Shown here piece by piece: positions 1 through 64,000 of a DNA stretch of 64,000 nt. Positions within the stretch are counted from its first letter, which is position 1. Each line of letters begins with the position of its first letter. The stretch comes from an uncultured delta proteobacterium (GTDB taxonomy: Bacteria; Desulfobacterota; Binatia; UBA9968). The position numbers were made by a program, and so were the translations under genes. The notes beneath the pieces were generated by a model that did no database searches, was not told the DNA's origin, and worked only from the letters and a program-made list of their open reading frames with translations. The DNA is taken from contig CAWJZV010000022.1 of NCBI GenBank assembly GCA_963847445.1, positions 11,205 to 75,204 of the forward strand. The letters are read 5' to 3'.

Positions 1-180
1 TATTGGCCGGATACTGAGCACTCGGGTCCGAGCAAAGCCTAACACCCGGACTGCAGTATGTGCCACAGAGAATCGAGGGTTGGCGATACTGGAAAAATTA
101 AGCGCAACGATTCATTGTCAGATGAATGGATCATGATGATGCACAAGTTTCAACCGCGACGGCCAACAGGAGTTTATCGA

Positions 181-1446
181 ATGCGCTTTCATTTCGCACT
201 GGCGGCACTGACGACGTTGGGGCTGTTGACCCATACCATCGAAGCTGCGGATTATAAGTATCCCTATCGGGACCCGTACTTAGCGACTGCGACCACCGCT
301 ATTTTGAGCGACGAGGGCGCCACGGCGAGCGTCACGTCGACCATCATCCGTGTGCCTGGGCTGCCCGGCAGAAATAATTTGCCCGATCTCGAAGGACGCG
401 GCGACGTGAGCCTTGCTCTGTATCGCCAAAACCGTGCGGCGCCGTTGCTTTTCATCCTCGCCGGCCTTGGCTCCAACCCGTACTTCGGGGTCGGCCCCTA
501 TTTAGCGAGCCTGTTCTATAAACAAGGCTCCCATGTGGTCATTTTGCCCTCGCCGATGAGCTGGAATTTTGCGTTATCGGCCAACCGCAGGGGCGCGCCG
601 GGTTACGCGCCGGACGACGCCCGGGACTTATATGCGGTCATGCAAAAAACTCTGACGGTCTTAAGAGATCGGCATGACATGACAATCACAACGATCAATT
701 TCATGGCGGTCAGTCTGGGCGGGCTAGAAGGCGCTTATCTAAGCGTCATCGATGCCGACGAGGGCAAGATCGGCATCGACAAGTATCTTCTCGTAAACCC
801 GCCCGTCGATCTCGCTTACGCCGTCAAAAAAATCGATGAATGGAACGCGTTGGCAAGTAAATTCGGCCGGGCGAAATCCCATCAAATCGTGGCGAGGGCG
901 GTTGCCATCGTCGATTCCTTTGCCGACGTCAGGCGCGACAACCCCGCGGTCTTCGACCGATTGGCAAAGCAGTTCGCCGGCTTCACCACGGAAGAGCTCC
1001 AATTCCTCATCGCCGAGAATTTGCAAAGCCAGCTTCCCGAGCTCGTCTACGTGACCCAGGTCATTCACGATCAGAAGGTACTTAGAGCGCTGAAACACGA
1101 CAAGAGAAAACGGCTGGAGGAAGCTAAAGATTTCACGTTTACGGATTATACCGAAAAAATCGCTGTGCCCTTGTGGAAAAAACAAGCAGGGAGCAGCGAT
1201 GCCGATCGGGAAAAGTACATCCAAGGAGGCTCCTTAGAGCGCATCCTTGCCCGGCTGCGCGGCAATCCTAAAGTGCAGATCATCCACAACGCCGACGATT
1301 TCATGGTCGAGAGGAAATCCATCGAAGCGCTCAAAGAAGCCTTGGGCGACCAAGTGAAGCTTTATCCATACGGCGGCCATCTCGGCAACCTCTGGTACCC
1401 GGAAAATAAAGAATATGCTCTGAGATACTTTCGCCCGCGCCCTTGA
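181..1446 (+). CDS. Exported alpha/beta-hydrolase-fold protein
   Basis: Signal-like N-terminus from ATG 181 (MRFHFALAAL...), nucleophile-elbow variant AVSLGG, C-terminal GGHLGN His motif. Confidence 0.7.
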   Translation: MRFHFALAALTTLGLLTHTIEAADYKYPYRDPYLATATTAILSDEGATASVTSTIIRVPGLPGRNNLPDLEGRGDVSLALYRQNRAAPLLFILAGLGSNPYFGVGPYLASLFYKQGSHVVILPSPMSWNFALSANRRGAPGYAPDDARDLYAVMQKTLTVLRDRHDMTITTINFMAVSLGGLEGAYLSVIDADEGKIGIDKYLLVNPPVDLAYAVKKIDEWNALASKFGRAKSHQIVARAVAIVDSFADVRRDNPAVFDRLAKQFAGFTTEELQFLIAENLQSQLPELVYVTQVIHDQKVLRALKHDKRKRLEEAKDFTFTDYTEKIAVPLWKKQAGSSDADREKYIQGGSLERILARLRGNPKVQIIHNADDFMVERKSIEALKEALGDQVKLYPYGGHLGNLWYPENKEYALRYFRPRP

Positions 1447-1551
1447 ATAGGGCGTTGCCGCAAAAACACCTGTCGACTTTGAGGTCATCAGGGCCGGTCC
1501 GACACCCATAAAATTCACGCGCTGTTTTTCTTAGCGGAGGTCAGGATCGCC

Positions 1552-1860
1552 ATGTATTGCGAGGGACCGATCGGAATCAAGGCCGCCGTGCGCCAGAAGA
1601 TGGGCGTCGGCGTTGCCCTCGCCGACTCTATCAAGTCGGAGGTCGCATCCGGCGAGTTTAAGATCCTAAAAGTGCCCGGACTAGAGCTAGTGGGACAGAG
1701 CTATGTCGTTTACTCGAAGAAGCGGCCGCTTTCCTCGATCACGCAAGAGTTTCTTGAAATGTTGCGGAACGAACGGGCGAAGGTAAACGCAACAAAGCCA
1801 CGTTCAAAGGTTCAAGGTTCAAAAGTTCAACGTCAGATTTCAGAGAATTCAAATAGTTGA
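1552..1860 (+). pseudogene. C-terminal fragment of a LysR substrate-binding domain
   Basis: IKAAVRQKMGVGV...EVASGEFKILKVPGL...YVVYSKKRPLS resembles a LysR C-terminus; no HTH upstream; tail runs into repeats. Confidence 0.6.
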
Positions 1861-1965
1861 GTCTCCTTGGCAGTAATTTTTCGCGCCTCGTCTTAATGTG
1901 ATTCATTCATCAATCGAGATAGTTTTGTTTGAACTTCGATGAATAAATCGCATCAATTTATGTCC

Positions 1966-2060
1966 AACCTCGAACCTCGAACCTCGAACCTCGAACCTCG
2001 AACCTTGAACCTTGAACCTCAAACCTGAACCTCGAACCTTGAACCTTGAACCTTGAACCC
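1966..2060. repeat. Heptamer tandem array (AACCTCG/AACCTTG, 13 units) with complementary GTTCAAG-type arm at ~1801-1830
   Basis: Read directly from sequence. Confidence 0.95.
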
Positions 2061-2063
2061 ACG

Positions 2064-3035
2064 CTATGGTTTCCACCCTTGTTTATTCAGCTGGGCTTCG
2101 GCTTGGCGGGCAAAGGTGAAGTCGTAGGCTCGGTTGTTGGGCACGACTTCGTTGACTTCGGCGACCAGCTTGACGATGGCCAGATCGTTTTTCTGAGTTT
2201 CCTCATCGACATGGCCGGCGCTAGTGAACGACTTCGCCATGTCGTCGTACATGCGGCTGACCAGGGCGCGGTCGGATTCGGTGAATTTGACCGCGGCGGC
2301 GATGGCGCCATCACGCTCATTGCGAAAATAACGTAATGCTTTGATGACGGCTCGGGCGAAGCCCAACATTTGCTTGGGCTGCTCTTTGATGAAGCGGTCG
2401 GAGGTCGCGATGGTTCCCCAGGAATTTTTTAACTCCTTGCCCAAATACATGAAGTCTTTCATGCCTTGCTCGACCGCCTGATACCGTTCTTCGGCGCTGA
2501 CAATCGCGGCATCGGCGGCGCCGGACATGAGCGATGGCAAGCGGTTGAGCGGTCCCGGGTCGATGAAGATTATGTCTTTGCCGTCGACGCCGTACTTGGT
2601 CGCGAGAATTTGCCGCAACATGAAAGTGCCGAGGGAAGCGATACCGGCGGACGCGACTTTTTTGCCTTTCAGATCGCCAGGGCCGGCGACATTGGGCCGG
2701 GCAACTACCCATTGTAAAACTTGATCGTTGAGCGCGAGTACGGTCTTAATCGGCGCGTTGCCTTTGGAAATACCTACCAACGCGCTGCTGCCGGCGCCGG
2801 AAAACTGCGCGCTGCCGGCCATCACCGCCTGTAAGCTCGGGCCGGACTGCATGTAGGTGAGCTTCATGTCGAGCCCTTCTTCCTTCATGTAGCCGCGTTC
2901 CTGCGCTACCGGCAGAATCGTGTATTGAAAAGCTTTCGCCGTCAGCGCGACGGTGATGGTGTCGGCGCCGAAGACAGTTGAGGAAGGAAACACGGTCGCG
3001 AAAATGAGGCTCAAGACAAATCTGGACTTGCTCAT
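2064..3035 (-). CDS. NMT1/SsuA-like ABC substrate-binding protein
   Basis: Signal peptide, GYMKEEGLD, DLKGKKVA, RLPSLMSGAADAA motifs. Confidence 0.85.
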   Translation of the reverse strand: MSKSRFVLSLIFATVFPSSTVFGADTITVALTAKAFQYTILPVAQERGYMKEEGLDMKLTYMQSGPSLQAVMAGSAQFSGAGSSALVGISKGNAPIKTVLALNDQVLQWVVARPNVAGPGDLKGKKVASAGIASLGTFMLRQILATKYGVDGKDIIFIDPGPLNRLPSLMSGAADAAIVSAEERYQAVEQGMKDFMYLGKELKNSWGTIATSDRFIKEQPKQMLGFARAVIKALRYFRNERDGAIAAAVKFTESDRALVSRMYDDMAKSFTSAGHVDEETQKNDLAIVKLVAEVNEVVPNNRAYDFTFARQAEAQLNKQGWKP

Positions 3036-3169
3036 GGGTAAACTCCTTTGCTAATCGAAACTATCCGTCTTTTAGCGCGGCTGCTTAGTTGTTGGCAAGG
3101 CGTTACGCGGGAGGCATTCAAGCGATGGGTATCGCTGCGCTTCATTCATCCTTCGAATTTGTCTAGGCG

Positions 3170-3290
3170 TATCTCCCGCAAAAGCGCCAAGGCGCAAAGG
3201 TAACAGACCGATGCTCGTCATCCCGTGGGAGGACGAGGAATCAAAGAGAGATTTCTCTCATAGGTCGAAAGGTGCCGGCCCAATCGTCTT
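3170..3290. repeat. MITE/REP-like family A, degenerate copy
   Basis: CGCAAAAGCGCCAAGGCGCAAAG arm plus GTCATCCCG...GAGATTTCTCTC core, as in copies at 34923 and 41456. Confidence 0.7.
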
Positions 3291-3415
3291 ACTTGCGCGT
3301 TGAAAGGGCTCGTCCAGTTCACTAAAAACTTTGGGACTGAGAACATGAGGCAGCTGCCCGGCCATCGTCAAAAATAAACTTCAGCCGTTTGGGCCGATGT
3401 GGTATTCTTAGCGGC

Positions 3416-4048
3416 ATGAAACTAAGCATTGCATTGCTGTTTGCCGTAGCCGGGTTAGCTGGATGTTCCACGCCGAATATTAGCCGGAGCGGTACATTAC
3501 TCTCCGGACTGACCCAGTATCACGCTGATATGCAGTCCCTGAACGGCGTTTCACGCTGGCCGGAACGGCAGCGTGCCGTGGGCTCGTTGAAGACTATCAT
3601 CACTGGCACGGTGGGCGCGTCCCCGGAGTTTTACCGCCTGGTCGATCTCGATCTGCGCAAGCGCGAATTCACCGTGACGATACGCGATACCAATCTCCGT
3701 CCCGACCGGTTGCGCGAGATGCAGGACGAGCTGGTCGCCATGGATGAAGAAATCGCCGCGCTCAAGCCGGTGGTGAAGACGCAACTTTCGGCGGTGGCGA
3801 ATTACGAGCAAGGCGACCGCATCGAGAACGCCGCGTCTCTGGGGCTACTTGGTTTGGCCGTCGACAATTTTTCCGCCGCCGCAGCTTCCCGCGGCGCCCA
3901 GGCACCGTCAACCCGAGTCGGTCCATATCTCGTCACCGATTTGGGTGCGTTTTCGACCGTGCGCACGTCCGAGGGACAATCCTATCGCTGCGATGTATTC
4001 AGTGTGCCCGAAGAGGGCGGTGGGATTAGGTGTGAGCCGGTTAAATAA
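3416..4048 (+). CDS. Hypothetical lipoprotein
   Basis: MKLSIALLFAVAGLAGC lipobox; coiled-coil-like middle. Confidence 0.75.
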   Translation: MKLSIALLFAVAGLAGCSTPNISRSGTLLSGLTQYHADMQSLNGVSRWPERQRAVGSLKTIITGTVGASPEFYRLVDLDLRKREFTVTIRDTNLRPDRLREMQDELVAMDEEIAALKPVVKTQLSAVANYEQGDRIENAASLGLLGLAVDNFSAAAASRGAQAPSTRVGPYLVTDLGAFSTVRTSEGQSYRCDVFSVPEEGGGIRCEPVK

Positions 4049-4284
4049 TTAAGAATTGATTCAGTTGTCGGCGCATAATTCGCGATAAACATCCAGTGAT
4101 GGGATCTCTTGCACGAGTTTGGACTCTGACATTTCGCTGACTTTCCACCAGCCTTCCAGAAGCTGCGCCGTTTTCTCCTTGCCGTAAACCGGTTTCCCTG
4201 TTTACAAGAATTTGTTTCTGACCTTATCCGCGAGCGCAACCAACATCCCACGCCACGGCGGGAAAATAATGGTTGCGGTGGTCG

Positions 4285-5391
4285 TCATTTCAGCAGTTCA
4301 TTAGCCAGTTTGATCGCCTTGGGCCAGAGCTGGGTGAGCACTTCTTCGCTGGAGTTTTCCCGTTTTTGATTATCCTCGAAGCTCAAGAAATCTTTCGACG
4401 CCCGGGTGCCGTATTCCGCCAGCCATTTGGTGTCGACGTCGAGCCGGCGCGTCGCTTGGCCCATCGCCTTGCCATAGGTTTCTTGGCCTTCCTTGCTGAG
4501 CAGCCAATTGACGAAGACTTTGGTGGCGTTGGGGTGGCTTGAGTTTTTCACCACCGATAAGGCGCCGCTGCCGCTGCTGGTGTAGCTGCCTTCCTTGGCT
4601 TCGGGCAGCGGTTTGATCGGCAGGTTGGCTTTGATGAACGGCGCCAGCGTGTAATAGCTGAGGCCGATGGTGATTGCAAAGCGCCCCTTGGCGAGACTTT
4701 CGCCGAGCAGCCGCTGCTCGCGCGACAGCGTCAGTTCCTGCGCCGCTAGTTTGCGCAGAAATTCCTCGCCCTTGATTTTATAAAAGAACGCCCAGCTCGA
4801 GGTGCCGCCGCCGGCGGAGCGGGGATCGAGGATGCCGATCTTGCCTTTCCATTTCGGATTGAGCAGGTCGTCGAAGCCGCGGTATTCGTCCGCTTTCACC
4901 AGCTGCGTGTTGTGCCAAAAGTTCTCCGACTGGTAGGCCTGAAACGAGTAGAGATATTTCTTGGCGTTGTCCGCCCAGACATGGCCGCCGTACCAGCGCT
5001 TCGGATCTTTTACTTCCGGCAGGATCAGCAACGGTTCGATGGGATCGAGAATGCCGGCGTTCAGCAAATTCAACGGCGTCAACGAGCCGCTGATGAGTAG
5101 GTCGAAGTAGCGCACGCCGGCGGCATGTTCGGCGGCGATCTTGCTGGCGTTGGCCGGGCCGCGACCGGTGGCGAGCTCGATGTCGATGTCGGGATAGCGC
5201 TTGCTAAATGTCTCGTCCAACGCTTTGCGCAGTTCCGCGCTGGCCGGAATCCCGGCGACGACTTTGCCTTCTTTCTTGGCCGCCTCGACGGTCTTGTCCC
5301 AATCGGACTGGGCGCGCGCGGCGCGCGGCGCGCTCATTATAAACGTCAATATGCTGCACAGCCCTGCGATCGTTAGATAGGTTTTGAGCAT
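4285..5391 (-). CDS. Extracellular solute-binding protein (Fe/thiamine/polyamine class)
   Basis: AAKKEGKVV, LLNPKWKGKIG, HPNATKVFVNWLLSKEGQ motifs. Confidence 0.85.
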   Translation of the reverse strand: MLKTYLTIAGLCSILTFIMSAPRAARAQSDWDKTVEAAKKEGKVVAGIPASAELRKALDETFSKRYPDIDIELATGRGPANASKIAAEHAAGVRYFDLLISGSLTPLNLLNAGILDPIEPLLILPEVKDPKRWYGGHVWADNAKKYLYSFQAYQSENFWHNTQLVKADEYRGFDDLLNPKWKGKIGILDPRSAGGGTSSWAFFYKIKGEEFLRKLAAQELTLSREQRLLGESLAKGRFAITIGLSYYTLAPFIKANLPIKPLPEAKEGSYTSSGSGALSVVKNSSHPNATKVFVNWLLSKEGQETYGKAMGQATRRLDVDTKWLAEYGTRASKDFLSFEDNQKRENSSEEVLTQLWPKAIKLANELLK

Positions 5392-5414
5392 TTGTGTCTC
5401 ATATGCGCGCGCCT

Positions 5415-5500
5415 GTTCAAGGTTCAAGGGTTCAAAAGTTCAATGTCAGAAGGGGAGGGCGATGTTTGAACCTTGTACCACTCTTGAACTTTTGAACGGT
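5415..5500. repeat. Inverted GTTCAAG/CTTGAAC heptamer palindrome
   Basis: gttcaaggttcaagggttcaaaagttcaa ... ttgaaccttg...ttgaacttttgaac. Confidence 0.8.
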
Positions 5501-5519
5501 CTTCAAATAAAGCGAAGCG

Positions 5520-6639
5520 TTATTTGAAGACATCTTCGGCAATCTTCGTCGCAGCCGCCCAATATTTGCCGACGGTTTCTTCGCCGTAGTTTTCCAAGCG
5601 GTTATTTTCTTCGACGGTGAGATAGTCCTTCGACGCGCGCACGCCGTGGGCGGCCATCCATTTGGTGTCGACGTCGAGGCGGCGGGTGGCTTGGCCCATC
5701 GCCTTGCCGTAGATTTCCTGGCCTTCTCTGCTGAACAGCCAGTTGACGAATACTTTGGTCGCGTTGGGATGGGGCGAGTTTTTCACGATCGAGGTGGCGC
5801 TGCTGCCGCAGCTGGTATAGGTGCCTTCTTTCATGTCGGGCAGCGGTTTGACCGGCAGGCCGGCCTTCAAGAAGGGTGAGAACGTGTAGTAGGTGAGGCC
5901 GATGGTGACGGCGATCTTGCCCTTGGCCAGGTTGTCGGCGAGCAAGCGCTGATCGCGCGAGAGAAACATGTCCTGCGCCGCGAGTTTGCGGAGAAATTCT
6001 TCGCCTTTAGTTTTCAGGAAGAAGGCCCAGGTCGCCGTACCGGCGCCGGGGCTGCGCGGATCGAGGATGCCGATCTTGCCTTTGAATTTCGGCAAGCAGC
6101 AGGTCGTCGTAGGAGCGCGCCTCTTCGGGCTTCATCATCGACGCGTTATGCCAGATGTTCTCCGACTGGTAGACCTGAAAGGCGTAGATATACTTCTTGG
6201 CGTGGTCGAGCCAAACATGGCCGCCGTACCAGCGCGCCGGGTCGCGAACTTCCGGCAGCATAAGCAGTGGTTCTATGGGTTCGAGGATCCCCGCTTTTAG
6301 CAAATTGAACGGCGTCGATGTGCCGCTGATCAATAGATCGAAGTAACGCACGCCGGCAGCATGTTCGGCGGAGATCTTGCCGGCATTGCTAGGGCCGCGC
6401 GACGCGCTCAGGTCGAGCTCGATGCCGGGATAGCGCTTGGGAAATACTTCGGTGATCGCCCTGCGCAACTCGGCGCTGGCGGGAATCGCCGCGACTACCT
6501 TGCCTTCCCTTCTGGCGGCTTCGAGGGTTTTGTCCCACTCCAGTGTGGAGGAGGGTTTTACTTCACCGGCAAATCCCATCATGGGCGCAAGCGCGACGAT
6601 GAACAGATAGCGAATTAACTGTGGGCAAAAAAATTTCAT
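5520..6639 (-). CDS. Extracellular solute-binding protein, tandem paralog of 4285-5391 (frameshift ~6095)
   Basis: ORFs 6007-6726 and 5520-6095 join into a near-colinear paralog; AGGAGG RBS before ATG 6639. Confidence 0.8.
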
Positions 6640-6765
6640 CCGAACCTCCTTGATGCGAGCTGCGATGTTGCAGACGAAGGTCGCTGCAGAATGACCCAAT
6701 CTGACCTGGACGGCTGGTGCTGTCAAGAAATCCCATTGACCTAAGCGGCGCGAGCCAATCGAGGG

Positions 6766-7182
6766 TCATTTAGCGGGGGAGTGGATTGCTATCTCGATCG
6801 CGGAAGCGAGCAGATGCGTCCCAGGAGAAAATGCAAGTGAGCCCGCCAAGATATTGACGATTATCGATAGGTTCGATGCGATGACGCTGAGACCGATGAG
6901 CCTTAATCGAAAGATGAACGAAAAAAACACTGTGACTAGGCTGACGATAAGATTGACGACCACCGCGGGAAGCGTCGCGTAGCCAGAGACCGTTATCAAC
7001 AGGGGAAGCCGGAATTCTGCGCCGCCCATCCCGATCAATCCGCCCAGCATGCCGACCGTGGCTCCGGTCGCAAAGGATGGGAATGGCGTTCGTGAACTTT
7101 CAGCGTTTGGCGACAACTTTTCCTCGGATGCGTTGATCGAAAAGCGGCGAGATGCGGCCCCGTCATGAGTGGCGCGGAACAA
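6766..7182 (-). pseudogene. Truncated TSUP (TauE/SafE) family membrane protein
   Basis: GMLGGLIGMGGAEFRLPLL N-terminal motif; only about half the usual length. Confidence 0.6.
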
Positions 7183-8296
7183 GGCGTACCGCAGGAGCTT
7201 TGATAACCGCTACGATTTTCTCTTGCAGTTTCAACCCAAGCTCATCCACTGCTTGCCGCGTGACCGAGGAAATGAGTGGAAATCCTACGTCGACTTTGAT
7301 TTGCGTCAATGGCCCTGACGGCACGATCTCCAGGATGACTCCCGCAAGGCGGTTGCGCGCGCTGCCGGCGGCGTCACGAAGCTTTTCAAGGAGGACATCT
7401 TCGGCGCGAATGCAAACATAGACATCGCTCAAGCTGGGCTCATTTGAGAGGGCGGACAGAGTAACTTCACCGACTCGCACGCTTGCCAGATCGTCGCCAT
7501 TGGCGATTACCTTGCCAGAGACGATTGTTTCCACGCCCAGCGAATGAGCTACTTCGATGTCCTCCGGCGCGCTGAACACCTGCTGTGGGTGGCCGATCTG
7601 GCGCACTTTCCCCCCGACCATGACGACCAACTGATCGCCGAGTGAGAGGGCTTCAGTCCAATCGTGGGTGACGAGGACGGTGGGTATGGCCAGGTCGTGC
7701 AACAATTTGGCGAACTCGCCGCGCACGTGCTTGCGCGTAGGAAGATCCAGGGCCGACATGGGTTCGTCGAGCAGGAGCAGGCGCGGCTCTCGAACCAATG
7801 CGCGAGCGAGCGCCACCCGTTGTTGCTGGCCGCCGGAAAGCTCCCTTGGTTTTCGATTTTCAAGACCGTCGAGTTGCACCAGTTGAAGAATCTTCTGGAG
7901 CTTACTTGCGCGCAGTTCGCGCGCTACTTCCTTCAGCCCGTAGGCAACATTTTGATTGACCGTCAAATGGGGGAAGAGCGCGTAGTCTTGAAACACGTAG
8001 CCGATGAAGCGTTTCTGCGGCGGTATCATGACGCCGGCTTGGGCGTCGAACCACGCTTCTGCGCCGAAACTGATGCGCCCGGTATTGGGACGCTCCAATC
8101 CGGCCAAGGACCTGAGGATCGTCGTCTTGCCGGCGCCGGAGGGGCCAAAAAGCACGGTCACATGATGACGATCTGCCGGGAACGAAAGCGCAGCCGTGAT
8201 GGTTCTTCCGCCGGGAAAAACCTTTTCGACGTCAACGATGACCTGCGAAGTTTGGTTATTCACGTGTCCACCTAAGGTTTCGGGAACACGCGCCAC
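7163..8296 (-). CDS. modC: Molybdate ABC transporter ATPase
   Basis: GPSGAGKT, LSGGQQQR, LLLLDEP, C-terminal TOBE (SARNRLAG); follows modB. Confidence 0.9.
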   Translation of the reverse strand: MARVPETLGGHVNNQTSQVIVDVEKVFPGGRTITAALSFPADRHHVTVLFGPSGAGKTTILRSLAGLERPNTGRISFGAEAWFDAQAGVMIPPQKRFIGYVFQDYALFPHLTVNQNVAYGLKEVARELRASKLQKILQLVQLDGLENRKPRELSGGQQQRVALARALVREPRLLLLDEPMSALDLPTRKHVRGEFAKLLHDLAIPTVLVTHDWTEALSLGDQLVVMVGGKVRQIGHPQQVFSAPEDIEVAHSLGVETIVSGKVIANGDDLASVRVGEVTLSALSNEPSLSDVYVCIRAEDVLLEKLRDAAGSARNRLAGVILEIVPSGPLTQIKVDVGFPLISSVTRQAVDELGLKLQEKIVAVIKAPAVRLVPRHS

Positions 8297-8946
8297 ATCT
8301 GATTGTGAATCGAGTAGAGCAATGTCAAAACCGCGAAGGAAAAAATCAGCAACACCAGGCTAGTTTGCCCAGCGGACGCGTAGTCCAATGACTGCACGTG
8401 ATCGTAAATTTCGATTGACATGGTTCGCGTGACGCCCTGGATATTGCCGCCGACCATGACCACGACGCCGAATTCGCCGATGGTGTGGGCGAAGCTCAAC
8501 ACCAGGGCGGTAATCACGCCGGGAACGGACATGGGTAAAATCACGCGAAAAAAGGTGCCGAGCTTGGAGATGCCCAAGGTCCACGAAGCTTCGATCAACC
8601 GGCGATCGACCGCTTGAAAACCCGCCATCAGCGGCTGGACCGCAAACGGCAGACTGTAGAGTACGGACGCAAACAAGAGCCCGCCGAACGTAAAGGGCAA
8701 CCTGCTGCCGAAGACGGTCTCGTAAAGTCGGCCCAGCGGACTCCACGGGCCGATCGCCACCAGCACGTAGAACCCCAGAACCGTCGGCGGCAGCACCAAG
8801 GGCAAGGCGACCACCGCTTCCGCCAGGAATTTCCACTTTTTCTGCGTGTAAACCAGCCAATAGGCGATCGGCAGGCTGAGCGGCAGCAGGATCAGCGTTG
8901 TCATTAAAGCGAGCTTGAGAGTGATTGCCACGGTGTCCCAGTTCAT
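8272..8946 (-). CDS. modB: Molybdate ABC transporter permease
   Basis: LPLVLPPTVLGFY, FAHTIGEFGVVVMVGGNI. Confidence 0.95.
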   Translation of the reverse strand: MNWDTVAITLKLALMTTLILLPLSLPIAYWLVYTQKKWKFLAEAVVALPLVLPPTVLGFYVLVAIGPWSPLGRLYETVFGSRLPFTFGGLLFASVLYSLPFAVQPLMAGFQAVDRRLIEASWTLGISKLGTFFRVILPMSVPGVITALVLSFAHTIGEFGVVVMVGGNIQGVTRTMSIEIYDHVQSLDYASAGQTSLVLLIFSFAVLTLLYSIHNQMWRVFPKP

Positions 8947-8954
8947 AAACCTTC

Positions 8955-9749
8955 CTAGTTGCGCGTTGGCCCTTTGGGGAGAAAGAAGCCGTATTTCTTA
9001 AGTATGGCTTGGCTCGACGGGGACTTGATCCACTCGTAGAACTGGCGGGTGGCGGCAAGGTTGCCCTTGTCGCGGGCCGCCTTCAATATCGCCGCGCCCT
9101 GAGTCATGCGCGGAAAAGTTTCGAGCGGAATCTCCCAGTACTTTCCCCTCACCTTGACGCTTGGCGCCACGGCGATGGCGAGCGCGATGATGCCGATATC
9201 TGCGGCCCCGGTGTCGATGAACTGAGCGGTCTGGGAAATGTTTTCGCCGAGGACGAATTTGTCCTTGAGCGTGTCGTAGATACCGTAATGCTGGAGCGCC
9301 GACGCGGCCGCCCGCCCATACGGCGCATGCTCCGGGTTGGCGATGGCGATCTTTTTGATCGAGTAATGAAAGAATGCCTTCGACTGGAGTTTCTCGACGT
9401 CGATGGGAGATTTTACCGGCACCCACGCGACGATCCGGCCGATGGCGTAAGTAAATAGCGTGCCAGGTTCGGTCAGCCCGGCCTTTTCCAACTCCGCCGG
9501 GTACATGATGTCGGCGGAAAAATAGACGTCGAAGGGCGCGCCATTTTTGATCTGCGAGTGAAAGTTGCCGGAGGAGCCAATCGTCAGCTTGACCTTGTGC
9601 GGCGATTGCTTCTCGAACTCGGCGACGATGTCCTTGATCGCAAAGTTTAAATCGGCGGCTGCCGCCACGAGGATTTCAGCGGCCAAGCCCCGACCGGATG
9701 TCCACAAAATCGAGAAAAATAGTACCACGGTGATAAAGAGTTTTCGCAT
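8955..9749 (-). CDS. modA: Molybdate-binding periplasmic protein
   Basis: VAAAADL, GSSG, GAPFDVYFSAD, IANPEHAPYG, GENISQ. Confidence 0.95.
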   Translation of the reverse strand: MRKLFITVVLFFSILWTSGRGLAAEILVAAAADLNFAIKDIVAEFEKQSPHKVKLTIGSSGNFHSQIKNGAPFDVYFSADIMYPAELEKAGLTEPGTLFTYAIGRIVAWVPVKSPIDVEKLQSKAFFHYSIKKIAIANPEHAPYGRAAASALQHYGIYDTLKDKFVLGENISQTAQFIDTGAADIGIIALAIAVAPSVKVRGKYWEIPLETFPRMTQGAAILKAARDKGNLAATRQFYEWIKSPSSQAILKKYGFFLPKGPTRN

Positions 9750-9776
9750 TTGTTACGCTGGTTGTTAGCTTTTGTT

Positions 9777-10949
9777 TCAAGAATTGACGACGATTTTTCC
9801 GGTTTCACGGGTGTCATAACCGCCGAGGGCTTCGAGCTCGTCGCGGAACGGTTTGCTGGTGATGATGTCGAGGAGCATTCGGAGGCCACCGACTGATTCG
9901 TAGTAAGCTTTAGGGATGATGAGGTCGTAGCGCTCGCGCTGCAGTGGGACGAAATCCAAGCCGCAGATAGACGCGACGGAGCGCACGCTGATGCCGGTGT
10001 CGGCGAGGCCGGCTTTAACTCGTGAGGCGATGTCGAGGTGGGAAAAGACTTCGTCGCGATAACCCCTGACGCGTTTGGGGTTGATGGCATTGGCGAGCAT
10101 CTGTTTGTCGAGTAGACGCCGCGCCCCCGATCCCGTCTCGCGGTTGACGATTTTTACCGTTGGCTTTGCGATATCGGCGATGCCGCGGAGTTTTTTGGGA
10201 TTGCCCTGGCGCACGATAAAGCCTTCTTCCCAATGGGCGAAGGTGACGACGATCAAATCCATGTCGCCGACGAACTTCCTCAAATCGGGAAGCCTCCAGG
10301 CGCCCGAGACCTCTTCAGCGAGATGAATGCCGGCGGCATGAACTTCGCCGCGCTTGAGCGCCGCGAGGGCGAGGCTGCTGCCCATCAGGCAAGGCACCAC
10401 GTTGTCCCTCGTCGTGTTTGCGCACGTGTTCGCCGGCCAGAAACATCGACGGATCGCAGCCGCCGACAACGATCTTGCGGTGCACCTCCTCTCGGTCCTT
10501 GAGGAGCTTGACCTTGACGCGGCGACTCATCGGGGCTCGACTCGACGATCAAGACCGTCCGCCGTGACGCTCAGACTGGCCAGCTCCCCCAGTCCCTGAA
10601 GCGGACGCACCAGCACGCGGTGGCCGATTTGCGTCACCTGCGCGCGCGTCGGGCCTTCGGTGTTGGAGAGAGAGCCGATCAGTTCCCCCTCGATGATTTC
10701 CCCGCCCTGTTTGATGCTGAACAAATCTTCGACGCGGCATTGGAGCGCCCGCGCAAGCTGGAGCGCGACTGAGGTTGCCGGGGAGTATTGATTCGTTTCC
10801 ACGGCGGCAACTGACTGGCGTGTGATGCCGGCCATGTCGGCGAGTTGTTTTTGCGACAAACCCGCGGCCTGGCGCTTTTCGCGCAGGCGGTTTTCGAGCG
10901 CCGGTTGATGCGGTGAATAGGTTTCAGGTGATTCTATGATACCAGACAT
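9777..10949 (-). CDS. XRE-type HTH regulator fused to a periplasmic-binding-protein-like (molybdate-type) domain; frameshifted ~10400-10550
   Basis: N-terminal NRLREKRQAAGLSQKQLADMAGITRQ; C-terminal GSSLALAAL..AGIHL, VNRETGSGAR, ERYDL, LGGYD. Confidence 0.8.
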
Positions 10950-11166
10950 AATGTTAGGTATCATGTCACAAAGAAATCTGTCAAGCGCTCCGAATTTTGG
11001 TGGCGATTCGGTTTGAAAGCACATCCATCACTTCGTTCAGGATGAAAGCTGCAATCCGGGGTGTCATTCTGAGGGCAGCGAAGAATCTGATTCGATGCGA
11101 ATATTGCTTTAAATTATGCGGGCGGGTCAAACCGAGTGGATACGGAATCCTTTTCCGCGCTAGGAT

Positions 11167-11379
11167 TCAGCCGGACTTGCGGAAGTCACACTTCTGAATC
11201 GAGGGACACGGAACGTCGCCGTAGGAGCAGAAGACGTAGCAGTGCCCCGGCTTCGTTTTGAGCAAAGTGCGGCAACCCGGTCATTCGTAAAAGAACTGGC
11301 AAGGATCGGCGGGCATTTGCAAAAGTTCAGCGTGACTGCGGTGAGGACATGTCCATGTGCTTTCAAGGACCGTCTCCCT
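11167..11379 (-). pseudogene. Decayed GDCCVxC-domain small Cys-rich protein (not in ORF track)
   Basis: Translates ETVLESTWTCPHRSHAELLQMPADPCQFFYE*PGCRTLLKTKPGHCYVFCSYGDVPCPSIQ; TGA at 11281-11283; no start codon. Confidence 0.75.
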
Positions 11380-11391
11380 GATCCAAGCTGT

Positions 11392-11864
11392 TTATTTGAG
11401 AAATTTTTCGATCTTTTTACGCAGGGCCTCTTCGCCCTGCGGTCCGGCGTAGCGGTCGACGATCATTCCGTCTTTTGAGACGATGACGCTGTGCGGGGTG
11501 CCGACGAAACCATAGGGAGCGGCGATCGTCACACCGTCGTCACGACCGAAAGGGAAGGTCCAGCCGTAGGTTTTGACAAACTGCCGGACGGCGGCGTCGG
11601 TGTCGCGAACGAAAATCCCGATGAACTGTACGTCTCGGTCCTTGAACTCGCGCTGCAACTTTTCGACGGCGGAAGCCTCCCGCCTGCAGGCCGGTCAGTA
11701 AGAGGCGACGAATTTCAGAACTTGCAATTTTCCTTTCAGCTCGGAAGTGCGGAGGTGCCACCGTCTAAAAGATTAAGGGCAAACGCCGGCGCGGCGACAT
11801 TTTTGTTTTGAGCGTTAAGCTCATGACGCGGAGATTGAAGAAAATACAGCCCCAAGCCCCGCAA
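11392..11864 (-). CDS. TlpA/AhpC-TSA redoxin, probable selenoprotein (UxxC)
   Basis: APAFALNLLDGG(fs)LRTSELKGKLQVLKFVASY-TGA(11695-11697)-PACRREA continues in frame into ORF 11392-11658; start uncertain. Confidence 0.8.
11668..11684 (-). promoter_or_regulatory. Putative bacterial SECIS hairpin
   Basis: GGCGGGA-GGC-TTCCGCC starting 10 nt after the UGA. Confidence 0.65.
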
Positions 11865-12067
11865 CTCGTTCGTTGTCCTGCCGCTCGCGCTCGCGCTTCC
11901 GGCTTCGTACGAGCTGGCTGTGGTGGTTATTGTTTTTCAGTCCCTGGTAGAGCTGTTCGGCATGTTGGCCTATCTCCGGTGGGTGCCGGCTAAGCTTTTT
12001 CCAACGGCGTTGTGAATCTGGAGGGAATCTAAAATCGTCAAACACGCTTTTGGCGTTATCGGTGAGG

Positions 12068-12335
12068 TTAACTTGACCCCGTCGCGTTGACCCCGCCGGG
12101 CTTTTTGAACCGGCGCGAGTGGCGGCTCCAGTCGCAGCCGCAGGCGTTGCAGTACCACTCGCTCATGCCTTCCCATTCTTCGCGGTCGGCGGCGATGGCT
12201 CAGGCCCTGTTTGATCCTCTCAGCCTGCGCGGCGGTTGGAATGCCGTGAATTACGGCAACGACCGATGATGCGCCGCATTCCGGGCAGACCGGCGTCGGT
12301 TTGACGGATTTCGTTTTCGCCGATCGACCTGCCAT
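12068..12335 (-). CDS. Small zinc-ribbon hypothetical protein (frameshift ~12200)
   Basis: CPECG...IHGIP...WYCNACGCDW after joining frames. Confidence 0.6.
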
Positions 12336-12377
12336 CGGGATTTATCGCTCGCAATTAGTCGGTAATTCCACGAACGG

Positions 12378-13391
12378 TTAGAGAGTTTTTCTCACTTCGT
12401 TCGCGACGTCGACCAAGAGTTTAGCCTTGGCATCGGCCAGCTCCCGGGTGATCGTCATGAGGCCGCAGTCTGGGGCGAGCCAGAGATTTTTCGGCTCGAT
12501 GTATTTGAGCGCCTGGCGCACGCGATCGGCTACTGTCGCGACCGAGGGCACGGGGGCATCGCTGGGATCGACGCAGCCAAACATAACGATGCGCCCTTTG
12601 GCGATCGATAGCACTGCGGGATCGTAGCCGCTACGGGCGAACTCGACGCCGAAGCCGCCGATCTTGGTTTTCATTAATTCTTCGAGCAGTTCGGGATATT
12701 CATACTCATGCTGCCGGCCACCGCCGCCGGGATAGCCGTAGCAGAGATGGACCACCGTCGGCACGGTGATGCCTTCGAGACAGCGGTCGAGCGCCTTGGC
12801 GCCGTAGGCGAAGACTTTTTCGTGATAGCGGGTCATCGCCGGCTCGTCGATCTCCAGGACGTCGCAGCCGGCGGCTTGCAGGTCGCGCAGCTCTTGGTTG
12901 ATCGCCGCCGCGACATCCATCGCCATGGCGGCCTCGTCGCCTTTGTAATACTCGTCGAGCGTGCTGTCGACCACGGTCATCGGTCCGGGCACGTCCATCT
13001 TGATCGGTTTGTCGGTTTGCGCCTTGGCGAATTTGAGATCCTCGACGATCGCCTGTTTGCGCCGCTTGATCTTGCCGACGATGCGCGGCACCGGCCGCGG
13101 CTGCTCGCGCCGGCGATAGATGGTCTTGACCGCTTCATGTTCGAGGTCGATGCCGTCGAAGGACGCGAGCACATGATTGATAAAGCCGGTGCGCCGCTGC
13201 TCGCCGTCGGACAACAGATCGAGGCCGATGCGTTCTTGATTGTGAATGCTCAGCGCCGTGGCGTCGTCCTGCGCCTGCTTGAGTTCCGCGCCCTCAAGTC
13301 GAAACACGGCGCGGCTGCGCTCGTTCTGCGCCAGCCAACTGGGCCGGGGAAAACTGCCGATGGTGGTGGCGGCGATGGGTGGAAGTTGCAT
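12378..13391 (-). CDS. Cobalamin-independent methionine synthase II family (catalytic domain only)
   Basis: TTIGSFPRP, DGEQRR, IDEP, HLCYG, PDCG zinc ligands. Confidence 0.85.
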   Translation of the reverse strand: MQLPPIAATTIGSFPRPSWLAQNERSRAVFRLEGAELKQAQDDATALSIHNQERIGLDLLSDGEQRRTGFINHVLASFDGIDLEHEAVKTIYRRREQPRPVPRIVGKIKRRKQAIVEDLKFAKAQTDKPIKMDVPGPMTVVDSTLDEYYKGDEAAMAMDVAAAINQELRDLQAAGCDVLEIDEPAMTRYHEKVFAYGAKALDRCLEGITVPTVVHLCYGYPGGGGRQHEYEYPELLEELMKTKIGGFGVEFARSGYDPAVLSIAKGRIVMFGCVDPSDAPVPSVATVADRVRQALKYIEPKNLWLAPDCGLMTITRELADAKAKLLVDVANEVRKTL

Positions 13392-13394
13392 GGT

Positions 13395-14270
13395 TCACCT
13401 CGATGGGGAGATTTGTCTCTGGCTATATATGCGCTGCTGGTGAAACACAAGATGATTTTGAATGGATAATGGAGAATTGAGAATGGATAATGAGATGAGG
13501 GGGAACTCGAACTCAGGCGGAACCGGCTTAGATGGGGATGCGCGATCGTGGTGGCGGCGGATTCGGTGCCGGATCCAGTGGCCTACGAGCGTGTTGAAAA
13601 ACACTGGTATTTCCGTCGTAAACATCAGCGGCTCGCCGCTGAAGGGGTGTTTGAAGGAAATCGAGCGGGCATGCAGCGCTAGACGTTGGTAACGTTTATG
13701 TTCTTTGCCATAGCGTTCGTCACCGACCACCGGGTGGCCGATGCCGGCGAGGTGCACGCGGATTTGGTGCTTCCGGCCGGTTAAAAGATCGACTTCGAGC
13801 AGCGAAAAGTCTTTGGTCTCTTTCAGAACTTTGTATGCCGTGTGCGAAAGCTTTCCCTTGCGCGTGTCGGTGGTTGTGTAGACGCCGTGCGCTTGGTTTT
13901 CCGCCAGATAGGTCGTGATCGTGTCCGTGCGCTTCTCGCAACGGCCGTGGACGACGGCGAGATATTGCTTCTGGGTATCTTGCCACTGGCTTTGCAAGCG
14001 AAACTTCGCCTGTTCGTTCTTGGCGAATATGAGTATCCCTGAGGTCTCGCGATCGAGCCGGTGCACGATGAAGATACGATTCCGAGATTTCGCTATTCCC
14101 TTGCGAACGTAGTCGGTGAGAATGAAGTAGGCCGTGCGCGATTTTTCTCGCTCCGTGCTGATCGTCAACAGGCCCGCCGGTTTGTCGACGACGATGATGT
14201 CGCGGTCTTCGTGGAGAATTTCGATGCCACCCAAGTGATGTTTGCCACTCGGACCAGGGTGTCTACGCAT
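13395..14270 (-). CDS. RluA-family pseudouridine synthase (true 3' end probably ~13550-13600)
   Basis: VDKPAGL, HRLDRETSG, TGRKHQIRVH, GDERYG, LALHA. Confidence 0.9.
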   Translation of the reverse strand: MRRHPGPSGKHHLGGIEILHEDRDIIVVDKPAGLLTISTEREKSRTAYFILTDYVRKGIAKSRNRIFIVHRLDRETSGILIFAKNEQAKFRLQSQWQDTQKQYLAVVHGRCEKRTDTITTYLAENQAHGVYTTTDTRKGKLSHTAYKVLKETKDFSLLEVDLLTGRKHQIRVHLAGIGHPVVGDERYGKEHKRYQRLALHARSISFKHPFSGEPLMFTTEIPVFFNTLVGHWIRHRIRRHHDRASPSKPVPPEFEFPLISLSILNSPLSIQNHLVFHQQRIYSQRQISPSR

Positions 14271-14312
14271 CGTCAGTCTTGGTCTGCGGCTCGATGGAAC
14301 GGGTTAATCCCA

Positions 14313-14618
14313 TCATAATGCTCTGCGGGAGCGCCGCATGACGTACTCGCGCAGCACACGATCCATGCGGGACTGCCACCCTTCGCCGGTGGACTTGAAG
14401 TACGCCAAGACCTCCCGGCTATAACGCACAGATACGAGTTGCTTCGCTCTCCCGGACTTGGGACGGCCGCGCAGCGCTCTCATGGGCACCATGGTCTTCA
14501 ATTGCTTGAGTGTGAGCGGCTGCGGGCATCGGGATCAGCCTTAGCCGCGGCCGTGATGGCCTTATCTTCTCGCACCGTAGGCATGACGACGGACGGGCGT
14601 CTAGTTGTTTTCGGACAT
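14313..14618 (-). CDS. brnA: BrnA antitoxin (frameshifted)
   Basis: AAKADPDA..., RGRP, VSVRYSREVLAYFKSTGEGWQSRMDRVLR. Confidence 0.85.
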
Positions 14619-14872
14619 AGTATTTTACCTCTCGCCGATTGGCTTGATGTAGGCTGATGAACCTTCGCGCCTCACCTCGATCGACAAATGCCACGTAGTA
14701 AAGGCATCTCGGTTTGCGGCGCGAGGGCAATCATCCGCGGCTCGTCGTAGGTGAAGCGGTCGTCGATCCAAACCAACGCCGCTTCCCAATCAAGTTCACC
14801 CGCCAAGGCCAGCGAGACGCCATGCTTGGCTCTATTCGCCACGTCCTTGGCGCGATCGAACTCGATTCGCAT
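14601..14872 (-). CDS. brnT: BrnT ribonuclease toxin (frameshifted)
   Basis: IEFDRAKDVANRAKHGVSL, YDEPR, RFISL..ANRRE. Confidence 0.85.
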
Positions 14873-14882
14873 GAATAGTTAA

Positions 14883-14911
14883 AATGTAGCTACAGTAAAG
14901 AGGCATGTCAA
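14883..14911 (-). promoter_or_regulatory. sigma70 promoter of brnTA with overlapping palindromic operator
   Basis: TTGACA (14911-14906)-N17-TACATT (14888-14883); perfect palindrome TGTAGCTACA at 14885-14894. Confidence 0.7.
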
Positions 14912-15011
14912 ACGGCGCGCGGATTACTGTCCTGCGCGCTTCGTGGCTAATTTTATGATTCCGAATTTTCTTAAATCGATTTGAACGACTGGACATCCGG
15001 CTTTCTTCTCG

Positions 15012-16208
15012 TTACTCTTTTCTCCCCAACAATCGATAGAACAGCGCCGTCGTTATGATCAACGACACGGCGGCAGTCAGCGCGATGCCGAGCGATGCGC
15101 CGAAGAGTGTCGCCGCGGCGCCTAATACGATGGAACCGACGGAGCGCATGCCTTGGTCGAGGTTGAATACGCTCATCACCCGGCCCATGAGAGTGCGCGG
15201 GGCTTCGATCTGGATGATCACCCGGCTGATCGTGCGAAAGCATACTTGGCCGGCGCCGACCAGGGCCAAGAGTGCTACCGAAAGCCAGAAGATCGGTGAG
15301 AAGCAGAATAGAATGAGAAAGATCGGCGTCGTCGTGGTCATGACCCAGAGCAGCATGGCGCGGTTCCAGCGTTCGCCGACCGAGGCGAGGAAACTGAGCG
15401 ATGCGATGCCGCCCAATCCCGGCGCCGCTAACAATATGCCGAGCCCTCTCGGGCCGACCTGCAAGACATCCTTGGCGAAGACCGGCAGAAAACTCTGGTA
15501 GGTGACGATAAACACGGCGAAGGTGTAGGCGGCGATGACGCTGCTCAAGATCAGCGGCTCGTGCCAGACATAGTTAAAGCCTTCCTTGAACTCGCGCAGG
15601 AAGTTGTCTTCGCGCTTTATCGGTGGTTCTTTATTGGTGCGAATAAACAGCATGCCAATGCCAGCGAGTATCAGAGTTACGCCGAACACCGCGTAACAGC
15701 CGTCGATGCCGATCAGGAGAATCAAGACGCCGCCGATGGAGGGTCCCGCTGTCCGAGCGATGTTGAAGCCGACGGTGTAGAGCGAGACGGCGTTCATGAC
15801 ATGTTCCCGTGGCACTAGTTCGGCGAGGATCGATTGGGCAGCGGATGGATTGATCGCGCGAATCGAGCCGGAGAGGATTTCCAGCACCAGCAGGTGCCAG
15901 AACGCCAGCGTGCCGAAAGCATGGATCACTAAAAAAATCGCTATCGGGACGACCGAGACGAGATTCACCAGGATCAACATCAGCTTGCGATCGTAGCGGT
16001 CGACGTAGACGCCGCTCAAGGCGCCAAAAATCAAACGGGGCAACGCGCTGCACAGGCCCAAAATACCCAACGACATCGCCGAGCCGGTGATCTCGTAGGT
16101 GATCCAGTATAACGCGACCTCCTGAACGAAATGGCCGAGGGAGCCCAACAAATCCGTCGACCAGAAGATGGCGTAGTCACGGTAGCGCAGAGAGTGAAAG
16201 ATGCGAAT
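15012..16208 (-). CDS. MFS transporter
   Basis: SLRYRDYAIFW, GVYVDRYDRK, multiple TM segments; start uncertain (ATT after AAGGAG). Confidence 0.85.
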   Translation of the reverse strand: MRIFHSLRYRDYAIFWSTDLLGSLGHFVQEVALYWITYEITGSAMSLGILGLCSALPRLIFGALSGVYVDRYDRKLMLILVNLVSVVPIAIFLVIHAFGTLAFWHLLVLEILSGSIRAINPSAAQSILAELVPREHVMNAVSLYTVGFNIARTAGPSIGGVLILLIGIDGCYAVFGVTLILAGIGMLFIRTNKEPPIKREDNFLREFKEGFNYVWHEPLILSSVIAAYTFAVFIVTYQSFLPVFAKDVLQVGPRGLGILLAAPGLGGIASLSFLASVGERWNRAMLLWVMTTTTPIFLILFCFSPIFWLSVALLALVGAGQVCFRTISRVIIQIEAPRTLMGRVMSVFNLDQGMRSVGSIVLGAAATLFGASLGIALTAAVSLIITTALFYRLLGRKE

Positions 16209-16245
16209 GGTGTCGTGCTCCTTAGTAATGTCGGTTTGAGACTCT

Positions 16246-16356
16246 CGGATTCGGATATGTCTCACGCAAAGGCGCGAAGACGCTAAGTTCGAGATCAAAG
16301 ATCATTTTAAGCCCGAAACTTCGCGACTTTGCGCCTTCGTGAGAGATATCCGATTC
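16246..16356. repeat. Short family A palindrome (CGCAAAGGCGC arms)
   Basis: cggattcggata flank shared with the copy at ~34907; inverted arms. Confidence 0.7.
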
Positions 16357-16541
16357 TAGTGTTTATAGCCTTTCCGGTACATCTCGGAAAGGAAGCTGAA
16401 GCAAGATTCGAGTTGTGTATGCGGTGCCCGATGTCCGACGGTAATCCAAAATCGAAAATCCAAAATGGTCATGCTGGTTGACAGCGCGCAAGTTTCGGAA
16501 TACTTCGGTGTCATCAACTTCGCTGAAGGAGAAAAACGATT

Positions 16542-17534
16542 GTGGCTTACGATGATCGCAGCGTGAAACCGATGAGCGCGAGTCTGATGCGGGCGCGGGT
16601 GGCGACGAAAATTCTCGCCGGGCTTTACGAAGAGGCGCCGACGATGTTGACCAGCGCGATTCGCTTGATGGTCGAATTGCCTGGCGGCAAGAAGGGGCGC
16701 AAGGGGCCGCCTTATCCATTTACCATCGGTGTCAGCCCGGCGTGGTGCAGCGGCTTGAATGGCGCCAAGCTGGTGGCCAACGGCAAGCTCGATCTCGTCT
16801 GGTTGAATCCGTCGATCATTCCGTCGATGGCGGTGCGCGGCGTCGGGCCGTTTACGAAAAGGAGCCCGCTGCGCGCGCTGGCAGTGTTTCCGTCCTGGGA
16901 CCGCTTGGTGATCGCCGTGTCGCCGCGCTTGGGCGTGAATAGCATGGAAGAATTGATCGCCAAGAAACCGAAAATGCGCGTGTCCATCGCGGTCAACGAC
17001 TGCGTCGATTTCGCCATCAAATTCTTGCTCAAGGCCCATGGCATCACGCAAAATCATTTCGTCAGATGGGGCGGCAAGGTCGACGAAGTCGTGCGCCCGA
17101 GTAATCCGCACCGGCGCGAGGGGATTATCTCCGGCAAACTCGACATGGTGATCGACGAAGGCATGGACTCCTGGGGCGATGTCGCGGTCGAGCACGGCAT
17201 GAAGTTTTTATCCTATTCCGAGCCGGTGCTGAAAAAATTAGAACAGTACGGCTTCCAGCGCGCGCGTTTGGATCATGGACGGATCGACGGCATCAATGAT
17301 CCGACCACGGTGGTGGATTTCAGCGGCTGGCCCATCGTCGTGCACAAAAATTTCCCCGACGACTTGGCCTACCACATCGCCGGCGTGCTGGAAAAAATCC
17401 GCGAGGAGATTCCCTACGACGCGACGGAAACGCCGTCGATGAAGCAGTTATGTTCCAACAGCGAATCGGGTCCGCTGGATTTTCCACTGCACCCGGGGGC
17501 GGAGAAGTATTATCGGGAGAAGGGTTATCTGTAA
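16542..17534 (+). CDS. TAXI-family TRAP-type solute-binding protein, no signal peptide
   Basis: GVGPF, LRALA, PLHPGAEKYYREKGYL C-terminal motif. Confidence 0.8.
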   Translation: MAYDDRSVKPMSASLMRARVATKILAGLYEEAPTMLTSAIRLMVELPGGKKGRKGPPYPFTIGVSPAWCSGLNGAKLVANGKLDLVWLNPSIIPSMAVRGVGPFTKRSPLRALAVFPSWDRLVIAVSPRLGVNSMEELIAKKPKMRVSIAVNDCVDFAIKFLLKAHGITQNHFVRWGGKVDEVVRPSNPHRREGIISGKLDMVIDEGMDSWGDVAVEHGMKFLSYSEPVLKKLEQYGFQRARLDHGRIDGINDPTTVVDFSGWPIVVHKNFPDDLAYHIAGVLEKIREEIPYDATETPSMKQLCSNSESGPLDFPLHPGAEKYYREKGYL

Positions 17535-17630
17535 GCCTTCGGTCTGAGTCCTGCGTTTGCGGTTATCGGTGGACCGATTCAGCCAGAGCGACGGTCGTGA
17601 CCCACCGGGCCTTCGTCAGCGCCGCGGCGT

Positions 17631-18650
17631 CTATCTGGCGATGCCGTAGGTTTTTACGATCTGGTCGATGAAGCCGCTGTCGTCGAGTTTTTTCACCAGG
17701 CGGGAGTCGACGAGGTTTTCCAGGTTGATGTTTGCCACCTGCGGGTTCTGTGTTTTCATGAAGCGCTGCATGTTGCGCATGCCCTCCATGGACGGATACG
17801 GTTTCAAGTCGGTGGCTTTGGTCACGCCATCGTAGCCCTCTTCTGCGTCGGCCGGGTCGCTGAGCTTGAGCCGTTTCATGATCGTCCGAACCACCAGCGG
17901 TTTGTTCTCAGGCGCAAGGGTAAACGCCGCTCCTTCGATCAATGCTTTCAAGAGATTCTCCAAAATTTGCGGTTGGGACTGCAAGAACGAATTGAGCACC
18001 ACCACGGTGGAGCTGACGGTGCGGCTGTTGGTCTTGTTGAGTTCCACCAGAATCGGAAAGCCCTTTTTCTTGAGCTTCTGGCTGAATGCGGTATCGAGGG
18101 GCGCGGCATCGATGACGCCGGTCTCCAAGGCTTGGGCGAGCACGGTTTGGTCGCCGATGGTGAGGACGCGGATATCGTCGCGCGTCGGATCGATTTTGAG
18201 CTGTTCGAGCGCCAGCATCGCGGTGATCCACAGACTACCGCCAACGACCTGAACGCCCACTCGTTTACCGCGCAGATCTTTCGCCGAGTTGATGCCGGGC
18301 CGGGCGACCAGGTCGTGGGTGAGTTTGCTGGTGAACGCTGCGACGATCTTGAGATCCGGCCCTTTGTCGCCAACCCCGAGAACCGAGATGCCGCCGGCTT
18401 GGCTGATGTCGATACTTTTTGAGTAAAGCGCGGCGATCGAGAGCGCGCTGTTGCGGATGAAAATGACTTCCGCCTTGATGCCGTACTTGGCGAAAAAGCC
18501 TTGCTCGTCGGTGATCCAAAGGGGCGCGACCCGCGGGTTATTAGCGGCGTGGGCGATGATCAGTTTTACCGGCGCCGATGCGCTAACGGCTGCACGAACG
18601 TTGCTCAACGGAATGAGCAACCCGAGAGCAACAATCAGGAGCTTGATCAT
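17631..18650 (-). CDS. NMT1/SsuA-like ABC substrate-binding protein
   Basis: PLWITDEQGFFAKYGI, DLRGKRVG, signal peptide. Confidence 0.85.
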   Translation of the reverse strand: MIKLLIVALGLLIPLSNVRAAVSASAPVKLIIAHAANNPRVAPLWITDEQGFFAKYGIKAEVIFIRNSALSIAALYSKSIDISQAGGISVLGVGDKGPDLKIVAAFTSKLTHDLVARPGINSAKDLRGKRVGVQVVGGSLWITAMLALEQLKIDPTRDDIRVLTIGDQTVLAQALETGVIDAAPLDTAFSQKLKKKGFPILVELNKTNSRTVSSTVVVLNSFLQSQPQILENLLKALIEGAAFTLAPENKPLVVRTIMKRLKLSDPADAEEGYDGVTKATDLKPYPSMEGMRNMQRFMKTQNPQVANINLENLVDSRLVKKLDDSGFIDQIVKTYGIAR

Positions 18651-18712
18651 TGCCTGGCCTCCTGCGCTCGGTATCCGGAATAGGTCCGGGCTAAAATCGA
18701 TAACGTAAATTC

Positions 18713-19760
18713 TCATGCCATGCCGAACAAGCGCATGGCGTTGGCGCCTAGGATCTTTTCTTTGTCGCCGTCTGAAACTCCCTCCATCTCTTTGATCATG
18801 TGCACGGTGCCCTGTTTCGAGTTCCAGGTCGCCGATGGATCGCCGTGCGGATAATCGCTGCCGACGGTGAGATTGTGGCCCTTCCAATAGTCGCAGGCGT
18901 ATTTTAAAGAGTTTTCCGCGGCGAACGCCGAAACCCAGATTTGATCGAAAAACTCCCTGGGATTCTTACCGAGTTTTTTCTTTGCCGCCGGGTCCATGTC
19001 CAAGCGGTCCATCAGCCAGGGCACGAATGCCGCCGAACCCTTCGACAAAGCAGACCCGCAGTTTGGGAAATTCTTTCAGCGCGCCGCGCAGAATCAAACT
19101 GCCGATGTCGACGATGTAGCGAAACGGGAAAGCGAGCAGGAAGGGCAGAGCGTTGTTGTCGACTTCCAGATAAAGCTGCTCGATGCCGACCAGCGCCGGA
19201 TTGGGATGGCCGTCGCGGTCCGATGCAGTATCGTGCACGAGGATCGGTACGTTGAGATCGCAGCACTTCTGGTAGAACGGCCAGAGCTTTTCCGCGCCGA
19301 GATTGGCGTCGGCGAAGCCGCCCATGAATTTTACAGCTTTGAGACCGAGCGTCTTCACCGAACGCTCAAGCTCGCGGCAGGACTCTTCAACGTCGGGAAG
19401 GAAAACCCAGGAGACGCCGTAATATTTCTCCGGGTGGGCGCACTCTTTGAGATCCTGCGCCACCGCGTCATTGTAGCGGCGCGCTAGCTCGCCGCCCAGC
19501 TCGCGATCCCAGGTGTAGAGCAGCTCGCGATTTTCCGGGATGAGCACGTGGATGTCGAAACCTTCCCAGTCCACATGCTGGTCGCGAGTGTCGAGATGCC
19601 AGCGTCCTTTGGGCGCTTGATTTTTGATTAACGTGCCATCCGGCAACACCGATCGCACGTCGTCGCCATTTCTGACGACCCGAGGCGAGTTCGGGAATTT
19701 GGCGCACACCCCTTCCAAAAATTTCACCGGGAAGTAATGGGAATCGCAATCGATGTACAT
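18713..19760 (-). CDS. Amidohydrolase_2 family metal-dependent enzyme (frameshift ~19040)
   Basis: YIDCDSH, WPFY, PILVH, FPKLR, GSDYPHGD, ILGANA. Confidence 0.85.
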
Positions 19761-19920
19761 GGCTTGGTCCTCCTAGATGAATGAATCTGCCGTGTCAGGC
19801 GCAAATAATCACACGCAGTCGTCCGGCTCTTGCTTGATTGTTCCGAGCATACGTCCGCTCAGGTTTTAACGTCAAGGCAAAAACGTTACGAGGCAAATAC
19901 CGGATTCAGGCCGAGAGGGA

Positions 19921-20904
19921 TTACTCCGCAAGTCCCAAAAGTCCGAGCATCCGGGTTACTCGCGCGTCCAGCTCATTTGCGTCACGCAGTTCCGTGACCC
20001 AGATTGTCGGGATATTGGCGAAGCCAAACTTGGCGCCCAGTATGGCGCCGACCACGGCGGCATTGGTATCCGCGTCGCCGCCTTCATGAATCACCTGTAA
20101 AACCCCGTCGCGATAGGATTGAGCATTTTTGAGCGCCCAAAACCCAGCGCCCATCGCTTTGAGGGTATAGCCGATCGAGCCAAGTTCAGTGGCTGTCAAT
20201 CCTTCGTCAAGATCAAAGTCGTCAAGAGTACCGGTCGCCGCCATTTCTAGATATTTGTCGAGCTCAGGCGAATATCCTGCACTCTCGCGCGAGACGATGT
20301 CCAGTATCTCTGAGAATTCTTCTTTGCCCTGAAGCATCAGGGCGATCGCCGTGCTGACGGCGACGCACGAACCGACACAGCGCGGGTCGTAGTGCGTGAT
20401 GCGGCAAACCTTTGCAGCATTCGTTTTGACTTCCGCAAGGGAGTCATATTTCCACACGCCGAGAATTGACGTGCGCATGACCCCGCCGTTGGATGCGACG
20501 TGCCGTCCGGATGATTCCCAAACGTACTGGGCGGCTAAATGGGGCGCGGAGAGAAAATATCTCGACTGGAGCACCGACCAAACCGTATTGCCGATACCCA
20601 TGCCATCCTCAGCCACCCATGTACGGATGCGTTTGGCTATGTCGAGGATGCTGACATCTTGTCCTTCGAGAATGCTGTCAAAAATGCACAGCATCTGGTC
20701 TGTATCGTCGGTCCAATCGCCGATGGCCCAGCGTCTGCGATGAGGATCCTGAATTATTTGTGAATACCTGTCGAGGCCATGGGGGTAATTGGCGATTACT
20801 GTCGCTTTCGGCATGAATTCGGCGCCCAGCCCCAAGGCGTCGCCGATGGCATGGCCGAAGATTGCTCCTCTGCACCGGTCCGCGACTTGATTCATGGTCA
20901 CCAA
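19921..20904 (-). CDS. ADP-ribosylglycohydrolase family protein
   Basis: AIGDALG, WTDDT, NGGVMR, ITH, GGDADTNAA. Confidence 0.9.
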   Translation of the reverse strand: MVTMNQVADRCRGAIFGHAIGDALGLGAEFMPKATVIANYPHGLDRYSQIIQDPHRRRWAIGDWTDDTDQMLCIFDSILEGQDVSILDIAKRIRTWVAEDGMGIGNTVWSVLQSRYFLSAPHLAAQYVWESSGRHVASNGGVMRTSILGVWKYDSLAEVKTNAAKVCRITHYDPRCVGSCVAVSTAIALMLQGKEEFSEILDIVSRESAGYSPELDKYLEMAATGTLDDFDLDEGLTATELGSIGYTLKAMGAGFWALKNAQSYRDGVLQVIHEGGDADTNAAVVGAILGAKFGFANIPTIWVTELRDANELDARVTRMLGLLGLAE

Positions 20905-21003
20905 GTGGATGTTGTGGTTACGCGAGGAAAAATTGACCAGCTGTGGCAGAAAACCGCGCCGGCGATTTTGCAGGACGATGAATCGCCAGCTCCGGTCATC
21001 AAT

Positions 21004-23283
21004 TCACGCCTTCTTCTGCATCGCCGCCAACACGCGCGCTGGTGTAAATGGCGCTTCGCGCAGGCGCGCGCCGATGGCGTCGAAGATGGCGTTGCCAATC
21101 GCCGCGGCGATCGGTGCGCTAGAGGGCTCGCCGCCGCCGAGGGCAGGCATTTCCGGGCGATTGATCAACACCAGTTCGATCTCCGGCACGTCGGGAAAGC
21201 GGATCACCGGATAGCTGACCCAGTCCAGCGTCGTGACGCCCGAGGCGTCGAACTTGACCTCTTCCAGGAGCGAGCGGCTGACGCCCTGAATGATGTTGCC
21301 CTCGATTTGGTTCTTCAGTCCGTCGGGATTGATGATCAGGCCGCAGTCATGAGCCAAGACAAATCGCGTGACCCGGACATTGCCGTTGGATTTGTCGACT
21401 TCCACTTCGGCGACGGCCCCGCATATCGCGTTAGCGCGGTTCGAGATCGACACGCCGCGTCCGTTTGCTGTGTTTCCCGTGGTCGCGGGAGCGGGCGAGG
21501 GACGCTCTTGCCAACGCGCTTGTTTGACGACCGCGTTCAAAGCGTCGATACCGCGTTTGTTGTCGGCAAGATAACGCAGGCGAAATTGCACCGGGTCGAC
21601 CTTCTGATCGGTGGCGATCTCATCGATGAAGCATTCGCTACCGAAGCAACGCGCGATGTCGCCCGGTGCGCGCAAGTAACCAGTGCGCAGTGGCGTTTCT
21701 TCGGCTGGCAATATCCACGGCACCAACGGGGCGCTGCCTTTTTGATTCTCGAAGGTATACATGTCACCGACACCTTGACTACCGTTGGAGTTACCCGTGC
21801 CGGTGGCCTTCATGCCGATCTGGCGCGAAGCGAGCAGACGCAAGCCGCGGCCGGAAGCGGCCGTGAGCGGAAAGCCACGATCGGCGTAGTCCCAAGCGAT
21901 TACTTTGCCCTGAGCGTCAACTCCGGCGCGTGCTAGACCCAGCTGCGCCGGGCCCTTGGGATCCCAAGCATGTTCGTCGTCGCGCATCCATTGCACACGC
22001 ACCGGTTTGCCGACCGCACGCGACAGCAGCGCGGCGTCTTCGGCGCCATCGTCCGCACCCAGGCGGCCGTAGCTGCCGGCTGCTTCGCGCCAGAGGACAC
22101 GGACATTTTTTTCCGGGATGCCGAGTAATTGCGCCACCGCTTCGCGGGTCTCGAAGGAACCTTGAGTGCCGGTGTAGAGTGTTACTTGATCGCCGTTGAC
22201 GTCAGCCACAGCGCAGGATGGACCCATCATGCCGTGCAACTGAAACGGCCAACGGTAGGTGGCTTCGTAGGTTTTGCTCGCCTGTTTCAGTGCTTGCTCG
22301 GGATTGCCGCGATTGACCCGGACCTGATCGTTATATGCTTTGGTGTTTTTGATATAGCCGAAGAGTTCATCATAGTTGGCCGGCATCTTCGTCGCCGGTT
22401 GCGACCATGTGACTTTAAGCGCTTTCGCCGCCTTGACCGCAGCCCATTCTGTCGTGCAGACGACGCCGACAAAACTTCCTTCTTGCACGACTTTCACCAA
22501 ACCTGGGATGTTCTTTACGGCACTTTCATCGATGTTCGCCGGCTTGGAAGTTATCGTGGGCGGCCGCACCACGCGGCCGTGCAACATGCCAGGGATGCGG
22601 ACATCGTGGGCGTAGACAAAGTCACCGGTCAGCTTCGGCGGTAGGTCGAGCCGTTTCTGCGAAGTGCCGACTATTTTATAATCTTTGACGTTTTTTGCGC
22701 GCACCTCGGGCGCGACTTTCATGTTCCAGCCGGTGCCTTCGGCGGTGATTTTTAGGTTGAACTTCTTGCCGCCGATGAGCTGGCCATAGGATACGGATGT
22801 TTTTCCATCGCTGACAATACCGTCCGTGACCGTGAGCTTTTCCACAATCGTGTTAAGCCGGGCGGCGGCTAGTTTCAACAACTCCTGGCGCGCCGCGGCG
22901 GCGGCCTGGCGCAGCTGCGGGCCGCCGCGTTCGATGGTTCGGCTGCCGGCGGTGATGCCCTGGTCGATGGTTTTCGCCGTGTCCAATTCGATCATATGGA
23001 TGCGGTTGAACGGCACGTCCAATTCTTCGGCGACGATTTGCGCCAGCGCGGTTGTCACGCCGGTGCCGAGATCGACTTTACCGGAATAGACCGTCACCGT
23101 ACCGTCGGGCGCGATGGCGAGCCAGGAATCGAGTTGTGTCGGATCGGCGTCAAAGCGCGGCTCCACATTCGACTGGGCGCACACGCCCGACGCTGGAAAC
23201 AAGTTGAAACTGACGACCAGCGCGCCCGAGGATTTGAGAAATTCTCGGCGAGTAAGAGTCGAAATTTTCTTCGATTTCATCAT
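21004..23283 (-). CDS. Xanthine dehydrogenase family molybdopterin subunit (IorB-like), Tat-exported
   Basis: TRREFLK Tat motif, GKVDLGTG, LRAPG, INPDG..NQIEG, GGGEP. Confidence 0.9.
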   Translation of the reverse strand: MMKSKKISTLTRREFLKSSGALVVSFNLFPASGVCAQSNVEPRFDADPTQLDSWLAIAPDGTVTVYSGKVDLGTGVTTALAQIVAEELDVPFNRIHMIELDTAKTIDQGITAGSRTIERGGPQLRQAAAAARQELLKLAAARLNTIVEKLTVTDGIVSDGKTSVSYGQLIGGKKFNLKITAEGTGWNMKVAPEVRAKNVKDYKIVGTSQKRLDLPPKLTGDFVYAHDVRIPGMLHGRVVRPPTITSKPANIDESAVKNIPGLVKVVQEGSFVGVVCTTEWAAVKAAKALKVTWSQPATKMPANYDELFGYIKNTKAYNDQVRVNRGNPEQALKQASKTYEATYRWPFQLHGMMGPSCAVADVNGDQVTLYTGTQGSFETREAVAQLLGIPEKNVRVLWREAAGSYGRLGADDGAEDAALLSRAVGKPVRVQWMRDDEHAWDPKGPAQLGLARAGVDAQGKVIAWDYADRGFPLTAASGRGLRLLASRQIGMKATGTGNSNGSQGVGDMYTFENQKGSAPLVPWILPAEETPLRTGYLRAPGDIARCFGSECFIDEIATDQKVDPVQFRLRYLADNKRGIDALNAVVKQARWQERPSPAPATTGNTANGRGVSISNRANAICGAVAEVEVDKSNGNVRVTRFVLAHDCGLIINPDGLKNQIEGNIIQGVSRSLLEEVKFDASGVTTLDWVSYPVIRFPDVPEIELVLINRPEMPALGGGEPSSAPIAAAIGNAIFDAIGARLREAPFTPARVLAAMQKKA

Positions 23284-23290
23284 CGGCTCC

Positions 23291-23755
23291 TTAAGCTAGT
23301 TGCCCCGACGCGCGTTTGACCGCGCGCAGGATTCTTACATGGGTGCCGCAGCGGCAGAGATTGCCCGCCAGAGCTTCCTTGATCTGCGCATCCGTCGGCT
23401 TCGGATTCTTATCGAGCAGGGCTTTGCTGGTCATGATCATGCCGTTGATGCAGTAGCCGCATTGCACCGCTTGCTCGTCGACGAAAGCCTGCTGGATCTT
23501 GTGCATCTTCTTGGTGTTGCCCAAGCCTTCGAGCGTGGTCACCGCTTTGTTTTGCACCGTGCCAACCGGCGTAACGCAAGAGCGGATGGCGACCCCGTCC
23601 ATGATCACCGTGCATGCGCCGCACTGTGCTAGGCCGCAGCCAAACTTGGGGCCATTTAACTGTAAATCGTTGCGCAGCGCATAGAGTAGCGGCATTTCCG
23701 GCTCAGCGTCGACGATTTGCGACTTGCCATTTACACGGAGTGAGAGTTTGGCCAT
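23291..23755 (-). CDS. [2Fe-2S] subunit (IorA/CoxS-like)
   Basis: KFGCGLAQCGAC, QCGYC, NLCRCG. Confidence 0.95.
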   Translation of the reverse strand: MAKLSLRVNGKSQIVDAEPEMPLLYALRNDLQLNGPKFGCGLAQCGACTVIMDGVAIRSCVTPVGTVQNKAVTTLEGLGNTKKMHKIQQAFVDEQAVQCGYCINGMIMTSKALLDKNPKPTDAQIKEALAGNLCRCGTHVRILRAVKRASGQLA

Positions 23756-23928
23756 GGGAGGCTCCTCCTATTTGGTTTCGGGCTAGAGTCTCGGGTGAGG
23801 TACTGAATTCGTTTGTCTACCTATGGGGCGCATTAAAGATGAAACTTGGTCCCCAAGTCAAGTTGAAATTAGACGCTGCCTGTCTGTGCCGTCGTGCAGA
23901 CGAGGCGCCAGACTCTAGACGGTTTACG

Positions 23929-24903
23929 CTATTTCGCGCTGTTCAATTGCCGCACGAAACGGTCGTCGAAGAATTGCCCCGGCGTAGCCTTCCTGGCTTC
24001 TGGAACGGTTTCCGACATAAAGTCCAAGATGCCTTGCATCCCCGGTTCGGAAATCATCAGCTCACGCTTGAAGCCGGCTTTGCGGTAAAATTCATAGGTG
24101 CGCTCGATGATATCGGGATCGCTGTCCTTGGTGTATTTCGGTATGACTCTCATGGTGAACGGCTTGTCGTTGTAGTAGCGATCAATGCCGCTGCGCACGG
24201 CGCGCAAGAGCGGAACCAGGCGCGGCGCTAGTTCTTCCATGCGGCTTTTCCGAACCACAAGCCCGACGTTTTGATAAGGCTGATCCATCGTGGTCGCCAG
24301 GGAGCGAAAGCCGGCGCGCTCAATTTGAAAACTTACCGGTGGGCCCAGCGCCCCTGCGACAATCTGGTTGGTTTGCAGCGAAGCCGCGATCTGGATCGTG
24401 CCGCCCATGATGCGCAGCTGCACATCCTTGGGCGTTAGGCCCAACTTACGCAGCGCAACCAATGTGCCGTAAGCCACGGGCGTGCCTGGCCGTTCGGTGC
24501 CGACGATTTTCCCGCGCAAATGCTCGGCAGTTTTGATTTCGGGCCGAGCGTATAAATCCCAGACCATGGTGTTGAGCATGCCGGAAATAAACACCACATC
24601 GAAGCCGCGCAGCGAAGCCGTAATCACCGGCACTGCGGAAACTTGAATGACGTCGACTTCGTTGGCGATCAAGGCGGGTAGGGCTAGGACCGAGGACATG
24701 GAAATCATCTCAACGTCCAGGCCCTCTTTAGCGAAGCCGCCGCTCTCTTTGGCCATCCACAGCGATGCCATGGTTCCCGACGTGAATAGGTAGGCGATGC
24801 GTAATGGGCGGGGAGTGCCGGCGTGGGCTTCTTGAGCTGTGCCAACGGCGAGCGCCAGGAGGATCATCAGCGCGACGATCAACTTGTTATGGAAAACCCC
24901 CAT
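23929..24903 (-). CDS. NMT1/SsuA-like ABC substrate-binding protein
   Basis: LWMAKESGGFAKEGLDVE; close paralog of 58942-59943. Confidence 0.85.
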   Translation of the reverse strand: MGVFHNKLIVALMILLALAVGTAQEAHAGTPRPLRIAYLFTSGTMASLWMAKESGGFAKEGLDVEMISMSSVLALPALIANEVDVIQVSAVPVITASLRGFDVVFISGMLNTMVWDLYARPEIKTAEHLRGKIVGTERPGTPVAYGTLVALRKLGLTPKDVQLRIMGGTIQIAASLQTNQIVAGALGPPVSFQIERAGFRSLATTMDQPYQNVGLVVRKSRMEELAPRLVPLLRAVRSGIDRYYNDKPFTMRVIPKYTKDSDPDIIERTYEFYRKAGFKRELMISEPGMQGILDFMSETVPEARKATPGQFFDDRFVRQLNSAK

Positions 24904-25120
24904 GAGCGCTTTGTAGTATGGTCCGGCGTCGGTTCGCAAGGATGAATAGATTGGCGTTTGTCGCAAAAGGTGGCAATTGTGGACTGTCAAGCGAATCGTC
25001 TCGAAGCTGAAACGCGGCGCAAAAATTAATGAGGGCGCAAATTAACTGTCCGCTCGGAACCGGCAGGTCACTTTTATGCGATTGGCGATTATCGTTGCGG
25101 GTCCGGGAAAACAAAACGAT

Positions 25121-25491
25121 TCAAACATAATGGCGAATAAATTCGTAATATCCTCTCTTTCCATACTCAGAGTGCCTTACGACCGAGCGCCTGATTTTTT
25201 CTATTCGCGCCAGGTATTCGACAAGGGTCAGATTATTTATTTTTCCGATGCGTTCAGCGCCAATGACGACACACCAATCGACAATACCCTTGGCGAGCGG
25301 GTGGTTGGTAACCTTTTCGTGCTTGGCGAATCCGCATTGCTTGCGAACGGCTATTTTGGCGTTTTCCAAGGCGAAGATGCAGAGTGAATCGGTAAGATCG
25401 GCGTGCAGCTCATACTCCCGCTTGAGACCGGCTTCGATATTCTGACATACGTCGAGGTGTGGGTCGTTGTTAAAATCTTTCTTGGTCGTTG
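25121..25491 (-). pseudogene. Hypothetical protein lacking a canonical start
   Basis: Frame stays open ~40 codons upstream of ORF 25121-25369 (TKKDFNNDPHLDVCQNIEAGLKREY...) with no ATG/GTG. Confidence 0.45.
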
Positions 25492-25680
25492 CCGCTCAGG
25501 TTAACTGGACACGATCCGAAAAAGCATTCAAAAAATCACCGTCACACTGTAGTTGCTTTTGCCGGTCTGCTAAATCTCACCTGTCCTTAACGTCATTGCG
25601 CCTTTGCGGCAGTAATCTGCCAACCCCAATCCAATCAGTTATCTCTACGCCAGCGTCTCGGCGGTGAAATTCCGATTCTT

Positions 25681-26955
25681 TTATCCCGCTTGCGCCGGCC
25701 TGGGCTCTTCATTGACGAACCAGAGCAGCAGCATGCCGGCGATGTAGGTGGCGGCGGCGATGTAGAAGGCCGGGGTGAAGCCGTAGTTTTGCATGACGTA
25801 GCCGATGATCAAGGTCCAGATCGGTCCTGAGATAAAACCGACGAAGTAGTAGATCGAGAAGGCCGCGTCGGTGAGCTCGGGCGTGGCGAAATCGCCGATC
25901 ATGGTTTGGGTCAGCGAGCCGCGCGCCTGGACGAAGGCGCCATAAAGAATCAGATTGACATAGAAGAGAATGCTCAGGGATGGATGTTGCACCAGCCATA
26001 CGGTGGTCACCGCCGATAGCAATAAAGTGAGCTGCGTGATGCCGCGCCGCTTGCCGGAGCGGTCGGAGAACCAGGCGATCAAGAGTGGGCCGACCAAGCC
26101 GGCGCCTTGCATCAGCGTTAATATCAAACCGCCGCCCGAGGCGGTGACGCCAAATTTGTTGCATGAAGAACGGCACCAGATAGGTCATGTTGACACCGGT
26201 GCCGCGTCCCGCCGCGCCGACCATCAGGACTAACGAGGTCAGGACGATGTTGCGGTTCTTCAAACACTGGAGATAGGCAGTCGAATCCAGCTTTGGCTTT
26301 CGCCTTGCCGCCGAGTTGTTCACTGGCGCCACCGGCGTGATCCTTGACGAGAAATAGCGTCAGCCCCATGACCAGACTGAAGGCGCCGAAGATCACGAAG
26401 GCGGTCTGCCAGGTAAAATATAGCAACGCCAACGACGCGGCCGCTGGGCCGATAAACGAGCCGAGGTTTCCCGCCGAGTGATGAAAGGTCAGCGCCCAGC
26501 CGCGCGACTGCGGATAATAGCGCGACAGGATGCTCGATCCCAACGGATGCTGCGGGCTAGAGCCGGCGTCGATGGCGACGCGGGCGGCGACCAGTTGGGG
26601 AAAACTGCTGACGAAGAACTGCGACATCGCGGTGATGCCGACGACGCAGTTGCCGATGGCGAGCATGGTGCTGCGTTTGAAAAAATTCGACAAGAAGCCG
26701 TAGATCACTTGCAGCCCCTGGCCGACGAAGCTCGACAACGCCGAGATGAATCCCAAGCCGACTAGATCCGAACCCCAACTCGGTCATCATCACCGGAAAT
26801 ATCACCGAGGTGATGCTGTATTGGAGATGATTCAAGACATGGCAGCCGCTGATGAGGCTGAGCGCCAGGCGCTTTTGTTGCAGCGTCACTTCGAGCGTCG
26901 GCGTTTCGCTGCCGGTGTTGGCGGCGGCATCGGCTGTGGTGGAGTGATCGGCCAT
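25681..26955 (-). CDS. MFS transporter (several frameshifts)
   Basis: Overlapping ORF pieces: CHVLNH, HPLGSSILSRYYPQSRG, WFSDRSG. Confidence 0.8.
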
Positions 26956-27052
26956 GGCTCTAAATTCCTTGGAGTAATGGAGTGTTGAATAATCTAGTAC
27001 TGCGTTTGGTTTATAGCGCCGCAGTGGTTGCTGTCAAACTCATGGTTTCGAG

Positions 27053-28642
27053 TTACGGGTTTCGAGTTTTGGGCCAGCGCGTAACTCGTAACTCTAAACC
27101 CGAGACGGTTTCCCCGCCCCGCGGCGTATTCGCCGGCGTGTAGTTGGCCATGAAAAAACTTATCGCGAGACCGAGCAGCATCAGCACGAAACCGGTCAAA
27201 AATGCATACCAGAGCGCGTCGCCGAGGCTGGCGATTAACTTAGGCAGCATATCGGCGGGAATCTGTGCGCGGGTGAGCGGCTCCAAAAGATTTTGCGGGT
27301 TGGCGAGTTTGGACCAGACAGTGGCGTCAACGGTGGGATTGGCGGCGCGCAATTGGCCGAGAGAGTTTTGCATTTGACTGAGCATCACCGTGCCCATGAC
27401 GCTGACGGCAAACGCCGCGCCGAAGGTGCGGAACAACATGACCGTCGATGTCGCCACGCCGATGCGCTGTGGGCGCGACCGAGCTTTGGGCCGCGACCAG
27501 GGTGGTGAGATTGGCCATGCCCATGCCGACGCCGATGGCGCCGGCGCTAAATGCGACGGCGACGATGCTGGCGCTAAACTGCGGCGCGACGAAAATGGCG
27601 TAGCCGATCGCGAGCAAACTCATGCCGGTAACCGCGGCGAAGCGATAGCCGAACCGGTTGATCCAGCGGCCGGCGAGCAAACTGCCGGCGGTCCAGCCCA
27701 TGCTCAGAATCAAAATAACCAGACCGGTGGCCGTGGCGGTCAGGCCGATCACGCCCTGGAGGAACAGCGGCATGTAGCTGATCGCGCCGAACACGCCCAT
27801 GGCCGAGATCGTGGCGACGGCGGCGGCCGAGTTATACAAGCCGATGTGAAACAGATCGACGGGCAAGATCGGCTCGGCGGCGCGCCGCTCGATGAAATAG
27901 AAAACGATTAAAATCACCAAACCGGCGCCGATGTAGCTCAAGGTTTCGGCGTTTAGCGGGTGGCGCGCGTGAGCGCTTTGCGCCAGAGCGTAGAATAATA
28001 ACAGCAAGCCAACGAGCAAGCGTGAATGCGCCGGCGAGATCGAGTCGAGCGGCCCGGCGCGTGCCTGCTTCTTCTTTCAAGCCGACGACGATCAGTGTCG
28101 TGGCGATGGCGATCAGCGGCAGGTTGATGAAGAAGATCCAGCGCCAACTCCAATTCTCGACAATGACGCCGCCGGCCAGGGGGCCGAGGATGGAGGCGAG
28201 GCCCCAGATGCCGCTGATGATGCCTTGCATCTTGGCGCGCTGCTCAGCGGGAAAGATCACCCCGATGACGATAAACGACAGCGCATAGATGGCGCCGCCG
28301 CCCAGCCCTTGGACGGCGCGAAAGGCGATCATCGCTTCCATGCTTTGGGCCAGCGCCGCATAGCGTCGAGCCGAGCAGAAAGATCGCGATGCCGATCAGC
28401 ATCAGCCGGCGCTTGCTGAACAGGTCGGCGAGCTTGCCGAAGATCGGCGTGGTCAGCGCCGAGGTCAGCATGTAAATCGTAAACACCCAGCTATAGAGTT
28501 CCAGGCCGCCCAATTTGGCGACGATGGTCGGCATCGACGTGCTGACGACGGTCGCGTCGATGGCGAAAAGAAAGATCACCATCATGACGCCGATGGCGGC
28601 GAGATTGCGCTTGGCGGCGGGCGCGCTTCGGTTGGCATTCAT
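27053..28642 (-). CDS. DHA2/EmrB-like MFS efflux transporter (several frameshifts)
   Basis: AIDATVVSTSMPTI, GKLADLF, RAVQGLGGG, WRWIFFINLP, ERRAAEPILP. Confidence 0.85.
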
Positions 28643-28781
28643 GATGGCGGCGATAGACGATGTCGGTCCTCTTGAGTTGTCTTAGATTGGCTTGGGAGTC
28701 AAGCCGCAGCAAAAATTGCGCATTGCGTTGACGCGCGCTGCCGGCAGCGCTAAAAAAGCAGCTATCTTACGGAGGCACCTG

Positions 28782-29786
28782 ATGTTGCAAAAATTTACGC
28801 TACTCACTCTCGTCACGATCAGTTATTTCTTTGTCCCGCGCATGGCCGCGGCGCAGATCACGGCTGAATTGATCGACGCCGCCAAAAAAGAAGGCGAGGT
28901 GATGCTCTACGGCGCTATCACCGTTAACTCGTCGAAAGCGGTCGGCGATGCCTTCGAGAAGAAGTACGGCATCAAGCTGCGCCACTGGCGCGGCGACGCG
29001 ACCGAACTGATCAATCGCAGTCTGGCTGAAGCGCGGGCGGGGAAGCCGGCGTTCGACGTCACGCTGGGCAACGAAGTGGTGATGGCCGCGCTCGACGAGA
29101 AGAGCCTGTTCGCCGTCTTCGAACCGCCGGCGGCGAAGGCCTTTCCGAAGCAGTTTCTCGACCCGGACAAAAAGATGACGCCCTGGCGTGTGTTGCCCTA
29201 CGGCATCAATTACAATCACCAACTCTTGAAGGCTGAAGAAGCGCCTAAAAATTGGGAGGAACTGTTGCAGCCGAAGTGGAAAGGTAAGTTCGGTGTCGCC
29301 AATCCGGGCATTCACGTGACGACGCTGCAGTTCGTTTTGAATCTTGACAAGTTGTTGGGGCCCAAGTGGCTCAAGGTGGTCGAGGGATGGGCGCAGCAGG
29401 AGCCGCGGGTAGGGCGCAGCCTAGCGGACAATATCCAGCCGTTAACCTCGGGCGAGATCCAGGTCGCCGTCGGCTACATCAAAGATAAGTTTCAGTATCC
29501 CGGTCCCATCGAGTATGTGCGCATGAATAAATATTTGGCGTCCTTGAGTTTCATCGCGATCAATCGCCAGGCGCCGCACGCCAACGCGGCGCGCCTGTTC
29601 GCCGATTTCTTCGTCGGGCCTGAAGCCCAGCGCATCTTCGGCAACTTCGGCGAATATGTGTTTCATCCCGAAGCCGATCACAAGTTCAAAAAGGATGTGA
29701 AGGACGACCAGATCCTAGTCATGCGGCTGCCAAACAACGAGGAGCTGACAAATTGGAGCAAGAAGTTTCGGGAAATGTTTCGGTAA
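28782..29786 (+). CDS. Extracellular solute-binding protein (Fe/thiamine class)
   Basis: AAKKEGEV, FEKKYGI, LLQPKWKGK, APHANAARLF. Confidence 0.85.
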   Translation: MLQKFTLLTLVTISYFFVPRMAAAQITAELIDAAKKEGEVMLYGAITVNSSKAVGDAFEKKYGIKLRHWRGDATELINRSLAEARAGKPAFDVTLGNEVVMAALDEKSLFAVFEPPAAKAFPKQFLDPDKKMTPWRVLPYGINYNHQLLKAEEAPKNWEELLQPKWKGKFGVANPGIHVTTLQFVLNLDKLLGPKWLKVVEGWAQQEPRVGRSLADNIQPLTSGEIQVAVGYIKDKFQYPGPIEYVRMNKYLASLSFIAINRQAPHANAARLFADFFVGPEAQRIFGNFGEYVFHPEADHKFKKDVKDDQILVMRLPNNEELTNWSKKFREMFR

Positions 29787-29797
29787 CGCAGCAGTAA

Positions 29798-29867
29798 AGT
29801 ATTGAAATAATGGAGTATTGGAGTATTCGGCTATTCGGTCGATTACTCCATGACTCCAATCTTCCAG
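29798..29867. repeat. GGAGTA(A/T)T octamer palindrome
   Basis: taatggagtattggagtatt ... attactccatgactccaat; related to 26971 and 32111. Confidence 0.75.
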
Positions 29868-29886
29868 TTGGGCTTCGAGGCTACAG

Positions 29887-30678
29887 ATGCTTGAATTAGA
29901 CAAGATCCCTTTTCCTGAAGTGAAGCGGTTGGCCGATGGCGGCCGGGCGCTGACGATTCTCCCGGTCGGTGTCGTCGAGGAGCATGGCGCGCATCTGCCG
30001 TTGGGAGTCGATTCCTTTGCGGCGGAGATTTACGCAGCTTCGGCGGCGCCGCATTTGGAAGGCGCGGGCTATGAAGTCGTCGTCGCGCCGACGATCAACT
30101 ACGGTGTGGCGCGGGCGGCCATCGATTTCCCCGGTACTTTGTCGTTGGAACCGGAGACCTTACGCTCGATGGTAGTCGAGATCGGCAAATCGCTGGCGCG
30201 CCATGGACTCAACCGTCTCGTGGTACTCAACGGCCATCGCGATCTGCACCATATGAAAGCGCTCGATGATGCGCGGGCGATTCTCGTCTCGGAAAAAGCC
30301 GCGCAGGTTCTGGTTGTTGGCTTTGCTCACGATCCGGAAATGACCGCCGCCTGTTATCGCGAAGGCGTGAAACAATTCTACCAGAGCCCGCGTCCCGATC
30401 GTGAAGGACATGGCGGCGAATCGGAGACTTCGGTGGCGCTGCATAGCTTTCCCGAGTTGGTGAAGCGCGAGATTATCGGCGAGCTGACGCCGAACTTCGA
30501 CTACGATGTCGAGGCGTTTCGCAATGAAACCAAAGACTACTGGAGCATTACCGACGGCCGTGGTTACTTCGGCTCGCCGCAAGCGGCGACGGCGGAGACG
30601 GGCGCGAAATTAGTGGCGATCCGCGGCGGCAATATCGCTAATGTGATCTTGAAGGCGTGGGGTAAGCCGTCGACGTGA
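29887..30678 (+). CDS. Creatininase/MftE family amidohydrolase
   Basis: EEHGAHLPLGVD, NGH, HGGESETS. Confidence 0.9.
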   Translation: MLELDKIPFPEVKRLADGGRALTILPVGVVEEHGAHLPLGVDSFAAEIYAASAAPHLEGAGYEVVVAPTINYGVARAAIDFPGTLSLEPETLRSMVVEIGKSLARHGLNRLVVLNGHRDLHHMKALDDARAILVSEKAAQVLVVGFAHDPEMTAACYREGVKQFYQSPRPDREGHGGESETSVALHSFPELVKREIIGELTPNFDYDVEAFRNETKDYWSITDGRGYFGSPQAATAETGAKLVAIRGGNIANVILKAWGKPST

Positions 30679-30722
30679 TCGTGCTCGTGGTTCGTGTTCG
30701 TTCGCCGAGCTGATCGCGCTGT

Positions 30723-31586
30723 CTATTCCACCCGGGAGATTACGATTACTCCCGCGACCACCAGAATCGTTCCGACAATCGTTGCAAGATTGATTCGCTC
30801 GACTTCTCTGAGAAAGACAGCGCCGATCATCATCGTCCAGATTGGCACGGTCGCCGAAATTGGCGACACGATATAGACCGGTCCCGAGGCAAAGGCTATC
30901 AGCATGAAAAGCACGGCGAGGGTTTCGAATATTCCTGAAAGGACCAGCGGCCAAAAGGCCCGGCGATCCCAGACCAGTTTGTCCGTGCATGCCGGCGACG
31001 CGTAAAACGCGGCGAAGGATAACAGCGCGATCGGACCGACTAGAGCCGCCAGCAGCAGCGGCTCGTGTGACTGGATGAGCGCGTAGCGCCGCAGCGGATG
31101 GACGATGGTGGTCAGCAGCACGGTGGCGATGGGATAGAACAGATAAACCCAGCGGAACGAGGGCAAGTTGCGGTCCATGCGCCAGGAAGTCAGGACGATG
31201 CCGCCGACGACGAGCAGAGTCCCGGCCATGCCCAGTAGCGTCAGCGGCTCGCCGAGAAACACGATGCCGGCAATCACCGTGAGAAATGGATAGGAGTTGC
31301 GCAACGTCACCGCCCGCGAAGTGCCGATCTTATGGATGCCGGTGTAGTGGAAATGGCGAATGCCCGGCTGGAGCAGGCCGGTGATGGCGATGGCGACAAT
31401 TGCGCCGGTTGCGACCGGTGGAATCCCGCCAGTCACGAACACCGCGATCCAAAGTACGACGCTGTGGATCGCCAGCGACACGAAAGTCGCGGTAAGCGGC
31501 GTCGTAAAGCTGAAGCCACGTTTAACCGCAACATTGGAAGCGGCGAACGCGAGGGCGGTGAGGAGGGCGAAAATCTGCGCTTTCAT
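30723..31586 (-). CDS. DMT/EamA family transporter
   Basis: Two EamA-like repeats (FLGEPLT; FLREVER). Confidence 0.85.
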   Translation of the reverse strand: MKAQIFALLTALAFAASNVAVKRGFSFTTPLTATFVSLAIHSVVLWIAVFVTGGIPPVATGAIVAIAITGLLQPGIRHFHYTGIHKIGTSRAVTLRNSYPFLTVIAGIVFLGEPLTLLGMAGTLLVVGGIVLTSWRMDRNLPSFRWVYLFYPIATVLLTTIVHPLRRYALIQSHEPLLLAALVGPIALLSFAAFYASPACTDKLVWDRRAFWPLVLSGIFETLAVLFMLIAFASGPVYIVSPISATVPIWTMMIGAVFLREVERINLATIVGTILVVAGVIVISRVE

Positions 31587-31732
31587 GGGAGTGCTTTACG
31601 TCGATGTTGCGCTAATCTATAGCAGATCGAACTGCCGTGAAACTAGCGGATCGATCATGCGCGGCGATTGCAATGAGCGGTACAGCCGGAGTAAGAGTTG
31701 GCGCATCTGACGTTAGCCCACAGGAGGTTCCC

Positions 31733-32101
31733 ATGGCTTTTCGAATCAATCATCTGCATCTCAAAACCCCCGATCCGAAGAAGACCGCGGATTTCTACGT
31801 CGAGTACACCGGCGCGAAGATCGCCAAGGAGTCCACTCGCCCGGATGGCAGCAAGAATTATCGGCTCGATCTGCACGGCGTCGAACTCAACGTGACGCAG
31901 TTCCTCGACGAGCAAAAGCTCGATCAGTTCATGGGGCTTGAACATGTCGCCATCGATACCAACAACTTCGACGGCGAAGTGAACAAGATCAAAGCGGCGG
32001 GAATCAAGATTCTCGAAGAACGCGTGCTGCCGGACGGTAGGAGAGTTTGCTTTTTCGAAGGGCCGCAGGGGGTGCGGTTGGAATTTCTCGAATGGCGGTG
32101 A
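31733..32101 (+). CDS. VOC/glyoxalase family protein
   Basis: INHLHL, GLEHVAI, FFEGPQGVRLE; AGGAGG RBS. Confidence 0.85.
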   Translation: MAFRINHLHLKTPDPKKTADFYVEYTGAKIAKESTRPDGSKNYRLDLHGVELNVTQFLDEQKLDQFMGLEHVAIDTNNFDGEVNKIKAAGIKILEERVLPDGRRVCFFEGPQGVRLEFLEWR

Positions 32102-32110
32102 GGAAGACAA

Positions 32111-32188
32111 GGAGTGATGGAGTAATGGAGTGTTGGGTTTCCGAATCCGGACGCAATACTCCAGGACTCCACTACTCCAGCACTCCAA
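32111..32188. repeat. GGAGT octamer palindrome between convergent genes
   Basis: ggagtgatggagtaatggagtgttg ... caatactcc...actactccagcactcc. Confidence 0.85.
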
Positions 32189-32191
32189 TTC

Positions 32192-33310
32192 TCATCTATC
32201 CTTCAGCGCTCTCTCCAGCGGCCCATTCTCCCTGAACGGTTCGGGCCAGCCGATGTATTCTTTAAAGTCGGGGCGGGCTTTGACCAGGTCGAGGATGACG
32301 TTTTGGATGCCTTTGTCGGGGACGATGGGGTTGGACTTGAATAGCTTGGCGTAGGCTTGCACCGTGCGTTTGGTGATCGCGGCGTCTTTTTCGCGCATCC
32401 ATTTGGCGAAGGATTTCTCAGCGAAGCGTTGATCTTTCTTGATCAGTTGAATTCCCGCGACGTAGGCGCGCAAAAAGTCTTCTGTCAGCTTGGGTTCGGC
32501 GCGGATAAAGGCGCGGCTGCTGGTAACGCAGGACGATGGATAGACCAGGTCGGTGTTGCTCAAGTCGACGAGCACGGGCCAACCTTTCTGCAAGAACGGC
32601 ATGGCATAGCGCGTGGTCAGCGCGGCGGCGGCGATGACGCCGCGTTCCAACGCCAGCGCCATCTCTGGGCCTGCGCCCATTTGTAAAACTGTCATGTCTT
32701 TTTCGGGATTCAGACCGACGTGTTTGAGCGCGGCGCGCAGATAGAAGTGCGTCGTCGAGCCGTAGCGGGTGACGGCGCTGGACAAGCCTTTGAGTTCTTG
32801 GGGCGACTTAATTTCCGGCCGGGTGATCAAATAGACAGGATCGGTGTCGACCGGACAAGCGAGCAGGATCACGTCGCCGCCGGCGGCCCGCGCGGCAACC
32901 ACGGATTCCGCGCCAACTCCCGAGAACGGCAGGTCGCCGGTGATGATCGCAAGCGCGATGAGCGAGCCGCCGCGAATCTGCACCGGCTCGACGTTCATCC
33001 CCGCTTTCTCGAACAAGCCGGCATCCTTAGTGACCCAAATGGGCAGGTGGGCTGGCGACGCGGTGGTGCCGTAGAGGATGCGGCGGAGCTCCTGGGATTG
33101 GGCGGGCGACGGATTCAGCACGGCACTGAGTAGCGCGAGCCATAACCAGAGCGAACGGCGTGCGTGAAATTTTCTTTTTTCGGAACCCTCACCGAAAGAG
33201 CCCTCACCCTGGCCCCTTCGACTTCGCTCAGGACAGGCTTCTCCCGGAGGTCGCGGGGATCGGAGACGAGCGGCGAGGGCCAATCGAATTTTGCGTCTGC
33301 GAGCCAACAT
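32192..33310 (-). CDS. NMT1/SsuA-like ABC substrate-binding protein with repeat-derived N-terminal insert
   Basis: HLPIWVTKDAGLFEKAG; ATG overlaps the upstream stop (TAATG). Confidence 0.85.
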   Translation of the reverse strand: MLARRRKIRLALAARLRSPRPPGEACPERSRRGQGEGSFGEGSEKRKFHARRSLWLWLALLSAVLNPSPAQSQELRRILYGTTASPAHLPIWVTKDAGLFEKAGMNVEPVQIRGGSLIALAIITGDLPFSGVGAESVVAARAAGGDVILLACPVDTDPVYLITRPEIKSPQELKGLSSAVTRYGSTTHFYLRAALKHVGLNPEKDMTVLQMGAGPEMALALERGVIAAAALTTRYAMPFLQKGWPVLVDLSNTDLVYPSSCVTSSRAFIRAEPKLTEDFLRAYVAGIQLIKKDQRFAEKSFAKWMREKDAAITKRTVQAYAKLFKSNPIVPDKGIQNVILDLVKARPDFKEYIGWPEPFRENGPLERALKDR

Positions 33311-34290
33311 TATTTTCCTAAGGCACGCTCCAGTGGTCCGTGGTCGCGGAATAGTTCATAGCGGCCGACAAATTCCTTGGGCACGTTACGCCGACCTTGC
33401 AGATCTTTGATGACGTTTTCCAGCCCTTTGTCGGGGACGTTGGGCACCGGCTTGAATAATTTGGCGTAGGCTTCGACGGTCTTGCGCACCAGCACCAGAT
33501 CTCTTTCGCGCAGCCATTTGGCCAAGGATTTTTCTGCGAAGGCAGAATCGCTGCGAATCAGTTGGATGCCGGCGACATAGGCGCGCAGAAAATTTTCGAC
33601 GAGCTTGGGTTCGGACTTGACATAGCTTCTACTGCTCGCAACACAAGACGACGGGTAGACCAGATCGGTGGTGCTCAGGTCGACGAGCAGCGGCCAGCCC
33701 TTCTGCAAGAAGGGCAAGGCGTAGCGGTGAGTGATCGCCGCTGCCGCGATGCGGCCATTCTCCAGCGCCGACACGGTTTCGCTGCCGGTGCCCAGTTGCA
33801 AAATCGTCATGTCCTTTTCCGGGTCGAGACCGACATGACGCGCGGCCGCGCGCATGTAGAAATGGGTCGTCGAGCCCAAGCGCGTCACCGCCGTGGCTTT
33901 GCCTTTTAATTCAGCGACCGATTTTATCTCCGGCCGAGTGATGAAATAGACCGGATCGGAGTCCACCGGGCAGGCGAGCAGGACAACATCGCCGCCTTCG
34001 ATGCGCGCGGCGACTATCGATTCCGCGCCGGCGCCGGAGAACTGCAACTGCCCACTCATGATGCCCATCGTAATCAGCGCGCCGCCGCGGATCTGCACCG
34101 GCTCGACATTCAATCCCTGCTTGGCAAAAAAGCCAGCGTCCTTGGCCACCCAGATCGGCAGGTGCGCGGTGGATGCGGTGGTGCCGTAGTGGATGCGGCG
34201 CAGCTCTTGAGCTGGCGATGATTCGGAGAATAGGACCGATCCGACGGATAGGACGAACAGGACCAACGCTCCATGAATACCGACTGGCAT
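33310..34290 (-). CDS. NMT1/SsuA-like ABC substrate-binding protein (tandem paralog)
   Basis: HLPIWVAKDAGFFAKQG; colinear with 32192-33310. Confidence 0.85.
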   Translation of the reverse strand: MPVGIHGALVLFVLSVGSVLFSESSPAQELRRIHYGTTASTAHLPIWVAKDAGFFAKQGLNVEPVQIRGGALITMGIMSGQLQFSGAGAESIVAARIEGGDVVLLACPVDSDPVYFITRPEIKSVAELKGKATAVTRLGSTTHFYMRAAARHVGLDPEKDMTILQLGTGSETVSALENGRIAAAAITHRYALPFLQKGWPLLVDLSTTDLVYPSSCVASSRSYVKSEPKLVENFLRAYVAGIQLIRSDSAFAEKSLAKWLRERDLVLVRKTVEAYAKLFKPVPNVPDKGLENVIKDLQGRRNVPKEFVGRYELFRDHGPLERALGK

Positions 34291-34312
34291 GTTTCGACCT
34301 CTTTGCTCGGCT

Positions 34313-34783
34313 TTACTTGCCAAAGCACTTCGCTTCGGCGCCTTCTTGATCGAAGGGTACGAACTGGTTGATACCGGGGCCGCGGATTGCGGGTTTTTCG
34401 CCGTCGTCGAACAACGCATTAGCATTGTCGCCGGCGCGGCCGCCGATGAGGCCGGGCGCGTGGGCTTCGGCCACCGTGGCGTCTTTGTCCGAGCGATTGA
34501 ACGCCCAGTGCACGGTGTTGGCGGGGATGCGGTGAAAATCGCCCTTTTTACAGAGATAACCGTGGTCTTTGACGAAGAACCAGATCTCGCCGTCCATGAC
34601 GTAATTGATCTGTTCCGACTCATGCTGATGCGGCTTGGTATGATAGCCAGGGCGGCGCGTGGCGATCATCAGGCTGCACTCGTTGCCGTAACCCTTGCGC
34701 ACGACCATCTGGCCGGTGCCGGCCTCACCGCTTTGATCCCGTTGGTATTCCTGCATCTCGCTAGCTTTGACATGTAACGGCAT
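34313..34783 (-). CDS. Cupin domain protein
   Basis: PHQHESEQ...IPANTVH. Confidence 0.85.
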   Translation of the reverse strand: MPLHVKASEMQEYQRDQSGEAGTGQMVVRKGYGNECSLMIATRRPGYHTKPHQHESEQINYVMDGEIWFFVKDHGYLCKKGDFHRIPANTVHWAFNRSDKDATVAEAHAPGLIGGRAGDNANALFDDGEKPAIRGPGINQFVPFDQEGAEAKCFGK

Positions 34784-34922
34784 GGTTGCCTCCTTAGATA
34801 TTCAAGATGGTGAATTGGTACGCCAAGTCCGGGGGAGCGTCAAGCGCTCTGCGTTGGTATGGCTGAAAGTTTGGGTTACTCGCGCAAATTGTCGGGGCGA
34901 ATATTCGCGGATTCGGATAGTC

Positions 34923-35068
34923 CTCCCGCAAAGGCGCCAAGGCGCCAAGTGACAGGCCAGAGGCTGTCCTCCGAAGTGACTGCGAGGGATCTAGGAAAGA
35001 TTTCTCTCGTCCGTTCGAAATGACAACGCCTATCCTCATACGTCCTGGCGCCTTTGCGGGAGATATTC
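34923..35068. repeat. MITE/REP-like family A
   Basis: Terminal inverted CTCCCGCAAAGGCGCC...GGCGCCTTTGCGGGAG; reverse complement aligns with 41456-41625. Confidence 0.85.
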
Positions 35069-35159
35069 CGGTTCCGAATCGTGTCGGTTGCGGCTATGCC
35101 GCGCCAGGTAAAATCATCGCCATTGACATGCCGCGACGACGGCAGTAAATCCAAAGGCT

Positions 35160-36134
35160 ATGACGGCGCAATTAATCATCGCAGCGGTTTTGCTCTTAAC
35201 CTTGCCGCGGTTCTCGTCGGCGCAGAAACTGCTCTTGGCTCATGTGGCGATCAATCCGGGGCAAAGCATGTTTCATGTCGCCAAGGACTCGGGGATTCTC
35301 GCCAAATACGGCTTTTCGGCGGATGTAGTGCTGATCCCGGGGACGCCGCGGACAATCCAAGCCCTGATCGCCGGCGACCTGGATTACGTCCTCGCCGGCG
35401 CCCCGGCCTCGCTCCGCGCCCGCGCTCAGGGCGCCGACGTTACGATTCTTTCGACTCTGTCGAGTTATTCTTCGCAGCGCGTGTTCGTCAGGCCGGATTC
35501 GAAGTTGACGAGCTTTAATGAATTGAAAGGCAAAATTATCGGCGTCACGCAGTATGGTTCGGGCGGCGATACTTTTCTGCGCGCGGCGCTGCGCAAATCC
35601 GGCATTAAAGAACCTGAAGTGACGATTCTTCAGATGGGCGGGACGCCGGGTGTGGCTCAAGGCTTGGAGTCGGGACGAATCGAGGTCGGCGTGCTCGGCG
35701 ACTCAGGCTTGCTACTGGTGTTTCGCGGCAGGGCCAAACCCTTGAAAGGCGCGAGCGCGCGGGAAATGGGCTTCCGCGGCACCGACGCTCCGCTGACGAC
35801 GACCGATCGAAAGATCAAGAGCGATCGCGCCGGCGTCGTCCGCTTCATGCAGGCTTATCTTGAAACGATACACTATTTCCAAACCAACAAGGCTGGGACG
35901 GCGCGCATCTTGAAAAAATACATGGGCGGCACCAGCGAGGAAGATATCTCGCTGTGGTGCGACGATCTGCGCGGAATCCTCAAACCGGTGCCCTATGCCG
36001 ACGAGGAGGCGCTGCGCGCTGAGCTGGAGATGATGAACATACCGGGAAACCAAATCCCCGCCGGCTATATCAACAATAGTATTCTCGACGAGTTAAAAAA
36101 GAGTGGGTTCATAGACAAACTGTGGAAAAACTAA
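35160..36134 (+). CDS. NMT1/SsuA-like ABC substrate-binding protein
   Basis: VAKDSGILAKYG, ELKGKIIGVTQYGS. Confidence 0.85.
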   Translation: MTAQLIIAAVLLLTLPRFSSAQKLLLAHVAINPGQSMFHVAKDSGILAKYGFSADVVLIPGTPRTIQALIAGDLDYVLAGAPASLRARAQGADVTILSTLSSYSSQRVFVRPDSKLTSFNELKGKIIGVTQYGSGGDTFLRAALRKSGIKEPEVTILQMGGTPGVAQGLESGRIEVGVLGDSGLLLVFRGRAKPLKGASAREMGFRGTDAPLTTTDRKIKSDRAGVVRFMQAYLETIHYFQTNKAGTARILKKYMGGTSEEDISLWCDDLRGILKPVPYADEEALRAELEMMNIPGNQIPAGYINNSILDELKKSGFIDKLWKN

Positions 36135-36151
36135 AAAGGAGGATTAGGACC

Positions 36152-36517
36152 ATGGGAAAGATCAGACATATCGCGATCAAGGTGGAGGATCAGGAGAAGG
36201 CGGCCAATTTTTATAAGCAGACCTTCGGCATGACTGAAGCCTGGCGCGGCCCGGTGCGCGACGACGGCAATCGGGCGATTTACTTGACCGACGGTTACAT
36301 CAACATGGCGGTGCTGCCGGCGCGCGGCGGCCGCGAAGGCATCGATCATTTCGGTTTCCAGGTGGAAGACTTGGATGGGACGCTAAAAAGCGCTCAAGCC
36401 TCCGGCGCGAAAGCCGACGCAGAGGTGAAGCCAAAAGACGGCCGCTTCGCCGAGATGGGCGTGCATGATCCGGTGGGACAGTTGGTCGATGTCACGGTGC
36501 ATGGCTGGAAGTCATAG
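36152..36517 (+). CDS. VOC/glyoxalase family protein
   Basis: KIRHIAI, LTDGYINMA, IDHFGFQV. Confidence 0.85.
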   Translation: MGKIRHIAIKVEDQEKAANFYKQTFGMTEAWRGPVRDDGNRAIYLTDGYINMAVLPARGGREGIDHFGFQVEDLDGTLKSAQASGAKADAEVKPKDGRFAEMGVHDPVGQLVDVTVHGWKS

Positions 36518-36561
36518 CGAAAACGCAGCAGGCAACAGGCAAGAGTAGGCGCAGAGCAAGC

Positions 36562-36721
36562 GTGAGTGAAAATTTTTTCACTGGCGCTGTGTTCTAGCTC
36601 TGAACTTTGCCACCGGGGCGCAGCCGATCAAGTTCGAGTTCATTAAGAATTTGCCAGCGGCCAAACAGATCGTCAGACGATACTGCTGAATGTGTTGGTG
36701 CGGGCGGGTAGGGTGATCAGA
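36562..36721 (+). pseudogene. Internally deleted relic of an ABC_sub_bind (PF04392-type) SBP gene
   Basis: Signal-peptide-like start joined at AQP to KFEFIKNLPAAKQI..TILLNVLVRAGRVIR, resembling the family C-terminus. Confidence 0.6.
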
Positions 36722-36741
36722 TCAGGAAGGCGACAGGTAAT

Positions 36742-36800
36742 GGTAGGGTGGACTTATGTGTCCGCTCGTTCGGAGGGCCGACACGCAGGTCGGCCCCTAC
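36742..36800. repeat. GTAG-type REP doublet
   Basis: gtagggtggac ... gggccgacacgcaggtcggcccctac. Confidence 0.65.
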
Positions 36801-36929
36801 ACTGATCAGCCTCCGGCTGAAACAGCATGAGAAACCGTAGGCATGGACGTTACGGCGAGGTGATGAGGTGATTGTGGATTACGTGGAAGGTTTTGTCGTG
36901 AAGAGTTTGAGCCAGATAAAAAGTCACGC

Positions 36930-37913
36930 TTGGTTACCATCGTTGCCGGGCTCCTCTGTTTGGTCAGCAGCCAAGCCAGCGCGGCCGAGCCGACGAAAGT
37001 GTTGATCGCCCATGGCGCGATCAGCAATAACGTCGAGCCGCTGTGGATCGCCAAGGAGCAGGGGATTTTTCGGAAATACGGCATTGATGCAGAGCTGGTG
37101 TTCATCATCGCCGGGCGGGCGATGCAGGCGATGTTGGCCGGACAGGTTCCCGTCGGACTGGTCGGCGGCACCCATGTCGTCAACGCCAATACCGGCGGCG
37201 GCGATTTCTCGATGGTTCTCGGCTTGGAGAACCAGCTTGATTATTGGTTTATCGCGAAATCAACCATCAAGAGCGGCGAAGATCTTAAAGGTAAGAAAGT
37301 CGGCATCGGCACGCCAGCAGGTTCGGCGTCGTTAGCGGCCTATGTTTCTATGGATTATCTTGGCCTGGTGCCGCGGCGCGACAACATTGTGCTGCTCGGC
37401 GTCGGCGGCGTTCCCGAGCGCATGAGTGCATTACGTTCCGGCAGTGTCGACGCGACCACTTTATCTCCAGAGATTGGCCAACAGGTGTTGGGCGACGGCT
37501 ATCGTGTGTTGGTCGATTTGGGAAAAGAAAACGTGCAGTTCCAATCCTCGGGACTGGTCTTTTCGCGCAGCTGGATGAAGAACAATCCACAATTGGTCGA
37601 AAACATTACCAAGGCGACGGTTGAAGGCACGGCGTTTGTTCACAAACCCGCCAATAAAGAGGTCGTGCTCAAAAGCCTCGGGCGTAATTTGCGCTTGACC
37701 AAGCCCGATCAGATGGAGAAGGCGTACCAGGGTTTGATCGGCGCATTGCCGAAACGGCCTTGTCCATCCATCGAGGGCATGAACGCGGTGGTAAAGCTGA
37801 TGGTGCAGCATGGCATCAACACCAAAGCGGCGCAGCTGAAAGCCGAGGAGCAGTTGGATATGAGCTTTTGCAAAAGATTCGAGGACAGCGGGTTTTTCAA
37901 AAGTTTGTATTAA
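36930..37913 (+). CDS. NMT1/SsuA-like ABC substrate-binding protein
   Basis: PLWIAKEQGIFRKYGIDAE, DLKGKKVG; start uncertain. Confidence 0.85.
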   Translation: MVTIVAGLLCLVSSQASAAEPTKVLIAHGAISNNVEPLWIAKEQGIFRKYGIDAELVFIIAGRAMQAMLAGQVPVGLVGGTHVVNANTGGGDFSMVLGLENQLDYWFIAKSTIKSGEDLKGKKVGIGTPAGSASLAAYVSMDYLGLVPRRDNIVLLGVGGVPERMSALRSGSVDATTLSPEIGQQVLGDGYRVLVDLGKENVQFQSSGLVFSRSWMKNNPQLVENITKATVEGTAFVHKPANKEVVLKSLGRNLRLTKPDQMEKAYQGLIGALPKRPCPSIEGMNAVVKLMVQHGINTKAAQLKAEEQLDMSFCKRFEDSGFFKSLY

Positions 37914-38121
37914 ACGCGGGCTATTATTAGTGTAGTGGAGTCATACATCATCGCCTACCAATCGCCGACGGAAGAACCGTTGGGAGCGCGATCGAAAAGA
38001 TAGCATCGAAGATTGCCGAGTTTCGCGACAGAGACTCGCCGACGTTGTCGATAAATCCATCCTCAGCGAGCGCGACCGCGAGGGATTTTTTACCCAACTC
38101 GCCAGCAAGTACGGCAAATAA

Positions 38122-38200
38122 TAGTAAGGAGCAAAAAAGTAAGGAGTTAGGGGTTCCGAACCGGAACTCCTTACTCCCTGATGCTCACTCCTTACTCTCT
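38122..38200. repeat. AGTAAGG-unit palindrome
   Basis: agtaaggag...agtaaggag ... ctccttact...ctccttact. Confidence 0.75.
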
Positions 38201-38274
38201 CACCTTATTGACCTGCCGGGATCGATCGGATATTCCATTCAGATTGTTTGATTACAAGAGGAGAGTTTTACCGT

Positions 38275-39885
38275 ATGCCGTATTTCGATTTACATCAGCA
38301 TCTGAAGAATCTCGAAGAGCATGGACTGCTCCGGCGCATCACGCGCTTGATCAACAAGGACACGGAACTCCATCCCTTGGTTCGTTGGCAGTACCGTGGC
38401 TTGGCGGAAGAAGATCGCCGAGCCTGGCTCTTTGAGAACGTCACCGATGCCAAAGGACGCAAGTACGACATGCCCGTCGTCGTCGGCGCTTTGGCGGGAA
38501 AGCCGGAGATCTATTATCTCGGCATGGGCTGCAACAGCGGCGAAGAGATGGACGCGATGTGGAAAAAAGCTCTGGCCGAGCCGATCAATCCCATCGCCGT
38601 GACCAACGCCAAGTGCCAGGAAGTCGTCATCCAAGGCAATGAGCTCGACAAAGAAGGCAACGGTCTCGACCGCTTCCCGGTGCCGATCTCGACGCCGGGT
38701 TTCGACAACGGACCCTACACGACTTGCTCGCACTGGATCACCGCGGATCTCGACACCGGGATTCAAAACATCGGCAACTACCGCGGCGAGATCAAAGCCG
38801 GCAAGCGCGTCGGTGTGTTTCCGTCGGGCTTGGGCCAGGATATTTATCTGCATTGGCAGAAGGCGGTGCAGAAGGGCGTTCATTTACCCGCTGCGCTGGT
38901 GATCGGCGCGCCGCCGATCGTGTCCTATGTCTCGGTGCAAAAGATTCCCTACGGCGTCGATGAGATGGGCGTGGCCGGCGGTCTGGCCGGCGAGCCGATC
39001 CCGATGGTCAAATGTAAAACCCACGACATCATGGTGCCGGCGGATGCCGAGATCGTCATCGAGGGTTATTTGAACACGGAGTTCATCGAGCCCGAAGGGC
39101 CGTTCGGCGAATCTCACGGCTACATGCATCCGCGCCAGTTGAATCCGTTCATGGACGTGACCGCGATCACTTATCGTAAGGACGCGATCTACACTTCGTG
39201 GCTGAGTCAATTGACGCCGAGCGAATCCTCGGTCATCCGCAAAATCGGCTACGACCGCTTGATGCTGGTGCATCTGCGCGACGAGTGCCGCATTACTTCG
39301 GTTTTGCGGGTCGAAATGCACGAGCCGCTGACCAACACGTACAAGCTGGTGATCATTCAAATGCGCAAGCCCAATGAAGCGGAAGTGTGGCGCGCGTTGC
39401 ACGCCGCCTGCTCGTTTCATCCCGGCGTCGGCAAGATCGTCGTCGCGGTGGACGAAGATATCGACCCGTCCAACGAAGCCGCGGTTTTCTGGGCGATGTG
39501 CTATCGCATGAAACCGCACAAGGATGTGCACATCGTCCCTGGCATGGAAAAGGGCCACGCGCCACCGTTTCTGTACGAGCATGAGGTCAAGGGCACCGAC
39601 GTGGTGTCGTACCATTTGCCGGCGGATGAGTCGGCGATGCTGTGCAACGCAATCTTGAAGGAACCGTTTCCTCCGGTGTCGCTGCCCAAGCGCGAGTATA
39701 TGGAGAACGCGCGCAAGATCTGGGAAGAGCTGGAACTGCCCAAGCTGCGTCCACAGATGCCATGGTTCGGCTACTCGCTCGGCCAGTGGAGCGATGAGCT
39801 CGATAAAGAAGCGCAGCTGGCCGTCGAAGGCCGCCACTTTGAAACCGGCGAGAAGTTGAAACAGCTCCGGGTCAAGGTTCGATAA
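38275..39885 (+). CDS. UbiD family (de)carboxylase
   Basis: VPADAEIVIEG, EGPFGESHGY, VDEDIDP. Confidence 0.9.
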   Translation: MPYFDLHQHLKNLEEHGLLRRITRLINKDTELHPLVRWQYRGLAEEDRRAWLFENVTDAKGRKYDMPVVVGALAGKPEIYYLGMGCNSGEEMDAMWKKALAEPINPIAVTNAKCQEVVIQGNELDKEGNGLDRFPVPISTPGFDNGPYTTCSHWITADLDTGIQNIGNYRGEIKAGKRVGVFPSGLGQDIYLHWQKAVQKGVHLPAALVIGAPPIVSYVSVQKIPYGVDEMGVAGGLAGEPIPMVKCKTHDIMVPADAEIVIEGYLNTEFIEPEGPFGESHGYMHPRQLNPFMDVTAITYRKDAIYTSWLSQLTPSESSVIRKIGYDRLMLVHLRDECRITSVLRVEMHEPLTNTYKLVIIQMRKPNEAEVWRALHAACSFHPGVGKIVVAVDEDIDPSNEAAVFWAMCYRMKPHKDVHIVPGMEKGHAPPFLYEHEVKGTDVVSYHLPADESAMLCNAILKEPFPPVSLPKREYMENARKIWEELELPKLRPQMPWFGYSLGQWSDELDKEAQLAVEGRHFETGEKLKQLRVKVR

Positions 39886-39905
39886 GATAGTTGACAGTTG
39901 TCGGC

Positions 39906-39945
39906 AAAACCCGCCGTGGCTCAAACGAGCCCGGCGGGTTTTTTT
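39906..39945 (+). terminator. Rho-independent terminator
   Basis: AAAACCCGCCG...CGGCGGGTTTTTTT downstream of the UbiD-family gene. Confidence 0.8.
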
Positions 39946-40020
39946 GTCGGGGGGGAATGGCCGCAGAGAACGCAAAGGGCGCAAAAAATATTCTGTATCC
40001 GAAGAAGCGAAGATTGTGTT

Positions 40021-40098
40021 CACCACGAAGGACACGAAGATCACGAAGTTCGGAAAATTGGTTCTCTGAAACCTTCGTGTCCTTCGTGCCTTCGTGGT
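40021..40098. repeat. CACGAAG-unit palindrome
   Basis: caccacgaaggacacgaagatcacgaag ... cttcgtgtccttcgtgccttcgtggtg. Confidence 0.85.
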
Positions 40099-40146
40099 GG
40101 GAAAGTCTTTTTGTTTATAGACGAGAAAACGTATGACCTGCGTATT

Positions 40147-40741
40147 TCAGCCGGTGATCTCGTAGGGCACGTTGGTCGGCCCTTCGAGTCGGCGGTAGGC
40201 GCCGGTTTCAAAATTGTAATTGCCCTGCAAGACTTTGCCGGCGACGCGCTCGGAGCGCAGGATCAGGCCGTAGGACTTTGCCGGGCCGCCTTGCTCGGCG
40301 TGGATGTCGAAGGGCGGCACCAAGTCGACTTTGCCGGGCGTGCCTTGGGTGATGCTTTCGATTTCTAGTTTGGCGTAGCCTTCTTTGCTGCCGTCGTCGA
40401 CGCGGCGGTAGCGCTCCAAGCGTTTCCGTGCCTTCGAGCAGTCCGTAGGCGGTCCAGGAGTGGGCGTGATCGTGGATGCTGCCTTTGCGATCGGCGCCGT
40501 GGACCACGCCGTTGATGGCAAAGCCATAGTCGGGGTCTTCGTAGAAAAGCAGATTGCGCCGGCCGCCGTCGGTGTCGGGCCAAGTTTTGCAGCTCTGCCG
40601 CATGGACTCGTCCTTGACCAGTGCTTCAAGCAAGTCGCGACCTCTTTTCATGCGCGCTTCGGTATCGGGAAGCGCCGCCCAGGCTGCCCGTAATTCTTGA
40701 ATGAACTTTTCAAAAGCTGGGAGTCTCTTCGCGGTCGACAT
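40147..40741 (-). CDS. Cysteine/thiol dioxygenase-like cupin (frameshift ~40420)
   Basis: IHDHAHSWTAYGLLEGTE, PPFDIH. Confidence 0.7.
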
Positions 40742-40763
40742 CGACCTCGCGATAGGGAAGATT

Positions 40764-40844
40764 CACCGCAGAGAATACAGAGTTCGCAGAGTTCGGAAAA
40801 CCATTCAAGAAATCTTACTCTGCGTCCTCAGCGTCTCTGCGGTG
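40764..40844. repeat. CGCAGAG-unit palindrome
   Basis: caccgcagag...cgcagag ... ctctgcg...ctctgcggtg. Confidence 0.8.
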
Positions 40845-40855
40845 CAACTCCGATC

Positions 40856-41440
40856 CTATTTGATCTCGTAAGGAATGTTGGTCGGTCCTTCGATTTGCCG
40901 GTACAGGTTGCCTTCCATGCTGTAGCTGCCCTGCAAGCACTTTGCCGGCCACCCGCTCGGAGCGCAGGATCACGGCCACCGAGCGCGTCGGGCCGCCTTG
41001 CTCGGCATGGATGTCGAAGGGCGGCACGAGGTCGACTTTGCCAGCGTTGCCTTCGGTGACGCTTTCCAGTTCCAGCTTGGCGTAGCCTGCTTTCGAGCGG
41101 TCGTCGACCCGGCGAAAGCGCTCCAGGCTCTCCGTGCCGTCGAGGACGCCGTAGGCGGTCCAGGCGTGGGCATGATCGTGGATGCTGCCTTTGCGCCCTG
41201 GATTACGCGACGACACCGTTGATGGCGAAGCCGCATTCCTCGTCTTCGTGAAACAGCAGATTCTTCCTGCCTTCGGTGGACGGCCATGACTTCGATGCTT
41301 GGCGCAAGCGAATCGTCTTTGACCAATCCTTCGAGCAGCTTCTGGCCTCTCTTCATGCGCGCTTCGGTGTCGGGCAGTTCTTTCCAGGCCGCGCGCAAAT
41401 CTTCGATGAACTTTTCAAAAGCCGGTATGTGTTTACTCAT
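40856..41440 (-). CDS. Cysteine/thiol dioxygenase-like cupin, tandem paralog (several frameshifts)
   Basis: Colinear with 40147-40741: PAFEKFI, IHDHAHAWTAYG, PPFDIHAEQGG. Confidence 0.7.
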
Positions 41441-41455
41441 GGTCTCCCCCTCATC

Positions 41456-41625
41456 GGAAATATCTCTCGCCAAGGCGCAAAGGCGCCAAGTTCGAAATCG
41501 TTGTCATTTCGACCCCTCGAACAGGGTAGACGGAGAATCTCTCTTAGATCCCTCGCCTTCGCTCGGGATGACGGGCCTTGGCCCGTCACCTTTGCGGTCG
41601 TAGCGTCTTTGCGGGACAAATACCG
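41456..41625. repeat. MITE/REP-like family A (opposite orientation to 34923)
   Basis: Shared GTTGTCATTTCGA...TAGATCCCTCGC...GTCAC core and CGC(A/C)AAGGCGC arms. Confidence 0.85.
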
Positions 41626-41708
41626 AGTCTTGATTGCAGCCACGCCGGCTGTTTCTTGTGTGGTGTATCTTCCTTCATGCCAGAAACCAATAAGTCGTAA
41701 ACTTGGCG

Positions 41709-42681
41709 CTATTTAATCATCTCTCGCCGGACTTCTTCAAGCGGTCGGAAGTCGACGATCTTGTTAATCGGAATATCGCCGATGGTTTTGTCGGCGCGTT
41801 GAAACTGGCTCGATATGGACTTTCAATCCGGCGTTGCTGGCAGCGCCGTCTTTACTGAACGACTTCGCCAGCGATGCGTAGGACTCCCTGGCGGTGGCGC
41901 TATCGACACGCCATTCCCGTTCGAGGATCTGGATCGTGTCGTCGCCACGTTCGCGGGCGAAGGTGAGACCGCGGTAGAGCGCGCGCAGCAAGCGCTTGGT
42001 CAGATCGCGCTTGTCGTTCAACTGGCGCTCGGTGGTGGAGAAGCCGTTGCTCGGAAATTCGATGGCATCGCCGAGGAAAAGCAGCTCGCGAAAACCTTTC
42101 TGTTTCAGCAGCACGTTGTCCGGCGGCACGACGACGGTGGCGTCGACCGAGCCGGCGCTGAGCGCGGCAACCCGCGTGCCGGGAAGTCCGATCATGATCA
42201 GAACGGCGTCGCGCTGGGCGTCCATGGCTTCGCGATTAAACGCGATCTTGGTGGCCAATTCGATGGTGTCGCCGAAGCGGACGATGCCGATGTATTTGCC
42301 GCGCAGTTCTTGAATCGATTTGAACTGCGGCTTGGCCATCAAGAAATAATTGGGCCGCGATGCGCCAAAAAAGATCGTCTTGATCGGCGCGCCTCTGGCG
42401 GCCAGGCGCAGCGCCGAGTCGGCGACGCCGTGATAGTCGACTTCGCCGGAAAGCAGCGCATTATGCGCCAGTTGCGGCAGCATCATCGGCGTCTCGATCT
42501 CGATGTTCTCGTCTTTGAAGAAACCGCGATGGCTGGCGACGAAGAGCGGCAGATAGCCCATCGACTTCGCCGGCAGCGCGAGTTTGACGCGGTCAGCGGC
42601 GATGAGTGAAGAACTCCAGCTGGCGGCGAATAGGATGAGAGCCAAGCTGATAGTTGGCGCTAGCAATTTTAATTTACTCAC
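41709..42681 (-). CDS. NMT1/SsuA-like ABC substrate-binding protein (3' frameshift)
   Basis: YLPLFVASHRGFFKDENIE, ELRGKYIG. Confidence 0.85.
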
Positions 42682-42760
42682 TGTCGATAGTCCTCGAACC
42701 CGTCATCCATCGGATTAAACTGAGGCGTTGCAAAAACATCGGCTCGAAGTCGACTCCCAT

Positions 42761-42852
42761 TCCGTCATTCCGGCGTTATCGTCACGCCGGTGAAAACCGG
42801 GGTCCATCCCCATCCCCTTAACCTGGATACCGTTTTCCAACGGTATGACGGA
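42761..42852. repeat. GTCATTCCGGCG-type REP palindrome
   Basis: ccgtcattccggcg...ctggataccgttttccaacggtatgacgg; similar element at ~61537-61618. Confidence 0.7.
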
Positions 42853-42967
42853 CGCTGTCCGTCACCTGGATACCCCGGAGTTTTCCTGAGCCAAGTCGCA
42901 GCGCGGGCATGACGGACTTTCACCTCGGCCTGAATCGCAAGGGATTTTAATCATTCCGACAGAAGCG

Positions 42968-43403
42968 TTACGATTCTTGCCGCGCCCGCGCTTTCTTCTC
43001 TTCCGGCGCTTTGATCTTGTCAAGTTGTCTTGCGCAAAGTCACCATGGCCGACTTCTCTGTCGGTCATGCTGAAGCGCGGATTGCCGGCCGGCTCGGCGC
43101 GGGCGCCGAGGAGGATCATGTATTCGTCGCCGGTGTTGTCGAGCTGATAGAGCTGGCCGGCGGGAATCGTCACCAGCATCCCCGGATTGAGCGCACGCGA
43201 CGGCCGTCGGGAAAATGAAATGTGCACTGGCCTTGGACGCAGTAAAACTGCTGGTCGGCGGTGTGCTTGTGCATCGGCCCCTTGGTGCCCGGATAGTCGC
43301 CATGCACCCAGGTGTGAAATTGGTCCGAGGTGAACAGCACCTTTTTGCTGTGACCGATCTCCAGTTCGGGTTCCTTCATTATATCGATGAATTCAGCAGC
43401 CAT
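42968..43403 (-). CDS. Cupin domain protein (frameshifted)
   Basis: PMHKHTADQQFYCVQG ... IPAGQLYQLDNTG. Confidence 0.75.
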
Positions 43404-43440
43404 ATTCCTTCTCCTTTGCTGGTTTTTTTGACGCTATCTC

Positions 43441-44022
43441 TTAACGCATTGATTCAGACTTTTTGCCTTGGCGAAACTTCTCCCACGCGGCGATGCCGGC
43501 TTTGACCGCGCGGACGTCGCCGTCGCCGCGGTGGCCGGCGCTGCCGACGGCGCCGACGATGACGTTGTCGACGATCAGCGGAAAGCCGCCGGGGATTAAA
43601 ATGATCTGTCCTTCCATCAGGCTGAGCGCGCTGTGGAAACGTTGCGGATTGGTTTTGATCTGATCGCCGGATTCAGCGGTGGACTGTTGCAGCGTGACGG
43701 CGCCCAGCGCTTTGCCGATGGCGAACTTGACCCAAAAGCCCGAGGTGCCGTCCATGGAGTCGAGCGAAACCAGGTTGCCGTTGAAGTCGACCACGGCGAT
43801 GGCGGCGCGGCCGTTTTCGGCTTTCACCACGGCTTTCGCCGCTTCGACGATGACGCGCGCTTCGTCCAACGGCAGCGCGGTGGGCACGCGGATCAGCGGG
43901 CGCGCCGCGCGATCGGTTGCCGGCGCCGGCTCGCTTTTTCTTGGGCGTGAACGACTAGACCATGACACTGGCGATTAACGCCGATCCACAAGGGCGGCGA
44001 TTAAGATTGCTGAGCGTTTCAT
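43441..44022 (-). CDS. GlcG/HbpS-like heme-binding protein, probably exported (5' frameshifts)
   Basis: AIAVVDFNGNLV..MDG, AIGKA, GGFPL, VGAVGSAG. Confidence 0.8.
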
Positions 44023-44040
44023 GATTCTCGTCCTTCGTAA

Positions 44041-45591
44041 TCATTTCGCCGCTTGCGCGGCGGCGCGCGCAGCTGCAATCGATCGCACTGTCGCCGTGGA
44101 TGCCGACGATGGTGCACGACGTCAAGATTCAACTTGTCGAGGGCCGGGACAAATTCTTTAACTGCCGCGCGCCGGTCGCACTTCGCCGTTGCGCGGGCTG
44201 ATGTGATCGGCCTCGATAATAATTTTCTCAGCCGGTAAGTAAATGACGACCAGGTCTTCGGCGTGCGGCAAGGGCAGGGGATGGACCTCGACGCGGCGCT
44301 GGCCGTCGGTGAGGATGCGCGGGCCGCCGCCGAAGGCTTCGATGACGACGCCGGTGGGCTGCTTCGCCAAGCTGTCCGGTTTGCGCGTATGCGGCGCTAT
44401 GGCGACGCGGCGATAAAACTCTTTGGCGGCGAAGGGAACGACGAGGGTCGCGCCGGTGGCCATGAAGGCGCGGATGCCGCCGGCATGGTCGAGGTGGTGA
44501 TGGGTCGGGATCACGTAGCGAATCGGCTTGTTGGGAAATTTGTCTTTGATCGATTGCACCACGGGCGCGGTGCGTTGGTCGTAGAGCGGTCCCTCGATGG
44601 CGATCAGATGATCGCCCATCTCGACCACGATGGTAGCGTGGCCGACGCCTTGGATTTTGTGAACGCCATCGGCCAGGCGATGCCATTCAACCGACGGTGG
44701 CCGGCCGAAATCCAAGTAGCTGACGTTGCCGGCGATGCGGCGCAGTATCCATTGGGAAGCGAGCGGTTTGGCGTCGGTCTTTTCATTACGGGCTTCTGGC
44801 GCGATGGCAAATGGGTCGGCAGCGAAGGTGACGATTATGCTGGATGGATTTGATCTGTTCCTCTTGCAGAGGCTTTGCCGTTGAGTTCGGTGCGCAGACT
44901 GAACGGCAGCATCACCGCGCCGCTCTTGCGCCAATCGCCGTAGCGCAAAACATAGCTGCTGTCGCCTTCGAGCGGATCGTCTTCGAGTATGTCGACCTGG
45001 GTGGGCAAATGGGTCTTGGCGTCGATGTAAAGATGAAACTCGTCGTGATTGTCGATGAAACTCAAAACATAGTTGCGTTGGCCATTCACCTCCGCGTCGG
45101 CGCGTCGGCGCAGTGAGCTGTGGCTTGCCGCCGTAAGCAATATTTTTACCGGTGCGCGCTTTTCCTCGCGCAGGCGGGTGGCCAAGCCTGCCGGGGTGCA
45201 GGCGAGTGGTCTTGGCCGGGTCCGCCGCGCCTTCGCGCAGCGATCCGATGCCGCCGTCGATGACTTCGACGAAGCGGATACTCTGATTGCGCGCAGCGTT
45301 GCCGCCGTCCCATTCCAGGCGCAGACGCGGCTGGGTCAGGTCGCGGGTGAGAGTGTAGCGGAAGGTGCTGATCTGCCGGGTCGGGCCGAGCGGTTGCGGT
45401 GTCGACGACGAGTCGAATTGCTTGCCTTCGCTCTCGATGACTTCATTCTTCAGCGCGCGCAGAGCGTTTATGCCGCCCATCGCTTTGGCGGCCTGGTCGA
45501 CGATCGCTTTGGCCGATTGGGCTTGAACGGCGGTTGCTGGAATGGTGAGAGCGACCAATGTCCAGCCGACGCTTAACATTTTGCCGATCAT
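44041..45591 (-). CDS. Exported MBL-fold metallo-hydrolase (several frameshifts)
   Basis: Signal peptide; KPIRYVIPTHHHLDHAGG; PHAED; YLPAEK. Confidence 0.8.
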
Positions 45592-45599
45592 GGTCTCTC

Positions 45600-46483
45600 C
45601 TAACGCAGCTGGTCGAATTTCCGCTGCGATACCTCTTCGCTGCCAAGATCGTTGCGAAAATCGTAAAGCGACGCTTCCCAAGAACCGTACATCGGATTGG
45701 GCAGCATGAACCACTTGGTGCCCCATGTGTTGTGTTTAACCGCTGCGGCAGTACGTTGCGCCGGCGGGGTGCGGTACTCGGAGATGAAATCGGCCAGGTC
45801 GTCACCAAATAGCATGAGCACCCGGTAGGACTGGGCGATGTAGCGGCGCCGGCTCTCCTTGTCGCTGCCCCAGTCCGCCCGCTCGTCCGCGGCAAAGCAC
45901 GGTGTCTAAATCGCTCGGTAGTTTGACTCCGATGGTGGCGAGATTGACGCCGGGTGGCCGCCTCGGTGGGATGATCGCGATTGGTGACGAAAAATATCGT
46001 CACGCCGCGCGCTTGCGCAGCGGCAATGAATTCAAGCGCACCGGGAACCGCCGCGGGTTGGTTGCGCGTTTGCCATTCGCGCCAGGGGCGGCTCGAAAAG
46101 CGCGCGTTGCTGCGCGCCAACTGACTTTGGAAGGCGCCGGTGTCGATCACGGTTTCGTCGATATCCATGATTACCGCCGGGGGCAGCTTTTGATAATTAT
46201 CCTTCTGCGCCGACAGGGCGGTCCAGTTGGGATCGGCGAGGGCGCGCTCCAAGTGCGTCTGGGCGGTGGCGTAAATCATTTGAGCAAGCACGCGATATTC
46301 GGCTGAAGTGGTTTGCCATAGGATCGCGTCGAGCCGGTTGTCGGCTCGGCTTGGCGTTTCATTCTGCCGCGAGTTAGACGATGTCGCCGTACAGCCCGCG
46401 ACAGTACTCAGGATCACCAACAGATATAGCAGAGGCCTGGCGGCGGAGTGATGACCTGTTCGTGAGGCCGATGGCATCATCAT
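45600..46483 (-). CDS. 5'-nucleotidase / class C acid phosphatase lipoprotein e(P4) family (frameshifted)
   Basis: Lipobox VAGC, DIDETVID, FVTNR, GDDLADF, LPNPMYGSWE. Confidence 0.85.
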
Positions 46484-46494
46484 GGGCGAGCTTT

Positions 46495-47565
46495 CTAATA
46501 AGACGCCGAGCGCCGTTCGATTACGGGAATGATTTCCTGGCAGATCAAATCGATGGCTTCGTCCCAGTTCGGTCCCAACGGCGAAGCCATGTCAACGATA
46601 TCGAAGCCGTGCGGTTTGGCGGCGCGCAGCATTTCATCGATGCCATCGATGCATTCGGCCGGGGTGCCGGCGATCACCGTGCCGACCTGTGTCAGGAGAT
46701 CGTCGCTGATCAACTCCATCATCTCGTCCACCGCCTTGCCCGAACGATGAGCGGCGGCGACCGCGTCGGCGGTTGCTGCAGGGACGGGTAGCTTCAGCAT
46801 GCGCTGCTTGAGCATATGGCCTTGGATGAGCGCGCCGGCAGCCATGCGTTTGGCGTGACGTTTTGCCGCTGGGCCATCGCGGGACACAGAGATATGCAGG
46901 TGCAAAACCTTGGTGAACTTTCGCCCGTCGTTACGGGCGCGCCGGGCTTTTTCCAACTCCGCCATCGCCAGGTCGATGGCGCCCTGACGAACCAGCGCGG
47001 TTGGGAAAGAAAGATTGCTGACGATCAATCCGTCGCCGATGTCCCAGGCCATCTTGAGCATCTGCGGTCCGGCAGCGGCGACGAAAATCTCCGGCACCCG
47101 AACCGGCGGTAGCCGGAGAAACCCTTCGGCATTGGAATCGAGGCGGAAGAACTCGGCGAGACGGGCAAAAGCGCCGAGCTTGACTGTCTTGCCGGCAAAC
47201 ATTTCGCGCAAGAACAAGATCGTTTCCCGCGCCATGGCGACGCGCTTGGTCTTGCGGATCATGTTCGACGACGGCGAACCGGCGCCGATGCCGACGGTGA
47301 TGCCGCGATCGCCGGCGAGGTGCGCCAGCGCGGCGAAGCTCGAAGCGAGATCCACCGGCGTGCGCGCCCAAGGATGGGTTACCGAAGTGCCGACGTGAGC
47401 ATTGGTTTGACCGATGATCGCCGCCAGGATGACGAAGACGTTTTCGTAAGTCAGGTGATCGGGCACCCAAATTTTATCGAAATCGTACAGGTCCATGGCT
47501 TTCTTGGCGTAGGCCGCCATTTCCGGGGCAATGCAAGGAGGATAGAGTTGGATACCGAAGCGCAT
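46495..47565 (-). CDS. LLM-class flavin (possibly F420)-dependent oxidoreductase
   Basis: WVPDH, GTSVTHPWART, GIGAG, AAAGPQML, IAGTPAEC. Confidence 0.85.
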   Translation of the reverse strand: MRFGIQLYPPCIAPEMAAYAKKAMDLYDFDKIWVPDHLTYENVFVILAAIIGQTNAHVGTSVTHPWARTPVDLASSFAALAHLAGDRGITVGIGAGSPSSNMIRKTKRVAMARETILFLREMFAGKTVKLGAFARLAEFFRLDSNAEGFLRLPPVRVPEIFVAAAGPQMLKMAWDIGDGLIVSNLSFPTALVRQGAIDLAMAELEKARRARNDGRKFTKVLHLHISVSRDGPAAKRHAKRMAAGALIQGHMLKQRMLKLPVPAATADAVAAAHRSGKAVDEMMELISDDLLTQVGTVIAGTPAECIDGIDEMLRAAKPHGFDIVDMASPLGPNWDEAIDLICQEIIPVIERRSASY

Positions 47566-48100
47566 GGTGGTTTGGCCCGAGGCCGTAGGTAACTCTGTAG
47601 CATAAAATTAGGGCTGGGTACTAACTCTTAGCATTCCCAACGACTGCGTCCGATTGCCTGTGCGACAAAAACTTTCCGACGGCGCAAATGATGACGTCGA
47701 AACTGGGAAATTGCCTTAGGCGCCATCCTGGGTGAAGCGATCATGAATCGTTCCCCGGCACTATTCTGACAGGGCGAAGCCATGCGGCGACTTGATGAAG
47801 CGTCGGACCGTGGACCTGCCTGCCCGATTTAACGATCCGGTGGTGCCGTTGCCTATGCGGAAAATTTCGTCAAAAAAATTCGCATAAATTTTACTCTGGC
47901 TGTCAGCGCAACGCCGCCGTGCTCACAGTGAAGGCCGTGGATTTATGCCCCAACAGGCCAGCTCTCAAATGAGATCGTTGCAGAGGGGACACGTTTGCCC
48001 GTGAAACGCGTGTGGAAATTCTGCTCCATTTGATTCCCGCAATAGACAACTCGGACCCGATTGCGACCTGAAATCCCATCGTTCTTGCCCGGAATGCCGC

Positions 48101-48116
48101 TGGCATCATTGCTGCT
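48101..48116 (+). promoter_or_regulatory. Putative sigma54 (-24/-12) promoter
   Basis: TGGCATCATTGCTGCT has GG-N10-GC spacing; predicted TSS (~48127) coincides with the riboswitch 5' end. Confidence 0.6.
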
Positions 48117-48127
48117 CTAACACCAAT

Positions 48128-48204
48128 CGAAGTTGACGCTGTGATCTGAAGTCCCCGACGTGGTCACCATGGGGCTCAGGGAGCGAGTGGTGAAACCGGC
48201 AACT
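48128..48204 (+). ncRNA. c-di-GMP-II-class riboswitch aptamer (copy 1)
   Basis: P1 AGTTG/CAACT, P2 CGC/GCG, K-turn TGTGA...GGAG, P3 CCCC/GGGG, pseudoknot GGTCAC/GTGA-AA-CC. Confidence 0.85.
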
Positions 48205-48224
48205 CAAGGTTGCCGGTTTTTTTT
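48193..48224 (+). terminator. Riboswitch-controlled intrinsic terminator
   Basis: AAACCGGCAAC-TCAAG-GTTGCCGGTTT plus T-tract; overlaps the aptamer 3' strand. Confidence 0.85.
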
Positions 48225-48262
48225 GTTCGGTTTCGGAAATTGTCGAAGGGAGAGTCGAAACG

Positions 48263-48718
48263 ATGTTGCACCACTTGAAGGAAAACAAAGGCCAGAGCGC
48301 AGTGGAGTTCACCTTAGGATTTTTACTTCTCTATACCGTTATCATGGCTGTCGTCGAGTTCTCGCACATGTTTTATACCAAGACCACTCTACAGCACGCG
48401 ATCGCCGAGGCCGGCCGCTACATGATCACCGGCCAAGGGATCGACCATACGGGAACCAACCCCAACGCTCGTCTGCAAAAGGTCCAAGACAAATTCTGCA
48501 ATAATCTGATCGCTACGGGTCTTTCCTGCGCAAATGTTTCCTCCCATCTTACGCTGACCTGTGTCGGTGGTTGCGCGCAGCCGGCCGGCGGTCCAGGTCA
48601 GACCGTAACTCTCACCGCGACGTATTCGAGAGGGTGGTTTACCGGGATGTTCAATCATCTACTGCCCACCATAACTCTTGTCGCCAACACGACCTGGAAA
48701 AACGAAGTCTACATGTAA
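48263..48718 (+). CDS. TadE-like minor pilin
   Basis: Prepilin motif KGQSAVEF, hydrophobic helix, EAGRY. Confidence 0.9.
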   Translation: MLHHLKENKGQSAVEFTLGFLLLYTVIMAVVEFSHMFYTKTTLQHAIAEAGRYMITGQGIDHTGTNPNARLQKVQDKFCNNLIATGLSCANVSSHLTLTCVGGCAQPAGGPGQTVTLTATYSRGWFTGMFNHLLPTITLVANTTWKNEVYM

Positions 48719-48736
48719 CCGACCCAGGAGATCATT

Positions 48737-49399
48737 ATGAGATTCTTACGCAAATACTTGAGTTCAAGAAAAGGTCAAAGCCTGGTCGAGATGACATTTG
48801 GCATCCCGATGTTGATAGGTCTGGGTTTCGGGGTCATCGAGATCGGCAACATGATTAACTCTTATCTGGTGTTAACCCATTTGACCCGTGAAGCCACTAA
48901 CATTGTCTCTCGTCAGCCCGGAGCGAAGGGCTCGACGCAATGGGCGACGAGCGTCAACGCGGATTTGAATGCGGTTATCAGCAAGGCAAGCCCAGTCATT
49001 AACCCAACCGCCAGCGGAGCAAGAGGGCCGAATCAGTATAAGATTTACTATTCCCAGGTCGAGTGGAATCCCACCCCAGGTGTTTGCGGCGGTGATCCCA
49101 TAGCCAATGGCCAGCCGGATAACTACCGGATTCGCCGCAGCAACACGGGTTGGGCCGGCAATGTCACCTGGGAATATGGTTCCCTGAGCCATAATAGCAA
49201 TTTGGGTAATGATGGAGATTGCGCCTACCTGCTTTTGCCTGAGGTCAAAAATCTATCCACACAGGGACTCGTGCTTCATGTCGTTGAAGTTTTCTTTGAT
49301 TACGCCCCGAGTAAGTTAACGCCGGTGGAAGCTTTCATCGGTGCTCTCGCACCCGGAATTTTTTATCGCAGAACGGTTTTCATGGATGTTGTCGGCTAA
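48737..49399 (+). CDS. TadE/TadF-like minor pilin
   Basis: KGQSLVEM, TREAT. Confidence 0.85.
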   Translation: MRFLRKYLSSRKGQSLVEMTFGIPMLIGLGFGVIEIGNMINSYLVLTHLTREATNIVSRQPGAKGSTQWATSVNADLNAVISKASPVINPTASGARGPNQYKIYYSQVEWNPTPGVCGGDPIANGQPDNYRIRRSNTGWAGNVTWEYGSLSHNSNLGNDGDCAYLLLPEVKNLSTQGLVLHVVEVFFDYAPSKLTPVEAFIGALAPGIFYRRTVFMDVVG

Positions 49400-49443
49400 C
49401 CTGGCAGGTCGTGATGTCACGGAGATATGACGAGGAACAAATT

Positions 49444-50664
49444 ATGAAACAGAAAAATGAAAAGGGCCAAGCGCTGGTATTTATCTTGTTATTGTTCGCC
49501 ATACTGCTGTTTATGGTTGGTTTGGCCAGCGACGGCGGGCGGGCGTACTTGGTTAGAGCCTCGATGGCACGAGTCGTCGATGCCGCGGCGATCGCAGCGG
49601 CTGCAAAGATCAATAGCGGCGGACTAACCGCGGCTCAAACCGCTGCCTGCGACTCGGCGCGGATGAACGGTGTCACTAACTGCGCGATTCTTGATGTCAC
49701 CCAGGTGACTACCAACGACGCCGCGGGCAATCCCAAAAGCGGCGTCAAAGTCACGGCCAACGTTGCGACGCCGACTATTTTCGTCGCCGCTGGGAAACTG
49801 CTCGGTTGCACCACTTGCAGTGTAATCAATGTCTCGGTTAGCGCAGTGGCGGCGGGGGGCGGGACTATCGATCTGGCCATGAACCTGGACAATACTGGTT
49901 CCATGTCGGGCTCCAAAATAGCCAATGCTAAGATTGGGGCGAACGCTTTAGTCACGGCATTGATGCCCAGCGGAACTTCATCCACCGCGCTGGTCAGCAT
50001 GGTGCCTTTTCAGGGATGCTACAGAAGCAATACCACCGGCGGCTGCGTGGACATGGACGAGTATCCAACTAGCGGCGGCATGACTGTCTCGCTGACGAGT
50101 GATGCCAGCCGGTTACATAGCGGCATCAACGCTCTTAGCGCGCCAGGCGGTTCCGGAACCAACGTTTGCACTGGGTTAAAAAAAGCGCGGGAGAGATTGT
50201 TCCAGTCTGGGGTCGCGCGGCCTAATAGCCTTAGATATCTAATAATACTCACGGATGCCGAGAATAATTTTATGACAGGTCTCCCAACTGGCAGCGTAGA
50301 TTCGGCATGTGTACCCTCTCCTGCAACGCAAACCAATGCAGCTAACCTAAACCTTGGGGTCAAAACCAACGCGCTAGCCACGCAAATTAAAGATCCTACC
50401 TCCACTGCCGACGGACAAACAGTTGGGCAAATAGTGAAAATTTTCGTAATTATGTACGGTCCCAACGCAACTGGAACCGTTCCGGCCAATTGTAATGTTA
50501 CTGGGTTAAGTAGTGGCACGGTGACAAGCCAAAGTTATACAAAGAACCTCGCGCGCTGCATCGCGTCCTCATCCGGCGATGTTTACTTGGCGCCCAATGA
50601 CACGGATATCAGCGCTGCCTTTCAGCAAATCATCAACCGATTACCGGTGGTCTTGGTTAACTAA
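49444..50664 (+). CDS. TadG-like protein with vWA domain
   Basis: KGQALVF, DAAAIAAA, MIDAS-like LDNTGSM, GTN, ILTD. Confidence 0.9.
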   Translation: MKQKNEKGQALVFILLLFAILLFMVGLASDGGRAYLVRASMARVVDAAAIAAAAKINSGGLTAAQTAACDSARMNGVTNCAILDVTQVTTNDAAGNPKSGVKVTANVATPTIFVAAGKLLGCTTCSVINVSVSAVAAGGGTIDLAMNLDNTGSMSGSKIANAKIGANALVTALMPSGTSSTALVSMVPFQGCYRSNTTGGCVDMDEYPTSGGMTVSLTSDASRLHSGINALSAPGGSGTNVCTGLKKARERLFQSGVARPNSLRYLIILTDAENNFMTGLPTGSVDSACVPSPATQTNAANLNLGVKTNALATQIKDPTSTADGQTVGQIVKIFVIMYGPNATGTVPANCNVTGLSSGTVTSQSYTKNLARCIASSSGDVYLAPNDTDISAAFQQIINRLPVVLVN

Positions 50665-50686
50665 GGATTACTGTAATATCCGATGT

Positions 50687-50760
50687 AGTTGACGCTGTGA
50701 TCTGAAATCCCCGACGTGGTCACCAAGGGGTTCAGGGAGCGAGTGGTGAAACCGGCAACT
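50687..50760 (+). ncRNA. c-di-GMP-II-class riboswitch aptamer (copy 2)
   Basis: Near-identical to copy 1, with compensatory G-C to A-T change in P3. Confidence 0.85.
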
Positions 50761-50781
50761 CAAAGTTGCCGGTTTTTTTTT
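50749..50781 (+). terminator. Riboswitch-controlled intrinsic terminator
   Basis: AAACCGGCAACT-CAA-AGTTGCCGGTTT plus T-tract. Confidence 0.85.
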
Positions 50782-50817
50782 GACAGACCGGCATGACAAC
50801 CGAAAGGAGATTTTGTC

Positions 50818-51366
50818 ATGATGACCGGTCGTATCAGCAATTCAAAAGGTCGAGCGCTGGTTTTGTTGGCAGTGGCAGTTCCGATGATGCTCCTGTTGGC
50901 ACTCGGCGCCATGGAAGTCTCGCGCGCCATCAGCGTCAACAGCACTCTGGTACAGTTCACCCGTGAAGCGGGGAACTTGACTTCCGGTGGCACCGAGGTG
51001 AACCGCTCTCTGAAAGCGGCTATCGCCGCCACGTCATCGACTTTGCACGACAACAATAAGCAGCAGTGGAAGGTGATTTACTCCCAGCTCCGCAAACAAT
51101 CAGGCGACGCCTGTTCGGCGAAAACCTGTTTGTATCAGGTCGAAAGCCAAGTCGAGCTGGGGGATCTCAAAGGACAAAGCCATATCGGCGCGGCAAGAAA
51201 GCCGGTGATCATCGCCGGCATGGACGAGATCGAGCCCAACCGGATTTTTCACTCAATCGAAGTTTTTTACGATTATCGTCCGGAGTTTTTCAGCCTGCTT
51301 AGTAAGCTGATCGATCTAAAGTTCTACGAAAAAACCGTTTACACCGATCTCGCTGCGCTTCGCTGA
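50818..51366 (+). CDS. TadE-like minor pilin, paralog of 48737-49399
   Basis: KGRALVLL, TREAGN, WKVIYSQ, IEVFYDY; AAGGAG RBS. Confidence 0.8.
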   Translation: MMTGRISNSKGRALVLLAVAVPMMLLLALGAMEVSRAISVNSTLVQFTREAGNLTSGGTEVNRSLKAAIAATSSTLHDNNKQQWKVIYSQLRKQSGDACSAKTCLYQVESQVELGDLKGQSHIGAARKPVIIAGMDEIEPNRIFHSIEVFYDYRPEFFSLLSKLIDLKFYEKTVYTDLAALR

Positions 51367-51428
51367 CAAGGAGCGGGGGATGTCAGATGTCCTCACAGCG
51401 CTCTTATTGGCATTAGAAAGTTTCAATG

Positions 51429-51463
51429 AAAAAGGGAGTCGGATTATTAATCCGACTCCCTTT
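51429..51463. terminator. Bidirectional terminator
   Basis: AAAAAGGGAGTCGGATT-ATT-AATCCGACTCCCTTT between convergent genes. Confidence 0.85.
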
Positions 51464-51497
51464 GACTTCCGCGTAGCGACCTGGCTAACGATCGCGC

Positions 51498-51842
51498 CTA
51501 ATATTCAGTCTGGCGCGGCCGCTGGATCTGTTGGTTATTGCGATTGATCGTCTGCTGGTTCTGTTGAATCTGCTGCTGGTTCGCCTCGTACTGTTGCTGT
51601 TGTTCTTGCCCCTGCATGCGATCGCCGATCAAAGCACCGGCGCCCAAACCGACGGCACCGCCGATGGCCGCGCCGGTACCGGGCCGGCCCACCGCAGCGC
51701 CAATTAACCCGCCCGCCGCGGCGCCACCCAGCGCGCCGATACCCGCGCCTTTTTCACGAGTCGTCAGTGAACCGCCGGAACAACCGGCGAAGATCATCCC
51801 AGCCACTCCAAGCGCCATCCATCGTTGGGTCATCACTTTCAT
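51498..51842 (-). CDS. Glycine-zipper lipoprotein with Q/N-rich tail
   Basis: FAGC lipobox, GAGIGALGGAAAGGLIG. Confidence 0.85.
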   Translation of the reverse strand: MKVMTQRWMALGVAGMIFAGCSGGSLTTREKGAGIGALGGAAAGGLIGAAVGRPGTGAAIGGAVGLGAGALIGDRMQGQEQQQQYEANQQQIQQNQQTINRNNQQIQRPRQTEY

Positions 51843-51891
51843 ATAGCCTCCTGTGAATCTGATGTGACTCAAAAACCTCAGTCTCTTTGAG

Positions 51892-51907
51892 AGCAATGTC
51901 ATTGCCA
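51892..51907 (-). promoter_or_regulatory. Putative sigma54 promoter
   Basis: TGGCAATGACATTGCT matches TGGCA-N6-TTGC. Confidence 0.6.
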
Positions 51908-52017
51908 AACCGTTTAGCTCAATTTGAATGTAACTTGGTCATAATCGGGGAAGGATTGGATGTAATTTTAGCTGAATTTTTGGCCACTTTAGCGTGCCGT
52001 TTGGCTCAGGTCCGCGG

Positions 52018-52338
52018 TTATTTTCCCCGCGCCATGGCTTCGATATCGGCGATGGTCGGTGTAGCCAAGCGAAAAGCGCGGTGGGCGCGCCACTCCAAAA
52101 CTTCCATCTCGCGGATACCGCGCTGGTGGTGCGGGTCGGTGGCGGCGAGGTTTTTTGCCTCTTCTAGATTCGCTGCCAGCATGACGTAGACGCCGTAGCG
52201 GCCGTCGGTGGTTGGGCCGGAAAACATTAATCGCCCGGCCTTATGCTGATCGTCGAGCCACTGGCGATGATCCTCGTAATTGCGTTGCTTGTCTTCTTCC
52301 CGTTCCGGCAACGAGCGCGACATGACGAGATACCACAT
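52018..52338 (-). CDS. YciI family protein
   Basis: HRQWL...GRLMFSGP...A.TDP. Confidence 0.85.
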   Translation of the reverse strand: MWYLVMSRSLPEREEDKQRNYEDHRQWLDDQHKAGRLMFSGPTTDGRYGVYVMLAANLEEAKNLAATDPHHQRGIREMEVLEWRAHRAFRLATPTIADIEAMARGK

Positions 52339-52464
52339 GGTGACTTCTCCTTTTTTCCCTAATTCAGTTCCTGCGCTTCATCTTAACCGGCGCTAACAGT
52401 GATTTCTACTTGCTTCGTCGATTCGCCGAGGATAATAGATGGGTAAATTGATGGAGGACCGGCA

Positions 52465-53469
52465 ATGATCATCGATGTCCATGGACATGTATCGGCGCCC
52501 ACCGAGTTGTGGGCCTACAAGGCGAATATCTTATCGGCGCGCGGTTCCCATGGCCGCGGCGGCGTCAATGTTACCGACGACGAGATTCGCGCGGCGGCGA
52601 ATCGCAAAGAAAACTGGGCTAAAGGCCATCTCGACTATCTCAAAGACCACGGCACGGACCTGCAATTGATCTCGCCCCGGCCGTTTCAGCTCATGCAATC
52701 GGAGAAGCCGGCGAAACTGGTGCACTGGTTCGCCGAGGAGTGCAACAACATCATCGCCCGGCAGATGAAGCTGTTCCCTGGGACGTTTCTCGGTGTCTGC
52801 GCCTTGCCCCAGGCGGCGGGCGAGCCGATTGCAAATGTTTTGGCCGAGCTCGAACGCTGCGTGAAGTTGGGCTTTGTCGGTTGTTTACTCAATCCAGATC
52901 CCTTTGAAAACGGCGGCCAAGAGGCGCCGGCGCTGGGCGATCGCTATTGGTATCCGCTTTACGAGAAACTTTGCGAATTGGACGTGCCGGCTCATTTGCA
53001 CGGCACTGGATCACGCTCGGAGCGCAGCCCTTATTCAGTGCATTTTATAAACGAAGAGACCATCGCAGTGTTCGGCTTGGTGAACTCCACGGTCTTGCAG
53101 GATTTTCCCAAGCTGAAAATCATCGTCAGCCACGGCGGCGGCGCGATTCCCTATCAGCTCGGCCGCTTTGAAGCGCCGTCGCTGCGCCGCGGCACCGGCG
53201 CGCGCTTTTCCGACGGCCTGCGCAAGCTTTATTATGACACCGTGCTTTACACCGAAGACGCCTTGCGGCTGTTGATCAAAACCGTCGGCGCCGACCGTTG
53301 CCTGTTCGGCACCGAGTGTCCCGGCACCGGGTCATCCGTCGATCCGGCCACCGGCCGGTCGATGGACAATGTTAAACCAATGCTTGAGAATATCGAAACC
53401 GTGAGCGCGGCAGATAAGCAGAAAATCTTCTGCGATAACGCCAAAGCGGTGTTCAATTTGAAGATATAA
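52465..53469 (+). CDS. ligY: LigY-like meta-cleavage-product hydrolase (amidohydrolase superfamily)
   Basis: HGHVSAP.ELWAYKA, RGSHGRGG, ISPRPFQ, NPDP.ENG, SERSPYS.HFINEET, ECPG match Sphingobium LigY as recalled; not aligned computationally. Confidence 0.75.
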   Translation: MIIDVHGHVSAPTELWAYKANILSARGSHGRGGVNVTDDEIRAAANRKENWAKGHLDYLKDHGTDLQLISPRPFQLMQSEKPAKLVHWFAEECNNIIARQMKLFPGTFLGVCALPQAAGEPIANVLAELERCVKLGFVGCLLNPDPFENGGQEAPALGDRYWYPLYEKLCELDVPAHLHGTGSRSERSPYSVHFINEETIAVFGLVNSTVLQDFPKLKIIVSHGGGAIPYQLGRFEAPSLRRGTGARFSDGLRKLYYDTVLYTEDALRLLIKTVGADRCLFGTECPGTGSSVDPATGRSMDNVKPMLENIETVSAADKQKIFCDNAKAVFNLKI

Positions 53470-53556
53470 AAGGGCGAAGAGTTCAATACGGTCAAGCCGT
53501 TCAAAATGTTCACGTAGGCTGAAGAAGCGGTCAGTACAGATAGCCAATAGAAAACT

Positions 53557-54806
53557 ATGTTATCGCATGAAGAAAATGATCTTCTGACCCGAGTCGGGCC
53601 GGGGACGGCGATGGGGCGGTTGATGCGTTGTTACTGGATTCCGGCGTTGTTGTCGGAGGAGATTCCGTCGACCGATTGTCCTCCGGTGCGGGTGCGGCTC
53701 TTGGGCGAAGATTTGGTTGCCTTTCGCGATTCCACCGGCAGAGTCGGCTTGCTTGGCGAGCATTGCGCCCATCGGGGCACGTCGTTGTTCTTTGGCCGCA
53801 ATGAAGATTGCGGCCTGCGCTGCATTTATCATGGTTGGAAGTACGACGTGGATGGCCATGTGCTGGAGACGCCGGCGGAGCCGGCCGACAGCGACTTTCG
53901 CAACAAGCTTCATCATACCGCTTATCCCTGTCAGGAAATCGCCGGGATGGTATTCACCTACATGGGCGCGCCCGAGAGTATGCCGCTGCTGCCGCGCTAC
54001 GAATGGGCGGAGTTACAGCCGGGCCAGCTGTTTCCGGTGAAGTCATTCCTCGAATGCAATTATCTCCAGGGCATCGAGGGCGACTTCGATTCTTCGCATA
54101 CGTCGTTCTTGCACAACAACAATCTCCAAAACGCCGAACGACTGAAACGCGACGGCGCGCCGACGTTGGAAGCCGAGGAGACCGGCTACGGCATGCGGGC
54201 GGTGTCGATCCGTAAGTTCGGCGCCGAGCAAATCTACGTGCGCACGAGCCCGTACATCATGCCGTCGTTCAGCATCGTGCCCGGCCCGCCGACGGCCAAG
54301 TTCGAGGAAGATGACATTCGCGGCTTTCGTTTCTGGGTGCCCATCGATGATAGTTCCACTTGGCTTTATATTCTGAATATGCGCAAAAAGCCGTTCGACG
54401 AAGCCGAACGAAAAAGCTTACGCAGTTGGGTTGAACCAACGATTACACGCGCAAGCGCAATCTGCACAACGACTATCTCATCGACCGCGAATTGCAGCGC
54501 ACACGGCTTTACTCGGGGATCGAAGCCATCAATCCGGCGGAGCAAGACGGCTGCGCCACCGAGTCCATGGGGCCGATCTTCGATCGTAGTAAGGAACATC
54601 TGGGTTATAGCGATAAAACCATCATCGCCTTACGGAAGATGCTGCTTGGCGCGCTGAGCGATTTGGCTGAAGGCAAACAACCGCCGCATGTGATTCGCCA
54701 TGAGCGAGAGCGCGACTTCTCGCGGCTCCGTTCGCTAAAGGCGATACTGCCGGCGGATGACGACTGGCATCAGGTCATGGAAGGGTTGGGGAAGAACGAT
54801 GGTTAA
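53557..54806 (+). CDS. Rieske non-heme iron oxygenase alpha subunit (phthalate 4,5-dioxygenase/LigXa-like; frameshift ~54440)
   Basis: TRVGPGT.MG, CAHRG, CIYHGW, DSSHTSFLH, EHLGYSD. Confidence 0.85.
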
Positions 54807-55896
54807 CTTAATTGGTTTCATACGTTCACGCCATTTAATTAGCTTAAATTATTGGGAATTCTACGTCGTAATTTCTGGCGCAATGACGATTGCGGCGTTG
54901 GCAGTGTTTTCTCCGCCATCAGTGAATGGCCAACCGTTGCAGAAGTCGGTGGCCATGGTCGGCGCCCGCAGTGGGGCGTCTTGGCCGCTGTGGATCGCCA
55001 AGGAAGCGCGGCTTTACGCCAAGTATGGACTCGATGTCGAGTTGGTCTATGCCGTCCACCCGGCGCCCATCGCGGCGGTGATTACCGGCCATGCGGCGAT
55101 GACTTCGTCGGGCGGCGATCCGGCGCTGCTCGCCGCCGCCAAGGATCCGTCCTTGGTGGTGCTCGGCGGCTTCATGAACAAAGCTTCATTCGCCATGATC
55201 GGCTCGAAAAGCGCCACCGACATGAAGCAATTGGCCGGTAAAAAGATCGGTGTCGGTAGAGTCGGCGATCCGCCCTATCATATGGCGGTCAGCCTGCTTA
55301 AGAAATTTCACCTGACGGCGCGCGATGTCCAGTGGGTGTCCATCGGCGTCGACGCCGCGGCTAGAGCGGCGGCGCTGCAAAGCGGTCTGGTCGACGCGGC
55401 GTTGATCACCGCGCCAGCTTACTTTCGCTTGCAAGCGGCAGGCTTGCCGGTGCTTGCCGTGCTGCTCGATCACGACGATATTTATGTGTCGACCTATTAT
55501 TTGTTTCGCCGCGATGCGCTGGGCAGGGAACGCCCCGCGGCCTTGGCTTATATCAAGGCGCATGCGGAAGCGATCAAACGATTTTACGACGACAAGGCCT
55601 TCGCCGCTGACGTGATGATCAAGTACGGCGGCACGCGCGACCGCGACGACGCCAATCGAGTCTACGATCTATATCGCAAAGCGCGCGTGCTCGAGGCGGT
55701 GCCCTACGCGCTCAAGGGTTCCATCGACGCGGTGATCGAGCGCCAAGGAGCGGATCTCAAGGGCAGCGACCTGAGCAAGATGATCGATAACAGCCTGGTC
55801 GACCAGTTGGTCAAAGAGAAATATTTCGAGACTGTCTTCGGCCCGTCCATTCGTGACGAACAGCAGCGCCGCCAGGCGCAGGCCTTCGGCCGTTAG
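54757..55896 (+). CDS. NMT1/SsuA-like ABC substrate-binding protein (start probably ~54880)
   Basis: WPLWIAKEARLYAKYGLDVE, LAGKKIGVGR. Confidence 0.85.
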   Translation: MTTGIRSWKGWGRTMVNLIGFIRSRHLISLNYWEFYVVISGAMTIAALAVFSPPSVNGQPLQKSVAMVGARSGASWPLWIAKEARLYAKYGLDVELVYAVHPAPIAAVITGHAAMTSSGGDPALLAAAKDPSLVVLGGFMNKASFAMIGSKSATDMKQLAGKKIGVGRVGDPPYHMAVSLLKKFHLTARDVQWVSIGVDAAARAAALQSGLVDAALITAPAYFRLQAAGLPVLAVLLDHDDIYVSTYYLFRRDALGRERPAALAYIKAHAEAIKRFYDDKAFAADVMIKYGGTRDRDDANRVYDLYRKARVLEAVPYALKGSIDAVIERQGADLKGSDLSKMIDNSLVDQLVKEKYFETVFGPSIRDEQQRRQAQAFGR

Positions 55897-56295
55897 TTAA
55901 GGACTGCGCCCGCCGCTGAAAGTGCTAACGCGGTAATCGGCCGACGAAGTGCCGATGAGCGCGATGCCGTACATGAACTGGCCGTCGCCCTCGCCGCGCA
56001 GCGTGACATTGACGATCTTTTCGCCCTTTACCGGAGCGGCAGTGAGGCTGGCAATCTTGCTCGGACGGCCGGATGGGTGCATCTGTTTCACCTTGTCGGC
56101 GAATATGTTCAAGGGCACATAGGCGCGCGCTTTGTCGGCGAGCATGGCATACCCTTGATCGAGATTGCCGCGGACAAACGTCGCTTCGGCAAACTCGATG
56201 GCGCGCTTGGTGGCGAGGGCGGTGTCATGATCGAAGTGCTCGGCGCAGCCGCCGGTCATGACCAGGAACAGTAGCATCGCGGCAAGTTTCAACAT
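55897..56295 (-). CDS. Hypothetical lipoprotein
   Basis: MLKLAAMLLFLVMTGGC. Confidence 0.7.
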   Translation of the reverse strand: MLKLAAMLLFLVMTGGCAEHFDHDTALATKRAIEFAEATFVRGNLDQGYAMLADKARAYVPLNIFADKVKQMHPSGRPSKIASLTAAPVKGEKIVNVTLRGEGDGQFMYGIALIGTSSADYRVSTFSGGRSP

Positions 56296-56378
56296 GATTG
56301 ATTTCTCCGGTTCGTGGCGGACAACTCACTTTTCTCATTGAGCGAATGACGACGAGCGCCAAGCTGGATCGCTATCTC

Positions 56379-57870
56379 TCAGCGGTTATAGCGCGCCGGC
56401 AGCTCGGTTGCGAACGGCGGGCGGCGCAAACCCGCCGCGCAGCTGGCATCGAGTTCTTTGGCGGAGCCGTTCGTGATGAACGCGACGATCTGATCGCGCG
56501 CACAGGGCGATGCATAGCTGTGCGGCGTGCTGCGCAAAATAACTTGGCGCCCATTGGGCAAGCTCGTGAGCGCCCGGGCGCCAAACTCCGCCGGTGTCAC
56601 CGGATCGATATCGCCGGAGAGCATGAGCACCGGCGCGGCAGCGCGCACCGGAGTATGATAACCCGGGTCGATCGCGCCGCGCGGCCAGTAAGCGCAAACT
56701 TGTTGGTGCTGGCGCGTGCGATAATCCCCCAAGAATGTGCCGGTGGCGGCGCGTTCCAGCTCCGATTCATCGATGAACGGTATGGACTCGGCGCAGGTGG
56801 CGCTAAAATAGGCGCCGAGAAACACGCCAAATTCCGGTGCCGGCGCCGATCTCGTGAGGACCCGCACATAAGGAGACCAGTTGCCCTTGGCAGCGCTGTC
56901 AATGATTAGCGGGAGAAGGCTGGCAGTGCGATGACTGTAGAGCAAGGAGACAACTTGTCTGGCGAAGACACCGTGCGAAAGCGCCACCGTCTGGATCGCC
57001 TTGCTATCGGGATGGGCCACTGCAAAATTCACCGTCCCGGGTTTAAAGCCGTCAAGAATCCGGCCGAAGCTGTCAGTGAGATTGGGGTATGCCGAGGCAC
57101 AGACGACATCCGCAGCGCAGTCGTGAAACAGCCTGGTCATCGCCTGTTGCGCCGCCAAGGCGAACTGCAACGGTAGTTTCGCCGTGGGAGCGGCAACGCC
57201 GGCGAGAACCGCAGAGCGCACATGGTCGGAATAACGCCGCACATATTCCAACGCGGCGAGCGAGCCATAAGAGATGCCGTATAGGTTAATCTTGTCGTAG
57301 CCCAACGCGGATCGGATCTCTTCAAGGTCTTCGATTCCTAGCGGCGTGGTATAATATTTTAAGTCGGCGCTCTGCGCTAATTTTTCCCTGCATGCCTGAA
57401 CTTTGACGGGGTCGAAAATCTCAAGGAAGAAATTCTGCACCGCGGTGCGGTCGATTGGAAAGCTGCATTGCAACCCGTTGGAATCGCCGGTGCCACGCAT
57501 GTCGACGAAAACCAGGTCGCGCTCGCGGCGCAACTCGCGCATGATCGCATCTTCACCGGCGCTGGCGATGCGCGCCGCGGCTTGTCCCGGCCCGCCGGCC
57601 AAATAGAAAACCGGGTCAGCCTTGGCTGGGAAACTTCTTGCCGGCAGGACAACGATATTGAGCGCAATCTTGCGGCCGGTTTGTGCCGCGCGATTTTCGT
57701 AGACTTGATGTTTGCCGCAGAGCGCGGCTTCCTTGTGTTTGGCAAGAGTGCAGGAGGTTAACTCGATGGTGGTCGGCCTCTTCGCGGTGACTGGCGAATG
57801 GCGTGACCGTTGCACACGAGGATGCGATGAAAAAGGACGAGTGCCAGAACAACGAGACGGAAAACGTCAT
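56379..57870 (-). CDS. TAP-like alpha/beta hydrolase (peptidase S33-like); 5' frameshift
   Basis: LAGGPG, DMRGTG, YGISYGS, DPVTP, PH. Confidence 0.85.
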
Positions 57871-58044
57871 CGGCGCAGGCCGGCTCAGGTTTCGCGATAC
57901 TGCCAGTCACGTACGATCGCTGGATTCGGCCGGAGTTAACCTGCGCAGTTTGTCGAGGGAGAATGACGGAAGGGGAGTCGCCTTCGCATCGATGGAGTCA
58001 AGAGCCGTCGGCTTGAAACTGAATGCGGCCAAGCTCGCGCCTTG

Positions 58045-58878
58045 CTAGATCGGCCAGCGCAGCCAGTGCGCCAGGCTCTTGCCCATGATCCATTCTTTGT
58101 CATCCGCCGAGAGAAAGTCCATCTCTTCGGTGAACAGGGTGACGTTTTGCCGATAGGAAATCGGCGATTGCGACAGGTCGGTGCCCCACATGACGCGTTG
58201 GGCGCCGAATGCCTCGACGACCCTACGCACCTGCGGATGGAGCGCAGGATAGGGATAATTCTCGGCGACGTAACAGGGCAGGCAGGAAGCTTTGACCGCG
58301 ACATTGGGCAGGCGCGCGAAGGACAGCAACACATCGACTCCGGGTGTGAGGTCTTTGCCGCGCCACTGCACGTTCAAACCCATGTGGTCGACGATCACGC
58401 GCAGTCCGGAGTGGCGCTGGGCGATCTTGCCGATGGCTGCCACGGCGAAGGGCGCGAAGATCATCACCGGTATGTCGTAGCGTTCGCAGTCGGCCCAAAA
58501 CCAATCGGCGGTGCCGTCGTCGAGAAATGAATGGGTGCCGCTGTGGCGAAAGCTAATCCGGAAGCCTTTCATGCCCGGCTGTTTGAGCCAAGCGGGCAGC
58601 TTGTCTTTGCTCGCCGGATCGTTGAGCGGCACCTTGCCCATGACGGCGAACCGGTCGGAATATTTTTGCGCCGCTGCCAGCGCGTAATCATTGCGGTAGC
58701 CATCCCAGGACGGCGGCACCAGGATCACCCGGTCGACGCCGGCACGATTCATTTCCTCCAGCAAGCGCTCGTAGGTCAGCGGATTTTCCTGGTGCGGTTT
58801 AGAAGCGTCCTCTGTGATGTGAGGCCGTTCCGGCGAGTCGGCTTGCCAGATATGGACTTGGGCATCGATGATTTTCAT
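58045..58878 (-). CDS. Amidohydrolase_2 family (lactonase-like)
   Basis: IIDAQVHIW, IVDHMG, NVAVKAS, WGTD. Confidence 0.9.
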   Translation of the reverse strand: MKIIDAQVHIWQADSPERPHITEDASKPHQENPLTYERLLEEMNRAGVDRVILVPPSWDGYRNDYALAAAQKYSDRFAVMGKVPLNDPASKDKLPAWLKQPGMKGFRISFRHSGTHSFLDDGTADWFWADCERYDIPVMIFAPFAVAAIGKIAQRHSGLRVIVDHMGLNVQWRGKDLTPGVDVLLSFARLPNVAVKASCLPCYVAENYPYPALHPQVRRVVEAFGAQRVMWGTDLSQSPISYRQNVTLFTEEMDFLSADDKEWIMGKSLAHWLRWPI

Positions 58879-58941
58879 GGGAAGGCAACAGGCAATAGGC
58901 CGCAGGCAACAGTAAGTAAGAGCGGATTCATATTATGTAAA

Positions 58942-59943
58942 TTATTTTGTCGCGTTGACCTGGCGCAGAATGCGGTCGTCGAAGAATTGCGCCGGCTTGG
59001 CGGTCTTCGCTTCGGGGATCGATTCGGAGAGAAAATCTAAAACGCCTTGGACTCCGGCTTCAGAGGTTACCAGCTCGCGGCGAAAGCCGGCTTTCTTGAA
59101 AAACTCGTAGCTGCGGTCGAGAACGTCTGGATCGGTTTCGTAGGCGTATTTGCCGATGACCTTCATCGAGAAGGGCTTATCGGCGTAGTAGCGCTCGATG
59201 CCGCTGCGTACGGCGCGCAGCAGTGGGACGAGCCTGGCACTGAGCTCGTCGATGCGGCTCTTTCGCACCACCAAGCCGACATTCTGATAGGGCTCGCCGA
59301 TCAAGCTGACCAGCGAACGAAAGCCGTCGCGCTCCATCCTAAAACTTGCCGGCGGCGAGCCGACACCGCCGGCGATCTGTCCGGCGTAAAACGCCGCGAC
59401 GATTTGCGGGCTGCTGCCGAGCGGGCGAAGCTGCACGTCTTTCGCCGTGAGACCCATTTTTTTCAATGCCACCATCGTTCCATAGGCGACCGGTGTTCCC
59501 GGCCGGTCGGTACCGATAATTTTGCCTTTCAACTGCTCGACGGTTTTGATTTCCGGACGGGCATAGAAATCCCAGATCATCGTGTTCAACAGACCGGCGA
59601 TGAAAGTCACGTCGATGCCGCGCAGCGCCGCGGTGAGCACGGGGGCTGCCGAGACTTGGACGACATCGATCTCGTTGGCGAGCAATGCCGGAATCGCGCT
59701 GGTCGATTGCATGGAGAGCACTTCGATGTCCAAGCCTTCCTTGGTAAACGCTCCCGACTCTTTGGCCATCCACACCGACGCCATGGTCGACGAGGTGCTC
59801 AGATAGGCTACCCGCAACGGCCGACCTTGGCGTGAAGACTGCGCCCAGACAGCAATTGGCATGACGAAACTCGCGAATATTCCGGCAATGACGATGCTGG
59901 TCAGTACTTTCTCGATCGTCGCGTTGTTCTTTGTAAAGCCCAT
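58942..59943 (-). CDS. NMT1/SsuA-like ABC substrate-binding protein
   Basis: VWMAKESGAFTKEGLDIE; paralog of 23929-24903. Confidence 0.85.
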   Translation of the reverse strand: MGFTKNNATIEKVLTSIVIAGIFASFVMPIAVWAQSSRQGRPLRVAYLSTSSTMASVWMAKESGAFTKEGLDIEVLSMQSTSAIPALLANEIDVVQVSAAPVLTAALRGIDVTFIAGLLNTMIWDFYARPEIKTVEQLKGKIIGTDRPGTPVAYGTMVALKKMGLTAKDVQLRPLGSSPQIVAAFYAGQIAGGVGSPPASFRMERDGFRSLVSLIGEPYQNVGLVVRKSRIDELSARLVPLLRAVRSGIERYYADKPFSMKVIGKYAYETDPDVLDRSYEFFKKAGFRRELVTSEAGVQGVLDFLSESIPEAKTAKPAQFFDDRILRQVNATK

Positions 59944-60314
59944 GGGATTGGCCTCCGAGTATGGCAGCAAATTGATTGAGCGTAAGATAGGGCAGGACGA
60001 AGGGTAGCGTCAAGGTAAAATAGCGAGCTTCTCGAACCAGAACGTACTTACCCTACGGTCTAAAATTGCGCAGCCATTTCCTGACAAACTGTGAATGGTT
60101 GTCCGGCGGCTAAAATTTTTTTGGCTGCACAATATTGGCCGCCTGTGGGTGCAAAAGCTCAGGAAAATTACCAAGATCTACGCTTATGCTGCAATCTCAC
60201 CCACGGCCCAAGGGTTGCGCTAGGTCTGAGTGAACGCGCGAGCAATCCAAACCGTAACTTTTTGTCGCTGCGCGCGTCTATCTTGAGTGCTCAGATCGGA
60301 AAGGATGGTGCCCC

Positions 60315-60476
60315 ATGAATAACTCTAACGATTCACTCTTTGGTTTCGCCTTGGCGGTTGTGGCTTTGGTGGCGCTGCTCACGGTCAGTCACTCTTGGGA
60401 GCGTTCGGTGTCGCCGTTGACCGTGACTCAATCGAGCGTTAGCGAACTCGGGTTGCGCGTTTCAATGCAGCGTTAA
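60315..60476 (+). CDS. Small (53 aa) single-TM protein, not in ORF track
   Basis: AAGGA RBS; MNNSNDSLFGFALAVVALVALLTVSHSW... Confidence 0.5.
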   Translation: MNNSNDSLFGFALAVVALVALLTVSHSWERSVSPLTVTQSSVSELGLRVSMQR

Positions 60477-60504
60477 ATGTCTCAGTTCGCTGCTTCGGCG
60501 GCGC

Positions 60505-61497
60505 TTAGAAGCGGCCCTCTTTCTCGAGTTTCTTCAACACGCTGTCTTCGACTAATTCTTCCGCCTTCAACTTGCGAATCTTTTCGTTGGTCAAGCCGAG
60601 CAGACGGATGACGTTGCGAATGCCGTCGACGCTCGGATAGATTTTCTGGTCGTATAAAGTCGGCAAGATTTTGTAGCCTTCCTCGGCATCTTCCAGTTTC
60701 GCCAAGCGCATCCCCTTGGCGACGGCGCGAATCACCTCGGCTTTGTTGGCCGGGTTGCGGATAAAGTTGACGGCATCGAGCAAGCCGCGAAAGACGTTTT
60801 CCGCCACCGCCGGCTGCGTGCGCATAAATTGGCGCCGCGACATTAGTCCCGAGCCCTGATAGGCGATCGGCAGCTTTTCCACGTCGGCGAGCACCGTGTA
60901 GCCTTTGTTTTGCAAATTCTTTCCATGGGCGTAGCCGACCAGCACGGCGTCGACGGTGCCGGCCATGAATCCTTGGACCATGACGGTCTGATCGCCGAGG
61001 GAGCGAAACTGGATCTTGTCGCGCTCCGGTGACAGGCCCCAATGGTCCAATGTCAGCATGGAAAAAATCCAACCGCCGCCGCTGAGACTGTTGACGCCGA
61101 CGCTTTTACCTCTCAATTCTGCCGGGCTTTTGATTTTCGGTTGCGCCATGAACATGCCGGTGAGCCGATTGATAAAGCCGGCGGCGAAAACCAGGTCGGC
61201 GCCCTCGGCGATGGCGCCGAGGTTGGCGCCGGACACCGATCCCCAATGAAACTGCGATTCGCCGGAGCTCAGCGCCGCCATGCCGATGGGCCCGCTGCGC
61301 GCCTGGACGAACTGGACCTCGATGCCGTACTTACGGAAGTAGCCCTGCTCTTGGGCGACGTAGATCGCCGCTTCGCGCTCGCTTACCGAGCCGGTGGTGA
61401 GGAGTACTTTGGTCAGTGGGGTAGCGGCATGCAGGATATTTGCCGGCGCTGCAACAATAAAGATTAGAATGAGCAATCCAACAGAACGAACCATCAT
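60505..61497 (-). CDS. NMT1/SsuA-like ABC substrate-binding protein
   Basis: VAQEQGYFRKYGIEV, ELRGKSVG. Confidence 0.85.
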   Translation of the reverse strand: MMVRSVGLLILIFIVAAPANILHAATPLTKVLLTTGSVSEREAAIYVAQEQGYFRKYGIEVQFVQARSGPIGMAALSSGESQFHWGSVSGANLGAIAEGADLVFAAGFINRLTGMFMAQPKIKSPAELRGKSVGVNSLSGGGWIFSMLTLDHWGLSPERDKIQFRSLGDQTVMVQGFMAGTVDAVLVGYAHGKNLQNKGYTVLADVEKLPIAYQGSGLMSRRQFMRTQPAVAENVFRGLLDAVNFIRNPANKAEVIRAVAKGMRLAKLEDAEEGYKILPTLYDQKIYPSVDGIRNVIRLLGLTNEKIRKLKAEELVEDSVLKKLEKEGRF

Positions 61498-61669
61498 CAA
61501 AATAACTCTCCATTCATGGCAGTAAATCTCGTTTCCATCATTCCGGCGTAGGCCGGAATCCAGACTTCGGACTAAACACCCCATCCCGCCTGGATGCCGG
61601 TTTCCACCGGCATGACGGAGTTGGCGCGGAGCTATTGTTTAGGCACTCTCATGACTCGCTGAGCCTGGC

Positions 61670-62230
61670 CTACAGCGTCGGCTGCACCGCTGGGCGATCT
61701 AACAGCCGTTTCACCCACGCTTTGACGTTCGGCAGATCATCGCCGATGGTCGCTTGATAGCGTTCCAGCCGGGTGAAAAACGGGATGAAGGTGATATCGG
61801 CAAGCGAGTAGTCGCCGGCGATATAGTCGCGCCCGCGCAGGTGGCCTTCGAGAAACTTCAAGTATTCAACGATCTCGGCCTTGGACTGTTCGACTTTGTA
61901 GTCGTGGGCGACGTTGCCACCGGCGCGCTGCAAGCGGGTGTTGCAGTAGTCGACCCAGATGCGCACGCGGGCGCGCTCGGCTAGGTCGCTGGGCATCAAT
62001 CGAACAGCCGGATATTTTTCGTCGAGATACTCATCGATGACCGCCGACTCGTAGATCACCGCGCCGTCGTCTTCGAGCACCGGCACTTTGCCGTAGGGAT
62101 TGCGCTCGAGCAGTTCCTTGGATTTGTTTTTCAAATCGCACTCGATGGTCTCGTACGAGAGATTTTTTTCCGCCAGGACAATCCTTGTCCTGTGGGCGTA
62201 GGGTCAGGGCCGGTAGGTAAATAATTTCAT
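61670..62230 (-). CDS. Glutathione S-transferase (omega/SspA-like), probable selenoprotein, 186 aa
   Basis: GGAGG RBS; MKLFTYRP-TGA(62204-62206)-PYAHRTRIVLAEK in frame with NPYGKVPVL, ESAVI, SLADI. Confidence 0.85.
62174..62192 (-). promoter_or_regulatory. Putative bacterial SECIS hairpin
   Basis: Perfect stem CAGGACAA-GGA-TTGTCCTG starting 11 nt after the UGA. Confidence 0.7.
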
Positions 62231-62302
62231 GAAGACCTCCTGGATTGATTTAGTTATTTACCACAATCTGCTTCTCGAAGCTCGGGCGCGCTGCGATTCC
62301 GG

Positions 62303-62380
62303 CGTAGGATGGGTTGAGCAGCAGCGATACCGATCATTCTGCCGACGGTGGGTATCGGCGCTCCGCGCCTCCACCCCCTA
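62303..62380. repeat. GTAG-type REP doublet
   Basis: gtaggatgggttgagc..cgatacc ... ggtatcg..ctccacccc; half copy near 3123. Confidence 0.6.
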
Positions 62381-62451
62381 ATAATACGTAAGCCAATTTG
62401 CTCCGACCGGATTCGCCCGCCGTGCCGCGGGATAGTTCTTATCTACGCTGC

Positions 62452-63534
62452 TTAGGCGCCTTGGCGCAATAGCAATTTGTTGTACCAGCCGATCAGTTCG
62501 TTGTAACGGTCGCCCCATTTTTCCGCCGATGGGATCATGACTTTGCGCTCGCCGACATCGTCCGGCCCTTTGGTCGCGATATTCTTGTGCCCGACCCAGC
62601 GGCCATGGCCATGCATGATTTCCTGGCCTTTGCGCGACATGAGAAAGTCGGCGAGTAGCGCCGCCGCGTAGGGATGGGGCGGACGGGCCGACATGTAGAT
62701 CGGTATTAAAGATTTCGCCGGCACGAAAGGTTGGGGAAAAATATAGTCGACGGGCGCGCCGGCCTTCTTCTTACTGATGACTTCCTGATGATGGCTGTCG
62801 ATCTGCAAGGAAAATTCGCCGGCGGCGACCAGTTGCGTGATCAACGACGGGCCGCGCCGCACTTGCAGCTTTTGTTGGCCGAGCCGGGTGGCCAGCTCCA
62901 AGCCTTTGGCTTCGCCGTAATGGTCGATCAATGCCGCCAACCAGTCGTAGGATTCGTCGTCGAGGGCCATCTTGCCGGCCCACTTAGGATGGAGCAAATC
63001 TTCGATGGTGCTCGGCGCCTCTTTGCGGGAAATCATCTTAGTATTGAACAGGAACACCAACGGCGTGGCAAAGATGCCATTCAAATAGCCCTCCTTATCG
63101 GCGAAGCCGTCGCGCAGGCCGCTACGATAGGGCGACCTGTAGCGCATGATGGCGCCGGCCTTTTTGAGCGTGTTGACGGTCATGCTGCGGGTGTTGAAGA
63201 CGTCGAATTGATGGGAGCGCGCGCGGCTTTCCGTGAGCACACGATTGAGCAGCGAACCGCCGCTGCCGGTCAAGGTATTGACCTTGAGAAACGGGTACTC
63301 GGCTTGAAAGCCATTGACGAGATCGTTGGCGAAGACGCGATTCATCGCCACATACCAGTTGACCGCGCCTTCTTTCTTGGCGCCATTGACCAGCCTTGTT
63401 TGACGCTCGGCTTCGGTTAACTGGTTGATCTCGTCGAGGAGTTTTTCTTCGCTTTGCGCGGGGAGCAGTGCCGGCGCGATGGCTGAGAGCAGTAGGAGTG
63501 AGAGAACTCCGATAGTTGAAATCCTAATGCCCAT
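62452..63534 (-). CDS. Extracellular solute-binding protein (Fe/thiamine class)
   Basis: GAKKEGAVNWY, DLLHPKWAGK, PPHPYAAALL. Confidence 0.85.
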   Translation of the reverse strand: MGIRISTIGVLSLLLLSAIAPALLPAQSEEKLLDEINQLTEAERQTRLVNGAKKEGAVNWYVAMNRVFANDLVNGFQAEYPFLKVNTLTGSGGSLLNRVLTESRARSHQFDVFNTRSMTVNTLKKAGAIMRYRSPYRSGLRDGFADKEGYLNGIFATPLVFLFNTKMISRKEAPSTIEDLLHPKWAGKMALDDESYDWLAALIDHYGEAKGLELATRLGQQKLQVRRGPSLITQLVAAGEFSLQIDSHHQEVISKKKAGAPVDYIFPQPFVPAKSLIPIYMSARPPHPYAAALLADFLMSRKGQEIMHGHGRWVGHKNIATKGPDDVGERKVMIPSAEKWGDRYNELIGWYNKLLLRQGA

Positions 63535-63922
63535 GGTCAACCTCCTGCTCGATGCCACCGGCGAAGCGTTGGGTGTCGACCACCGCGCGCCATTGGGTGC
63601 CCGCGCCGATCTTCACGCCCGCGTCATTGAACGCATCCACTGAATAGCGAATCTTTCGGCCTTTCACTTCGATAATCGCCGCATTCATGGTGACGCTTTG
63701 GCCGATGCGGGTCGATGCCAGGTGGCGCACGTCGATGTGAATGCCGACGGTCTGTTCGTTTTCGTCTAAAAAGGGTTCGGTAAGGTCGGTACAAGTCCGC
63801 TCCATCAAACTAATCATCGACGGGGTCGAGAAGACATCGGCCTTGAGCTGGCGCGCGCGCATGTCGATGGTGGTTTGATAGGATGCGGTGCGAGTGAGGC
63901 CGGGGCGCAGGCTGTCTTTCAT
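63524..63922 (-). CDS. FlK-like hotdog thioesterase
   Basis: VFSTPSMISLME, TVG, HLAST. Confidence 0.85.
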   Translation of the reverse strand: MKDSLRPGLTRTASYQTTIDMRARQLKADVFSTPSMISLMERTCTDLTEPFLDENEQTVGIHIDVRHLASTRIGQSVTMNAAIIEVKGRKIRYSVDAFNDAGVKIGAGTQWRAVVDTQRFAGGIEQEVDHGH

Positions 63923-64000
63923 GAGGCGAATATAGGGGACAGGGATGTCCCAGGCAACAGGCAATGGTCGTAAATAGCGCGTGATCGTGACCGTGGATCG

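Follow-up and report, generated by a model that had tools for sequence, protein, structure and literature searches.

A Satellite Tad Minor-Pilin Cassette Probably Gated in Series by Two Predicted Class II c-di-GMP Riboswitches

We analyzed a 64-kb stretch of DNA (the window) from an uncultured soil bacterium and found on its plus strand a cassette with the order riboswitch 1-tadE1-tadE2-tadG(vWA)-riboswitch 2-tadE3. On balance, we favor the reading that this is an accessory minor-pilin ("tip") operon that is serially gated by two c-di-GMP switches, while the Tad machine is encoded on another contig. Three observations taken together favor serial gating by read-through: the contrast between the promoter regions of the two riboswitches, the boundary of the duplication that separates them, and the plain terminator that a close relative has after tadG. 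The features, in order, are the following.

48101 to 48115, plus strand: sigma-54-type promoter motif (-24 TGGCAT, -12 CTGC, GG-N10-GC; TGGCATCATTGCTGC)
48125 to 48210, plus strand: c-di-GMP-II aptamer, copy 1 (RF01786, 53.9 bits, E 4e-9; gathering score 53.5)
48192 to 48224, plus strand: predicted intrinsic terminator of copy 1 (stem 48192 to 48220, then 8 T; -19.1 kcal/mol, z -6.1)
48263 to 48718, plus strand: tadE1 (PF07811, E 4.9e-12; N-terminus from sequence)
48737 to 49399, plus strand: tadE2 (PF07811, E 2.6e-7)
49444 to 50664, plus strand: tadG (Pfam PF13400, PF13519, and PF00092)
50681 to 50765, plus strand: c-di-GMP-II aptamer, copy 2 (RF03169, the GAG variant, 54.5 bits; gathering score 40)
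50748 to 50781, plus strand: predicted intrinsic terminator of copy 2 (stem 50748 to 50776, then 9 T; -19.1 kcal/mol, z -5.2)
50818 to 51366, plus strand: tadE3 (PF07811, E 2.3e-5)
51434 to 51460, no strand assigned: 11-bp hairpin, read from the sequence and absent from the terminator scan list

TadE1 and TadE2 are minor pilins that have both the TadE domain and the prepilin-peptidase site G/xxxxE, with leaders ending ...NKG/QSAVEF and ...RKG/QSLVEM, respectively, and Glu at +5 in each. TadG is a large minor pilin with a vWA domain; its leader reads ...EKG/QALVF, with Phe at +5, and an alternative start is a GTG at 49411. It combines the Tad N-terminal domain with a VWA domain carrying what we take to be the MIDAS residues, a MIDAS-like DNTGS at residue 149, GTN at 238, and LTDA at 269. 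Between tadE3 and a converging glycine-zipper gene sits the hairpin at 51434 to 51460, which is likely a terminator shared by the two genes, with a T-run on the minus strand only. The Rfam and Pfam matches bear out the gene order that a first-pass annotation had read from the letters. That annotation had also seen no flp, secretin, or ATPase gene in the window, and this holds: none of the 63 other open reading frames of at least 90 amino acids is a further tad gene, and all Flp_Fap matches are on contigs other than the window's.

We sought the core tad locus in the rest of the genome and located a single one, on contig C48, away from the window. The cassette is therefore a satellite, as had been proposed, with the core tad genes on C48. 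The genome contains four tadE-tadE-tadG sets (on C22, C30, and C15 and in the core on C48), and the three TadE-bearing regions that we inspected outside the window yielded a single set of genes for CpaF, TadB, TadC, and secretin. Multiple paralogous TadE/TadE/TadG sets are thus present for one machine. There are also two orphan flp genes and four GGDEF matches. No riboswitch was found at the other Tad loci of the genome at the gathering score. A search of the genome for RcpC (PF16976) gave no match, and this is not evidence of its absence, since a contig end interrupts the core locus and genome completeness is 91.8%.

We then turned to the RNAs. The Rfam covariance models matched both of the aptamers that had been called by eye, and in the whole 7.2-Mb genome these are the only two c-di-GMP-II matches. 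Copy 2, which was assigned to RF03169, a model of the same clan, scores 53.4 bits on RF01786, 0.1 below the gathering score. The two copies are separated by 2,470 nt that contain three open reading frames. The first-pass annotation had described them as nearly identical with a compensatory pair change, and indeed only 5 of 95 core columns differ in the window, with G48151:C48175 in copy 1 replaced by A50707:T50731 in copy 2 (Rfam alignment register). Across 28 aptamers of the lineage, 93.6% of the positions expected to pair do so and 7 pairs are changed on both sides; none of 500 shuffles scored as high, and slid controls reached 31 to 52%. Covariation across these aptamers backs P1, P2, and P3. 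The pseudoknot is invariant and is therefore uninformative in this respect. We also compared the Rfam alignment with the residue roles reported for the solved class II structure (PMC13715770), mapping the numbering onto the consensus ourselves. Pocket positions A13, A61, A69, A70, and G73 of PDB 3Q3Z are kept, and the window reads GA...GCGAGUGGUGAAACCG.

Because the aptamers have A for C before the two pocket adenines, as does the GAG variant model, we considered whether they sense another cyclic dinucleotide. Copy 2 was assigned to the variant family, whose model scores on par with the class II model, and 28 of 28 lineage aptamers read GGUGAAACCG or GGUGAACCCG where the consensus is GUGCAACCG. 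However, the changed base pairs with a U in the pseudoknot loop (UCACC/GGUGA in 28/28). The change is matched by the loop and is therefore a compensated helix change. Moreover, the adenine at the A69 position, which reads the ligand guanine, is retained, whereas at that site the GAG model has G. In the variant, which was probably described by Weinberg in 2017, GAG replaces the CAA that precedes CCG in the junction; the two copies, like each of the 28 lineage aptamers, read GAA/GAAC and so share just the first change with it. The aptamers would control genes for adhesion and pili, as c-di-GMP does elsewhere. We thus regard a different ligand as very improbable. The assignment of both RNAs to the class II aptamers, on terminator platforms of the ON type, is supported, and c-di-GMP would be their ligand.

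The direction of the switches is predicted from the overlap of aptamer and terminator. P1 is formed by 48131 to 48135 with 48200 to 48204 in copy 1 and by 50687 to 50691 with 50756 to 50760 in copy 2. The 5' arms of both terminators hold the P1 3' strand, CAACT, together with the AACCG pocket segment. That the P1 3' strand is common to aptamer and terminator in both copies had been noticed from the letters, and the terminator scan and folding agree. Since the terminator overlaps the P1 3' strand in each copy, both are predicted to be ON switches.

Next, we compared the sequences upstream of the two copies. Before copy 1, a GG at -24 and a GC at -12 (within CTGC at 48112 to 48115) stand ten bases apart, in a genome that has rpoN and 29 Sigma54_activat matches. 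We called this motif with what we take to be the sigma-54 -24/-12 consensus. It stands 17 nt 5' of the conserved core of aptamer 1 and is the sole match to TGGYAYN6TGC on either strand of the window; the predicted start of copy 1 transcription is close to 48127, some 4 nt 5' of P1. The motif precedes 24 of the 26 riboswitches of the lineage that we examined as first or single copies and 0 of 3 second copies, against a chance expectation of about 0.7 matches over the 26 loci, although these relatives are kin and the counts therefore overstate independence. In the relatives, such pairs of promoter and riboswitch stand before flp pilin genes, before genes encoding large proteins, and before genes encoding small proteins whose N-termini resemble signal peptides. 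A palindrome, CGCAAT..ATTGCG at about 48038 to 48065, was considered as an activator site and dropped, as it is not conserved in the relative G022.

The region before copy 2 is different. The tadG stop codon ends at 50664, 16 nt before the Rfam match and 22 nt before P1, so that the spacing of about 22 nt given by the first-pass annotation is confirmed, as is its remark that no clear promoter is present. There is no -24/-12 motif within 100 nt upstream of copy 2, and none was seen by eye before copy 2 on the metagenome contig L062. In L062 and in the relatives G003 and G022, the upstream sequence reads GG-N11-GC, one base off the sigma-54 spacing. A scan for the sigma-70 promoter pattern found nothing on the plus strand before either aptamer. 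Homology between the copies begins at TTGCTnCTCTAAC, the -12 box, leaving the -24 box outside, and in the window even the -12 GC of copy 2 is gone. By this alignment, copy 2 arose by duplication of copy 1 from the -12 box onward, without the -24 box. The remark on the missing promoter is thereby strengthened: copy 1 has the -24/-12 motif, copy 2 does not, and the duplication boundary falls between the two boxes. Because the duplication began at the -12 box, copy 2 would be without a sigma-54 promoter of its own, and therefore a polymerase coming from tadG would have to pass switch 2 to reach tadE3.

It is nevertheless possible, though unlikely, that the cassette consists of two independent c-di-GMP-gated units. 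In that case copy 2 and tadE3 would have their own non-sigma-54 promoter in the last codons of tadG, tadE3 would need one binding event, and the copy 2 terminator would merely double as the end of the upstream operon. A weak sigma-70-like pair is indeed present, with a -10-like TAATAT at 50674 to 50679 that lies 15 nt past a TTGGTT. Copy 2 is also complete as a riboswitch and has a Shine-Dalgarno sequence and a leader of its own, and the promoter rules of this lineage may differ from the sigma-70 pattern. However, the pair fits at 7 of 12 positions and is absent from the promoter scan list. The TAATAT goes back to the stretch of copy 1 that separates -12 from +1, where no -35 element accompanies it, and it varies among relatives (TAACAT in G003 and TAAGAT in G022). 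The TTGGTT is coding sequence that is also present in the relative G014, which is without copy 2. Finally, the -24/-12 motif is what the lineage's other riboswitches use, in the 24 of 26 cases above. We thus prefer read-through from tadG, with both switches in series.

The relatives show what stands at the site after tadG. In G014, a close relative, tadE1-tadE2-tadG ends in a plain terminator, and both copy 2 and tadE3 are missing. The succession tadG-copy 2-tadE3 is kept in G003, in L062, and, as far as the contig end, in G022. DNA contigs from four runs of four studies span the joint from tadG to copy 2, and two of these runs also span that from copy 2 to tadE3; an 86-nt joint in run X3 was not trusted, as one side has 24 letters. 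A contig scan with TadG gave one partial locus, broken off at the contig end.

We also asked whether copy 2 and tadE3 are a decaying remnant of the duplication, with no regulatory role. There are signs of degradation: tadG has three or more frameshifts in G003 and one in G022, copy 1 of G022 is without the P1 5' strand and the T-tract, and the module is lost in G014. The frameshifts and the degraded copy 1 may mean that the cassette is decaying in some members, or they may be indel errors of assembly. However, copy 2 itself retains the aptamer, pseudoknot, terminator, and T-tract in 4 of 4 instances, and it differs from copy 1 at 4 to 8 of 95 positions across them, a compensatory pair included. 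TadE3, too, has 17 relatives at 66 to 93% identity with 46 invariant columns, two cysteines among them. We regard this reading as very improbable and retain that of a functional second switch.

The first-pass annotation had called TadE3 the last pilin of the cassette, a paralog of TadE2 that lacks the +5 Glu. The paralogy stands, as TadE3 matches TadE2 over its full length (24% identity, E 2e-15), and it has 34% identity to the second TadE of the C30 cassette. The +5 residue was also read correctly: the leader is ...SKG/RALVL, with Leu in place of Glu. However, its description as a pilin is doubtful. Although PF07811 matches, the G/xxxxE prepilin-peptidase site is not present in TadE3, Glu is at +5 in none of its 17 relatives, and Gly is at -1 in some only. 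With no Glu5 and no cleavage Gly conserved in the family, TadE3 may therefore not be a processed pilin, and its place in the pilus is uncertain. An AlphaFold2 model made with 18 sequences (mean pLDDT, 55.1; pTM, 0.36) is suggestive of a long N-terminal helix followed by strands, with poor confidence.

In the model that we favor, transcription would begin from the sigma-54-type promoter at 48101 to 48115, a few bases 5' of riboswitch 1. When c-di-GMP is absent, the terminator at 48192 to 48224 would fold and the transcript would stop. When c-di-GMP is present, the aptamer would keep the P1 3' strand and AACCG, the terminator would be blocked, and tadE1, tadE2, and tadG, which encodes the vWA adhesin-type subunit, would be transcribed. 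Riboswitch 2 stands at the site after tadG that holds the plain operon terminator in G014. A polymerase leaving tadG would thus meet a second c-di-GMP-dependent terminator before tadE3, and this terminator is predicted to be the conditional end of the tadE1-tadE2-tadG transcript. tadE3 therefore probably needs the c-di-GMP signal twice. If f is the fraction of read-through per switch, then tadE1, tadE2, and tadG would be expressed in proportion to about f, and tadE3 to about f squared. We infer both the read-through into tadE3 and any effect on the pilus from sequence. More tentatively, the two ON switches might convert the c-di-GMP level into a subunit ratio, in which the vWA tip is made first and TadE3 is added at high levels, altering tip capping, anchoring, or assembly. 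If this is true, the cassette would combine an intraoperon riboswitch that sets stoichiometry with initiation that depends on an enhancer, a regulatory design that has not been described in pili.

The first-pass annotation had ranked the cassette as a candidate for an undescribed system. This is too strong, as both tandem class II riboswitches (PMC9481103) and Tad pili with multiple tips (PMC12075869) are already described. We found no description of a riboswitch before Tad genes in the literature searched, and no literature that appears to treat riboswitch, sigma-54, c-di-GMP, and pilin in combination. What is new here is the sigma-54-type promoter before copy 1 and across the lineage, the apparent origin of copy 2 as a duplicate from the -12 box, and the plain terminator of G014.

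The closest single switch is Cdi-2-4 of Clostridioides difficile, a class II riboswitch before pilA1 with a terminator platform, where c-di-GMP permits read-through into the pilin genes; the class II switches of that species are uniformly ON and control pilin and adhesin genes (PMC6200980). The cassette resembles Cdi-2-4 in having a class II aptamer and a terminator platform before pilin genes. However, Cdi-2-4 as described there controls a type IVa major pilin in a Firmicute with one 5' switch, whereas here we find Tad minor pilins in a Gram-negative organism, a sigma-54-type promoter, and a further copy of the switch within the operon.

Tandems of adjacent c-di-GMP-II riboswitches have also been surveyed: the survey lists 59 doublets and 9 triplets, most of them ahead of a surface-anchor gene in Paraclostridium, and seven mixed-class riboswitches in three clusters with open reading frames between them in D. 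acetoxidans (PMC9481103). As in those tandems, the cassette has two complete switches of the same class in series, each with a terminator, for which a steeper, pseudocooperative response is expected. The surveyed tandems stand side by side in a single 5' untranslated region (UTR) and control one gene. In the cassette, 2.47 kb and three genes separate the copies, and therefore the two outputs would differ (about f and f squared). At 2,470 nt and three open reading frames, the pair falls outside the survey's definition of a tandem, which requires the aptamers to share a 5' UTR and to be no more than 300 nt apart. Since riboswitch surveys look in 5' UTRs and this one threw out pairs more than 300 nt apart, intraoperon switches are undercounted. 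The site after tadG offers a natural comparison, because close relatives have there either a plain terminator or one that would depend on c-di-GMP and is followed by an extra gene.

The Tad side of the system is most like the Kil (Tad-like) pilus of Myxococcus xanthus, whose KilLMN tip complexes are interchangeable: the one machine is served by four paralogous TadE/TadF/TadG-like sets, of which one lies in the core cluster and three lie elsewhere, and the large TadG-like subunit has a variable distal domain (PMC12075869). The genome studied here has the same arrangement of one machine and four putative tip sets, one core and three elsewhere. In contrast to KilLMN, for which that source describes no riboswitch control, the present cassette is riboswitch associated and has a fourth TadE-like gene, and its products are candidate tip subunits. 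The cassette would link sigma-54 initiation and second-messenger antitermination to the choice among alternative Tad tip sets, three levels that as a rule are investigated separately, and it suggests a way for a soil or biofilter bacterium to pick one adhesive tip of four at high c-di-GMP.

The cassette tadE1-tadE2-tadG is bracketed by two c-di-GMP-II aptamers, copy 1 and copy 2, and a third tadE follows copy 2. We annotated these features:

48101-48115, + strand: sigma-54-type promoter motif TGGCATCATTGCTGC, the sole TGGYAYN6TGC match on either strand in 64 kb
48125-48210, + strand: c-di-GMP-II aptamer copy 1 (RF01786, 53.9 bits, gathering score 53.5)
48192-48220, + strand: intrinsic terminator hairpin of copy 1 (13 pairs, -19.1 kcal/mol, z = -6.1 versus shuffles)
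48263-48718, + strand: tadE1 (Pfam TadE)
48737-49399, + strand: tadE2 (Pfam TadE)
49411-50664, + strand: tadG, likely ATG at 49444 (Pfam Tad N-terminal domain and VWA)
50681-50765, + strand: aptamer copy 2 (clan member c-di-GMP-II-GAG, RF03169, 54.5 bits, gathering score 40)
50748-50776, + strand: intrinsic terminator hairpin of copy 2 (13 pairs, -19.1 kcal/mol, z = -5.2 versus shuffles)
50818-51366, + strand: tadE3 (Pfam TadE)

The first-pass annotation had described two nearly identical c-di-GMP-II riboswitches with a compensatory pair change, and a search with the Rfam class II and variant covariance models matched both. Nothing else in the 64-kb window matched Rfam, and the genome (7.19 Mb, 48 contigs, 91.8% complete) gave no other class II match; both copies are on the + strand. 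With looser search settings, copy 2 scored 53.4 bits on RF01786. A gap-free alignment of the two extends from about 30 nt upstream of P1 to the T-tract, with mismatches in 5 of the 95 core columns. In the Rfam register, G48151:C48175 in copy 1 corresponds to A50707:T50731 in copy 2, which is a compensatory change. We then aligned 28 lineage aptamers: the window's two, plus all of the 27 retrieved from relatives except the decayed copy 1 in relative genome G022. The class II structure was paired in 93.6% of cells, versus 31-52% in slid controls, and both partners had changed in seven pairs; none of 500 shuffles reached these values.

In the ligand pocket of PDB 3Q3Z, one adenine forms the floor and another the ceiling, a third intercalates, a fourth reads one guanine of the ligand, and a guanine reads the other (PMC13715770). 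By our own mapping to the Rfam consensus, all of these residues fall on retained bases here. Just 5' of the two adenines the lineage has A and the consensus C; in the pseudoknot this A has a loop U as its partner (UCACC with GGUGA, 28 of 28). Because the position of the guanine-reading adenine, a G in the GAG variant model, is not G in the window's copies, we file both as class II rather than as the GAG variant and predict that their ligand is c-di-GMP.

Each terminator hairpin is followed by 8-9 T, and in both copies its 5' arm combines the AACCGG junction with CAACU, the 3' strand of P1, so that aptamer and terminator are mutually exclusive. Bound ligand should for this reason favor read-through, making both copies ON switches. 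The P1 overlap previously noted is present in both hairpins, and the ON direction is predicted from structure. Class II switches of Clostridioides difficile, including one before pilA1, share this antitermination logic, which was shown there by experiment (PMC6200980).

To survey promoters, we compared the 90 nt upstream of each lineage aptamer. A motif recurred there, TGGCAY-N5-NTGC, which is the -24/-12 pattern of sigma-54 promoters. In the window it ends 17 nt before the aptamer core TTGA of copy 1, and transcription would start at about 48127, 4 nt before P1, if the start is taken as 12 nt past the -12 C. Counted as [TC]GG[CT]A[CT]N7GC within 100 nt upstream, the motif was present at 24 of 26 first or single-copy riboswitches (L056 and L057 were the misses), 11-41 nt from the aptamer core in 21 of the 24. 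Because the genomic background is 2.5e-4 per base, about 0.7 chance matches were expected over the 26. The count left out two of the relatives' 29 aptamer matches (G005 and G033:C491), and the surveyed genomes are kin, so the 24 loci are not 24 independent events. The genes downstream are of at least five different kinds. The window's genome carries rpoN and 29 Sigma54_activat matches, and a -24/-12 motif also precedes both the flp gene and the tip cassette on its contig C30. At this flp gene it reads GGGCAC-N5-CTGCT, 82 nt upstream of the start codon.

Second copies lacked the motif within 100 nt upstream (0 of 3). The homology between the copies runs from TTGCTnCTCTAAC (the -12 box) through the terminator to the Shine-Dalgarno region, and the -24 box is absent from the duplicated stretch. 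Before copy 2 in G003, G022 and the metagenome contig L062, tadG coding sequence places GG 11, not 10, bases from GC; before the window's copy 2 the -12 GC itself is lost. These data agree with the earlier remark that copy 2, about 22 nt after the tadG stop, has no clear promoter, and they bear on the main rival to serial gating, in which copy 2 is driven by its own promoter. A weak sigma-70-like pair upstream of copy 2 counts against the serial reading or complicates it. We consider a separate promoter rather unlikely. The most likely reading, which we hold to be probable from the sequence, is a sigma-54 start followed by c-di-GMP antitermination at copy 1 and then at copy 2. Activator-dependent initiation at about 48127 would be followed by antitermination at copy 1, giving tadE1, tadE2 and tadG; a second, identical antitermination at copy 2 would decide whether the transcript ends or continues into tadE3. 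With 22 nt between the tadG stop and P1 of copy 2, we estimate that a terminating ribosome would not cover the aptamer.

We next considered the proteins. TadG carries DNTGS, GTN and LTDA, which we take to be a MIDAS-like set. The leaders of TadE1 and TadE2 are G/QSxVE, with Glu at +5; this residue is Phe in TadG and Leu in TadE3. Across the genome's four cassettes, +5 is Phe in every TadG and Glu in every TadE with a readable leader, TadE3 excepted. TadE3 matches TadE2 over its full length (24% identity, E 2e-15) and gave no match to TadE1; its closest protein is the second TadE of the C30 cassette (34%). Because its 17 relatives (66-93% identity) share 46 invariant columns, we judge that TadE3 is under constraint. 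None of the 17 has Glu at +5, and in about half Gly at -1 is replaced (FASRK). The earlier description of a paralog of the second pilin lacking the +5 Glu stood as to paralogy and leader, but its status as a pilin is uncertain: TadE3 may instead be a TadE-like protein that stays unprocessed and anchored in the membrane, and not a filament pilin. Separately, an 8-bp inverted repeat, CATGACAA..TTGTCATG (50793-50825), flanks the tadE3 Shine-Dalgarno, start codon included; it is retained in G003 with one wobble and may add translational control.

Class II matches occurred in 20 of 60 relatives, and each of the 20 belongs to the window's family, to which 36 of the relatives belong; leaving out G005 gives 19 of 59 and 19 of 35. 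Among 150 genomes sampled from the rest of the phylum, five had weak, sub-threshold matches only. G003 has both switches and tadE3, and G022 has both switches before its contig ends. G014 has copy 1 and tadE1-tadE2-tadG and lacks copy 2 and tadE3; after its tadG comes a plain hairpin that is rich in GC and has a T-run. L062 has the order tadG-TAA-copy 2-tadE3 at 90% protein identity. The repeat interrupts contigs from four sequencing runs, which come from four studies; contigs of all four runs bridge tadG to copy 2, and those of two (X1 and X9) bridge copy 2 to tadE3.

Some of these cassettes are damaged. A full reading of the G003 tadG (L039, oriented 3314-4530) needs at least three frame changes, and the G022 tadG has one frameshift. 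Copy 1 of G022 (L050, oriented 2001-2086) is decayed, at 32 bits, with its P1 5' strand replaced and its T-tract interrupted; copy 2 is intact and tadE1 truncated. This reflects either decay or assembly indels. Ahead of the shared C-terminus, the G003 TadG also departs from the TadG of the window, which suggests indel errors or a second distal-domain variant that G022 and L062 have too. In the genome of the window itself, an MFS transporter gene broken into four ORFs (25681-28642, - strand) and a DNA polymerase III alpha gene in pieces (C30, L003 4925-7404) are either pseudogenes or assembly indel errors.

Elsewhere in the genus, in G028, G018 and G011 (loci L038, L048 and L058), the motif and a terminator-bearing class II switch lie directly 5' of flp pilin genes with leaders ...DGQGLTEY or ...DGQGLVEY. 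The pair also precedes genes for large proteins and for small ones whose N-termini resemble signal peptides. A tadG-tadE-tadE set of another genus (L056) likewise follows a riboswitch.

The cassette had been called a satellite, with no flp, secretin or ATPase gene in the window, and we found no further tad gene among the 63 other ORFs of at least 90 aa. Its neighbors encode solute-binding proteins, amidohydrolases and similar. NMT1/THI5-like solute-binding genes are unusually dense at 2064-61584 (at least 12 of the 63), interspersed with amidohydrolase, Rieske and UbiD-type genes. The first-pass annotation had proposed locating the core tad locus, which we found at the end of contig C48:

C48, contig end: core tad locus, with secretin (cut by contig end), receiver-ParA/CpaE-like protein, CpaF-type ATPase and two T2SSF proteins
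C48: rest of the core locus, with DUF192, two TadE and one TadG-like protein
C30: tip set tadE-tadE-tadG with VWA
C15: tip set tadE-tadE-tadG
C30 and C46: two near-identical orphan flp genes (L006 10130-10490 and L007 9304-9838), leader G/QGLVEY

The contig ends within the secretin gene of this core locus (L004, C48 289000-305672). No RcpC match turned up in the genome, which is 91.8% complete and in which this locus is cut, and no riboswitch reached the gathering score at the tad/flp loci of C48, C30, C15 or C46. Both orphan flp genes have a tRNA gene nearby, at most a few hundred bases away. Two TIR-domain genes (L003 17702-19982) lie some 8 kb away from the tip cassette on C30, one fused to an FGE-sulfatase domain and the other of the CAP12/Pycsar effector type, marking a possible defense island.

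The suggestion of an undescribed system goes too far. Our literature search found no riboswitch upstream of Tad genes, no same-class riboswitch copy in place of an operon-internal terminator and no lineage-wide coupling of riboswitches to -24/-12 promoters. Already published are class II switches of the ON type upstream of genes for pilins and adhesins (PMC6200980), as well as adjacent tandem class II switches and, in D. acetoxidans, riboswitch clusters in series separated by ORFs (PMC9481103). Several tip sets for one Tad machine are also in print: Myxococcus has one Tad-like machine and four tip sets, of which one is in the core cluster and the other three are encoded at other sites (PMC12075869), which is the layout of the window's genome.
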